From a virus (taxonomy: Duplodnaviria; Caudoviricetes): 47,104 nucleotides of DNA. Below are positions 1-47,104 of this stretch, piece by piece. Position 1 is the first letter of the stretch; the number at the start of each line of letters is the position of its first letter. A program made the translations under genes and the position numbers. Location: the IMG/VR virus record IMGVR_UViG_3300048865_000016, positions 1 through 47,104 of that record. One strand, written 5' to 3'. The notes under the pieces are model-generated. The model made no database searches. It saw only the letters and a list, made by a program, of their open reading frames with translations, and was not told the origin of the DNA.

Positions 1-126
1 TGCCTATCAGTGATGTCCAGGTGTTCTGCGATCTCTTGCTGCGTTGCCATGGCCTACGACTCGGAAGCGGAAGTACCCTTCCCGAAAAAATTTCATATCC
101 AGTGAAGGATGGAGCCTCGAATTACC
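1..126 (+). repeat. Terminal direct repeat (circular assembly overlap), copy 1
   Basis: Identical to 46978-47103; the next base differs (C at 127, A at 47104). Confidence 0.97.
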
Positions 127-157
127 CGCAAGGGGTGGGGGGGCCGAAAAAGGACCC
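83..157 (-). other. Lambda-like cos packaging site (cosQ, cosN, start of cosB)
   Basis: Minus strand GGGTCCT (157-151, same as lambda cosQ), candidate 12-nt end GGTAATTCGAGG (126-115), then 18 nt and ATGAAATTTTTTCGG, the same register as lambda ATGAAAATTTTCCGG; just upstream of terS. Confidence 0.8.
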
Positions 158-223
158 GCAATCTATCAGAAAGCACTATATGATAGAAGATTCCTATTAT
201 TGCCCTTTCGAACCTCTTTCTCA

Positions 224-961
224 TCACTTTCGCCTTGTCCGCAGCGCTTCAGCCATGGCCAACTCGAAGTTGGGACCTATGCGATCGTCTATCACACGCT
301 GGCCGACGCCAAAGAAGTCGAGCCGCTTGCCATAGCGGGGCTTGTCTACAAAGGCCAGGAGGATGGAGATCTGGTCCTTCTTGCGGCCCGTGCGCTGAGC
401 AATCCCAATCGGGACCTTACCGTTGCGCATGACAAAGAAGCGCTTGGCGTTACCCTTGCGCCGGCTTTGGCTGCTGTCTGTTGCATTGGCGCTATAGCCA
501 ACTTCAGTAAACCCGCCGATACCTGACAGCGCCTTGGTGAGCTGGCCACGCTTCATGTTGCCAAACTGATCCAGTTGAGCGCCCTTGCCTGGCACTACGT
601 ACTTACCTTGCGGCAGGATGCCTCGAGCCTTGAGCATCGCTTCACTGCGCTTGTCCGGTCGAGATCCGCCATAGACTTCAGGAGTAAGCCATCTGGTAGC
701 AGGTGCAGCCTTGTCTGCTTCATCCTTCACCCATACTCGCGCCACCAGGTTGTTCTTCTTGGCCGGGATCAGACGCAGGCTGTTCATGGTGTAGCGAGTA
801 GGCCGATCGAATACGCTTTGCATCTCCTGCTCAATCGCAGCCTTGGCTTCCTGAGCTGTCCTGGTCAGTGCCAGCGCCATCGCATACGGAAGCTGGTTCT
901 GCTCAAGGTCTGTCAGGATAGCCAACTGGCTGGCAAGGTTGCTGGACTCGACCTTGATCAT
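224..961 (-). CDS. Tail completion / minor tail protein (lambda gpZ-like)
   Basis: 245 aa, basic; 'LPYAMALALTRTAQ..VFDRPTRYTMNS' pattern; position next to cos. Confidence 0.65.
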   Translation of the reverse strand: MIKVESSNLASQLAILTDLEQNQLPYAMALALTRTAQEAKAAIEQEMQSVFDRPTRYTMNSLRLIPAKKNNLVARVWVKDEADKAAPATRWLTPEVYGGSRPDKRSEAMLKARGILPQGKYVVPGKGAQLDQFGNMKRGQLTKALSGIGGFTEVGYSANATDSSQSRRKGNAKRFFVMRNGKVPIGIAQRTGRKKDQISILLAFVDKPRYGKRLDFFGVGQRVIDDRIGPNFELAMAEALRTRRK

Positions 962-1206
962 GGCACTGGCCTCTCGTCCACAAACTCAACGGTTACATGG
1001 CCACGCAGTAAACGCGTATATACCTCGTCCCCTTCAGGCTTCTTTATGCGAGTAGGCAGCGGCGCCCATTGCACGAGCCCCTTACGGGTATCAGCCCAGA
1101 TGCATAACCCGAAGATCTCGCCTCCCATGCCTACCTCTAAACCGTTCACATAGACCCTGCGAAGTCCCCGCCCATCGTTTGTGTGATGAAAGGTGTCAGG
1201 CTTCAT
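958..1206 (-). CDS. Hypothetical phage protein
   Basis: 82 aa, 4-bp start/stop overlaps with both neighbours. Confidence 0.7.
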   Translation of the reverse strand: MKPDTFHHTNDGRGLRRVYVNGLEVGMGGEIFGLCIWADTRKGLVQWAPLPTRIKKPEGDEVYTRLLRGHVTVEFVDERPVP

Positions 1207-1526
1207 GCGTCAGCTTTCTCTGGTGAGGAAGCCTGAGATTCAGGCTCCTCCACTAGCTCAAAGGTCTGCTCGAAGAAGTCCGGACTGCAAGGGAACAACA
1301 TGCCTTTGGACAGGACGATGTAGTCTCCTGGCCGACAAATCCACTGGTCCTCAATCGTCAGCTCGACTGGTGCGGTACGCTCCCGATTCATAACGATATG
1401 GATGCGCTGCCCCTTGTCGGGCCGAAACTCATCCAGGGCGGCAGAGATCCTGCGGGCGCATTCGAGCGACCCATCCCACCGTGCAGCTTTGATGAGGGTA
1501 GTCTTGCGCCGGTAGGACTTGGGCAT
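1203..1526 (-). CDS. Hypothetical phage protein
   Basis: 107 aa; 'YRRK..GDYIV..FPCSPDFFEQTFE' motif common in phage small proteins. Confidence 0.75.
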   Translation of the reverse strand: MPKSYRRKTTLIKAARWDGSLECARRISAALDEFRPDKGQRIHIVMNRERTAPVELTIEDQWICRPGDYIVLSKGMLFPCSPDFFEQTFELVEEPESQASSPEKADA

Positions 1527-1544
1527 TGTTAGTCGTCCGAGTTA

Positions 1545-1781
1545 TTAGTAACGTTTAGGTTTGTTGTCCGGCCCGAATCCATCTGCATGAATCCCGGCAA
1601 TGATCCAGGTCAGTGCCTCCTGGATGTCGCGTATGGCGAGTTCATACGCTCGGTATGCATCCTCGTGTGAGTCCCTCGCGCCTGTCTGCGCCAGCCTAAG
1701 CAGCAATATGGTGTCGAGCAGTTGTATACGCGCCAGTGATGCTGGATGAGGTCTGCCCTCAACCATGTGCCGCCCTGTCAC
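1545..1781 (-). CDS. Hypothetical protein (start uncertain)
   Basis: 78 aa ORF in the late operon orientation. Confidence 0.55.
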   Translation of the reverse strand: MTGRHMVEGRPHPASLARIQLLDTILLLRLAQTGARDSHEDAYRAYELAIRDIQEALTWIIAGIHADGFGPDNKPKRY

Positions 1782-2091
1782 CCTGGCGCCGCTCAGTGCC
1801 TCGACGATTGCGGCCTTTGATCATGCAATCGACTCGGTGATAGACGTACGCCCCTTGATAGATCGGATAGGCCAGCAGCAATGCACCAATGAGGCTATTG
1901 GATTCAAAGCGCCATGGCTCAAAGATCCACGCCGCGATCATGGTTAAAAAAAACATGATGCAGCCTACAAGCTGGAAAGCGATTTCTACGCGGTCATCTA
2001 CCCGAAACCGCTTGTTGTGGCGTGTCCAGTTGATCATTCGGCCAATAGCCATGGTGAACACCAACAGCGCAATGATGGCAACACTGGTCAT
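1759..2091 (-). CDS. Membrane protein, holin/antiholin candidate
   Basis: 110 aa, about 3 hydrophobic helices, basic C-terminus, coupled to the upstream membrane gene. Confidence 0.6.
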   Translation of the reverse strand: MTSVAIIALLVFTMAIGRMINWTRHNKRFRVDDRVEIAFQLVGCIMFFLTMIAAWIFEPWRFESNSLIGALLLAYPIYQGAYVYHRVDCMIKGRNRRGTERRQGDRAAHG

Positions 2092-2405
2092 CAGTTCGCC
2101 CCCCCTGGGAATATTCGGTCAACAATGGTCATCACTCGCTTCTCGATAAGACCAAGGATTGGAAAAGCGGAGAAGCCAGAACCCATCAGGATTGCCCCAC
2201 GGCCAACATTCGCCGGGTCAATGAACGGCGCCAGCATCTCAGCCACAAAGAACGCGGCTAGCACCTTTGCCACAAACATCGCAGCAGTGAACTTGATCGA
2301 TGAGTTAGCTACACCAATGAGAAACGACAGCATGCCCCCGAAAGCCCCCAGGAATCCTGGAAGAGACCATGCCAGCAGGTCCGCAAGTATCTGCTCAAGT
2401 TGCAT
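2091..2405 (-). CDS. Putative holin
   Basis: 104 aa, about 3 TM segments, first late-strand gene after Q and the late promoter. Confidence 0.7.
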   Translation of the reverse strand: MQLEQILADLLAWSLPGFLGAFGGMLSFLIGVANSSIKFTAAMFVAKVLAAFFVAEMLAPFIDPANVGRGAILMGSGFSAFPILGLIEKRVMTIVDRIFPGGAN

Positions 2406-2520
2406 GGCTGCCTCGAAGACGATGAATTAAAAGACCCCGCCAAAGCACAAGCGGGACAGCCCCAGCATGGGGAAATCACAAGATTTCAAGCCGGATAAGC
2501 GGCAGTTTTTCGAGGATAAA

Positions 2521-2562
2521 TATAAGCCTTTTACTTGAAAAGACTTATAAAAAGCTTATAAT
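2521..2562 (+). promoter_or_regulatory. TA promoter/operator (probably leaderless transcript)
   Basis: TTGAAA(2535)-16-TATAAT(2557), ATG at 2570; overlapping inverted repeats TATAAGCCTTTT/AAAAGACTTATA. Confidence 0.75.
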
Positions 2563-2569
2563 AGTCCAC

Positions 2570-2824
2570 ATGAATAAGATCAACTGGACGAAGAAAGCCG
2601 TTAAGCAACTTCTGAAGATCCACTCGAAACATCAAGTTCAGATACGCGATGCGGTTACCGAACTGGAAAGGATGCCCGACACGGTTAACGTCAAGGCCCT
2701 GACCAATCATGAATACGAATACAGACTGAGGGTTGGCAACTACAGAGTCTTCTTCAACTGGGAAGGGACCATCAAGATAGTCAGCATCCAAGAGGTTAAG
2801 AAACGTGACGAACGCACCTACTAA
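2570..2824 (+). CDS. RelE/ParE-family toxin (HigB-like)
   Basis: 84 aa; 'WTKKAVKQL..YRLRVGNYRVFF..VKKRDERTY'; toxin-first order. Confidence 0.92.
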   Translation: MNKINWTKKAVKQLLKIHSKHQVQIRDAVTELERMPDTVNVKALTNHEYEYRLRVGNYRVFFNWEGTIKIVSIQEVKKRDERTY

Positions 2825-3128
2825 CGTACAGATAATCAACGGGCCGGATGGGAAACCGGCCTTTGTTGTTATCCCCTATGAGCAGTACGTGGCTCAGATA
2901 GAGGATGACCTTATTCCCCACGAGGTAGTGAGCCGTATGGTAGACGGCGCTACTGCCATTCGTGCATGGCGTGAGCATCTTGACCTTACCCAGGAAGAGA
3001 TGGCCAGGCGCCTAGAGATCTCCCAGCCTGCCTATGCCCAGCAAGAAGCCGTCGCCAAGCCTCGTAAAGCTACACGCGAAAAGATTGCTGCAGCATTTGG
3101 CATCAAGCCAGATCTGCTAGCGCTCTAA
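2805..3128 (+). CDS. XRE-HTH antitoxin (HigA-like)
   Basis: 107 aa; 'GKPAFVVIPYEQY' N-terminus and HTH 'LTQEEMARRLEISQPAYAQQE'; overlaps the toxin gene. Confidence 0.9.
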   Translation: MTNAPTNVQIINGPDGKPAFVVIPYEQYVAQIEDDLIPHEVVSRMVDGATAIRAWREHLDLTQEEMARRLEISQPAYAQQEAVAKPRKATREKIAAAFGIKPDLLAL

Positions 3129-3131
3129 ACG

Positions 3132-3160
3132 AAAGACCCCGCTCAGTGGCGGGGTCTTTT
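3132..3160. terminator. Bidirectional intrinsic terminator (tR'-like for the late leader; also ends the TA operon)
   Basis: AAAGACCCCGC-TCAGTG-GCGGGGTCTTT with T/A runs on both sides. Confidence 0.85.
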
Positions 3161-3201
3161 GGCTTGCGGCTCGGGGTGATGCAGTTGCCGCAGCATGAAT
3201 C

Positions 3202-3232
3202 AATATGTACCAGTTCTGTAATCCAGCGTCAA
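3202..3232 (-). promoter_or_regulatory. Late promoter, pR'-like
   Basis: TTGACG-17-TACATA just downstream of Q and followed by a terminator. Confidence 0.6.
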
Positions 3233-3252
3233 CAAGTCGTTAAACATATCAA

Positions 3253-3621
3253 TCATCCTGCCTCGGAAAGCACGCAGAGCCGTGCATCAATCCATGCTTC
3301 CCCTGCTCGCACCAGCTCCTGCGCTTTCATGTGGGTAATACCCATCAGACGGCCTAGGCGGCGAAATGTCATACCGTCATAGCGGTGGTAGTTCCAGAGT
3401 GCGGTACCCATTTCAGGATCACGCTGGTAAAGCCGGGAGACTGAATGGTCTACCCATAATGCTTCCGAGTCAGTGATCAAAGGGACCAGAGGACGGTCTG
3501 CCTCCTCAATGTGGTCGCGCATCAGCGCGTACAGGGGGCAGATGTAATGGGGAAGGCCTGCCTGCACTCTTAGCCAGATAGCCCATTGTCTGATGAGGAA
3601 ATAACTGTCGAGCTGACGCAT
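3253..3621 (-). CDS. Q: Late antiterminator Q
   Basis: 122 aa; 'LIRQWAIW..ITDSEALWVDHSVSRL..AGEAWID' lambdoid Q pattern; located before the late promoter. Confidence 0.85.
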   Translation of the reverse strand: MRQLDSYFLIRQWAIWLRVQAGLPHYICPLYALMRDHIEEADRPLVPLITDSEALWVDHSVSRLYQRDPEMGTALWNYHRYDGMTFRRLGRLMGITHMKAQELVRAGEAWIDARLCVLSEAG

Positions 3622-4073
3622 GAGTCCAAATACTCCTGGATAGCTTGTCGTGCAGCATCGAACCCGCCGCAAACTTCAGCCCGGTATCCTTGCTCCCGGG
3701 CACGCTTGATAAACTTGCGCTGATCACAACTGACGTCACTGGGTGTGAACGACCGGCGCTTCATCTCGATGAATAGGCCCGCATAGGGTTGGCGGATCAC
3801 CATGAGGAACAAGTCACTGGCGCCAGGCAGGAAGCCTTCAGCCTTCAGCCAGGCCATCTTCATGCCTCGCTGGCGCGCATTGCCTGCAAGATGACTTCCG
3901 TTTGGGATAGCGAACAGGCAACCCGCAAGCGCGGGGTACTGCAAACCAAACCAGCTAATCACCGCTGACTGCTCCTCATGTTCTGTAGCTTCATGCTTGC
4001 CACTGGACGAGCGGATGCGCAGCCTGTGGCCAGCGCCAGCAGATGGAAGCCCAGGCAGCCCAAGGCCTTTCAT
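3570..4073 (-). CDS. VRR-NUC domain nuclease
   Basis: 'EHEEQ..FAIPNG..EGFLPGASDL..LFIEMK..DQ' PD-(D/E)xK motif. Confidence 0.9.
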   Translation of the reverse strand: MKGLGLPGLPSAGAGHRLRIRSSSGKHEATEHEEQSAVISWFGLQYPALAGCLFAIPNGSHLAGNARQRGMKMAWLKAEGFLPGASDLFLMVIRQPYAGLFIEMKRRSFTPSDVSCDQRKFIKRAREQGYRAEVCGGFDAARQAIQEYLDSCVSSTVISSSDNGLSG

Positions 4074-4372
4074 GTAGCAACCTTGAGCCCTTTGGCCCTG
4101 AGTTCGGCAAGAATGATGGACCTCACCTCACGGCCACCCATGTTCAGCACTTCATCATGGCTGGGCAACGTTATGGTCAGCCTTGCACGACAGGCCTGCC
4201 AGTCGTTCCAGCGCTCCTGAGTACGCTGTGGGACAAAGCGACCGTGCCCATCTTTCTTGAGCCATGTATCTCTAAGAACCACTTCGATCGTTTCAGGCTG
4301 AAGACCGAGTGATTTGAGCGCCTTTCCCTCTTGGGTAATGATCCACTGCTCGAATTCTTCCAGGCTCGTCAT
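4070..4372 (-). CDS. Hypothetical phage protein
   Basis: 100 aa, ATGA-type overlaps on both sides. Confidence 0.7.
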   Translation of the reverse strand: MTSLEEFEQWIITQEGKALKSLGLQPETIEVVLRDTWLKKDGHGRFVPQRTQERWNDWQACRARLTITLPSHDEVLNMGGREVRSIILAELRAKGLKVAT

Positions 4373-4578
4373 TTGGAAGTACCCTTGCCCAACTCACGGA
4401 GGATCCACTCTCGAGAATCAATTACCTCCAGTATTTGTCCATCAAACGTACGCACGATGCTGGACGTGCCATGCCACTGTGAGCTGACAGCTGCCTCTGT
4501 GATTGAGGAAATATTGTCAGGGTGCAGACTTACGGCGGTACGGTTGTGATTACTGAGGGTTAACGTGATCACTTGCAT
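4369..4578 (-). CDS. Small FlbD-like beta protein
   Basis: 69 aa; 'ITLT..SLHPDNISSITE..LEVIDS..IL' resembles FlbD-family proteins; GAGGAGG RBS. Confidence 0.55.
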   Translation of the reverse strand: MQVITLTLSNHNRTAVSLHPDNISSITEAAVSSQWHGTSSIVRTFDGQILEVIDSREWILRELGKGTSK

Positions 4579-4637
4579 GCCTCCTCACAGCTTCACCCCA
4601 TTGATTAGAGGCTGATCATGAGCCTTGAACTCAAGGC

Positions 4638-4976
4638 TCATGATTCAGAGATCCTCGTCATCTGCCCGCAATGGGTACACTTCGTGCGCCTGCGTTCGGC
4701 CAAGCGCTCGATCTCTGTCCGGTACCGCTCGTGCTGGCGCATGAACTCACCCTGCTTTCGACACAGCTGCAGGAGCGCAAACATGGGATCGATCTTTTCC
4801 CGGCAGTCAGCACAGCGGACATAGGCCAGACGCTCGTCGATGACAAAGCGCTCATGCCGACATCCCTTGTGTGAAGGCAGTACTCGGTTGAGTACCTGCT
4901 CTACCCGCCCGGACTGGTACCGGATCGGGAGATCGAGGGGGAACTGCACCACCTTGCCCTTGATGTCGTCTGTCAT
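4638..4976 (-). CDS. Zinc-finger hypothetical protein
   Basis: CRH, CADC and CTHC motifs. Confidence 0.7.
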   Translation of the reverse strand: MTDDIKGKVVQFPLDLPIRYQSGRVEQVLNRVLPSHKGCRHERFVIDERLAYVRCADCREKIDPMFALLQLCRKQGEFMRQHERYRTEIERLAERRRTKCTHCGQMTRISES

Positions 4977-5710
4977 GACACCGTGGCCTCCTGTGAGGAA
5001 GCTGCGCCAGCACCTGCATCTGGCGGGACATACAGCCCATGGATAACCTGACGCCGGCCGGTCTCGTTTTGCGGGCTGACAACACCCAGCCCCTGAAGGC
5101 GTTCCAGGATGGCCGCGCCCCGGTTGTACCCGATGCCAAACTGGCGCTGGACGGCGCTGACGGAGGCACGCCCAGACTCGATGACAAACTGCTTGGCCTG
5201 TTCGAGCAGTGGGTCTTCGTCACCTGCTGGTGGTGGCGGCGTCTCAAAGGTTTGTTGCTCTATCGCAATGGGAATCTCGAGCTGATCTGCATCACCCTTG
5301 ATGAAATCGGTCGCCTGGTCGTAGTCATCAGGCGCCAGCACGAGTAAACAGAGCTTGTCTGCAGCGTCGGTAACTGCGTGACGATGCGGGGTGTCGCCTT
5401 CAACATCAGCAATCAGCCTGATGTTTTTCTTGACCTTGACCTCAGCAAGCTTGATAGGCACAGCCAGCGCGCCCTTGCTGGCGATGATACGGATAGCCAG
5501 ATTGACCCCTTTTTCAACCGCCTCTTCCACGCCTGCAATGGCCTGGTTCTGCTGCGCTTCGCTCAGTCGTGGCCAGACATCAGGGAGGTCATGCATCTGC
5601 TTGAGGCAGATCTTGATCAAGTCATGCTGCAGCAGCTCGCTGGCAAGCTCCGAAGGGTGCAACCCTATCTCGTGTGCGCGATCGATGATCTTCTTGTGGT
5701 CGGCTTTCAT
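4973..5710 (-). CDS. Phage protein with C-terminal FtsK gamma (winged-helix) domain and no motor domain
   Basis: 'DPLLEQAKQFVIESGRASVSAVQRQFGIGYNRGAAILERLQGLGVVSP' is the FtsK-gamma signature; no Walker motifs. Confidence 0.9.
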   Translation of the reverse strand: MKADHKKIIDRAHEIGLHPSELASELLQHDLIKICLKQMHDLPDVWPRLSEAQQNQAIAGVEEAVEKGVNLAIRIIASKGALAVPIKLAEVKVKKNIRLIADVEGDTPHRHAVTDAADKLCLLVLAPDDYDQATDFIKGDADQLEIPIAIEQQTFETPPPPAGDEDPLLEQAKQFVIESGRASVSAVQRQFGIGYNRGAAILERLQGLGVVSPQNETGRRQVIHGLYVPPDAGAGAASSQEATVS

Positions 5711-6240
5711 CGGGGATCCTGGTCTGAGGGAGGATGTACGGGCATGAGCTCGGCCTGCTGAGCGATCTGCTCGGCTGTCATACCCGGCCAGTAGCGCTGT
5801 GCGACGTGCTCACACAGGCTTTTGTAAAAACGGTTAAAAGCGAGATCGTCCATTTCATCGAAAGACAATGTTTGAGGGACAATCCGCTGCAGCTGGCCAA
5901 GGTTGGGGATGTTGAACAGCTCGGTTTCACAGCATGTACCGCTCTCAAGCTGAAGCCGCTTAAGGGTTTCGTGATCGGTGAGCAGAACAAATCCGTCTAC
6001 GTGCCTGCGAACAAGCCCAGCAAGAAGGTGCGCCTTGCGCCACTGCGTAAGGTTCCTTGGCTTGCTGATATCAGCCCTGAGTTCATCACCCGGTTTAATA
6101 CCACGTTGTCTGAGCAGGTTTTCATCACTGGCAAAGCGTGGAACCAGCGCCAGCTGACGCCGGCCAGTCGTCTCATCGATCATGACTTTGGCTTGGGTAT
6201 AGATCCGATTGCCGATCTTCTTGCGCTTACCGTCAGTCAA
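5707..6240 (-). CDS. Nin-region protein (DUF1367/NinB-like)
   Basis: 'KPRNLTQWRKAHLL..LSFDEMDDLAFNRFY' pattern; nin-region position. Confidence 0.65.
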   Translation of the reverse strand: MTDGKRKKIGNRIYTQAKVMIDETTGRRQLALVPRFASDENLLRQRGIKPGDELRADISKPRNLTQWRKAHLLAGLVRRHVDGFVLLTDHETLKRLQLESGTCCETELFNIPNLGQLQRIVPQTLSFDEMDDLAFNRFYKSLCEHVAQRYWPGMTAEQIAQQAELMPVHPPSDQDPR

Positions 6241-6424
6241 AGCCTGTCCCCTCCTTGACCAACCCTATCTCGAGCAGACGCCTCTGAAGCTTGACGTTGC
6301 GAGTGTGGATGTATCCCTGAGTGTTCAGGTCATCGATCGTAAGATTGGTACCCATCCGGGCGCCGTCCTCAAACGTGCGGTACAGCAGATCCATCAACTG
6401 GTCATGCTCAAGCTGATACGTCAT
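6233..6424 (-). CDS. Hypothetical protein
   Basis: 63 aa, overlaps both neighbours. Confidence 0.6.
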   Translation of the reverse strand: MTYQLEHDQLMDLLYRTFEDGARMGTNLTIDDLNTQGYIHTRNVKLQRRLLEIGLVKEGTGFD

Positions 6425-7137
6425 GTTGAGGATCTCTTGCCCAAAGCACTGCGGATCTTCTTGATCTCGGCCTTGGCCAGCTCTGTGTTGACAGGCTCCC
6501 TGGGTCCGCTCAGCCGCTTTGGTCTTCGGCTATCGGGCATATCCAAAAGGGGTTTATCGTGGAGCAGAAGCTTGCAGGCTTCGCGGTAGTGCCTTTTGAA
6601 GGCCTCAAGCGTGATGGGAGGACTTCCGTTCTGCAGGGCATCAAATCCGACCTGTACGGCTGCGTGGTAGATCGCCTTATGGGTCCAGTCCAGATCGCTT
6701 AGTGAATGTGAGCATTGGATGGCCTGCTTGAAAGCCTGCTCGACACTGGGCAAGCCTATTTGCTCAGGGCTTGGCTGACATAGCGCGAGGAACGTGCCGA
6801 CACTTGGGATATGGCCGTTGCCACTGGCGCGCAGATTGTCCAGACCAAAGCGCAGCTGCTCGATGGCTGTAATGCCTTCTTTGATCAAGGCATCAGCCCA
6901 TTCACGACGACAGGCGTCAAAGGTTTCCTGGTCTCTCCAGCTCTCCCGATAATGCGGGCAGATAGCTCTGAGCTGGCGGAAAAGCTGGCGGATGACATTG
7001 GCAGTACCGGAATCAATCTCGACTGCTGGAGCAAACAGGTCACGTGATGGCGCAGAAGGCTGATCTCTGGGTGCTCTCTCGACCTGGCCATGGATAACCA
7101 GTTGTGCCGGGTAGCGGTCCTCAGAGTGTGCAGTCAC
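6421..7137 (-). CDS. Replication protein P-like helicase loader
   Basis: 'LFRQLRAICP..REWADAL..GITAIEQLRFGL..PSVGTFLALC..GLPSVEQAF' lambda-P family pattern; follows the initiator. Confidence 0.85.
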   Translation of the reverse strand: MTAHSEDRYPAQLVIHGQVERAPRDQPSAPSRDLFAPAVEIDSGTANVIRQLFRQLRAICPHYRESWRDQETFDACRREWADALIKEGITAIEQLRFGLDNLRASGNGHIPSVGTFLALCQPSPEQIGLPSVEQAFKQAIQCSHSLSDLDWTHKAIYHAAVQVGFDALQNGSPPITLEAFKRHYREACKLLLHDKPLLDMPDSRRPKRLSGPREPVNTELAKAEIKKIRSALGKRSST

Positions 7138-7147
7138 GTCCTGATCC

Positions 7148-7960
7148 TCAATGTGCAGCGAGTGGTGCGGCTATCGCCTTGTCTGGCTTAACAGGCGGCT
7201 TGAGAACTGGGCTCTCCTCCTCCCGCTCCCTGTTGTCAGCAACCCACCGGACAAACTCTGCAACCCAGGCTGCCCTGGTCTGTTGTCGACTGGGACTTGT
7301 GTGGCAGACAACAAACTTCATGAGCATCACAGGTGTGAAACGCTGCAACTCGATACTCATCTCGACTGCGTAGTGTTTGAGCAGCTCCTGATCCGGCTTC
7401 CACTCCGAATACATGCTGATTACATCGCTTGGTAGCTCGTTTCCGTCTTGACGAACTGCAAGGGGAGGACTATCGGGCGCACGCGCTGGCACGCGCACGC
7501 CTGCAGGCGCGCTCGAAGAGCTCTTTTCTTTCTCTTTCTCTTTCTCTAGTCCGCAACCGGTCCGTGTTTTGTCCGCAACTCGTGCGGACATTTTGCGGAC
7601 ATCTTCGGGACGTTCTTCGGCTTGGCGGACGAGACGTTTGCGTTTGCTGTCTTCGGCGCGGCGCTTTGCAGACTTGCCGTTATGCTCGTGAAACTCAGGC
7701 ATGACGAGGCCTACAGCCTCATCGTGCACTAGCCAGCCAACATCAATCATGGCCTGGGCAATGCCCTCGTACCCAACAACGTAGTCCATCATCCGGGGGG
7801 TATAGCCTGGAAGCACACCATCATCAGAGTGTCGGTCGAACGTAGACCAGACCTCATGAAGTCCCCCGATAACCCTAAACTTGTCGGAATCCGTTGCGGA
7901 CATAATGCGGACAACTTTCGGATGGTCCTTCAGGTCCATTCGCATTTTTATCCAAGCCAT
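7148..7960 (-). CDS. Lytic replication initiator (O-like) with C-terminal DnaT-like domain
   Basis: 'MAWIKMRMDLKDHPKV' N-terminus, 'EKEKEKEK' linker, C-terminal 'WKPD..W..FV.WV'; after cro. Confidence 0.8.
   Translation of the reverse strand: MAWIKMRMDLKDHPKVVRIMSATDSDKFRVIGGLHEVWSTFDRHSDDGVLPGYTPRMMDYVVGYEGIAQAMIDVGWLVHDEAVGLVMPEFHEHNGKSAKRRAEDSKRKRLVRQAEERPEDVRKMSARVADKTRTGCGLEKEKEKEKSSSSAPAGVRVPARAPDSPPLAVRQDGNELPSDVISMYSEWKPDQELLKHYAVEMSIELQRFTPVMLMKFVVCHTSPSRQQTRAAWVAEFVRWVADNREREEESPVLKPPVKPDKAIAAPLAAH
7523..7612. repeat. Lytic origin iterons inside the O-like gene
   Basis: Direct and inverted GTCCGCA/TGCGGACA repeats next to a TTTCTC tract, as in lambdoid ori. Confidence 0.6.
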
Positions 7961-8117
7961 CTCAGTTCAACCCTCAACACATCTGGGGCAGCGCCCAATC
8001 GCCGGGCTGCTGCTAGTTTTTATAAGTGACGTCCCACACACTTCTCAGCCTGCACAACAAGCCTCTGGTCGAACGGCCTGCCACTATTAGTAGCAATCCG
8101 ATAGCATCACCCTCCCT

Positions 8118-8444
8118 TTATGTGGCCGTGTCATCTGGATCTCGTAGGGCAAACTGCTTTTTGCTCATGACCTGGTGATACCTCATGAACGCCTCCACAA
8201 GATCCGCAGCCACCTTGTCTATTTCACTGCCTCGGCCAGCCTTTGGCTCCGGTGTCTGTAAGGCTTCAAGGTTTGGGTCAGGATCAACCTGGAGTGCTCC
8301 ACCGCTCAGGCGATGTAAGGCGAGCTGGCGCAGAATCGGAATCCGGTCCTCTTGCCACTGCCTCACGGCCGGAACGGATATGTTCAGCGCAAGCGCTACC
8401 CCCTTCACAGATTTGAAATAACGTACTGCTTCGGAGCGCTTCAA
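8118..8444 (-). CDS. cro: Cro-like repressor with C-terminal extension
   Basis: 'EAVRYFKSVKGVALALNISVPAVRQW..IP.LRQ' P22-Cro-like HTH; divergent from cI. Confidence 0.85.
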   Translation of the reverse strand: MKRSEAVRYFKSVKGVALALNISVPAVRQWQEDRIPILRQLALHRLSGGALQVDPDPNLEALQTPEPKAGRGSEIDKVAADLVEAFMRYHQVMSKKQFALRDPDDTAT

Positions 8445-8488
8445 TGTCCCCCTCCCCTGGTGAACGTAAACCTAATCAGCCTAGGAAG

Positions 8489-8502
8489 GAAAGCAGAGTT
8501 TC
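8489..8502. promoter_or_regulatory. OR operator candidate GAAAGCAGAGTTTC
   Basis: Imperfect palindrome between cro and cI; 12/14 match to the inverted copy at 9395-9408. Confidence 0.6.
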
Positions 8503-8551
8503 CCCTGCCGAGCAAGCCACGACTTCCAACGAACTTGTATTGTTCTCGGCT

Positions 8552-9283
8552 ATGGAAATCACAAAACGTCTTCGTCTTCTTTTAGAACATCGAGGCGTAC
8601 CGCCCGAAAGGCATACAAGGGTACTGGCTGACGCAGCTGGTGTAAGTCTCCCGGCAGTACGAAATTGGTTCTCAGGCGATATTGGAAACATCAGAAATGA
8701 AAACTTAATAGCCATCGCTAAAGAATTCAAAACAACTACGGATTGGCTACTAATGGGTAAGGGTCTGATGAATGACCCAACAGTCCCAATTATTCGGTTT
8801 GAAGGTGGAGATCAAACCGGAAAGAAACAAAAAAGATCAGAAGAAAAAATTCTCATACATATACAAAAATTCGACTTGTCGAACTGCGTTGACACCAAGA
8901 ACCGCTGGCTAGACAGTGACCCTGTTTCGTTTGAAGGTTTGATCGTCACGCCAGAGTGGCTTAAAAAGAAATGTTCTTTTTATACATCAATTGACAATCT
9001 GGCTATTGTTAGCGCGTTTGATGAGTCAATGACACCAACCTTTACGGCGGGTGATGCACTTTTAATTGATCGTGGTATCACGTCAGTTGAGAGGGATGGG
9101 CTGTATTTATTTGTTTTTAATCAAAAGATATATATTAAAAGGCTTCAATTGTTGCCGGATAATAATATAAGGGTAATTAGCGATAACAGCCTATATCACC
9201 ATTTTGACGTTATAGAAGATGATCAATATCGCCTTGAAATCAAAGGTCGAATTGTCCTGATTCTGGGCGTTGACGGAGTGTGA
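8552..9283 (+). CDS. cI: CI-like repressor (XRE HTH + S24 autopeptidase)
   Basis: HTH 'LADAAGVSLPAVRNWFSG', S24 'ESMTPTF..GD..LID..IKRL'; ATG lies just after a TATTGT -10 (leaderless, like lambda pRM). Confidence 0.92.
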   Translation: MEITKRLRLLLEHRGVPPERHTRVLADAAGVSLPAVRNWFSGDIGNIRNENLIAIAKEFKTTTDWLLMGKGLMNDPTVPIIRFEGGDQTGKKQKRSEEKILIHIQKFDLSNCVDTKNRWLDSDPVSFEGLIVTPEWLKKKCSFYTSIDNLAIVSAFDESMTPTFTAGDALLIDRGITSVERDGLYLFVFNQKIYIKRLQLLPDNNIRVISDNSLYHHFDVIEDDQYRLEIKGRIVLILGVDGV

Positions 9284-9325
9284 TCCAGTACCACTAATGC
9301 GCAAAATGCTGCACATTTGAGCGTG

Positions 9326-9353
9326 AAAAACCTGCCTTTTGGCGGGTTTTTTT
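9326..9353 (+). terminator. Intrinsic terminator after cI
   Basis: AAAAACCTGCC-TTTT-GGCGGGTTTTTTT. Confidence 0.85.
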
Positions 9354-9367
9354 ATGTCTAAAGGTGT

Positions 9368-9418
9368 GTATCAGATGATACTTTCTCGCTAGACAAAAGT
9401 CTGCTTTCTCACTACAAA
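9368..9418 (+). promoter_or_regulatory. pL/OL-like promoter-operator
   Basis: TAGACA-17-TACAAA with operator AAAAGTCTGCTTTC in the spacer; palindrome GTATCAGATGATAC upstream. Confidence 0.55.
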
Positions 9419-9437
9419 CTCCATCAGGCATTCATGA

Positions 9438-9758
9438 GTGCAGCAGATGAGAGAGTTTTTGCAGACTGACGTGGGTAAGGCCTGGCTTGATGACAGCCTC
9501 GACCGCCTTCTAAACGGGTTGCCTGTCTTACTGGCACTAGGAGATCACTCCAGGAGCCAGACTGTATTCAGGTTGACGATTGATCTTGAGATCGCAGCCT
9601 TGCCGTGTCCCTCTCGAAAGCTCACTGTTTCCAATATGCGAATCAGGGGAAAGCTTACTTTTCCGTCACGCAAACACGACCGGATCAGGGCAAGAACAGT
9701 AGCAGGCTATCTGCTGCAGGAGCTAGCGCCCTTGGCCGAGATGCAGGAACAAGCATGA
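9438..9758 (+). CDS. Hypothetical early protein
   Basis: 106 aa, first ORF after pL, ATGA overlap with the next gene. Confidence 0.55.
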   Translation: MQQMREFLQTDVGKAWLDDSLDRLLNGLPVLLALGDHSRSQTVFRLTIDLEIAALPCPSRKLTVSNMRIRGKLTFPSRKHDRIRARTVAGYLLQELAPLAEMQEQA

Positions 9759-9901
9759 CTCGGGTCAACAGGCGCCGTTTGCTTCTTGTCCGTCGCGGCC
9801 TGGCGGGAGCGTTCTTTTACGTGATCATCCTTGCGTCGATGGGACTGGCAGACCGCCTCACTCATGAGCCTCCTCATCAACCGCTTAATCAAAATGGATG
9901 A
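9755..9901 (+). CDS. Small early membrane peptide
   Basis: 48 aa 'MTRVNRRRLLLVRRGLAGAFFYVIILASMGLADRLT': Arg-rich start plus one TM. Confidence 0.7.
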   Translation: MTRVNRRRLLLVRRGLAGAFFYVIILASMGLADRLTHEPPHQPLNQNG

Positions 9902-10265
9902 CGACATGGCCAGTGGAAGCCCATATCAGTCCTGCGCCAGCAGTGACTCCCCAACCCTCATGTCTGGTCAGACACCAGACGATCCGATCCTTGCGGAAGT
10001 CTACCGCCGCGGCGCAGGCATCTTTATGGATGTGCGCCGGCTTGAAGACGGCATCATTGTGGCTATAGGCCCCCGGCTACACAGCATGGCTATCTATATC
10101 GGCATGGATCTCTTTGGCTTTGACCGGTGCTACAGCTTTGACCGCGCCGCTGAGGCAATCAAGGCTTATCACACGCTCAGGACAGGCCGGGACGTACCGG
10201 TTGGCCATCGTTCCGTTCTGCATCCAGCAAGGAGTCCGTCATGGCAAAGATCTACGGATTCATAA
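9831..10265 (+). CDS. Hypothetical protein (true start probably further downstream)
   Basis: ORF track; globular-looking C-terminal part. Confidence 0.55.
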   Translation: MRRWDWQTASLMSLLINRLIKMDDDMASGSPYQSCASSDSPTLMSGQTPDDPILAEVYRRGAGIFMDVRRLEDGIIVAIGPRLHSMAIYIGMDLFGFDRCYSFDRAAEAIKAYHTLRTGRDVPVGHRSVLHPARSPSWQRSTDS

Positions 10266-10513
10266 ACGGCGGCAGCGCCGTAAATCTTTGGGTAGTAGCG
10301 TTGGCGGAAGATGGCCATGTCCTTGCTGAGCATGTAAGCAGTTCAGTCAGCTGGGCCAAGCATGACATAGGCATTGGATCCACGTGGAAGCACGAGGTGT
10401 ACGACCAGCACTACGGATCCGGCAACTGGGAGCTGGAATGGATTGAGGACACTCATCTCAACCCTGCCTTCCAGGAGGCGCTGCTGCGTAATGAGCGCCT
10501 GCCCAAGACCTGA
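10241..10513 (+). CDS. Hypothetical phage protein
   Basis: 90 aa, AAGGAG RBS. Confidence 0.75.
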   Translation: MAKIYGFINGGSAVNLWVVALAEDGHVLAEHVSSSVSWAKHDIGIGSTWKHEVYDQHYGSGNWELEWIEDTHLNPAFQEALLRNERLPKT

Positions 10514-10522
10514 CGGAGGCAA

Positions 10523-10780
10523 GTGATGAGCCTGAAATGCTACCAGGTACACGACCATGATTTTTACGCGGCTGAAAGCGCAGAGCACGCCTTGCAACTG
10601 CATCAGCGCATGTATGAAGGAACAGATGAAGAGGCAAGCCTGAATGATGTCTGGGAAGTCTCCGATAGCCTCCTTGACACGACTTGGTCAGACCCAGGAA
10701 ACCCAGGCCAAACAACTGGATCTTTGCGCGAGTGGCTCTCAAAAGTAAATGAGCCTGGCTGGATTGCTGGTACCGAGTGA
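10523..10780 (+). CDS. Hypothetical acidic phage protein
   Basis: 85 aa, GGAGG RBS. Confidence 0.75.
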   Translation: MMSLKCYQVHDHDFYAAESAEHALQLHQRMYEGTDEEASLNDVWEVSDSLLDTTWSDPGNPGQTTGSLREWLSKVNEPGWIAGTE

Positions 10781-10805
10781 TGCAGATCTAAATCAAGGAG
10801 TAACT

Positions 10806-11033
10806 ATGAAAGACTCATACTTGATGTACGCAGTCTATAACTCACCCAATTTGTACCCAGGCCATTACGTGGCCAAGCAGTGGGTCTGCGACCTCAGCCC
10901 GGTACCCAAGGCCAGCGGCATCGTGTTCTTGGGTAAAAGCCTCGAGCAAGTGCGCCAGCAGCTGCCTGCTGGCATGAACCGGATAACGCTGAATCCAGAC
11001 AACGATCCGTGCTTTGTTGAGATGTGGATTTAG
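10806..11033 (+). CDS. Hypothetical phage protein
   Basis: 75 aa, AAGGAG RBS. Confidence 0.75.
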   Translation: MKDSYLMYAVYNSPNLYPGHYVAKQWVCDLSPVPKASGIVFLGKSLEQVRQQLPAGMNRITLNPDNDPCFVEMWI

Positions 11034-11041
11034 GAGCCGGT

Positions 11042-11401
11042 ATGCCTACTTATTATCACGGCGGCCGACCCGGCATGATTGTTGGTCAGTTCATCCTACC
11101 GCCATCTATTACCGGCGCCAGCTCCTCGGCCGAGTGGGGAGCAAGTGAAGTTTGCCGGCGCGATCGCGTTTATATCACCACCAGTTTTGAGGCTGCCTGC
11201 CTGTACGCAGGCCTCTACCCAGACAAGCGCGGTGGCCAGGTCTACGTCGTCACGCCTTTGACTGAGCTCGAACCCGATCCGGACTACGAGGACGAAGGCC
11301 TTTCCTATGCCGTCGAGCGTGCCCGGATCGACCGTGTACGCAAGCTTTCACCTAATGAGATTGGCCAGATACGGCTGATCATCGCGGAGAAACTAGGATG
11401 A
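11042..11401 (+). CDS. Arr-like ADP-ribosyltransferase-fold protein
   Basis: 'YYHGG..VGQFILP..VYITTS..A.LYA..VYVVTP..LEPDPD..SY' parallels the Arr motifs. Confidence 0.7.
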   Translation: MPTYYHGGRPGMIVGQFILPPSITGASSSAEWGASEVCRRDRVYITTSFEAACLYAGLYPDKRGGQVYVVTPLTELEPDPDYEDEGLSYAVERARIDRVRKLSPNEIGQIRLIIAEKLG

Positions 11402-11901
11402 GCGAACCCTCAGCGCTGCCCTGCCCTTTCTGTGGCGGGGAGGTGGACCCAATTGGATGGCTCGACGGCCATGGTGAGAGAGGCCCCGAATGTGATGGCT
11501 GCGGTGCAACGGCGCCGTCGATGGAGGTGTGGCAGCAGCGCCAGCTCCAGCCAGTGCAGCTGCAGTTCCCAACGGTGCTACGCAAGATGTGGAGCGGTGG
11601 CGATGTCCAGGAGTGGCTCGAGGCCCAAGGCAACATTTACAGGCTGGCCTCCAAACCAGATGAGCCAGTAGCACCAGCACCAGGCAGTGACGTGTTATCC
11701 CTGCCGCCTGATCTGAAAATGGTCCTCTGTGACGATGAAGTTCACGTGATCAATCTGGATGCCCGCCTGAGTCATTGTGGCTGGGTCATGCGTCGGCATC
11801 CAGCTGGCGGACTCGTCTCTGTTAGACAGGCCACGGTTGCCGAGATCATGCAGGCCAAGACGAGGCTCAAGCTCAATATGAACTTGTATAGAGAGGAATA
11901 G
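11398..11901 (+). CDS. Lar-family restriction-alleviation zinc ribbon fused to further domains
   Basis: 'LPCPFCGG..ECDGCGA..W' N-terminus. Confidence 0.7.
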   Translation: MSEPSALPCPFCGGEVDPIGWLDGHGERGPECDGCGATAPSMEVWQQRQLQPVQLQFPTVLRKMWSGGDVQEWLEAQGNIYRLASKPDEPVAPAPGSDVLSLPPDLKMVLCDDEVHVINLDARLSHCGWVMRRHPAGGLVSVRQATVAEIMQAKTRLKLNMNLYREE

Positions 11902-11906
11902 CCGTC

Positions 11907-12284
11907 ATGAGTCAGTTCAAACGGGAAAATCGCTACATCGTTATCAAACGCATGGATGTGGAGCGAGTTCCGCCTGTCTTGGCAAGAGAACTATGGCTCA
12001 CCCTCAATTCCCTTTATTCGCACATTACTCAAAGACAGTACTTGGTTATCGAAAGCGACTGGCCAGAGTACGAGCCTGCATGGCAGATGATTCAGAATCG
12101 CATGGAAGGGAATGCCCCTCAGACACAGAGTGAGATTGAGCGGCTGAAGAATGAATTGAAGATAGCTGAGGAATTACTCAAAGGATGCCTGGAGGCCAAC
12201 ATACAAGGGTGGCATGCAGTAAGGATTGAGTCTTTCCTAGAACACCTAGCCAAGCAGGACCAGCTGCCAAAGGAGGAAGGATAA
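11907..12284 (+). CDS. Hypothetical phage protein
   Basis: 'FKRENRYIVIK..VIESDWPEYEPAW.MI..R' motif typical of temperate phage early genes. Confidence 0.75.
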   Translation: MSQFKRENRYIVIKRMDVERVPPVLARELWLTLNSLYSHITQRQYLVIESDWPEYEPAWQMIQNRMEGNAPQTQSEIERLKNELKIAEELLKGCLEANIQGWHAVRIESFLEHLAKQDQLPKEEG

Positions 12285-12286
12285 TC

Positions 12287-12511
12287 TTGACTGACCTTTC
12301 AGTGAGAATGGGAGTGCTGGCGCCAAGCCTGGTGGAGCAGCTCAAACCCTATGGACTCAAGCTGAACCATGTAAAGCAACTGCAGGATCTCAACCAGGCC
12401 ATCACACGGTTGTATCTTGCGGAAGTACTTACCGAGTCTGAGAAGGAACGCGCCCGCAAGCGGCTCATCAAGCGCATCACTAATGCTGTGAAGGAGATAA
12501 AAAGACAATGA
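12287..12511 (+). CDS. Hypothetical phage protein
   Basis: 74 aa, operon-coupled. Confidence 0.7.
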   Translation: MTDLSVRMGVLAPSLVEQLKPYGLKLNHVKQLQDLNQAITRLYLAEVLTESEKERARKRLIKRITNAVKEIKRQ

Positions 12512-12759
12512 CCCCAGAAGAGCGCTCTACCCTAATCGATCGCCTGGACAGATCCTTTCGCGTGATGCCTATCTGGGCTCAGGCAGCCTGCAAGCATTCA
12601 ATGGCTGCGCCAGAGGTCAACCCAGAAACAGGCGAGCCTTTCACTAGCTTTCGGGAGGTCATCAGCCTGGCCGCGGACGAAACCTTGGAGACACTAAGGG
12701 ATGACTTCGAGAGCAATGGAGATCTGCTTCCAGAGGAGACCCTCTCCAGCCAAACCTGA
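12508..12759 (+). CDS. Hypothetical phage protein
   Basis: 83 aa, ATGA overlap. Confidence 0.7.
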   Translation: MTPEERSTLIDRLDRSFRVMPIWAQAACKHSMAAPEVNPETGEPFTSFREVISLAADETLETLRDDFESNGDLLPEETLSSQT

Positions 12760-12824
12760 TTAGGCTTAGCACTTAAAACGTCAGCGGGGCTCCAACTGCA
12801 GGACATACGTCAGAGCCCACGCTA

Positions 12825-12932
12825 ATGCTCAAGAAACCGAAGAATCCAATTACCCTTATGGAAGTCGTCGCCTGGGGAATTGCCGCTGGATTCATCTATA
12901 TGTACTACTTGATATATACAGGGCAGTACTAA
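12825..12932 (+). CDS. 35-aa single-TM peptide (below ORF-track cutoff)
   Basis: MLKKPKNPITLMEVVAWGIAAGFIYMYYLIYTGQY, translated by hand. Confidence 0.4.
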   Translation: MLKKPKNPITLMEVVAWGIAAGFIYMYYLIYTGQY

Positions 12933-12940
12933 TAGATTCG

Positions 12941-13010
12941 ATGCATTGCAAGTGTAGGATCAGTGTAGACCCTGCACCATTTATACATTAAATATACATC
13001 GACCATACAT
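12941..13010. repeat. Centromere/operator-like array upstream of parA
   Basis: RTRYAY-like hexamers at 12941, 12952, 12963 | 12972, 12983, 12994, 13005 (11-bp period, 9-bp central step). Confidence 0.7.
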
Positions 13011-13066
13011 CTATCATGATGATAGTATGCTTCCCACACATCAACCAGATGCCACGGGAGGCGTCC

Positions 13067-13738
13067 ATGATTGTGCAAGTTGCCCACGTTAAAGGTGGGA
13101 TTGGAAAGTCCACGCTTGCCCTCAACCTTGCGGTGAGTCGAGCGCGGCAAGGGCGCAAAGTCTGGCTGATCGATGCCGACCGACGTCCCTCCTCTATCAA
13201 AGCATTAACCCTACGCAATGACTCAGGCGTAGAGCCTGGAATCATTGTCGGCCATTACCCAGACGGCAAAGAGCTAAGGACTCAGGTCAAGCTGCAGCGC
13301 GACATGTTTGATGACATCGTTATCGACTCTGGCGGCCAAGACTCTTCGAGCATTCGTGCAGCCCTGCTATTGGCAGATGTTCTACTGATTCCGAACTCGG
13401 TTGCTGCAGTTGAGACCTGGGCTCTTGAAGAGATGCATGCACTGCTCGAGGAAGCCTTGAGCGTGCGCGACGACGATCTGCGTGTTCATTGCATCCTCAA
13501 CAATGCCAAGCCCGGTTTCTCGAACGCTCGCAACCTGAGCGCTCAGCGAGTCGTGCAGCATTTCCCACTCTTCCCCCAGGATGACCTGGTGATCGTCAAG
13601 CGCGATGCGTTTGCCGATGCGTTCGGCCTTGGCCTGTGCGTGGATGAGCTGGAAAAGCCCGACCCGAAAGCAAGCGCCGAACTGAAAGCCCTTATGAAGT
13701 TGATCTACGGAGATGACCATGGCACAACAGCGGCCTAA
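13067..13738 (+). CDS. parA: ParA/ParF-type Walker-A partition ATPase (type Ib)
   Basis: 'KGGIGKST', 'LIDAD', 'IVIDSGG'; short, no N-terminal HTH. Confidence 0.95.
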   Translation: MIVQVAHVKGGIGKSTLALNLAVSRARQGRKVWLIDADRRPSSIKALTLRNDSGVEPGIIVGHYPDGKELRTQVKLQRDMFDDIVIDSGGQDSSSIRAALLLADVLLIPNSVAAVETWALEEMHALLEEALSVRDDDLRVHCILNNAKPGFSNARNLSAQRVVQHFPLFPQDDLVIVKRDAFADAFGLGLCVDELEKPDPKASAELKALMKLIYGDDHGTTAA

Positions 13739-13985
13739 CAACCTGCCCCCAAGCATGCGCAAGAAACCAGAAGCCGACAACGCAGCTGCGGAAGCCTTCG
13801 TTGAAGCAGCGCCAGATGCGGGCACCAAGAAGCCGGCCAAGAAGAAGCAGCCGGTCACAATGCTTTATCCAGTTGAGCTGCTCGAGCAGATCGACAAATG
13901 CGCGGCGCGCCGGCACATGACACGGACAACGTATGTGCAGCAGGTGCTTCGAGAAGAGATAGAGCGAGTGGCCAGCCAGAGCTGA
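13713..13985 (+). CDS. Ribbon-helix-helix centromere-binding protein (ParG-like)
   Basis: Flexible N-terminus 'AAEAFVEAAPD' and RHH 'PVTMLYPVELLEQIDKCAARRHMTRTTYV'; overlaps parA. Confidence 0.85.
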   Translation: MTMAQQRPNNLPPSMRKKPEADNAAAEAFVEAAPDAGTKKPAKKKQPVTMLYPVELLEQIDKCAARRHMTRTTYVQQVLREEIERVASQS

Positions 13986-14069
13986 ACCAGATGATATAGA
14001 AGGTGGCCAGCGGGGTGTTCGAGACCCCACTGGCCAGCAACACACAAAGACCCTGCGAGAGGTTTTCAT

Positions 14070-14219
14070 ATGTCACATGCGGATCATACCGTAGTACTCA
14101 ACACGTCTATAAAAAAAGTTTCTGATATGCCGTACTGGGTCCTGGCCAACTATCTGGCCAGCCTTCCGCCCAGGTTCAGGATCGTGCTGCTGGCTCACTT
14201 GGCGAGAGGTCGAGCATGA
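14070..14219 (+). CDS. 49-aa hypothetical peptide
   Basis: GAGAGG RBS; ATGA overlap with the next ORF; translated by hand. Confidence 0.45.
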   Translation: MSHADHTVVLNTSIKKVSDMPYWVLANYLASLPPRFRIVLLAHLARGRA

Positions 14220-14377
14220 GCCAGGAGACGATTGCAGAGATGAGCCGGCTGCTTGCAGCGGCCAGAGTATATGTCGAACTCTATGCCTGCCGTACCGATA
14301 GCACAGCAGCGCAGGATCTCGCGGCCAGGATCGCTGCAGTACTCAGTAAAGAGCAGAGTAAGGCGAAGATAGACTAA
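14216..14377 (+). CDS. 53-aa hypothetical peptide
   Basis: GAGAGG RBS; MSQETIAEMSRLLAAARVYVELYACR. Confidence 0.5.
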   Translation: MSQETIAEMSRLLAAARVYVELYACRTDSTAAQDLAARIAAVLSKEQSKAKID

Positions 14378-14396
14378 GCCTTAATAGGCAATTTTA

Positions 14397-14477
14397 ATGC
14401 ATGGTTAGTGTACGATAGATATATGTTTGATTTATGCAATACATCTATCGTACATTAGTCATGCATTTATCATGCAT
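14397..14477. repeat. Centromere-like array 2
   Basis: Hexamers at 14397, 14408, 14419, 14430 | 14439, 14450, 14461, 14472. Confidence 0.75.
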
Positions 14478-14568
14478 TTCAATAAGCAACGCCATCTTCC
14501 TCTCTTGCGACTGCGCTCAAAGCAGCCCTATCGATTAAACCGTCCATTCTTGAATTCAGGTGACATAT

Positions 14569-14937
14569 ATGAAGTGCCGTATATGCGAGTTGCACTATTG
14601 TCCAGATGTTGAGGAAGACATTGCCAAGCACAAAGCTATTCATGAGAAGTTAGCGCGAGGCGCTCAGCCGTTAATCATCCGTGACATTGCTAAACAGCTC
14701 GGCTGGGACATAGCACACCGTAATCCGACCTTATCGATTGACGACTATCGACCAGAGGTTGGCAAACTGCTGGTCATTTACAGTTATTGGAGCCGAGCAA
14801 TTCAGTATGGGATTGATAAGAAGGAGTTCGATGCCTTCATGAATGCCCATCTAGCACTGGTTGACGCACGCGTAAGCTACAAAGGTTTGGAGGAGGCAAG
14901 CAAAGGTGTAAAGCGATGGGAGTGCTTTACAGGATAG
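14569..14937 (+). CDS. C2H2-like zinc-finger hypothetical protein
   Basis: 'CRICELHYCP..D...HKAIH' N-terminus. Confidence 0.7.
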   Translation: MKCRICELHYCPDVEEDIAKHKAIHEKLARGAQPLIIRDIAKQLGWDIAHRNPTLSIDDYRPEVGKLLVIYSYWSRAIQYGIDKKEFDAFMNAHLALVDARVSYKGLEEASKGVKRWECFTG

Positions 14938-14978
14938 GCTAGAGGACCTTAAAAGACCTATTACCAAGGGATGTAATC

Positions 14979-15602
14979 ATGCCATACGTTCATCGGTACG
15001 AAGCAGTTTTGGTGAAGAGGCGTGTCTGCAGTAACGAGTCATTCTGGCCATACCTAAGCGAAGCATTAGCATTAAAGCTTTACAGAGCTTCCATGTATCA
15101 AGGCTTTAATGCTTCTCGGGTAATCGATGAGATAGCACTTCTCGAGGGAGCTACTCTGTCAAGGCACACGAACACTAAGCCAGCATCTCAATTTAGAGGC
15201 CCTCACCTTGGTAGGTTCTGGCACAAGCACTGGACTGATACAGCCTTTATTAACCAGAACCTGACCGTCCAGTGGTTTGGCCCGCATGCTCAAAAGAACA
15301 AAATTCTCAGAAAAGAAATCGAAAAGGTCTGCAAGGCTCTTGGCAAGAGTTCAGTGGATGATTTGTCCATAGCTGAGTGTTGGGAGCTCGCCAATAAGCT
15401 TTCCCATTCTGTTGTACGGGATGGGTACGAGAGCCGCAGGAGTAGAAAAGCTCTAACAGGTGAGTGGCTTATCTACTACAACCACAACGGTCAGAACTAC
15501 TACCTAGACATCGCTGTGCATTGCAGCCGAAAGGATGAGCCTGCGCTCCTGGAGCGGCTGCGTGCTGATTGTGAATGGGAGTTTCCATTTGCGTTTAGCT
15601 GA
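14979..15602 (+). CDS. Hypothetical protein, possible RelE/YafO-like RNase effector
   Basis: 207 aa; 'FWHKHW' and C-terminal 'LTGEWLIY..NYYLDIAVH' beta-meander ending in His. Confidence 0.5.
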   Translation: MPYVHRYEAVLVKRRVCSNESFWPYLSEALALKLYRASMYQGFNASRVIDEIALLEGATLSRHTNTKPASQFRGPHLGRFWHKHWTDTAFINQNLTVQWFGPHAQKNKILRKEIEKVCKALGKSSVDDLSIAECWELANKLSHSVVRDGYESRRSRKALTGEWLIYYNHNGQNYYLDIAVHCSRKDEPALLERLRADCEWEFPFAFS

Positions 15603-15679
15603 TCTGCTCTATGTTTGTATGTAATACACAAACATAAGATGTGTGTTTGTGTTTTGAAAGACAAACAAGGGAGCACGCA

Positions 15680-15949
15680 ATGCCTTGCTATACCCTTTAC
15701 GACCAGGACCGCAAACCGGTAGGCCACATCTGTGGCAAGCTTGGTCAGCACTGCGTTGAGTGCGGAGCTGTCGGTACTAATCTTTGTGATTATGTAGTTG
15801 GGAAGCGGAGCAAGACGTGTGATCGGCCATTGTGCGACTACCACGCGCGGGAGGTTGGTCCGGATCGGCACTACTGCGCGGAGCACTATTCCTTGTCACA
15901 GGAGGCGGGAGAGCAGTTTAGGCTGGAAGGATTCGATGCACATGACTGA
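15680..15949 (+). CDS. Cys-rich zinc-finger protein
   Basis: CVEC, CDY, CDRPLCDYH and CAEH motifs; GGGAG RBS. Confidence 0.75.
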   Translation: MPCYTLYDQDRKPVGHICGKLGQHCVECGAVGTNLCDYVVGKRSKTCDRPLCDYHAREVGPDRHYCAEHYSLSQEAGEQFRLEGFDAHD

Positions 15950-15987
15950 TATCTGATCGGTGTATACTGAATGTATACTAGATGCAT
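15949..15987. repeat. Half centromere-like array
   Basis: Hexamers at 15949, 15960, 15971, 15982; stops at the PIN gene stop codon. Confidence 0.6.
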
Positions 15988-15990
15988 AAC

Positions 15991-16518
15991 TTAAGACTTA
16001 GGATTCCAGTAATCTTCATCCTGGTCCGCATCGTACTGAAGTGAGTGCTGACGTAATGCGTCTGGTATCTCCAGATCTGCTATGCGTAAAGCGTTGAGTC
16101 CTAGCTTCTTCGCTTCATCTCGCATGCCCTCATCGTTCGTAAGAAGCAGACGGGCATTGTTCACCTTGGCGATTGCGATGATCTGCCAGTCAACTTTTAC
16201 AGCCTGGCGCGCCCTTTTCTCACTGCCTTGCTTCTTCCGCTCGGCTCTACCCGCATGCGACACCTGTACGGTTTCAAACGCTGCCCGCATGTCATAAGGA
16301 AGGAATTTGAAGGCAGCTGTCTTGAGAATAGCCTGGCTTTTCTCAAGCTCCTGGGGAGAGGCTTCATCCAGGAACTCAGCCCAGACCTGGGCAGGTATCC
16401 CAATCGGCTCACGCTTACGCTTGAGCTCATCGACGAGGCCTTGCATGCGGAGCTGGTCAACCTGACCGAGGCGCCGGCCAAAATACAGTGCGAGGATGTT
16501 GGTGTCCCAAATTACCAA
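15991..16518 (-). CDS. PIN-domain ribonuclease
   Basis: 'IWDTNIL..VWAEFL..VDWQIIAIA..LLTNDEG' acidic tetrad. Confidence 0.88.
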   Translation of the reverse strand: MVIWDTNILALYFGRRLGQVDQLRMQGLVDELKRKREPIGIPAQVWAEFLDEASPQELEKSQAILKTAAFKFLPYDMRAAFETVQVSHAGRAERKKQGSEKRARQAVKVDWQIIAIAKVNNARLLLTNDEGMRDEAKKLGLNALRIADLEIPDALRQHSLQYDADQDEDYWNPKS

Positions 16519-17259
16519 TTAATGCCCCTTCCGAATCCCTGCACAGCGTTCCTCAATATCAGGAACTTCACGCCAGCCATTAGCTAACTGGGTCATCTGC
16601 GCGTAAGCGTCATCCCAGTCATTAGAAAGCGGAGCAAAAGATTTCACGGTCAGCTGGATCAGCATCCAAACACCATCACCGCTGCGGCGCCACTTGCCTC
16701 TTCCCGAAACCTCAATAGGATCTCCGAGATAATGAGCTGATATCTCCTTGGCCAGCTCCTCTCCTCGGATAGTACAGGGGTACTCCACGCCATCCGTATC
16801 GATAAGCAGCATCGGGATGGTTTCGTCCTTGCCACCAATCTTGATAACCCTCCCAGTGACGGTGGACTCATCATCAACAATGAGGTCATCAACAGGCTCG
16901 GTTTTTTTACCGCCATGGAAAGGATAGATCACAGCGTCGTCAGGATTTTTCAACTCAGCTTTCTTGCCATCCTGAATCAGTAACTTGTTTATATGCTCGA
17001 GAGCGTTAAGCGCTTCTCTCGGAGCCTTGTTGCTTTTAGCAATAGCCAAGGTTATGCGCTTGGAGACAGCAAGCGCCACTTCAGGCTCAGCCCATACTCG
17101 TAAGGAAGCACTTCCTTTGACCACTCGATCAAAATGAATGTGCTCTTTCTCACCCATGAGATCCGCCAGCTCCGACAAATACAGAGCCAGCCGATCGAGC
17201 GGGAGTCTGTTAGGCGATGAGCCAATGATTCTGAACGTATAGGTGTGGGGCTTCTTCAT
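16519..17259 (-). CDS. 246-aa partner of the PIN protein (unknown function)
   Basis: Directly abuts the PIN gene; C-terminal beta-rich, OB-like region. Confidence 0.8.
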   Translation of the reverse strand: MKKPHTYTFRIIGSSPNRLPLDRLALYLSELADLMGEKEHIHFDRVVKGSASLRVWAEPEVALAVSKRITLAIAKSNKAPREALNALEHINKLLIQDGKKAELKNPDDAVIYPFHGGKKTEPVDDLIVDDESTVTGRVIKIGGKDETIPMLLIDTDGVEYPCTIRGEELAKEISAHYLGDPIEVSGRGKWRRSGDGVWMLIQLTVKSFAPLSNDWDDAYAQMTQLANGWREVPDIEERCAGIRKGH

Positions 17260-17393
17260 AGGCGAGAGTCTAGTCTTGCTCTCCGAGACGGGCCAATGAG
17301 CAATATCTATGTTCTCGGGGATCTCGAGATGAATTCTGCATGGCTTGAGAATCTCGGTCTCTAGCTGAGAAAGGAGAATTTATCTTCAAATAA

Positions 17394-17463
17394 ATGCACA
17401 ATCAATACATGGACAATGTATGTCAGATGCATGACATACATTGAATCGATATTAGATAGATAT
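17394..17463. repeat. Centromere-like array
   Basis: Hexamers at 17394, 17405, 17416, 17427 | 17436, then degenerate 17447 and 17458. Confidence 0.65.
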
Positions 17464-17613
17464 AACCCGGAGCGCGGAGGGTGAGAACGCGCCCGGGTAC
17501 AACACACGTACAACCTTTACCGGGCAGCGTGTGTTGCGTGGGCAGTATAGCTGTAGCAGTCCCTTAGAGGTGATATGAGCAAAGACGATGAGAAGGATGA
17601 GGCGCTCCCGTTT

Positions 17614-17826
17614 CTACTCGGCCCCTTCCTGGTCAACCTTCCTTTTGAAAGCAACCATCTCTTTACTTAATCTGCGACCGTCCTCCTGGTCCAGGATGCA
17701 GTCATTGCATGCATCACAGTAGTCAGCCTTCACATCCTTTATAACTGTCGAATGACCTTTATACGCATAGGGTATGTCACGTGCGTCTGTCACCAGTTCG
17801 GCCTGGCCACACATTGGGCATCGCAT
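17614..17826 (-). CDS. Stand-alone MqsA/YgiT-type zinc-finger protein
   Basis: 70 aa 'MRCPMCGQAELV..YAYKGHSTVI..YCDACND', the MqsA N-domain pattern without an HTH; AAGGAG RBS. Confidence 0.85.
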   Translation of the reverse strand: MRCPMCGQAELVTDARDIPYAYKGHSTVIKDVKADYCDACNDCILDQEDGRRLSKEMVAFKRKVDQEGAE

Positions 17827-17870
17827 CACTTCGCTCCTTGAGTTCAGCTCCGTCATATGCAACTGAGTTG

Positions 17871-17929
17871 ATGTAGTTTAAATACTAATTAGATGTATGA
17901 TAAATGCATATCTGATGTAATAGATACAT
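17871..17929. repeat. Centromere-like array
   Basis: Hexamers at 17871, (17882), 17893, 17904, 17915 | 17924. Confidence 0.65.
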
Positions 17930-17950
17930 CAAACAACTAGGGAAAGTACT

Positions 17951-18520
17951 ATGACCTATATGGATTGGCTGCCAAAGAATTCTTCCGAACTCGCGGCATG
18001 GATTCAAGCGATAGGATCGATAGCCGCTATCGTCGTAGCCATTGCGGTACCGGCAGTCATCAATAAAAACCAACGTCGCCTATTGGCAGATGAGAAGGAA
18101 GAGCGGGCCAAGAACGCGGTTCTCATTATCTACCCACCGATAATGGATTTGAGTCGCTCGATCGACGCCTTCATAGAGTTCAATGCACCTGACTATGACC
18201 CTGAAGATCCTGGCATTCAGATAGATCCTCATGATGGCGAATTCGCCAAGCATATCCCTCGCGTTCTTGCCGTCGCCCCTGTACTAAATGAATTACCGCC
18301 ATCAGTAGCTGGGCCAGTTCGGTCATTGGTTGCAGAGCTCATAGATTTTGATCACTGGCTCCAATCCATACCTGCAATAGAACGCTCAGGATCTCCTGCG
18401 TTTTACAGGAATAATATCGATTTCATCCGAGAGCGTGCGGAGGAGCTGGATAAGTACGCCACGACAGCAATGGGCGCGGCTTATGAAAAGCTGCATGGGA
18501 AGAATCCTAACCCAACATAA
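17951..18520 (+). CDS. N-terminally membrane-anchored hypothetical protein
   Basis: 'AAWIQAIGSIAAIVVAIAVP' TM followed by a helical domain. Confidence 0.8.
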   Translation: MTYMDWLPKNSSELAAWIQAIGSIAAIVVAIAVPAVINKNQRRLLADEKEERAKNAVLIIYPPIMDLSRSIDAFIEFNAPDYDPEDPGIQIDPHDGEFAKHIPRVLAVAPVLNELPPSVAGPVRSLVAELIDFDHWLQSIPAIERSGSPAFYRNNIDFIRERAEELDKYATTAMGAAYEKLHGKNPNPT

Positions 18521-19074
18521 CCTGACATTTTTTCAGGATTGCCTCACATGGAAGGCGAAAAAATTAACATGTGAGGCCTAAAGCCTTTACATCCAGGCCG
18601 CATCTGCAGGCGAACCGGAAGTCTATCCTGACAACCTTCCGGTTCAAGTGTCTACAAATTTACTGTTGCCAGCGCCAGCATAGAGTCCATGCGCTTTGCG
18701 GGTGCTCCAACTGTCTACAAATTTACTGCTCTATCCTGACATTTTTCCGGTTGGCCCAGGCTATATGTGTAGGGAAACCGGGTTCATATATGGAGAGAAA
18801 CCGGGTTCTTTCCTGACAACTTTCCGGTCAAGTGTCTACAAATTTACTGCTCCAGATCCCAACCGAGTATTCATGCGGTCTGGGTAGCCGTCCGAGCGAC
18901 TCATACTGTCTACAAATCTACTGTTCTATCCTGACATTTTTCCGGTTGGCCAAGCCCATATGTGGTGAGAAACCGGGTTAAGGATGTCTGTACATTAATA
19001 TGTGTAGAGAAACCGTGAAGTTGCTTCTATCAAACGTCAGTTCAATCATTGTATTTGTGTAGAGAAACCGGGTT
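18520..19074. repeat. Composite array of three iteron-like motifs
   Basis: A TCCTGACAWYYTTCCGGT x4 plus one partial; B TGTCTACAAATYTACTG x4; C ATGTGTAGAGAAACCGGGTT-like x5. Confidence 0.9.
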
Positions 19075-19078
19075 CTTC

Positions 19079-19107
19079 TTGTAGTTCTTTTGGGCAGATT
19101 GTATTGT
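19079..19107 (+). promoter_or_regulatory. Sigma70 promoter of the C4 operon
   Basis: TTGTAG-17-TATTGT immediately upstream of the a1b1 leader. Confidence 0.55.
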
Positions 19108-19114
19108 TCTGCAC

Positions 19115-19173
19115 TCGCTGCAAATTCAGCGAACGGGTTTGGCGACCCGATATGACAAAGGCGCACAGGCGCC
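19115..19173 (+). promoter_or_regulatory. c4 a1b1 target leader
   Basis: Hairpins TCGCTG..CAGCGA and CGGGT..ACCCG; a1 TTGGCGA at 19139, b1 GACAAAG at 19154. Confidence 0.8.
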
Positions 19174-19219
19174 CCAAACGAATGCAGGCGCTTTTTTTGT
19201 GCCCGTATCTTCGTGTTAT

Positions 19220-19294
19220 GGCGGCTGTGCGCGGGATACCTTCGGGTATGCCGGGTCTCTTTGTCCCCGGTTCGCCAACCTGCGCACAGCTGCC
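19220..19294 (+). ncRNA. c4: C4 antisense RNA (P1/P7 c4-like)
   Basis: Closing stem GGCGGCTGTGCGCGGG/CCTGCGCACAGCTGCC, ATACC-TTCG-GGTAT hairpin, loop CTTTGTC (b') and TCGCCAA (a') complementary to the flanking a/b sites. Confidence 0.88.
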
Positions 19295-19347
19295 TCCTAA
19301 ATCGTTTGGCGACGATCAAGGCAGCTCAAAAGACAAAGGAGCACCTC

Positions 19348-19578
19348 ATGGATCCGCTTGATCGAGCACAGCTTGAAATCAACCTGAACCTCATATTGCA
19401 CGCAGGAAAAGCATTGCAAACTATCGCCCAGCTGGTAGCTCAGAGCGATATTGCTGAACCAGGGTTTGGTGTGATCACCCAAGAGCACCGAGTTCATCTA
19501 ATGGGTGCAGTTGAAGTTATAGGCGAAAGCTTAGTAAGACGTACCTTTATTCTTGGCCAGATCCTAAGGGAAGATTAG
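19348..19578 (+). CDS. C4-controlled small protein
   Basis: 76 aa; RBS AAGGAG overlaps b2 (GACAAAG at 19332); a2 at 19306. Confidence 0.7.
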   Translation: MDPLDRAQLEINLNLILHAGKALQTIAQLVAQSDIAEPGFGVITQEHRVHLMGAVEVIGESLVRRTFILGQILRED

Positions 19579-19580
19579 TC

Positions 19581-20285
19581 ATGGAAATGGAGGCTTTATC
19601 TCCTGCCTACGTTTACTTTTTACGCCATGATAGTGAGCCACGGATAAAGATCGGCAAAGCGATTGACATGCCTCGACGCTGGAAGCAATTAGGTGAGCCA
19701 TTCAACTTGAGCCAAAGCTTCTACACAGTTTGTTCTTCTGAGGCAGAAGCCTTCGTCCTAGAAAAGAAATTACACCGAGCTTTTAAAAATCAGCGTCTCG
19801 ATCTAGATAAGCGTTTCCAAGGAAGCACCGAATGGTTCGATGCTGTTGTGATCGATACGATATTGGAACTAGTAGATGGCGTTCTACCTGTAGAGGCTGT
19901 TGCTCCTAGGCCTCGTTTAAAGAAGGTTAAGCAAAAGATGCCCATGTGGCAGATCAGGCCGGGACTATACAGCCATTGGCAATATGAGTTTCGGCTTCTT
20001 CTGATAGAGGCTCTTCGTGAGTGCACCCTAGAGTTCAAGGGTGACAAGTTATATATAGAAGGTAACCAAGCAGAGAAATATGGCTATCTCCTGTTCCGAT
20101 ACTGGGTCGATTATCAGGTAGGTTATGAATCAGGATGGTTTAAAATTTTTGGATCAATGAGCATTCCAAACCCTCCTAGCCTTCGATATAGCCTCACCAT
20201 CAATTCCTCTATTCCTCTGTCAACTTTTGCTGGTTTGGTAGCGGTCCCTGGTGAGCAGTTTCAGACCTCTTTTTCATATGTGTAG
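19581..20285 (+). CDS. GIY-YIG (T5orf172-like) domain protein
   Basis: 'YVYFL..IKIGKA..R..QL..LEKKLHRAF..GSTEWF'. Confidence 0.88.
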   Translation: MEMEALSPAYVYFLRHDSEPRIKIGKAIDMPRRWKQLGEPFNLSQSFYTVCSSEAEAFVLEKKLHRAFKNQRLDLDKRFQGSTEWFDAVVIDTILELVDGVLPVEAVAPRPRLKKVKQKMPMWQIRPGLYSHWQYEFRLLLIEALRECTLEFKGDKLYIEGNQAEKYGYLLFRYWVDYQVGYESGWFKIFGSMSIPNPPSLRYSLTINSSIPLSTFAGLVAVPGEQFQTSFSYV

Positions 20286-20498
20286 AGATCCCGTGTTTCT
20301 ATTAGATCTTTGCTTTTGCTCTGAAAAAAAGAAAGAGTTTGTATTTTTCTTTTCTTTTTCCTTTTTAAGGGCCGCTACAGCCCAGTCCTGGCGCGGCTTT
20401 CAGCGTCTATATGTGTAGAGATCCCGTGTTTGATGTGTAGTCAAACCGGGTAATATGTGTAGTCAAACCGGGTAATATGTGTAGCTAAACCGGGTTCG
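20276..20498 (+). repeat. Plasmid oriV: iteron, AT-rich region, four tandem 22-bp iterons
   Basis: ATGTGTAGnnAWMCCGKGT at 20411, 20433, 20455, 20477 and a lone copy near 20278; A/T tract about 20300-20367; directly upstream of rep. Confidence 0.92.
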
Positions 20499-20515
20499 TC
20501 TGGAAGGGGTTTTAA

Positions 20516-21358
20516 GTGGTCAAGAAAAACAAGAAGGACATGGTTGTTCAATCGAACCACTTGGTTGAAGCGGCTTACCAGTTGAGTCTTGGGGAAAAAA
20601 GACTGCTTCTGTTTTGCATAGCCCAGATCCGACGCGATAGCGAGCTGACGGATCAAGTTATGTATACAGTTCACGCTTCTGATTATGCCAAGCGCTTCAA
20701 CATTAAACTAAACGCCGCCTATGAAGAGATGGCACTAGCTGCTACCAAGCTTGAAAGCGAAAGCCGTGTAACTATTTATAGAGACATCGATGGGAAACCG
20801 GCCAAGTTAAAGCCTCGGTGGGTACAGACAGCAGGTTACTTGCCTCGAGAAGGCAAGGTCGCTCTTCGATTCAACCACGACGTTGTTCCGTACCTTTCGC
20901 AACTGCAGACAGAGTTCACTCAGTATCACCTAGATGATGTCTCTAGAATGACAAGTCCTAACGCTATCAGACTCTATGAGCTTCTAGTCAAATGGCGTAA
21001 TAGCGGTGATATGCATACGTTTGAGATCAACACGCTCAAATCACTGATGGGACTCGATGAAAGATATACATTAATGTCTAACTTTAGGAGGTCAGTGCTA
21101 GATGTCTGCGTGGCCCAGATCAATACACATTCCCCTTTATTCGTCAGCTATGAGCTAGTCAAATCAGGCCGCAGCGTTTCCCATCTTACCTTTCATTACT
21201 CAGATAAATTACTTGAACCCCTTGAAGTATCTGATCCTAAGGTACCGAAACCGGGTAAGAAAACACTTACTCGTGATCTGATTGCTCGCAAAGCTTTACC
21301 TGGAGAAACGTGGGAACAAGCAGAGGCTCGACTAAAAAAGGCTTTGGCTTCTGTCTAA
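20516..21358 (+). CDS. Rep_3-family plasmid replication initiator
   Basis: 'VVQSNHLVEAAYQLSLGEKRLL..RWV..YLSQL..FTQY..AIRLYELL..NFRRSVLD..QIN'. Confidence 0.95.
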   Translation: MVKKNKKDMVVQSNHLVEAAYQLSLGEKRLLLFCIAQIRRDSELTDQVMYTVHASDYAKRFNIKLNAAYEEMALAATKLESESRVTIYRDIDGKPAKLKPRWVQTAGYLPREGKVALRFNHDVVPYLSQLQTEFTQYHLDDVSRMTSPNAIRLYELLVKWRNSGDMHTFEINTLKSLMGLDERYTLMSNFRRSVLDVCVAQINTHSPLFVSYELVKSGRSVSHLTFHYSDKLLEPLEVSDPKVPKPGKKTLTRDLIARKALPGETWEQAEARLKKALASV

Positions 21359-21362
21359 AGAC

Positions 21363-21498
21363 AGTCGGAATTCTTAGTCGATAGCGCCTGCATATGACCA
21401 AGGCTTATCAGCATAGCCGGAAAGTTTAGTCGTTAATCACACCTTCAAGGCTGCTTAAACCTGGGCCTTAGCTATATAGCCGGAATCTTTAGTCGATA
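21363..21498 (+). repeat. Three dispersed 18-21 bp repeats downstream of rep
   Basis: AGYCGGAAWBYTTAGTCG at 21363, 21415, 21478. Confidence 0.8.
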
Positions 21499-21505
21499 CC
21501 CTCGA

Positions 21506-21745
21506 CTACCTAAACCACTTGGTACCTATAACACCATTCTCATAGAGACCGAGCCGCGCTTTCGAAGCTGTCAGATAAACCAGCCCGCAATAGGTGCAGC
21601 GCTTGCCACCACCGTGCGCTGATATCTCTGTCTGGACTGACTCTGGAAACTGCGCCAGTAGGCTAGCGCCTACATCCATCTGCCTATTTGAGTTGCCACC
21701 GGAACACTCATCAGGGCAGTAGCCTGGAGGATAGTGCTTTGGCAT
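21506..21745 (-). CDS. Small zinc-binding protein downstream of vapC
   Basis: 79 aa, CPDEC and CTYC; AGGAG RBS; 9 nt after the vapC stop. Confidence 0.7.
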   Translation of the reverse strand: MPKHYPPGYCPDECSGGNSNRQMDVGASLLAQFPESVQTEISAHGGGKRCTYCGLVYLTASKARLGLYENGVIGTKWFR

Positions 21746-21754
21746 ATCTATCTC

Positions 21755-22165
21755 CTAAACCCAGTTTGCATAATTAAGACCTGGAACTCGACTGAACTCA
21801 CGCAAGTTGTTAGAGACCAGTACGCAGCCAGTAGCAAGTGCATGTCCAGCTATCAGCGTGTCATTTGTGCCAATAGTCTTACCGGCCTGACTCAGCACAT
21901 CCATGACCTCGATTGCGGAATCAATGGCGCGGCTATCCAAAGGAAGGATGGCATCTACTCGGGCAACAAACTCATCTATCAACCCCTTGAGTTTTGGGGA
22001 TGCCTTTTTACCGATCTGCCCAGTGCGCATTTCCATGTAGGTGACTGTAGAAATCACAATCTGGTTACCCTTTTCTACCTCAGCCGCCAATTTCTCAAGA
22101 ACAGCTATTGGATGCTCTTTCATAATGTAAGAGCAGATATTGGTATCGAGCATGTAAGTAATCAC
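21755..22165 (-). CDS. vapC: VapC PIN toxin
   Basis: 'YMLDTNICSYIM..E..IGTNDTLIAGHA..LVSNNLREFSRVPGL..NW'. Confidence 0.95.
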   Translation of the reverse strand: MITYMLDTNICSYIMKEHPIAVLEKLAAEVEKGNQIVISTVTYMEMRTGQIGKKASPKLKGLIDEFVARVDAILPLDSRAIDSAIEVMDVLSQAGKTIGTNDTLIAGHALATGCVLVSNNLREFSRVPGLNYANWV

Positions 22166-22392
22166 AGATCGAACCGACCTTCATCAGCAATGACGTCAGG
22201 CCGCTCATTCAGGAAATCAGGATCAGCCTTTGGCAGTGTGGCGAATGATGTCCAGGATGGACGAGCAGGACGCAGGATAGTCACGTCACCTTCACGCCTG
22301 ATCTCAAGCTCTCCGACACCTTCATAAGCCATGTCAGCGGGTAGGCGCACTGCCTGGTTCTTACCATTTTTGAAAATAGATACGGTACGCAT
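22162..22392 (-). CDS. vapB: VapB (AbrB-like) antitoxin
   Basis: 'MRTVSIFKNGKNQAVRLPADMAYEGVGELEI'. Confidence 0.95.
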   Translation of the reverse strand: MRTVSIFKNGKNQAVRLPADMAYEGVGELEIRREGDVTILRPARPSWTSFATLPKADPDFLNERPDVIADEGRFDL

Positions 22393-22404
22393 TTCCTTAC
22401 TCCA

Positions 22405-22460
22405 GCATATGCAAGACATATGCATTGTAAGTACGTGCGTAGGCATATGCAAGGCATAGG
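22405..22460. promoter_or_regulatory. vapBC operator repeats
   Basis: CATATGCA at 22406, 22417 and 22444 upstream of vapB. Confidence 0.65.
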
Positions 22461-22613
22461 CTATGCGTTACTCATTCCGTCGATGCACTGGATTGAGTTA
22501 TTACGTAGATCACAATCCCCTGCCTTCTTTCCTCCTCCCGTCCTCATTACCCTTTCCTCCTATATTCGCGCTGCTAATATCCCCTGAACCAGCCCCCGCC
22601 ACGGATTGCCGCT

Positions 22614-23756
22614 ATGCCGTATCGCCGCAAAGACTCCAAGTTCTACTGGATTTCCTATATGGACTCGTCGGGTGAGTACATCCAGCGATCATCCAAGACG
22701 ACCAAACTGGCGGAGGCCAAGGTCCTCGAGCAGACTGAACGTGCGCAGGCGTGGCGTGATCGTCAGTTGGGCATCAAACCGCCCAAAACATTTGAGCAAG
22801 TGGTCACCAAGTACCTGCTGCATGCTCGCCAGGTGCAGCGCAGCTATGACACAACGGTGATCCGGATCGAGATCCTGCGCCGGCACTTCGCTGGTCAGGT
22901 CATCAACAACCTGACTGCAGCTGACGTACGCCATTACATCGATGCTCGCCTGAAGGATGGAATCTCCAACAGCTCAATCAACCGCGAGCTGTCTGCGCTG
23001 TCGGCAGCTATCAATCACTGCAACAAGGAGTACGAGTGGGAGCTGCCCAACCCTGTCAGTGGTAGACGAACCAAAGAGCCAGAGGGTCGGGTGCGTTGGC
23101 TGCGTCGAGCGGAAGTGGAGGCACTGTGCCGTGCAGCCAGAGAACAACGCCATGGCGAGCTGCTCGACGACTTTATCCGGCTTGCCGTTAATACAGGCAT
23201 GCGCAAAGAGGAGCTGCTGGGACTGGAGTGGTCACGCGTTGACTTGGCCAACATGCTCATCCACCTGGACAGCGAGCACAACAAATCTGGAAAACGGCGA
23301 TCCATTCCGATTAACCAGAAGGCGCTCACCATACTACGGTCCAGGCTGGCCCATCGAGCCGAGCATTGCCCGGATGCACCGCATGTGTTTGTGCGTGACA
23401 CAGGTGAGCGGGTCAAAACAGTCCGGACCGGATTTGAGAGTGCCTGCAAGGCAGCCGGTATTCAGGATCTGCACATTCACGACCTGCGCCACACGTTCGC
23501 TGCTCACCTGGTGAGCGAGGGTGTACCGCTTCCGGAAGTACGAGATCTGCTTGGCCACTCGACGATCATCATGACTGAGCGTTATGCGCACCTTGCGCCG
23601 GCGCGGGTAAGAAAGGCAGTCGAAGTACTCGATCTGTTGGGTGATGAGGAGTCAGAAGGGTCGTTACGTTCAGACTACGGCATAAATCCAGTGCATCGAG
23701 AAAAAGAACCAACGATACGGCTCAAGGCTATACAGGGTGGGGCTTTGCGGGAATAG
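22614..23756 (+). CDS. int: Tyrosine recombinase / integrase
   Basis: N-terminal arm-like domain, 'TGMRKEE', 'HDLRH', 'LLGHS', 'TERY'. Confidence 0.95.
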   Translation: MPYRRKDSKFYWISYMDSSGEYIQRSSKTTKLAEAKVLEQTERAQAWRDRQLGIKPPKTFEQVVTKYLLHARQVQRSYDTTVIRIEILRRHFAGQVINNLTAADVRHYIDARLKDGISNSSINRELSALSAAINHCNKEYEWELPNPVSGRRTKEPEGRVRWLRRAEVEALCRAAREQRHGELLDDFIRLAVNTGMRKEELLGLEWSRVDLANMLIHLDSEHNKSGKRRSIPINQKALTILRSRLAHRAEHCPDAPHVFVRDTGERVKTVRTGFESACKAAGIQDLHIHDLRHTFAAHLVSEGVPLPEVRDLLGHSTIIMTERYAHLAPARVRKAVEVLDLLGDEESEGSLRSDYGINPVHREKEPTIRLKAIQGGALRE

Positions 23757-23940
23757 TCAGGATGACGTAGAAATGACGATGCACTGGATACTATATCCAG
23801 TGCATCGAGCGAAAGACGGCATAGCTTCTAGGTTTTGCGGAACAGCTTGAGTTGAAAGCGGGACAGAAAGGCGGGAAATGGATGTTACGTTCAGTCGACT
23901 TAAATGTGCGACTGTCTCCATCTAGTTCAGAACGTAGCGG
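23661..23940. other. Candidate att/res region
   Basis: Palindrome CGATGCACTGGATA-CTA-TATCCAGTGCATCG at 23777-23807; half-sites at 23685 and 22480; TTACGTTCAG and TGACG arm-like repeats. Confidence 0.55.
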
Positions 23941-23991
23941 TGATTACCGATAGTGAGGGTATGCCAGCCAATTCGGCGCGGCCCCCTCAGG

Positions 23992-24297
23992 ATGATCATC
24001 ATGATCGAAGCTGTCATAACCTCTCGCATTGAATACCGCATTACCCGTCATAACGGCTTCGACATCAAGCGTATGCGGCCCTGCCTTAAACGCATGCGTA
24101 AGATCACCGCTGAACATCACCAGACCTACTATTACGGAGAGTACTCTCACCATGACGTCTGGACAGAAGATGGCTGGCTTGTGATCTCCGTCTTTGGAGA
24201 AGATGGTCTGCAGAGTGGTATCAGAAAGGGCACGGCTGTAGGATTCGTCCACTTTGCTCCAGAGACGCCACTCTATGTTGATGTATCCAGAAAATGA
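23992..24297 (+). CDS. Hypothetical protein (start uncertain)
   Basis: ATGA overlap with the downstream HTH gene. Confidence 0.55.
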   Translation: MIIMIEAVITSRIEYRITRHNGFDIKRMRPCLKRMRKITAEHHQTYYYGEYSHHDVWTEDGWLVISVFGEDGLQSGIRKGTAVGFVHFAPETPLYVDVSRK

Positions 24298-24524
24298 CCA
24301 AACGACCTGACGCCAGCCAGCACAATGGCGATCCTGAATATCTGCGATCGCTGATCGAGCAGTCAGGTCTCTCAATACGTCAGACGGCGGATCAGATCGG
24401 GATCCGCCGTACTGAACTGCAGGCCTACCTTTACGATGAGGCAGACGAACGCCATCGTACCGTGACGTACCCAGTACAGTTTGCGTTGGAATGCCTAGCG
24501 ATACCGGAGAAAGCCAATGACTGA
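24294..24524 (+). CDS. XRE-like HTH protein
   Basis: 'PEYLRSLIEQSGLSIRQTADQIGI..YPVQFALECLA'. Confidence 0.8.
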   Translation: MTKRPDASQHNGDPEYLRSLIEQSGLSIRQTADQIGIRRTELQAYLYDEADERHRTVTYPVQFALECLAIPEKAND

Positions 24525-24750
24525 CTTTAGTTTCGAAGTCGATTCAGAAAAGGATGTCTCCTATGTTCTGTACAAGGACAAGAGAACACGGTTCGTCATC
24601 CATAAGGAGTTTTGGCCTAAACTCTCTTACACCGTAAAGGCGCATTATCCAGAGGCCGGTAAAGTGGAAGTGATAGGTGTACGCAAAACTCAAGAAGCGG
24701 CGGTAGAGCTGGCTGAGAAGTCAGTGCTTGAAAGGTCGGACTATCTCTAG
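24517..24750 (+). CDS. Hypothetical protein
   Basis: 77 aa, overlaps the HTH gene. Confidence 0.65.
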   Translation: MTDFSFEVDSEKDVSYVLYKDKRTRFVIHKEFWPKLSYTVKAHYPEAGKVEVIGVRKTQEAAVELAEKSVLERSDYL

Positions 24751-25037
24751 TCCTTGAGGCAGTGCTCCATCCATGTCCGGTTATGGGCCAGCACCTGGTT
24801 AAGCGATCCCTCTGACAACTGCGCCCGTTCGATGGATGTGATGGTCTTCTGGGACACACCCTTCTCTCGGACTTCAATCATTCCTTCTGTAGGTACACCG
24901 TAGATCTCCGGTCCGAGCAGCCGAATCGGCTGAACCCATGAGCAGCCCATGTCCCGTGGCTGTTCAATCCTTACGGCTCCAGTCCCGCTGCAGCTCGCTA
25001 CGAACATCATCGAGAGGAGTATTGGCCACCTGCTCAT
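24747..25037 (-). CDS. o-spanin (Rz1-like lipoprotein)
   Basis: Lipobox 'MFVASC'; C-terminal 'QVLAHNRTW..HC'; overlaps the i-spanin. Confidence 0.8.
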   Translation of the reverse strand: MSRWPILLSMMFVASCSGTGAVRIEQPRDMGCSWVQPIRLLGPEIYGVPTEGMIEVREKGVSQKTITSIERAQLSEGSLNQVLAHNRTWMEHCLKD

Positions 25038-25275
25038 TTGTCTGGTCTCGCTTCTGTCTGTTGAACACCATCCTGTCCGTGGCTTCCACAACTTCCTTTG
25101 CATCCTTCTCAGCTCGTCGCGCCCTCTCCTCAGCAACGGCCTGCCCGGTCTGTGCTACCGCAACTCGTGCATCAGCCTGGCGTGTTGCTCTGAAGTGGCC
25201 ATACGCGGCGCCAGATATCCCGGTGATTAGCGCCAGCAGCAAGGGCCAGTACTGGTGGATGAGTTCTGCTATCAC
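24964..25275 (-). CDS. i-spanin (Rz-like)
   Basis: N-terminal TM plus coiled coil, directly after the endolysin. Confidence 0.8.
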   Translation of the reverse strand: MIAELIHQYWPLLLALITGISGAAYGHFRATRQADARVAVAQTGQAVAEERARRAEKDAKEVVEATDRMVFNRQKRDQTNEQVANTPLDDVRSELQRDWSRKD

Positions 25276-25787
25276 GTGTCCTGGGCTCCATACTTAAGAT
25301 TCAGCGCTACGCGGTTGACCCACCCGCCCCCGTAGCGCTGAAACTTTTCCAACCTGGTAATGAATGCCAACCGCTCTGAGTTAAACAGCATGACGAGATC
25401 AGTTACGCTCGTTGCTTTAACTGCTGCAAGAGTGAGGCGGCCAACGCTTCCATCATCGGCCACACCAACAGCCCGTTGGAGAAACCTGATTGCGTTGCCC
25501 GGACCATGATTTACCTGAGCGTCAAATACCTGAAAAGCAAAGCCCGGATCGTATTCCCCCATCTTGGCCCTGTCCCAGTAGTCACGCTTATAGATGTCCT
25601 TGGCCTGCGCCAGAGTCAGATTCTTAATGTCCAGGTGCGGATAAGCCATTGCACTGATGCCGAACTTCGTCCCTCTTAGCTCACCTACCCCAATGATGCC
25701 GGATGTCCAGTTGCCACGGTCGGCCCGGTCCTCCTGGTACTTGCCCTCATGGCCAACTACTCGTTGAAATGCCTCATCAAAATTCAT
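25272..25787 (-). CDS. GH108 endolysin with peptidoglycan-binding domain
   Basis: 'GHEGKYQEDRAD.G..GTKFGIS..IYKRDYW..FDAQVNHG..GWVNRV'. Confidence 0.93.
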   Translation of the reverse strand: MNFDEAFQRVVGHEGKYQEDRADRGNWTSGIIGVGELRGTKFGISAMAYPHLDIKNLTLAQAKDIYKRDYWDRAKMGEYDPGFAFQVFDAQVNHGPGNAIRFLQRAVGVADDGSVGRLTLAAVKATSVTDLVMLFNSERLAFITRLEKFQRYGGGWVNRVALNLKYGAQDT

Positions 25788-25808
25788 GGGCTTACCTTTC
25801 TCAAGGCG

Positions 25809-25830
25809 AAAAAAAACCCGCTGGTGCGGG
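25809..25830 (-). terminator. Intrinsic terminator between tail genes and endolysin
   Basis: CCCGC-ACCA-GCGGG followed by a T8 run. Confidence 0.6.
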
Positions 25831-25849
25831 CCTGTTCTTTCGTATCGGA

Positions 25850-26422
25850 TTAAAGACTGAACGCCCATTGTATGGATCGGGGGTCATTGCTTGCGCGAAT
25901 ATCACGGGCGGCTTCATCACGAATCGCCGTATAGATTGCAATCCGCTCAAAGTCTGCGCGCTCAATTGCCCTTTCCACCAGTTCTTCAAACGACTCTTCA
26001 AATCCCACACCCTGGCGCGCCGCGTGATACGCAGTCAGAAGCGGTGTGGCTGGTTTGTTTTCGGCCGGTGCCGCCAGCCAACGCAATGCTTCGCCTGCCT
26101 GATACATGATGGCAGCGGCTTCATAGGCCGGGCTGTTGCCGTACACTTGCTGTAATGCAATGGCAAATTCTGAATTTAAATTGAACAGCGAATCATTGCG
26201 CGCATTTTCTAGCAGCTCTTCAGGCGTTGGCGCATTCACGTCAAACCAATGTCCGCCGATCCATTCCCCGGTTGTCATGCGCTGAGCGCCTTGGTACTGA
26301 CCCCGGTACATGCCATCAGGGGCGGCATCACGCGTCCAGTTTTCCGGGACCATCGTCAGCTCTTCGTCGGTATAATAGTCGCCCTTGAAATAGGCTTCTG
26401 CGTCCAGTTCGATGATGTGCAT
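25850..26422 (-). CDS. Tail-fibre-associated protein / assembly chaperone
   Basis: 190 aa after the fibre genes; 'YQAGEALRW..TPLL' pattern. Confidence 0.6.
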   Translation of the reverse strand: MHIIELDAEAYFKGDYYTDEELTMVPENWTRDAAPDGMYRGQYQGAQRMTTGEWIGGHWFDVNAPTPEELLENARNDSLFNLNSEFAIALQQVYGNSPAYEAAAIMYQAGEALRWLAAPAENKPATPLLTAYHAARQGVGFEESFEELVERAIERADFERIAIYTAIRDEAARDIRASNDPRSIQWAFSL

Positions 26423-26433
26423 AGTTTTGGCCC

Positions 26434-26868
26434 TTATAGATCAAGCGGAATCAAGGCGGACATAAAGACGCCGTTCCCGCCTGCAATGCCCTGAATTTGA
26501 ATATCACCCGTTGTTTTGACGGTGATGCGTGGGAAGGTCTTTGTGTACGTGTTCACCGTTGCCGTGTTTGCAACGGGAATTATCACGTCGCCCAGAGGAC
26601 GGAAACCTACGGGCAAAATAAACACGGACGCGTTGTCAGTTGATGACCCGTTGTAAACCTGAATCTGCAACTGCAACAGGCCACCTAGTTTCCTGAACCC
26701 GGTGCGCCCGCTGCCGAAATTGACAAACCCGTTTAACAGCGTGACGGGCTGGTAAGGCTCATTGAAGGGCACCAGGGCACCGTTTAATAACAGCTGTTGA
26801 ATGTTGTTTGCCTGCGTGGCGGCAAGCTGGGCTGAAAGCCCCCTTAATAGGCGTTCTGCGCTGGGCAT
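26434..26868 (-). CDS. Tail fibre-related protein
   Basis: 'VTLLNGF..VFILPVGFRP' fibre C-terminal motif. Confidence 0.7.
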   Translation of the reverse strand: MPSAERLLRGLSAQLAATQANNIQQLLLNGALVPFNEPYQPVTLLNGFVNFGSGRTGFRKLGGLLQLQIQVYNGSSTDNASVFILPVGFRPLGDVIIPVANTATVNTYTKTFPRITVKTTGDIQIQGIAGGNGVFMSALIPLDL

Positions 26869-26878
26869 GTCGGCCCCC

Positions 26879-28003
26879 TTAGGTCAGATTAGTTAGGCGC
26901 GTTACGTTGTCGTCAGATAAAAACGATTGATAAAAAACCATCTCGTCTATACGGCCAACAAATGGATAATCAACGGCAGCTATAAAAGCGCACCCTATGC
27001 GGGCAGTCGTGGTGCTGTCAGGGAATGCGTATTTTGCTGACCCGACCAGCTGGTTATTCACGGTCAGGAAAAACCCGTTCGCAACCGAGTACCGCAAACA
27101 ACACGCCATTGTTTGGTTATACGGATGCACTACGGTGGTAGTGATCACCCCAGCCACCCCCGAGCGCATGAACCGGAACGTATAGCCCGCGCTGGTGCCC
27201 ACAATATCCAGCTCCGGTGCGCCGTTCTCCTGGCCCAGCTGGAAGATGGCCCCAACATTGGCTTTTGGCGGAATGGCCGTGGCGTTGATCAGGAAAAAAA
27301 TTGAAAAATCCTGAGCCTTGTTCACGGGTGTGCCGCCTGCGCGTAGGATCTCTTGAACGGTTCCAGGCAATGAAAATGCGGCGTCCTCGCTGGTGCCCAA
27401 AAGCCCCGGTGCGGTCAGCGTTGATGCGTTGCTGGCGCTTGTGAAGTCCCGCCCGTTGCCGGATGAGTCTTTTACCACCATTCCTGATGTTTCGTTGAAA
27501 CGTAGGTATGCAGTCGGATTCAGGGCTTTGGCCGCATCAAAAAACGCATCTGTTGCGGGCACAATTGTTGGTGTCTTGTCGATGTACGGAACAACCGTTA
27601 GGACATCGCTTGCGCTGTCCAGCCCATCGCGTAGCAATAGCGTATTACCGGTGGTTGCGGTGTACTCGGTAAGCAAAACGCCGTTTATAAAAACATCCAG
27701 CTGATTGGGAATATACCCACCCGGAATAGTGAATAACCGCTGTCCAGCGGTACCCGACAGTTTCAGCGTTTTACGTGTGCCGCTCGCTCCGCCTCCGCTT
27801 GAGAGTCCAGCCAACTTGGCGGCTACCCATTTAGTGGTAGGTAAGCGGTCGCTGTTTTCATCTGCTGCGGGTGTGGGTGCGCTCGGGGTTCCTGTTAACT
27901 TAGGGGAGTCCAGGGGAGCGGCCTTGGCCACGCGTGCGGCTAGCGTTTTTATGTCAGCGCCAATGGCTTGCAGCGTCGACACAACGTTGTCGACCATCGA
28001 CAT
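26879..28003 (-). CDS. Tail fibre / receptor-binding protein with C-terminal LamG-like domain
   Basis: 'SPKLTGTPSAPTP..TTKWV' fibre repeat; 'YLRFNETSG..DSSGNG..FVGRIDEMVFY..LS' LamG pattern. Confidence 0.8.
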   Translation of the reverse strand: MSMVDNVVSTLQAIGADIKTLAARVAKAAPLDSPKLTGTPSAPTPAADENSDRLPTTKWVAAKLAGLSSGGGASGTRKTLKLSGTAGQRLFTIPGGYIPNQLDVFINGVLLTEYTATTGNTLLLRDGLDSASDVLTVVPYIDKTPTIVPATDAFFDAAKALNPTAYLRFNETSGMVVKDSSGNGRDFTSASNASTLTAPGLLGTSEDAAFSLPGTVQEILRAGGTPVNKAQDFSIFFLINATAIPPKANVGAIFQLGQENGAPELDIVGTSAGYTFRFMRSGVAGVITTTVVHPYNQTMACCLRYSVANGFFLTVNNQLVGSAKYAFPDSTTTARIGCAFIAAVDYPFVGRIDEMVFYQSFLSDDNVTRLTNLT

Positions 28004-28518
28004 CAGATCGTCCCCCGCGCCGTGGTGTAGGTACCCAGATAGTCAAAGTTCGGATCACCGATGCCCATGTTTTCACCGGCTTGTTTTTGCTGAGCGATGG
28101 TGAGCGTTTGCGGCTCGTCAAAGCGTATGCGGTTGTTCAGCCCATTGGTGATGGTGGTTGCAAAATTGGCATCATTGCCAAGTGCTGTTGCCAGTTCTTC
28201 CAGCGTGTCTAGCGCCGCGCTCGCTTTACCCACCAGTTGAGTGCGCAAGCTGTCGGCTGCAGTCTTGACCAGATCCGAAATTTTGGCTGCCGAATACGTA
28301 GCGGTCGTATCAGTGTTGGTGGCTTGGTCATTGATCTTTGCCCCGCCTGAGCCACTGCTGGCATTCTTGGCGATCTGTAAGACTTCATTGATAGCCGCAA
28401 CTAGACTTGCCTTGGTGGTGGTATCCAGCGTGGCCAGATTGCCGTCACGCAGCGCCAGCGCGTTCATGTCCTTGCCGATTTGTTGCAGCGCCGCGACGAG
28501 TTGGGTTTGTAAGCTCAT
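28003..28518 (-). CDS. Tail fibre adaptor protein
   Basis: 'KASLVAAINEV', 'ALDTLEELATALGNDANFATTI' fibre motifs. Confidence 0.75.
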   Translation of the reverse strand: MSLQTQLVAALQQIGKDMNALALRDGNLATLDTTTKASLVAAINEVLQIAKNASSGSGGAKINDQATNTDTTATYSAAKISDLVKTAADSLRTQLVGKASAALDTLEELATALGNDANFATTITNGLNNRIRFDEPQTLTIAQQKQAGENMGIGDPNFDYLGTYTTARGTI

Positions 28519-29345
28519 AGTTCAGTGCCTCTGTTGGATAGGTACGCGTCTAGTAAATCGGTGTCATCTTCGGCAGGGGACGGGATCGGCTCGCCGTCAC
28601 GAGCGCTTTCGTAATAGGGCAGGAGGTCGATAGAGATTTCCCCCGAAGCGGCCACGTAGAGCCCTCCATCAGTACCGCGTCTTAATGCGTTGTCAGGGTC
28701 GGCGCTCAGCACCGCACCACCCTCACCAGGTGGCCCCTGCACTGCAAATGCAATGACCATGGGTCCTGGATCTTGTGAATCAGTAATGTCGGTAGTCATA
28801 GGCCCCTCGGCTATGCGGTAAACCGCGCCAGCTGGAAAGCGCAGCGTCATCTCGTAGTGGCCGCGCTCTGGAATAACGGCATCGGCTTCGATGATTCGAC
28901 GGATACGACCAGGCCCCTCGATCACCAGGCCTCCTGCCATGCTGTCCAGGACAATGGGCTCATCATCTTCCTTACAGCCAGTGATCGTGAGCGTCGCTAC
29001 CACACTCTCAAGCTCGATCGGCGGGTGATACACAAGGCGGCCGCCTGTAGCCCTCGTGCCTGCTGCATCAAAGTCGCTGATCTCAAGCGTGTTCTCATCG
29101 ATGAGGCGAGCAATGTGTGGCCATGCTTTACCGGCCTGACGGTTCAAGGCAGGAAGGTTTCGGACATCGTGTATCCAGACGGGCCAGTCATAGGTAAGGC
29201 CATGCTCTGGCACTGTGAGGCGCACTGGCGCCTCTGCCTGGATTGACTCAATGGCCTTATAGACCCATCGCTCCTGCATCAGGAGCATCGCCTGATTTGA
29301 AGAAGCTCCAGGAATCAGGCGCAGGGGGATGCGTGCGGGCTGCAT
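28515..29345 (-). CDS. Tail-associated structural protein
   Basis: 276 aa, AAGGAG RBS; 'SADPDNALRRGTDGGLYV' motif. Confidence 0.7.
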   Translation of the reverse strand: MQPARIPLRLIPGASSNQAMLLMQERWVYKAIESIQAEAPVRLTVPEHGLTYDWPVWIHDVRNLPALNRQAGKAWPHIARLIDENTLEISDFDAAGTRATGGRLVYHPPIELESVVATLTITGCKEDDEPIVLDSMAGGLVIEGPGRIRRIIEADAVIPERGHYEMTLRFPAGAVYRIAEGPMTTDITDSQDPGPMVIAFAVQGPPGEGGAVLSADPDNALRRGTDGGLYVAASGEISIDLLPYYESARDGEPIPSPAEDDTDLLDAYLSNRGTEL

Positions 29346-29371
29346 CGTTGCCACTCCTTTGTGTGTGAGGA

Positions 29372-30070
29372 TTAGGAAGCCAGGACGGGTAAAACGGTGA
29401 TGCGGGCAAACTGGCGCACGATGCGGAAAACGTTGTAACCGGGCGGAATCTGCACGGCCCATTTGGACCCGATATAATCGCCATTGGTGGGGGTACCGAT
29501 GCGCGGCACAAACACGACATAGGTGTCGAGCACGTCGGGCGGTGCGTTGAACGTAACTGTTTGAGCCGTGCTTGATGCGTTTTCAAGAATCAGGAGCACT
29601 TCAAAGGCGCTCATGCCTGTGAATTGGGCAAAATTGACAGTCAGCGCTTGGCGGGTTTGGCATTCGACATAACTGCTGGCGTCGTCGAGCGTGAGTGTCG
29701 GCCCCGGTTGATACTGGCCGGTATCGGGATAAGTAGTGCCCGCCCCCCCGCTTGACGCTCCGCCGGCCCCGACTTGCTCGAGCCATGCAGCCGTAACGCT
29801 TAGATAGGCAAATGTTCCAGCCGGCCAGCTGCGGGCGCTGGTGCCCTCCTGCGCGCGGTTGATAAAAAACCCATCCGCCACACTTACCACCTCGACGGCC
29901 GTTTGTTTGGTCACGTCGAGGCTGTCCGATAACGTCACGATATAAAAATCATTTTCCCGGTCTGGAAAGGTCAGCTTGCCTTTGGCGGCATTATCGAGTG
30001 GGATTTGATAGGCAGACGCGGATAGATCCGCTGTCAGCTTTGTGAAAAAGCCGTTCTTGAAACGCTGCAT
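29372..30070 (-). CDS. Tail-associated protein
   Basis: 'RAQEGTSARSWPAG' fibre N-terminal motif. Confidence 0.7.
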   Translation of the reverse strand: MQRFKNGFFTKLTADLSASAYQIPLDNAAKGKLTFPDRENDFYIVTLSDSLDVTKQTAVEVVSVADGFFINRAQEGTSARSWPAGTFAYLSVTAAWLEQVGAGGASSGGAGTTYPDTGQYQPGPTLTLDDASSYVECQTRQALTVNFAQFTGMSAFEVLLILENASSTAQTVTFNAPPDVLDTYVVFVPRIGTPTNGDYIGSKWAVQIPPGYNVFRIVRQFARITVLPVLAS

Positions 30071-30081
30071 AGATGAAAGCC

Positions 30082-31737
30082 TCAGACGTAAGTAACGGGC
30101 AAGGTCTGCCCGAGCGTTACCGCGCCGGATATAGGGTTATACGCGCCATAAAGCACGCGCCCCTGGCTAAAGGTGCGCGCATCAATCCCCCCCGGAAATG
30201 CTGTTTTAAGATAAGTAACGCCGCGACCTTTATTCAGGTCAGAGTGTGCAAGGCACAAAAGATGGTTTGCGTACCAGTAATGGCCGGTTGTGAGTTTTGA
30301 CGTTCGGTCTGCTGGATCAAGCGCCCCAGCCGTAAGGTAAAAATAGGTACTTACGTTGTATTCAGGCAGATAATCGACGCGGTAACCCGACCCAAGAAAC
30401 CAGTCATGCGTGAATGTGGTGAAAAAGTTTTGTGCTGCTGTCTCGTCCCTGCTGTCCCACACGGCCCCATTGATAGTGATGCGTTGTTTTATTACCCGTT
30501 GCGGAACCACGCTCGCGGGTTCGAATGCTTCTACATGCGCGACTCCATCAATGGTTTCGGCTGCGTCATAACTGTATTCCACGCTCGCCCGGTCGATAAC
30601 GCTGCCGTCAACATATAAAATGCGTGTGTGCCGCTCGGTGATGGTGTAAGTGGCCTTGGCTTTGAACCTGTACTGATAATCGTAGTTTCTCTTGTTGGTG
30701 TTCTTGTCCGGCGTACAAGCCCCCGCCGGGTCTGGCGTGAGTTCCACGGTTGATACATAAGGCGTTACCGCCTCGCCCTTTCCGCTTGCCGTTCCGCCCC
30801 GGTTTCCGGTGTATTGCACATCCATTGTTATGCGGGCAATCGAGCCGTCAGGCTTGAACCAATAGCCAATTGGTACGTTCGTGATGTTTACATAACGTGA
30901 CTCAGAAAAAATGCCCTCTTGAATCTCAAGGTCAATCGTATTAACAACTGTAGTTTCAACGGCTGGGCAGCCTGTCGGCGGGTCTCTGGACGTTTCATAG
31001 TTAGGCCGCCATTTAAACTTGACGCGTTCCGAATCTGGGGTTTGATCCCATGTAGCTTTTGCTTGGTCAGGCCGGTTCAATACGTCTATTTGAGCCTGAA
31101 AGGGTTTATCGTCTGTGCCATCGCCCTTGATCGTTAAGAGCAGCGCCCCATTTTCGGCGGTTATGCCCTCCCCAACGCCAGGCATCAAAATAGCGCGGCT
31201 CCCGGTGGGGTCGACATCAAACACGGTTCCTACCATCAGCGCCCATGTGTCGTTTTTTGAGAGGTCATTTAGTACGAGCGGTACGGTTCTTGTTTCAGGC
31301 TCCCATGTTGACGTGTCGGCCTGCTCTTTAAGAATGCCAAAGCGCTTGAGCGTGAGGGTGTTAAGCTCGGCATCTAAAGAAAAGCCATCAAAGATGACGG
31401 CCCAAACGTTACCCGGCGCTATCGCGTAGAGCCAGCGGCCTTCCTGCGGGTAGTGCTGCCCATGTAGCGCGAACCGATAGCCGTCACTGTGACAAATAAC
31501 GTCATTAGTCCACTGATAGCCGTTTATAAGGTCGTTAGCCTTTTCAGCTGCGGTTCGTATCGGTGGTTTAGTCCCCGGAACGGTCAGCCTATAGGTGACA
31601 AAATTGGCGCTATAGCCTGGCCGCTTCTTTCCGTTTGATAGCGTCAGCGATCCCCCGACAACAAGGCCATGAAACGGACATCCCCATGCGCCAAAATCAC
31701 TTAAAACATCAAGCCCTTCAACTGGTAGGTTTGGCAT
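30082..31737 (-). CDS. Tail tip / central spike-like protein
   Basis: 551 aa, beta-rich, 'WGCPFHGLV' start; position in the tail operon. Confidence 0.6.
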   Translation of the reverse strand: MPNLPVEGLDVLSDFGAWGCPFHGLVVGGSLTLSNGKKRPGYSANFVTYRLTVPGTKPPIRTAAEKANDLINGYQWTNDVICHSDGYRFALHGQHYPQEGRWLYAIAPGNVWAVIFDGFSLDAELNTLTLKRFGILKEQADTSTWEPETRTVPLVLNDLSKNDTWALMVGTVFDVDPTGSRAILMPGVGEGITAENGALLLTIKGDGTDDKPFQAQIDVLNRPDQAKATWDQTPDSERVKFKWRPNYETSRDPPTGCPAVETTVVNTIDLEIQEGIFSESRYVNITNVPIGYWFKPDGSIARITMDVQYTGNRGGTASGKGEAVTPYVSTVELTPDPAGACTPDKNTNKRNYDYQYRFKAKATYTITERHTRILYVDGSVIDRASVEYSYDAAETIDGVAHVEAFEPASVVPQRVIKQRITINGAVWDSRDETAAQNFFTTFTHDWFLGSGYRVDYLPEYNVSTYFYLTAGALDPADRTSKLTTGHYWYANHLLCLAHSDLNKGRGVTYLKTAFPGGIDARTFSQGRVLYGAYNPISGAVTLGQTLPVTYV

Positions 31738-32263
31738 CAGGCTTCACACTCGGATCTAAAAACTGGAACTCAACCTTTTCATTATTCGCGTCCGTCATCG
31801 TCAGCTTTTTTAGGGTTTTCAGTTCGAGTGAATAGACGCCATCAGAGCTGACTAGAAAACGGGTGTCGTAATATTCGCGGGCTACCTGCTCCTTGCCGCC
31901 TACCAGTTCGGGTTGATTATCGGCATTTAACTTGGGGCTTTCCTTTAGAGGGCTCGCAATACCACTGGTGGTTGACCTGGCGGGCTCCTTCCATGTGCCA
32001 ACCCCTGCCGTTGGTGTAAGGCTTCCTCGCTTTTCCAGTACGGATAAGGATCGTCCTTGTGAGGTTGCCGCCGGGTTTACTAATCGATTCAGGTCCTCAA
32101 CAGTCGACCCGGTACGCTCAGCAATAAGCCTTTGGCCAATGCCGCGGCGCTCAGCTTCATTGTTGATACCTATCGCTCGGCGGGCTGCTTCATTATTTGT
32201 CCCAATTGCGCGCCTGGCTGCTTCGTTATTAGCACCGATCGCACGCCGTTCTTCTTCGCTCAT
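31718..32263 (-). CDS. Tail protein with 11-aa repeats
   Basis: RRAIGxNNEAx x3 plus a partial copy. Confidence 0.75.
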   Translation of the reverse strand: MSEEERRAIGANNEAARRAIGTNNEAARRAIGINNEAERRGIGQRLIAERTGSTVEDLNRLVNPAATSQGRSLSVLEKRGSLTPTAGVGTWKEPARSTTSGIASPLKESPKLNADNQPELVGGKEQVAREYYDTRFLVSSDGVYSLELKTLKKLTMTDANNEKVEFQFLDPSVKPDAKPTS

Positions 32264-32265
32264 GG

Positions 32266-34122
32266 TTAGAGTTCCAGGGTGTCTTGAGGAATAACGATCC
32301 GATAAGTAGTGGCCACCTCGTTGACTTGCTCATCCCGCCGCGCTGCATCTATTTCCGGAGCGGTTATCTTGAACCTGCGCGGGTATCTCTCAGGCGTACT
32401 AGCAGCTGGCCCCGTAAAGCTTCCAGAAAATCCGTCAAGCGTATCGTCATACGGAGGATCATCCGAACGGCCAGAAATCTGGGTCGGGAGTTGTTCAAAA
32501 GTGCTGCCAGTAGGAGGGTTCAATACCTGAGTCAAAGGAGGCATAACTGGGGCGCTCGCCTCGTCATCGGCTCTTCCACCCATGAGAATGGCGACGGTTA
32601 AGCGAGTAACGGCGCTACCCGACTCCAGATCAAAAGTGTCCTCAATGTGACGACACTTGCCTGTCGCTTTTATGCCTGCATCATTGATGCTCAGCGTATG
32701 GATGAGGTCAACATCAGCCACCATTGGTGACGGGACCTCAATGCTGACCTTGGTATCACGATGGGCGCTGATAATAGTTACGTATGCCTGTTTGATCAGC
32801 AGATCGATCGCGCCCGCCCTTCGGGTCTCGTCTCCAAGGTCGGTAATACCTCCCTTGCTATCAAGATCCGTAATCTCATCCTTCTCCCATGCATCCGTTC
32901 TCTTATCCTCTATCTCTAAAGCGAGTCGCACTCGGGCAATCTGCTCTCCTGACTGTTCGACGCTTGTTGTCGCCTCCACCCGGATCGAGTATTGCTCAGT
33001 GATTTGCTGCACCCAGCGCCGCCCAGTCGTAACGGTAAGACCCAGCACCAGCTCCGGATAGTAGTAGTTAATCCATGGCGCCCCTGTATTACAGGGGTCG
33101 GGATGACTAGCTGGCAGTTCCATCCAGGAGGCCTTCAAGAGCGTCTGGCCAGATCCCTTGATAGCTTCGTTTACCATTTCCTTGCCAGGAAGCTCAGTAG
33201 ACTGGGTGCGCCAGAAACAGAACGCCTGGCCTGCAGTCAGGTAGCCACCGGTCTGAGGGCTTACCCAGGCGTATGTATTGTTCTCTTGCCATAAGCGCGG
33301 GAAACGGTATCCCCCCTCAATGATCACAACGTTGGTGAGATTATCCAGCTGAGCCAGTTCGATCCGGGTATTGCCATAACTTGTGGTACCCGCACCGAAT
33401 ACATAGGAAGGGACAGACGCAGCCCAGGGAGTAACCCTAAGCTCTCCATAAGGCGATGCATCCAGACTTGCCGGCCTTGTACTCAGGCGTTCTGTTGCAT
33501 AATCCCAGTGTGACCGGCCTTCTGTAGGTTCGAAGACATCCTCAGACCATACGCCACCTACCAGGGCATCAATGGCCTCAATGGACATAGCCTCCACACG
33601 CTTCTGCAGGCTGTCCGTACATTCAAGGGTAAGCACTCTGGTAAACGGATCAAATGTCGGATCAGATATCTGCCCGGTGTAACGCCTGATCGATCTGGCC
33701 TCTTTACCGCGCCAGAACAGAAAGTCGATCTCCACAGCACGACCAATCCAGCCGGTTGGTACTACCGGACCTGAAGCCAGTTGGATGGAAAAGGTTGCAA
33801 GACCCGCTGCACCTTCCTCACGATCAATCGTAATCTGACCTGTGAGACGGCTACTTACGTCCTCTCCTGCAATTCGAACAGCCATTCTCCAGACATAAGA
33901 ATGACTCGGCGATACCGACTCAGGATCGGCAGGATTTACTGGCGGCGCTGGTTGATCAGGCCAGGTAGGCTCTGTACCGGGTGTGGGTACCGGATCTGGA
34001 GGAGTTGGCTCTACAGGAGGGATCGGTGTAGTAACTGTTTCACCAATCTGTGTGCCGGCATTAACAGGCGCGCCGTTGACTAAAGAACCATTAATCATGC
34101 TTCTTGCGCCGTCATAGTCCAA
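32266..34122 (-). CDS. Tail tip / baseplate hub-like protein
   Basis: 618 aa, second gene after the tape measure; Pro-rich N-terminal linker. Confidence 0.7.
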   Translation of the reverse strand: MDYDGARSMINGSLVNGAPVNAGTQIGETVTTPIPPVEPTPPDPVPTPGTEPTWPDQPAPPVNPADPESVSPSHSYVWRMAVRIAGEDVSSRLTGQITIDREEGAAGLATFSIQLASGPVVPTGWIGRAVEIDFLFWRGKEARSIRRYTGQISDPTFDPFTRVLTLECTDSLQKRVEAMSIEAIDALVGGVWSEDVFEPTEGRSHWDYATERLSTRPASLDASPYGELRVTPWAASVPSYVFGAGTTSYGNTRIELAQLDNLTNVVIIEGGYRFPRLWQENNTYAWVSPQTGGYLTAGQAFCFWRTQSTELPGKEMVNEAIKGSGQTLLKASWMELPASHPDPCNTGAPWINYYYPELVLGLTVTTGRRWVQQITEQYSIRVEATTSVEQSGEQIARVRLALEIEDKRTDAWEKDEITDLDSKGGITDLGDETRRAGAIDLLIKQAYVTIISAHRDTKVSIEVPSPMVADVDLIHTLSINDAGIKATGKCRHIEDTFDLESGSAVTRLTVAILMGGRADDEASAPVMPPLTQVLNPPTGSTFEQLPTQISGRSDDPPYDDTLDGFSGSFTGPAASTPERYPRRFKITAPEIDAARRDEQVNEVATTYRIVIPQDTLEL

Positions 34123-34616
34123 GTGAACGTTGCGTTATTCGGATCCATCGACTCATCTGTGGGATCGGTAAAGACCGTAAACACAGGCATCCATGAAACC
34201 CGGTACAAATCAGCGTTAGGCACCTCGTCGAACGTTGCCACCAGATCCTGAACAGTGACCCTGCAAGGCAACCAAATCCCATCAACGTAAGCCATTGCCC
34301 ATGGATCAACATCGGGTCTGGGAGTAGAGATCAGCGAGACTGTTGTTGTCTTACTGGATATGGCCTGTGGCTTGGTACACCTAAGCTCAAGAGGTGAATT
34401 AAAATCCAGCCCATCAAAGCCAGGCCCCATCCACCCTGTGCCACTGAGAGTGATGGTAGTCTTGGACCAATGCAGCATACTGACCAGCGCGCCCTGGCTT
34501 AAACGAATCAAGGAGCGACCCTCTGCGCCTCGTACATAACGCTGTGTCACGGTCCCGGCCTGCAAAACTATCGGCAGGCCTTCGAGCATAACTTGAGGTT
34601 TTGCCATTATGTCCAT
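34095..34616 (-). CDS. Distal tail-like protein
   Basis: 173 aa, directly after the tape measure. Confidence 0.65.
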   Translation of the reverse strand: MDIMAKPQVMLEGLPIVLQAGTVTQRYVRGAEGRSLIRLSQGALVSMLHWSKTTITLSGTGWMGPGFDGLDFNSPLELRCTKPQAISSKTTTVSLISTPRPDVDPWAMAYVDGIWLPCRVTVQDLVATFDEVPNADLYRVSWMPVFTVFTDPTDESMDPNNATFTWTMTAQEA

Positions 34617-37600
34617 GTCCTCTGAGTGCGCCCGAACTTCTTACGCAGCCGCCTAAGCTGATCTCCCTGGCTAGCCGGGACAGACACTGAAAGCGTGTCC
34701 CCACCAGGAAAGCTGAGGTCCATGGTTCCCAGGTACTGCGCTTGAGCGCTCTGCATCAGCGAGGGAGATGCAGATGGGATCGATGGCAAGGGTCCAGATC
34801 CGACAGGCCCACCTGTAGCAAACCTGGGAAAACGACGCGCGTTGATCGCTCTCATGAAGTCGTCACCCCAGTACTGAGAGGCCTGCGCGTTGATGACCCA
34901 CTCTTTTCTGGAAAGCCATGCAGGAATGCTGTCTGAGGTTGTTGTGCCAGGCCCAAAGACCTTACCGCCACCCGAAAACTTGGGTGCACTGGAGGGAGCG
35001 GACGTACTCTTCCCGCCTGACTTGATCAGGTTCGCAGCTTCATCAAGGTTGGAGTTTGGTGCGGCAAGGGTTACCGGAATAACCATGTATTTAGCGTAAG
35101 CCTGGGCCAGCGCCTGAAGCCTGGCCGTAGTCTGCTGCTCCGATGTTTCATTGGGCACATAACTGATCTGTATACGCTGGAGCGCTGACGCATAAGCCAC
35201 TAGCTCATCGACCTGCTTTTTGGCTGCATCCACTCCTTTCTGAGCATTGGCCTCATCCAGTTGCGCCGCTGAGTTGGCGATCTGCTGCAGTTCTTTGGCG
35301 ATACCGGAAAATCCGTAGGTGTTTTCCCCCGCCTGCTTAAGGTCCTGCAGGATCTTGCCTGCTCGCTCTGCTTCACGGATGGCACCTGCTGTGTCTCCCG
35401 CCTGTAGTGCATTACGTGCAGCTACTTTTGCACTGGATACATCGTTGAGGGTGGTACCTGCGCTGCCGCTCTGCATGTCAGTGACAAGGCTTGCAAAGTC
35501 TTTGGCAATATCCTTGCGCCGGTCCTGCGCTTTTTTCAGTGCCGTGTTTGCCGCTTCATATGCTGTGAGCTGGGCAGCGAGATTGGCCTGCACCATCTTG
35601 AGCTCATTGGACTTGATCGTCTGCAATGACGCCTTGAAGGCGCTTTCTTTCGCCTCACGGTCAGCAAGTGCCTGGGCAATAGACTCTGTAGCCTTACGGT
35701 ACCGGCTGGCCTGTTTTGCGGCCGCTAGTGCTTCAGGAGATACCGCTGCTGTCGGCCCGTTCTTTTCAAAGTCGGCGCGGCTGATCTGCTCGGAGAGCTT
35801 GGAATAATACGTTTGCGCAGCTTTGAGGCGCTCGGCATAGGCAGCTTTCTCCGTTACGGTAAGCGCTTGCTGCTCCTGACCTGTGAGAATAAGTGTATTT
35901 CGGTATGGCTCGTTCGCCTGAACCGTGGCCGCAAGTGCCTTGCGGTAATCCTCCTGGGACTTCACCAGGTCCTGGTTCTGCTGGTACAGGTCATAGAGTT
36001 CGGCAAGCTGCCCAGCAATGATGCCGTATCCACCCAGCCTCGTCAGGTTACCTACTTTAGAAAGCCCACCCAGGACTCCAGTGAGCCGGCTGGCCTTCCC
36101 TGTCAGAACGTCGAGGGATGCGCCTGCAGCTGCTGCGCTTGCCGGCGTTGTGGCCAGTTGGCCAATAAACAGGGCAAATGGCCCCCTTAGAGCTCTAACG
36201 ACCAACGTCAGGGCTGCCGCACTTGCTCCAAGCGCGACAATCCCGGTAATGGCCACGCGTGTCGGTTGAGGCAACTCATTAAACGCATTGGTCATATCGG
36301 TTAGCATGTTGATGATCGGAAGACCCGCAGCAACTGCCTGTCCTAACGCCAGCTGCAGCTCGCCAATTGCTGCCTTGAACGCCTTTATTTGATGTTCAGG
36401 CGTATTCTTCATGATGTTGTAGGCGCGCTCTGTTGCCCCTGTTGCGTTCGCCATCTTGGCGACTTCTGCCTGGAGGCCTCCCATATCCTTTGTTAGAGCG
36501 GCTACAGCAGTACGGGCTTCGGTATCCGGAATGATCGACTGCAGCGCTGCGTAACCCAGCTTTGCATTGGCGATTTGCTGCAGCGTATTTGTCAGCCCCT
36601 TGTATTCAATACCAAGCGCCTGCATGGCTTTCTTGGCTTCCGGTGCTGGAGCAGCCAGGGCGTTGATAGCGCTACGCAGTGCCGTTGTGGCAATCGGGGT
36701 GCGAATGCCTTGTACTGTCATGCGCGACAGCGCTGCGGCTACTTCGTCAAACCTGACGCCTGCTGCCGCAGCAATCGGCAGGATCTGGCCCAGTCCGTCA
36801 GCAAGCTCCGGAAATGTAGTAACACCGTCCTGGATGGCCAGAAAGAGCTGGTCATATCTCAAGCCCAGCTTTTCTACACCCTCACCATAGGCGTTGATCA
36901 CTGTCACACCCGTGGAGGCTGCGGTCTTTGTCTCTGTCATACCCGCAATGGCAGCTTTTGTTGCAGCTGTCAGGACCGTCATTGCGTTGTCAGTCTTGAC
37001 CCCTGACCCCAGAATATCGAGCAAGGCAGAAGCGCTGCCTACCGCATCCGTACCCATCGTCAGGCTAAGCTGGCGGACATTCTTACCCAGGGCTTGAATC
37101 TGGTTACTTGTAAGGTCTGTAATGGATTCAACGCCAGCCATCTGCTGGCTGAAGGATGCAAAACGATCAAAGCCCTTGGTGGCAGCAAGAGTAAACGCTC
37201 CAAAGCTTGCCGCACCCGCGAGCACCTCAGCCTTAACGGCCGAAAGACTTCCCATCCAGTCACGATTTGCACGGCTTAGGCTCTGGGTCTGGCGTTCAGT
37301 CTCAGCAATGCGCTGCGTGAGCGTGTTGTGTGCAATCGCAAGCTCACCAGCAGTGGCAGATCCTGACCGCTTGAGAAGGTCGTACTGTCGCTGCAGCTGT
37401 GCTATTTCGGATCGAGCATCTCGAATCTGAGCAACACCAAGGCTCTTGAGAGCACCCTGGATCTGGTTGTCTCGCCCTCCTGCAGCAGTGCTTGCAGCCA
37501 GCTCACGCTGTAAGCGCGCCTGTTCAGCTGACAGATTTCGAGTATCAACGCCTGCAGCCTGTAGCTCCTTGCGCTGGGTACGCAGTGCTGCAGTCTGCTG

Positions 37601-37900
37601 ATCAAGCCGGCGCTTGGAGGACTCAAGCGTACGCTCAGCGGCTGCCAGTTCACGTTCAAGTGCTCGAGCAGGCTGAGTACTGGCAGCCAGGGCTTTTTGC
37701 AGGTCGTCTACTTTCTTGCGAGCAGCAAAAAACTCGGCAGCGGTTCCCTTGGCCTGGTTCTGAAGTTCCAGCAATGAGCCGACTTGTCTGAGCGGGCGCT
37801 CAACCGTTTTGACCATCTCCGCAAATTCTTTGCGAAAGCCTGCCACGCCGGTCTTGGCCGACTCGACATCAGCCCGTAGCTTGAATTCTAAATCGCTCAT
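34607..37900 (-). CDS. Tape measure protein
   Basis: 1097 aa, Ala-rich helical, TP901-like core, 'GPGTTTSDSIPAWLS' C-terminal motif. Confidence 0.95.
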   Translation of the reverse strand: MSDLEFKLRADVESAKTGVAGFRKEFAEMVKTVERPLRQVGSLLELQNQAKGTAAEFFAARKKVDDLQKALAASTQPARALERELAAAERTLESSKRRLDQQTAALRTQRKELQAAGVDTRNLSAEQARLQRELAASTAAGGRDNQIQGALKSLGVAQIRDARSEIAQLQRQYDLLKRSGSATAGELAIAHNTLTQRIAETERQTQSLSRANRDWMGSLSAVKAEVLAGAASFGAFTLAATKGFDRFASFSQQMAGVESITDLTSNQIQALGKNVRQLSLTMGTDAVGSASALLDILGSGVKTDNAMTVLTAATKAAIAGMTETKTAASTGVTVINAYGEGVEKLGLRYDQLFLAIQDGVTTFPELADGLGQILPIAAAAGVRFDEVAAALSRMTVQGIRTPIATTALRSAINALAAPAPEAKKAMQALGIEYKGLTNTLQQIANAKLGYAALQSIIPDTEARTAVAALTKDMGGLQAEVAKMANATGATERAYNIMKNTPEHQIKAFKAAIGELQLALGQAVAAGLPIINMLTDMTNAFNELPQPTRVAITGIVALGASAAALTLVVRALRGPFALFIGQLATTPASAAAAGASLDVLTGKASRLTGVLGGLSKVGNLTRLGGYGIIAGQLAELYDLYQQNQDLVKSQEDYRKALAATVQANEPYRNTLILTGQEQQALTVTEKAAYAERLKAAQTYYSKLSEQISRADFEKNGPTAAVSPEALAAAKQASRYRKATESIAQALADREAKESAFKASLQTIKSNELKMVQANLAAQLTAYEAANTALKKAQDRRKDIAKDFASLVTDMQSGSAGTTLNDVSSAKVAARNALQAGDTAGAIREAERAGKILQDLKQAGENTYGFSGIAKELQQIANSAAQLDEANAQKGVDAAKKQVDELVAYASALQRIQISYVPNETSEQQTTARLQALAQAYAKYMVIPVTLAAPNSNLDEAANLIKSGGKSTSAPSSAPKFSGGGKVFGPGTTTSDSIPAWLSRKEWVINAQASQYWGDDFMRAINARRFPRFATGGPVGSGPLPSIPSASPSLMQSAQAQYLGTMDLSFPGGDTLSVSVPASQGDQLRRLRKKFGRTQRTWT

Positions 37901-37901
37901 G

Positions 37902-38299
37902 TCAGGCCTTTAGTGCTTGCAGAAATAAGCGCCAGGGATAGTCCAGCACCTGGTGATGCCCTATACGGATCAGAGTGCAGATAGTCTTTTCAAGCTGGCT
38001 CAAGGCTTGCTCTCTGGTTTGGCCAGACGAGCCAGCATCTCGAAAAAATGGGTGTTCAGCTCTTTGATTCTGTCCTTCACTTTCTCAAGCTGACTGGGCG
38101 TCATCTCGTCTATCTCATCAGTGCTGAGACTGGTGAAAGCAGCAATGTCACCGAGCCGGATATCATCGAAAAGACTGACACTGAGAACGTCGTAATCCTC
38201 CCGGGCAATGCTTTCCCTGATCTCCTTGACAGTCAGTTCACGTATCACAATGTCTTTGCCGTCCAGGGTCAGGACGGCACGGGTCGATGCGTCACTCAT
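37902..38299 (-). CDS. Tail assembly chaperone G-T fusion (-1 frameshift product)
   Basis: In-frame slippery heptamer T TTT TTC at 38048-38042; the -1 frame stays open to TGA at 37904-37902. Confidence 0.8.
38000..38299 (-). CDS. Tail assembly chaperone (gpG-like)
   Basis: 99 aa, acidic, between tail tube and tape measure. Confidence 0.85.
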   Translation of the reverse strand: MSDASTRAVLTLDGKDIVIRELTVKEIRESIAREDYDVLSVSLFDDIRLGDIAAFTSLSTDEIDEMTPSQLEKVKDRIKELNTHFFEMLARLAKPESKP

Positions 38300-38310
38300 G
38301 TGTTCTCCCT

Positions 38311-38349
38311 AAAAGAAAAACCCCCGGAAGCTCTATGCCTGCGGGGGTT
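38311..38349 (-). terminator. Terminator-like hairpin after the major tail gene
   Basis: AACCCCCG...CGGGGGTT followed by T-rich run. Confidence 0.55.
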
Positions 38350-38370
38350 CGTATATAAAAGAGCAAACGC

Positions 38371-39120
38371 TCAAGTGACGTCCTTGATGACCATGTACTG
38401 GGACATGCCAGTACCTTTTCTGGTGGGGTCCTTTTCGACCTTGGCCGTGAATTCCATGCCTTGGAAGTCATCGCCAATAAAGCCCAATGTGGCCGGTGAG
38501 TGGTTTACCCGGAATACCTCAATGACAACTGGCTTGCCCGTACGCGCCTCGTTCAGGCCAACAAATACATGGCGGTACCGTTTGCCAGAGTTGACCAGCG
38601 CTTGTACGGTTGCGTGCATGGCATAGCTATAGCTAGCTACAACATCCAGTCCCTCTTCTGGCACCGCCCCGTCTTCAACCTCCTCGATATAAGGAAATCC
38701 GGCAGGATCAAGGGTGTAGTCCGTATCCAAGACCAGTTCGTCACCACCTGCCGCAGGAGCAAGCACCAGATTGGTTACCCCGGGATTCTTGAGCATGATC
38801 AATGAGCCAGGAAATGCACGATGTGCTTCACCAGTGACGGTCCCGGCAGGTACCTCTGTAGCGGATCCATAGAGCGCTCGCGCCATATTGGCCGCTTTAT
38901 AGTGTCTGGCCTGATAGTTCACAGTCAGAGAGCTGATGCGCTGCACCGTGGCGTCCAGGCCTCCTCCGGGAGTCGTGTAATCTCGCTCATCAATATCATC
39001 CGTGGACGCCTCATAAGTAAGGCTGTTGCAGTTGCCAATAAATACGAGCCCCCGGGGATTATCCAGATCCTCGAGGTATTGCTTGCCTACGCCAAGAAAG
39101 GCGCCTCTTAGATCAGCCAT
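38371..39120 (-). CDS. Major tail tube protein
   Basis: 249 aa; 'FLGVGK..FIGNCNSL..FVGLNEA..GFIGDDF'; position. Confidence 0.85.
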   Translation of the reverse strand: MADLRGAFLGVGKQYLEDLDNPRGLVFIGNCNSLTYEASTDDIDERDYTTPGGGLDATVQRISSLTVNYQARHYKAANMARALYGSATEVPAGTVTGEAHRAFPGSLIMLKNPGVTNLVLAPAAGGDELVLDTDYTLDPAGFPYIEEVEDGAVPEEGLDVVASYSYAMHATVQALVNSGKRYRHVFVGLNEARTGKPVVIEVFRVNHSPATLGFIGDDFQGMEFTAKVEKDPTRKGTGMSQYMVIKDVT

Positions 39121-39334
39121 TGCTCTGTGCTCCTGTGCCGTTATCTGGTGTCAGCTCGGCCTCGGTATTGGCTTTAGAGCCAATCACGCCCGCTTTGGTG
39201 AGCCATTCTTTCTCGGCCTCGGTGATCTTGATCTTGTCGTCGGCCTGGTACTGCACGCCTGCATGCGTGTGCGGTTTTTTTAGCGTCACCTGCACGAGGC
39301 TTGGGTCATTACTGGCCCGGGTTTTAGCGATCAT
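39113..39334 (-). CDS. Small virion-associated protein
   Basis: 73 aa 'VTLKKPHTHAGVQY..D.I...WL..GV'. Confidence 0.7.
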   Translation of the reverse strand: MIAKTRASNDPSLVQVTLKKPHTHAGVQYQADDKIKITEAEKEWLTKAGVIGSKANTEAELTPDNGTGAQSNG

Positions 39335-39797
39335 TTGGATACACTCCGTTGATGACGATGTGGAGTTGAACAGGGATCAAAACGGTTGCGACGTTTGCGC
39401 CATTACCCGGTGGGTACGGCTCTGGCGCGCCAAGAGTGAAGTTCGAGACAAGCCTGGGCGCCCATGACACGGGCACCCCTTGAGAAGGCAGCAAGGCCTT
39501 GAGCAGATCCAGCTCGATCTGGTCGAGTGCATCCTCATAGTCATCCAGCTGAGTCGAGACCGCTCCGATCACATTGAACGCTCGAAAGACTTTGATTGCC
39601 TCCGCGCCTTGCAGTGGTACCTGCGGTCTGGTTGGTTGGACGACTATTAACGGATAGCCCACCTGGTCATCCTGGATCACCTCGTTGAGCCAGCCCGACC
39701 GGACGTTGGTACCGGCTGATGTTTCATAGCCGTTTTCCGGAAGAATGGTCTGGAGGTGAGCCACAAACGCCTTGCGAGCCTCGGTAAGTGGATTCAT
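39324..39797 (-). CDS. Tail terminator-like protein
   Basis: 157 aa; 'LQTI.PENGY.T.AG' N-terminus; position before the tail tube. Confidence 0.7.
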   Translation of the reverse strand: MNPLTEARKAFVAHLQTILPENGYETSAGTNVRSGWLNEVIQDDQVGYPLIVVQPTRPQVPLQGAEAIKVFRAFNVIGAVSTQLDDYEDALDQIELDLLKALLPSQGVPVSWAPRLVSNFTLGAPEPYPPGNGANVATVLIPVQLHIVINGVYPNDR

Positions 39798-39798
39798 A

Positions 39799-40113
39799 TC
39801 AAACCCTCAGCAGCGAGAAGCGATTGACTAGGCCATCCGAGCCCAGGTGATCATCCAGACGATACAGACGATCCCCAAACCGCAGCGTGCATCCCCGGTA
39901 CGCCTTGGGTGCTTCCTTGATACGAAGGTCTGCAGCTAGCTCAATGACCACGACCATGCCATCCGCGCCAGCGGCGCTGATGTTACGCATGAGGACAACG
40001 GTCACATTGCGCGGGGGTTCGCCCTGGTCACCGATGAATACAGCCTCTTCGCCAAATTCATCGAAAAGCCCCTCATCGGCATCCTCAAAGGCATCCTCGA
40101 AATCACTGGCCAT
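39799..40113 (-). CDS. Head-tail joining protein (gpFII-like)
   Basis: 104 aa directly after the capsid gene. Confidence 0.7.
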   Translation of the reverse strand: MASDFEDAFEDADEGLFDEFGEEAVFIGDQGEPPRNVTVVLMRNISAAGADGMVVVIELAADLRIKEAPKAYRGCTLRFGDRLYRLDDHLGSDGLVNRFSLLRV

Positions 40114-40118
40114 CTGAC

Positions 40119-41120
40119 TTACTTCGTAAGCTTGATGATGGCACGAGGCATGGTGCAGAGGTTCAGCGGGTTGCTCTGAGCCTCCATGTCGATACCCTTG
40201 TTGTGTCGCATCATCTCTTGGCTGGAGTAGTACGGCAGCCCCAGGGTGTTGACTGTTTCCATGTAGTTGGCGGGTGCAAAACGAGTAATAAACAGGCCGT
40301 CTACGATAGGGATCAGGTAAGCAACGTTAGTATCGATAAATTCGACCGCCCCAACCTTGCCGTAGAACTCCTCCCAGTAGACTCCTCCGTAGAGGAAGCC
40401 TGCTGCGCGTGGGTCAGTTCGTAGGAATACGCCCTCCTGAAAGCGGTCATAGGCTTGTGCAACCGCCCCATGACTTGCGAAATCATCAAAGAAACTACGG
40501 CCGCAGATGGCAATCCAGCCTGTAATCAGGCCACTGCCACCCAGTACATCCTCAGCACGGCGCTTGGCATCACTCACCTTGGCCAGCACCTTTGTTGTAG
40601 CGGTCCCAAGTCCCATAGGTACGCTGATCTGCTGCACCTGGAAACGGTCGTATATGTCTAGCAAGACACGCTGTCCATCAGCGTCGTAGACCTTTCCTGT
40701 CACAGCCCCTACACGGTGGTAGCGAATAGTCGCATCCAGACGCTTACGCATCTTGAGCAGGCGCTTATTCACCATGTTCTCAACACTTTCCAATTCCGAT
40801 TCGCTACCGAAGGCACGGATACCCTGTACTTCATCGGCCATGATCGTGCCGCGAGTTGGCAGATGGATGGTTGAGAAGGGAATCATATCGCGCTTGTCGG
40901 CAATGGTCGGATCAGCTGGACCTCCACGTTCCGCAGCCGGCACCAGGTATAATTGGTCAGCCTCACGCTCGATGAAGACAGCAGTGGTTGTGATACCTTC
41001 CTCCTCAAAGAGCGCATCCAAACGCGAATTGGTCGCCTGACCTTCGATAGGCTGGTTGATCGACGCTGTAAGGCCGGTGACGCTAAAGGCGTCATCGTTA
41101 AAAATATCTAAGCTGGGCAT
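40119..41120 (-). CDS. Major capsid protein (lambda E family)
   Basis: 'LDIFNDDAFSVTGLT..DEVQGIRAFGSE..QSNPL..PRA'. Confidence 0.93.
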   Translation of the reverse strand: MPSLDIFNDDAFSVTGLTASINQPIEGQATNSRLDALFEEEGITTTAVFIEREADQLYLVPAAERGGPADPTIADKRDMIPFSTIHLPTRGTIMADEVQGIRAFGSESELESVENMVNKRLLKMRKRLDATIRYHRVGAVTGKVYDADGQRVLLDIYDRFQVQQISVPMGLGTATTKVLAKVSDAKRRAEDVLGGSGLITGWIAICGRSFFDDFASHGAVAQAYDRFQEGVFLRTDPRAAGFLYGGVYWEEFYGKVGAVEFIDTNVAYLIPIVDGLFITRFAPANYMETVNTLGLPYYSSQEMMRHNKGIDMEAQSNPLNLCTMPRAIIKLTK

Positions 41121-41135
41121 TTCGCTCTCCAGAAA

Positions 41136-41161
41136 CGAAAAAACCGCCATCAGGCGGTTCG
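41136..41161 (-). terminator. Hairpin with U-tract between decoration and capsid genes
   Basis: AACCGCC-TGAT-GGCGGTTTTTT. Confidence 0.55.
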
Positions 41162-41181
41162 AGAATCAATGTCAGGTGATG

Positions 41182-41541
41182 TTATTTAGCAGGTCGCAGG
41201 ATGATCTTTTGTGCAATCAATGCGGCGCGCGATGCATCCGTCAGACCCACCAGAAGATCTGCGGCCACCTCAGCATCACGCACAATTGCAGCGCCGCGGC
41301 GATCAGCATCTGGATCAGCAGGACGGTCTTCCCAGAGGATAGCCACGTCAGCAGTTGCGCCTGCAGCCGGAGCCTGAAACGCCACATACATACCTGCAGC
41401 ATTCTTGGACAGGATCTGGCCTGCAACATAGCTGGTGTTGCTCTTGGGGATCATGATGTGCTCACGGGAGCGTTCACCAGCGGCCTCACTCAAGAGAAAC
41501 GCACCCATGCGGCCACCTTCGGTAATGATTCGGCTAACCAT
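41182..41541 (-). CDS. Head decoration protein
   Basis: 'FLLSEAAGERSRE..AIL..IVRDAEV..L' pattern; between protease and capsid. Confidence 0.85.
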   Translation of the reverse strand: MVSRIITEGGRMGAFLLSEAAGERSREHIMIPKSNTSYVAGQILSKNAAGMYVAFQAPAAGATADVAILWEDRPADPDADRRGAAIVRDAEVAADLLVGLTDASRAALIAQKIILRPAK

Positions 41542-42794
41542 TATGCTTTCACTCCTTTACGACCTGCCCAAATGGCTTGTGTGTTGATGGTGCGCTTCTC
41601 ACTGCGCTCTCCTTTGGGCGCTGCAGCGCCGGCGCGGGTAGCATCGCTCTTGATGCTGGCCAGAGTGACACCGCGATCCTGAGCAGCCTTATAGAGTGCA
41701 AGGCCTGCTGCCTCCACGCTCAAACCGTCATCAATCGCTGCTTTTACTTCGGCATCAAAGCCGGGTTGAGCCAGCGCATGAATAGCAGCAATACGCTCAC
41801 GCTCAGCCTTTGCGCCAGCCTCAAGGCCGTCCTTGCGGCCTTCCAGATGAGCATTGGCCTTGATGGCTTCAACGTCCACTCGCTCTGCAGCGATTGTGAT
41901 GGTGTGCGGATCAGTACCGGCCGCAAGTGCAGCCTGCAGTTCCGCTGTAGTTTTTACAGTGGTCACGATGAGTTTCCTCGGTTGTGTTGGGGCTGACACT
42001 GCCAGCTTTCTGATTACCGACTCGAGCGAGCCGACACGATGGGCCAGTCCGCTTTCTACGGCCTGAGCACCAATGACAAGCCCGCCATGGTCACCCATGG
42101 CAGGCACATCTTCTTTGTTGACGCCAAGATTCCGTGCAACCTTGGCCGTGAATACCTCGCCCAGCGCATCAATCGTCTTGCCAACAAGTGCCCGCCCTTC
42201 CTCGGTTTCTATGTCAGGACGTTTGTTGGGTGCGTTGCTACTAGTGATGACGTAGCGTTTCTCACCTTCCGATGCCTTGCGGGTCACTACCTCAAAGACA
42301 ACGCCGATACTGCCCAAAACGGCAGTTGCATCGACCACGACTTCCGAGGCAGCGCTGGCAATCCAGTACGCTGCACTGGCGCCAGTACCACCGACATACG
42401 CCACGATCTTCTTTTGCGACCGTGCGGCATACACCAGATCCGCCAGCTCATTGATCCCATTTGCCTCACCGCCAGGGCTGTCGATGTTGAGCACGATGCT
42501 CTTCACCTTGGGATCATCGAGTGCAGTCTGGATGTCGGTGGCCAGTACCTGGGTACTGGTGGCTCCAGAGATCCTGGTGAAAAGGTTCGCGTAGCGAAAG
42601 ATGGGGCCAGTCACGGGAATAATGGCCACACCATCGCGCATGGTGACCGTGCGGGTGTTGTCCAGTGACTTGCCTAGACGAGTCTCGAGAGCCTCCGGAT
42701 CCAGCTGGCGCTCAGCAATGGCCAGAAGATTCTCAAGCGCGTTGGGAAGCATCAGCCAGGGCTGCGCCGTAGCCAGCTCAAATGCGCTATGCAT
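41541..42794 (-). CDS. S49 prohead protease with scaffold region
   Basis: 'IDSPGGE', 'ASAAYWIASAA', 'GSIGV'; helical C-terminus 'AERERIAAI'. Confidence 0.93.
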   Translation of the reverse strand: MHSAFELATAQPWLMLPNALENLLAIAERQLDPEALETRLGKSLDNTRTVTMRDGVAIIPVTGPIFRYANLFTRISGATSTQVLATDIQTALDDPKVKSIVLNIDSPGGEANGINELADLVYAARSQKKIVAYVGGTGASAAYWIASAASEVVVDATAVLGSIGVVFEVVTRKASEGEKRYVITSSNAPNKRPDIETEEGRALVGKTIDALGEVFTAKVARNLGVNKEDVPAMGDHGGLVIGAQAVESGLAHRVGSLESVIRKLAVSAPTQPRKLIVTTVKTTAELQAALAAGTDPHTITIAAERVDVEAIKANAHLEGRKDGLEAGAKAERERIAAIHALAQPGFDAEVKAAIDDGLSVEAAGLALYKAAQDRGVTLASIKSDATRAGAAAPKGERSEKRTINTQAIWAGRKGVKA

Positions 42795-42796
42795 GG

Positions 42797-44401
42797 TTAT
42801 TCCTCATTTGCAGGATCCGGTTTTTCTTCCGGCAGGTCTTTTGTCGTGGGAGAGACAGCCAATGTCCCATCGCGCCGGCGCTCATCGATCTCGCGCTTAC
42901 GCTGGCGATAAATCTGCTGGCGGCTCTCTCCAGACATGGCAGCCGCTTCCATGGTCTCGTTACTGATGCCGATCTCGATCCTTTTTCCGGCTGCATTGGC
43001 TTCCTTGAGCTCATCAATGGCGCCCCGCGCTGGCCCAATCCAGATAGCCCGGGTATACGCGCGGCGCTTGCCCGGATCTGAGTACCCAGGAGCCTTGATA
43101 CGGCCACTCGCCACAGCCTCATCGAAAAACAGCTCATAGCTGGGCTGGCAGAAGTCACACACCAGCCACCAGCGGCGCATCGAGTAGAAGCGCCAGGCCT
43201 GCAGCATGGCCGCGCGAGCGGCGCTGTAGCTTGAGCTGTAGTGCAGCATCAGCTCATCTGCAGGGAGCTCAAGCGCGGCGCCGATCTCCTTCACAATCGC
43301 AGTGAAGAAGGGATCGAACTGCGCATTAGGTCTGGCAGGGTTGGCAATGACAGGCTCTTCGCCTACAGCAAGATCTACAACTGCGCCCTCACCCAGCTCG
43401 ACAGGAGCCAATTCAGGCGAGTCATATTCAGCCTCGTTGCCAAAGGCAGGTACCAGCGCACTGCCCTGGTTAAAGTCTTCGTTCTTCTTAAGAAAGACGG
43501 TGAACATGGCGCTGATCACGGCCGCCATCAGTTCGGCACTGGCATAGCGCTCGAGCTTTTGCAGTGGCTCAAGGATGGGCGCCAGATAGGGTGCGCCACG
43601 CTTGAGGCCTGGACGCTCCTTGTCACACCATACCTGTAGCACTCGGCGCCGGCCGGTTTCACGTCCAAAGACTTCTACCCGCTCCCACTTGAGCGGCTTT
43701 ACCAGCGTCTTGTCGTTTGGATAGCCATTGCAGATGTGAAAGGCTACGGGCGCTCCATAATCGTCAAACTCAACCCCCTCAACCAGGGTGTCTGTATCAG
43801 GCCACTGGTGGGGATTGGTGATCCGATCAGTCTCAATGAGCTGCAAGCGGGTGTTGTAGACCGTGCCAGGCCGCTCGATCCACGGCGTAGTTGCAAAGCA
43901 GTCGCCACCTGTCATTGCAGAGACCAGCGCCAGCGCCTGCAACTGGTAATGGTTGAGGGTTGCCTCCGCATCGCATTCGCGCGGATCGTCTGCCCAGAGC
44001 ATCCATTCACGCTCAATCATCTGGTTGAAAGCTTCTGCCTGATCCTCGGTCAGGCCGAGTGCGTCTGCATCCACCTGCGGCCGACAGATCAGCCCGGTAC
44101 CGACCACGTTGGTACGGGTCCGGACAATAGCTGCACGTGCAATGAGGTGATTGCGCATTGCATCGCGTGAGCGAGCCACCAGGGTCTTGCGTTCAGGCGT
44201 AGAGAGATCGCGGTTAGGGCTACCCAAAAAAGGTAACCAGCTGGCCATCGAGCGCAGTACGCGAGAGGCACCGCGCCAGCGCGTCTCGCTACCGCCTCCA
44301 CCGCCTTGTGCTCGAGGTTGCGCGCCTACAAGATCGCCTGCTGCCTTGGTAACGGCCTTGACCATGCGCTCTTCAGGCGTGCTCCTGTTAAACCAAGCCA
44401 T
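42797..44401 (-). CDS. Portal protein, lambda family
   Basis: 'LVARSRDAMRN..VVGTGL..RGAP.LAP..SYSAARAA'. Confidence 0.95.
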   Translation of the reverse strand: MAWFNRSTPEERMVKAVTKAAGDLVGAQPRAQGGGGGSETRWRGASRVLRSMASWLPFLGSPNRDLSTPERKTLVARSRDAMRNHLIARAAIVRTRTNVVGTGLICRPQVDADALGLTEDQAEAFNQMIEREWMLWADDPRECDAEATLNHYQLQALALVSAMTGGDCFATTPWIERPGTVYNTRLQLIETDRITNPHQWPDTDTLVEGVEFDDYGAPVAFHICNGYPNDKTLVKPLKWERVEVFGRETGRRRVLQVWCDKERPGLKRGAPYLAPILEPLQKLERYASAELMAAVISAMFTVFLKKNEDFNQGSALVPAFGNEAEYDSPELAPVELGEGAVVDLAVGEEPVIANPARPNAQFDPFFTAIVKEIGAALELPADELMLHYSSSYSAARAAMLQAWRFYSMRRWWLVCDFCQPSYELFFDEAVASGRIKAPGYSDPGKRRAYTRAIWIGPARGAIDELKEANAAGKRIEIGISNETMEAAAMSGESRQQIYRQRKREIDERRRDGTLAVSPTTKDLPEEKPDPANEE

Positions 44402-44403
44402 AG

Positions 44404-44619
44404 TCAGATCCTGAAGTAACCGATGCGGTTACGGCCGCGAGGGGGTTTGGCGTTGTTTTCCGCCTCGGCTGCGTATTGCGCCTCCAGCTCACGGAGGAGC
44501 TTTAGGTCAGCACGGGTTACCTGGCGCTCGCCGTAACGTACGATCTGGCCGCCTTTGACGATCTTGTCTATCGCTTTGCGGACCTCGGAAAGCCGCGTTT
44601 CTACTGTGTTTGTATGCAT
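44404..44619 (-). CDS. Head completion protein (gpW-like)
   Basis: 71 aa between terL and portal; 'GQ..YGERQVTRADL..L'. Confidence 0.85.
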   Translation of the reverse strand: MHTNTVETRLSEVRKAIDKIVKGGQIVRYGERQVTRADLKLLRELEAQYAAEAENNAKPPRGRNRIGYFRI

Positions 44620-44620
44620 A

Positions 44621-46516
44621 TCACCTTACCCGGCTTCGAGTTCCGCGTTGCGCTACTGGGCGCTTGGCACCCATTAGCAGTTCAAGATCAAGACCAAAGC
44701 GTTGCTGGCTGATGCGCAGCGCTGCCAGGGCATATACGGCGCAGTCCAGGCCTTCGTTTCGGCGGCCGCCTGCTTCCCAGACGTAAATTCGCTTTCCCCG
44801 TGAGATGCGCAGGATCTTCTTTTCCGCTGTGAGCTGCTTGAGCTCATCCTCGCCACAGATATCGTCATTGGCCGGCAAGTGAATGCACCCTGGCGTTGGC
44901 TTCCAGGGCTGCGAGGGCTGTATCTTCAGCCGGCTATAAAAGAGTTCTTTGGCGTTTTCGGTACCAACCTCGACGAGGTAGACCTTCTTGGCATTGCGTG
45001 CCTTGGGCCAGTTGGCAATGGGCTTGCCAGACTTGTTCGCACCCTTGACCGGGATTACCCATGTATCGCCGTGACGCCGGCACTCTTCGTAGACCTCATC
45101 GGTATAGTGCCCGCCTGAGTCCCAGCACCAACGTTCGACACGCATCTTGTGAGCGTCCACGCGCGTATAGAGCTGATGAATCCTCATCCCAACCTTGCGC
45201 CTGAGCTCTACGCTGGCCGGATCTCCCATCAACACCCACTTGTCGATAAGCCAGGACTCTTCCCCAGCGCCAAAAGCCCAGACCCGGCCCTCATAGCGGT
45301 CGTCCTGGGTATCGATCGAGCCCATGAGAACAAGACCCGGAGCAGGAACCTCCTGGTAAACCTCGCGTCGGCCATACAGGATTTCCCAGTCGAGCTGCTC
45401 GCCCTGCTCCTCTTCCCAGGTCTCCCCAAGGGTCGTGTTGACGAAGGTCTTGAGCTTGATCGGGTCCTTGTACGACTTGAGGAAGTCGAGAACCATCCGA
45501 CCCCAGGTAGTGAGCGGGCTATAAGCTGCCCATATATGCATGCTGATGCTTTCAGGTGTTGGATTTGGATGATCATCCTCATCAAAGAAGTCCAGCCCGT
45601 CCCGCGTCCAGATGCCTGTCAGCTCGCAGATCCAGCGGCCCCTGTCCTGGGCTGCCTGCATCTCGTGGTGACGTACGACGCATCCCGTATGCTCACAGAC
45701 ATACCATGCATCCAGAGGCGCATCCGGATCCCACTTGATGCCATAGTCGCAGTCCTTCCCACCCCATTTGAGGTATTGCTCCTTGCCGCAACAGGGACAA
45801 GGGACATGAAACCGGAAGTAGTGCGGCGACTCCTCAACACTGGACTCAATCTGGCTGGTACCGCGGATCTTGGGTGTCGATCCCCTGATGCTCTTGGGAA
45901 ATGTCGAACCCTCATTACGCTTGTCACCCAGCGAGGTTGGCGAGCCTTCCTTTTCAACATCAGGCTCAAAGCCGTCCAGTTCGTCATAGATGACGGTATC
46001 GACCGACTTTTCCCGGTAGTTCTTTGCTGAAGCGCCACCCAGGCACCAGATCTGTTTGTTATTGGTAAACAGCTTGTACTCAAGAGTGTTGTGCCGGTGC
46101 TTGACTCCATACCACGGCGCCAGCGCCTTTAAGGGCGCCACGTCCCGGATCGTGGGTTCGATCTGGGACTTCATGAAGCCTTCAGCGGCTCCATCAGTGG
46201 GTAGGAAGATCAGCAGGTGCCGGCGCTTGTGCTCGACCTGATACGACATCGTGGCCTTGAGCATCTGGGTGTAACCAACCCGGGCGCTTTTCTGCAGGTT
46301 GAGCGTTCTTACCTCGTCATTGCCCATGATGTTCAGGATGGCTACCTGAAAGGGCAGAGTTTCCCAACGACCCTCCTGATAGGAGGATTCAGAGGACAGA
46401 TAGAAGTTTTCGTTTGCGTATTCGACAGGGGTTTGCGGCGCCGGCTTGGCGAGTGTTTGCAGTCCCTTCTTGATCGCCCCCTGAAACTCAGTCAGTTGCG
46501 TCGGCGAGATATTCAT
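44621..46516 (-). CDS. terL: Terminase large subunit (lambda gpA family)
   Basis: 'KSARVGYT', 'YDELD', 'GSTP', 'NTTLGETW', 'NEGLDC'. Confidence 0.97.
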   Translation of the reverse strand: MNISPTQLTEFQGAIKKGLQTLAKPAPQTPVEYANENFYLSSESSYQEGRWETLPFQVAILNIMGNDEVRTLNLQKSARVGYTQMLKATMSYQVEHKRRHLLIFLPTDGAAEGFMKSQIEPTIRDVAPLKALAPWYGVKHRHNTLEYKLFTNNKQIWCLGGASAKNYREKSVDTVIYDELDGFEPDVEKEGSPTSLGDKRNEGSTFPKSIRGSTPKIRGTSQIESSVEESPHYFRFHVPCPCCGKEQYLKWGGKDCDYGIKWDPDAPLDAWYVCEHTGCVVRHHEMQAAQDRGRWICELTGIWTRDGLDFFDEDDHPNPTPESISMHIWAAYSPLTTWGRMVLDFLKSYKDPIKLKTFVNTTLGETWEEEQGEQLDWEILYGRREVYQEVPAPGLVLMGSIDTQDDRYEGRVWAFGAGEESWLIDKWVLMGDPASVELRRKVGMRIHQLYTRVDAHKMRVERWCWDSGGHYTDEVYEECRRHGDTWVIPVKGANKSGKPIANWPKARNAKKVYLVEVGTENAKELFYSRLKIQPSQPWKPTPGCIHLPANDDICGEDELKQLTAEKKILRISRGKRIYVWEAGGRRNEGLDCAVYALAALRISQQRFGLDLELLMGAKRPVAQRGTRSRVR

Positions 46517-47027
46517 CTATGAACCCAGGCAACAGCTCATCAAGGCCAGCCGCGCGGTTACGTGCTCGCGCCAGCTCACGCTGGATGCTGTCCAGGTGGC
46601 GAACCTCAAGATCTGGGTGTTTGCGTTTAAGGGTCAGCGGCAGCGTGTCCAGGATCGATGCGATTTCTGACGCCAGCTTCGACAGGGCAAAGGTCGCAAA
46701 GTCGACCGGTACACTGCGCTTACGTGTGATTTCGTTCTTGAGCTCCTGAGCATCGGCCTGGGCAGACGTGAGCCTGAGTCGCTCTTTTGCATATTCACGT
46801 TCCAGAGAGAATGATCCGGGTGAATCCCCTTCCTCATCGGCAGGGACTTCCGCTTTCACCCTTCCGTCTGCGCGGTTTCGCAAATAACGGATGTAAGCAA
46901 TTCGGCACTCATCGTAATCAAGGCCTCCGCGGCCTCGAGAGCCAGACAGAATGCCGCTTTCAAGCAGAGACCGGACTTGCCTATCAGTGATGTCCAGGTG
47001 TTCTGCGATCTCTTGCTGCGTTGCCAT
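46488..47027 (-). CDS. terS: Terminase small subunit (Nu1-like)
   Basis: HTH 'TQQEIAEHLDITDRQV' plus coiled coil; overlaps terL. Confidence 0.92.
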   Translation of the reverse strand: MATQQEIAEHLDITDRQVRSLLESGILSGSRGRGGLDYDECRIAYIRYLRNRADGRVKAEVPADEEGDSPGSFSLEREYAKERLRLTSAQADAQELKNEITRKRSVPVDFATFALSKLASEIASILDTLPLTLKRKHPDLEVRHLDSIQRELARARNRAAGLDELLPGFIDEYLADATD

Positions 47028-47103
47028 GGCCTACGACTCGGAAGCGGAAGTACCCTTCCCGAAAAAATTTCATATCCAGTGAAGGATGGAGCCTCGAATT
47101 ACC
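46978..47103 (+). repeat. Terminal direct repeat, copy 2
   Basis: Identical to 1-126. Confidence 0.97.
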
Positions 47104-47104
47104 A

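Follow-up and report, generated by a model that had tools for sequence, protein, structure and literature searches.

Own and foreign iterons interleaved in one array of a phage-plasmid, a candidate one-way incompatibility locus

What might a replicon gain from carrying, outside its own origin, an array of iteron-like sites of three kinds, only one of which resembles its own iterons? The question is raised by the DNA analysed here (the window), a whole contig of 47,104 bp with a 126-bp overlap between its ends. By Pfam and PHROGs assignment of its 72 ORFs it carries lambdoid phage genes (terminase, portal, capsid, tail, CI/Cro and O/P-like) along with a ParA and its small partner, a single Rep3 initiator and a tyrosine recombinase; given this combination on one contig, the element is a phage-plasmid. 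As the ParA groups with Pseudomonas-named proteins, one of them bearing the UniProt suffix PSELU, which we take to stand for P. luteola, the 47-kb phage-plasmid probably belongs to the Pseudomonas luteola group. The lambda O/P-like lytic replication genes (6421-7960, minus strand, with their own internal repeats at 7547-7615) are separate from the plasmid replicon, so that the phage has two replication systems. The features around the array are as follows.

13016..13985, + strand: ParA and small partner, common to the family members whichever initiator they have
18603..19074, + strand: mixed iteron array, non-coding
19101..19300, + strand: C4 antisense RNA gene with its a1/b1 target (Rfam RF03163 and RF01695, above gathering score)
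20278..20496, + strand: own plasmid origin, with a C iteron at 20278, an AT-rich stretch near 20300-20379 and four C iterons
20516..21358, + strand: own initiator, RepC, of the Rep3 family (PF01051 and PF21205)
21363..21497, - strand: three D sites (21363, 21415, 21478), similar to the iterons found in large Pseudomonas plasmids, e.g. pCAR1
22614..24524, + strand: tyrosine recombinase, an ORF and a small HTH gene (HTH 24294-24524), alternative candidate binders of B

The replication slot is flanked by cargo at 14979-17862 and 21755-22452, in which small unknown genes occur together with MqsA-like and VapBC-like ones. Immediately upstream of the array lies an uncharacterised gene of about 185 aa that looks membrane-anchored (17951-18520); it is present in one copy in the window and as tandem paralogues in two relatives described below, two in L001 (2880-4082) and three in L227 (5251-8018). 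On the other side, window 19101-20285 holds the C4 antisense cassette and then a short ORF and a T5orf172-domain gene, oriented towards rep.

The mixed array is real, with four A, four B and five C sites in non-coding DNA, and each site begins where the initial annotation had placed it (A at 18626, 18734, 18811 and 18929; B at 18649, 18712, 18833 and 18907; C at 18765, 18788, 18960, 19000 and 19055). Exact A or B matches number eight in the window and none in 200 first-order Markov simulations of 47 kb, scanned on both strands. By motif positions the array reads c'-A-B-46bp-B-A-C-C-A-B-57bp-B-A-C-C-C, all on the + strand:

18626..18643, + strand: A1, putative foreign (A-type Rep3) iteron, one base off an auxiliary iteron of the sister phage G002
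18649..18665, + strand: B1, iteron-like site (motif match)
18712..18728, + strand: B2 (motif match)
18734..18751, + strand: A2, a perfect match to the first origin iteron of a Xylella taiwanensis plasmid and one base off that of G002
18765..18807, + strand: C1 and C2, own auxiliary iterons (starts 18765, 18788; own-iteron profile)
18811..18828, + strand: A3 (motif match)
18833..18849, + strand: B3 (motif match)
18907..18923, + strand: B4 (motif match)
18929..18946, + strand: A4 (motif match)
18960..19074, + strand: C3, C4 and C5, own auxiliary iterons (starts 18960, 19000, 19055; own-iteron profile)

From 18626 the start-to-start spacings are 23, 63, 22, 31, 23, 23, 22, 74, 22, 31, 40 and 55 bp. 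The 22-23 bp pitch said to separate adjacent motifs thus holds for A-B, B-A, C-C and C-A but not for A-C, where 31 bp is about three helical turns, or for B-B, where 63 or 74 bp is six or seven. A further partial A, reported just upstream, is instead a hairpin where the preceding gene stops (18521) and is absent from L001; what does precede the first A, by 23 bp, is a decayed C at 18603, whose L001 counterpart is more C-like. The non-coding status of the array also stands, as its 81-aa ORF (18571-18816) is not kept in L001, where the longest open stretch is 71 codons. Several other identities were considered and rejected. A structured RNA is disfavoured by all ten folds, whose z lies between -1.1 and +1.1, and by an unfavourable consensus covariation term, and Rfam had no match within the array. 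A CRISPR-like array would have one repeat with unique spacers, and here the spacers are homologous to each other. A centromere (parS) of the ParA system is countered by the family member G493, which has the par operon yet no B at up to two mismatches and one mutated A.

The C sites are the most readily accounted for. The window's own origin has four C iterons at a 22-bp pitch (20411-20496), and a profile trained on five origin or operator iterons and three array C sites gives all array C sites 23-32 bits, including 23.5 and 23.8 for the two on which it was not trained, and every A and B a negative score (-4 to -17, with the best offset taken and both strands considered). That only C matches the element's own oriV iterons, as first claimed, is therefore correct. 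The five C sites are repeats for the element's own Rep outside its origin, as auxiliary iterons of the incA/incC type are; the array as a whole departs from that type, in which all repeats are cognate, as A and B score negative and A is cognate to another Rep. A and C do have a CCGG half in common at the same offset, and weak binding of RepC to A is for that reason possible. Directly after rep lie the three D sites, spaced 52 and 63 bp; in L001 there are two, both weaker. The iterons that precede rep in pCAR1, in pHS-18 and in a 98-kb Pseudomonas plasmid differ from the best D copies at 1-2 of 19 bases. D is possibly a fourth foreign iteron type, less conserved than the others.

The origin to which A belongs was reached through an exact search for B, which led to L014 (G002, 41 kb). 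G002 is a sister phage with the same gene order, 78% identity in ParA and 64% in integrase, and tail and regulatory proteins mostly 30-60% identical to those of the window. At the slot occupied by RepC in the window, G002 has four A copies at a 21-bp pitch, after them a DnaA-box-like 8-mer, and then an inverted A that covers the start codon of a Rep3 gene, whose product is 25% identical to RepC. In PLSDB, which gave six records in total, intergenic matches to the array were confined to five plasmid records from X. taiwanensis; the one fetched carries a pair of A copies, spaced 21 bp, ahead of a Rep that is 64% identical to that of G002. Related 21-22-bp repeats occur in five of six further A-family plasmid origins fetched. 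To judge from these origins, A is the origin iteron of another Rep3 initiator, that of G002 and of the Xylella plasmid, and the suggestion that A might be found in tandem directly upstream of non-orthologous rep genes is borne out in both. The array's A sites track the iteron of the G002-type Rep to the base, 5' flank included, while the window, G001 (the genome of L001) and G002 have one Rep3 gene each; A in the window thus matches the functional site of another replicon, with no gene for that initiator in cis. At A2 and A4 the window agrees with the Xylella plasmid and L001 with G002, a difference that may reflect conversion or the tracking of different rivals. Single A matches in L003, L004 and L006-L008 are isolated and were taken as chance.

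For B, no cognate origin with tandem copies was found in viral contigs, GTDB, PLSDB, metagenomes or genomes. Exact B occurs at 14 loci in viral contigs, in multiple copies at two (L013, which is L001's contig, and L014). GTDB gave 11 single matches, none with a Pseudomonas title, and PLSDB one full-length match, within a gene; the full array was not found in phage records. A metagenome scan for B pairs with a loose 11-base core, covering 31 of 64 parts, yielded no exact pair among the 116 loci examined. Among 401 genomes of a family chosen as Pseudomonadaceae by a marker, 67 have scattered near-matches and no cluster, and among 17 genomes of G493's genus two have isolated matches; the family of G145 was a wrong lead. 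A profile search with ten Reps gave, in the best 120 of 843 matches, no candidate on a contig of about 49 kb except L001's own. Parts of B nonetheless recur in Rep3 iterons: bases 1-11 equal tandem 22-bp iterons ahead of the Rep3 genes in L064, L069 and L088, the central nine bases match iterons of a P. luteola P2-like phage-plasmid (L169, 19900-22353), and the last eight match another Rep3 origin, from G493's genus. The P2-like phage-plasmid also has related par genes. These partial matches favour B as an iteron, a putative one for which the searches made gave no matching initiator. The reading of the non-C motifs as sites for foreign Reps is accordingly supported for A, while for B no corresponding origin came out of these searches.

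Both motifs appear to be maintained. L001, whose RepC is 96% identical, has the same duplicated array, and between it and the window A and B together differ at 3 of 140 bases as against 22 of 57 in the B-B spacer (Fisher p 5e-11); four-fold sites differ at 29/98, 56/184 and 44/117, and the own origin iterons at 0/100. In this one genome pair, motif divergence is 2% and neutral divergence about 30-39%, which argues that A and B are selected and are not fossils. The array spacing changes by roughly one helical turn at a time, with B-B 63 versus 74 bp (11 bp), A-C 31 versus 41 bp (10 bp) and B-A 22 bp in the window versus 33 bp in G002 (11 bp). G002 has B-B-A-A adjoining its origin, with both B copies, arranged as B-74 bp-B, equal to the window consensus and a spacer only 35-39% identical, ungapped, to the window's; six of the 18 exact matches of at least 15 bases between window and G002 lie in A or B sites. 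On these comparisons, purifying selection acts on A and B in members without an A-type Rep.

The family also includes G493 (contig C42, locus L227), with the same par operon, its own iterons and a TrfA-like initiator. Its replicon (L227 847-3100) matches TrfA weakly in Pfam (E 4e-6) and contains some 18 iterons of its own, arranged as two opposed groups, and its array site is interrupted by an IS605 tnpB fragment. Because the same par operon accompanies three different initiators, comparison of the loci shows that the initiator module has been swapped at one slot: Rep3 of type C, Rep3 of type A, and TrfA-like. Exchange of replicon modules in Pseudomonas has been reported for a family without iterons (PMC5304414). 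A 48,975-bp contig in runs X5 and X6, counted as one, has an A/B/C array with neither Rep covered at 80%; it could be a fourth member with another initiator, missing cover being no proof. Run X4, a small-share match like X5 and X6, covers L001-like DNA in pieces, and integrase and ParA scans gave no further viral members with a Rep.

Binding of Rep to iterons is reported to be sequence-specific and, for sites in phase, cooperative (PMC4980987), and extra iterons are reported to titrate and handcuff Rep (PMC12361487); four A sites should therefore burden an A-type sister. The reading preferred here, to which we give a probability of about 0.5, is that the array may be an auxiliary iteron locus serving as a one-way incompatibility device, by titrating or handcuffing the A-type initiator of the sister. 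The C sites would adjust the element's own copy number, as in ordinary incA-type control, and the A sites would bind an A-type sister's Rep, whether that sister is arriving or already resident, and lower its initiation, so that the sister is burdened and the carrier's own C origin unaffected. The A and B sites would have been inherited from earlier initiator modules and retained for binding the sister's Rep, the B-B-A unit coming from an A-type ancestor like G002 before being duplicated and interleaved with C. B would act likewise against another initiator, one that the searches did not find. Put more generally, and as a tentative extension only, phage-plasmids that swap initiators may retain and duplicate the iterons of former or sister modules (A, B and perhaps, for large Pseudomonas plasmids, D) as a selected, multi-specific, DNA-only memory that excludes several rivals at the level of replication without a protein. 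Against the incompatibility reading, the three motifs alternate in phase, an arrangement that would fit one protein or complex and that decoys acting independently do not need; the reading presumes a host shared with G002; and the array is reduced in the TrfA-type member, the single mutated A of which marks it as dispensable, while the window has no sites for that sister and G002 has no C sites.

The phasing speaks for a doubtful though serious alternative, namely that A and/or B are bound by the element's own proteins and the array is an internal copy-control or recombination structure. RepC could recognise a second, weaker class of site, for which the Vibrio cholerae initiator RctB, reported to bind 12-mers and 39-mers that are unlike each other, is a precedent (PMC6090056), and B could be bound by the small HTH protein (24294-24524) or the arm domain of the integrase. 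These last two genes accompany B in every complete phage with the motif (three of three), and their products rank with the best-conserved proteins of window and G002 (the HTH protein is 93% identical in G001 and 76% in G002); they were not found in G493, which is without B, although that absence rests on a draft assembly and four members. It is difficult to reconcile with such binding that A is negative on the C profile and follows another Rep's iteron, flank included, that the first 11 and last 8 bases of B match the iterons of other Rep3 origins, and that no B is present at three phage loci with integrases 45-59% identical, one of which ends at the gene.

The phasing of unlike sites would also be accounted for if a foreign Rep on A or B altered how RepC occupies neighbouring C sites, or acted on the promoter of the next operon, under C4 control, and the prophage thereby raised its copy number or was induced on a rival's arrival, in the manner of crtS, a site for another replicon's initiator (PMC6090056). 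The C4 cassette begins 27 bp past the last C site, directly downstream of the array; however, G002, with its B-B-A-A, showed nothing like the C4 region over the DNA compared, the cassette is inverted and separated in the TrfA-type member, and no sigma-70 consensus promoter was found within the array, and such a sensor is improbable. That the sites are neutral remnants of earlier initiator modules is more improbable still: initiator swaps at the slot, the likely source of the B-B-A unit beside the G002 origin and the loss of the array in one member all suit it, but it is largely refuted by the low motif divergence, and turn-sized indels, duplication of the unit in C-type members and retention of position-specific A variants also speak against it. 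Least probable is a second origin that borrows a helper Rep, one of the functions first proposed. Foreign iterons are present, but successive A copies lie at distances of 108, 77 and 118 bp and not in tandem, GC across the A/B part is 47-49% with no AT-rich patch within the array, and no DnaA-box consensus was found in the array or nearby, though A-type origins have a DnaA box; the array was rejected as an iteron origin on the same grounds.

Iteron incompatibility is usually seen as a side effect of a shared replicon. If the incompatibility reading is right, here it would act as a weapon, in one direction only, among compatible replicons, a payoff of initiator swapping would be explained, and Rep-based typing would mispredict coexistence. 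Since both partners, the array and the G002 replicon, are now identified, small constructs could test the idea directly.

The closest known systems are each similar in part. P1 incA and F incC are auxiliary iterons, and the likeness extends to non-origin iterons near rep on a phage-plasmid with whole-turn spacing, a description that C fits fully; unlike there, 8 of the 13 array sites differ in kind from the element's own iteron, four of them matching the origin of another initiator. The IncQ-like plasmid pIE1107 reportedly has a second, non-functional origin whose non-cognate iterons give incompatibility. Non-cognate iterons are common to both cases, but pIE1107 has a whole spare origin for a closely related Rep family, whereas here a duplicated mosaic of dispersed sites faces an initiator of 25% identity. 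In the literature searched, which included few older subscription papers, no description of a mixed foreign-iteron array was found; the view that no system of this design had been described is nevertheless too strong, as site mimicry that expels a plasmid has been published: SGI1 is reported to mimic the parS of IncC plasmids and thereby to destabilise them, with binding shown (PMC10954446). Like SGI1 as so reported, the present element carries the protein-binding site of another replicon, here A; the SGI1 case involves ParB and a helper plasmid, and the predicted target here is a sister phage's replication initiator, while at least two types of foreign site would be involved. As reported, crtS is likewise a site for another replicon's initiator, and RctB one initiator with two site classes (PMC6090056), but both are chromosomal and serve cooperative timing, whereas the array described here would serve conflict between mobile elements.
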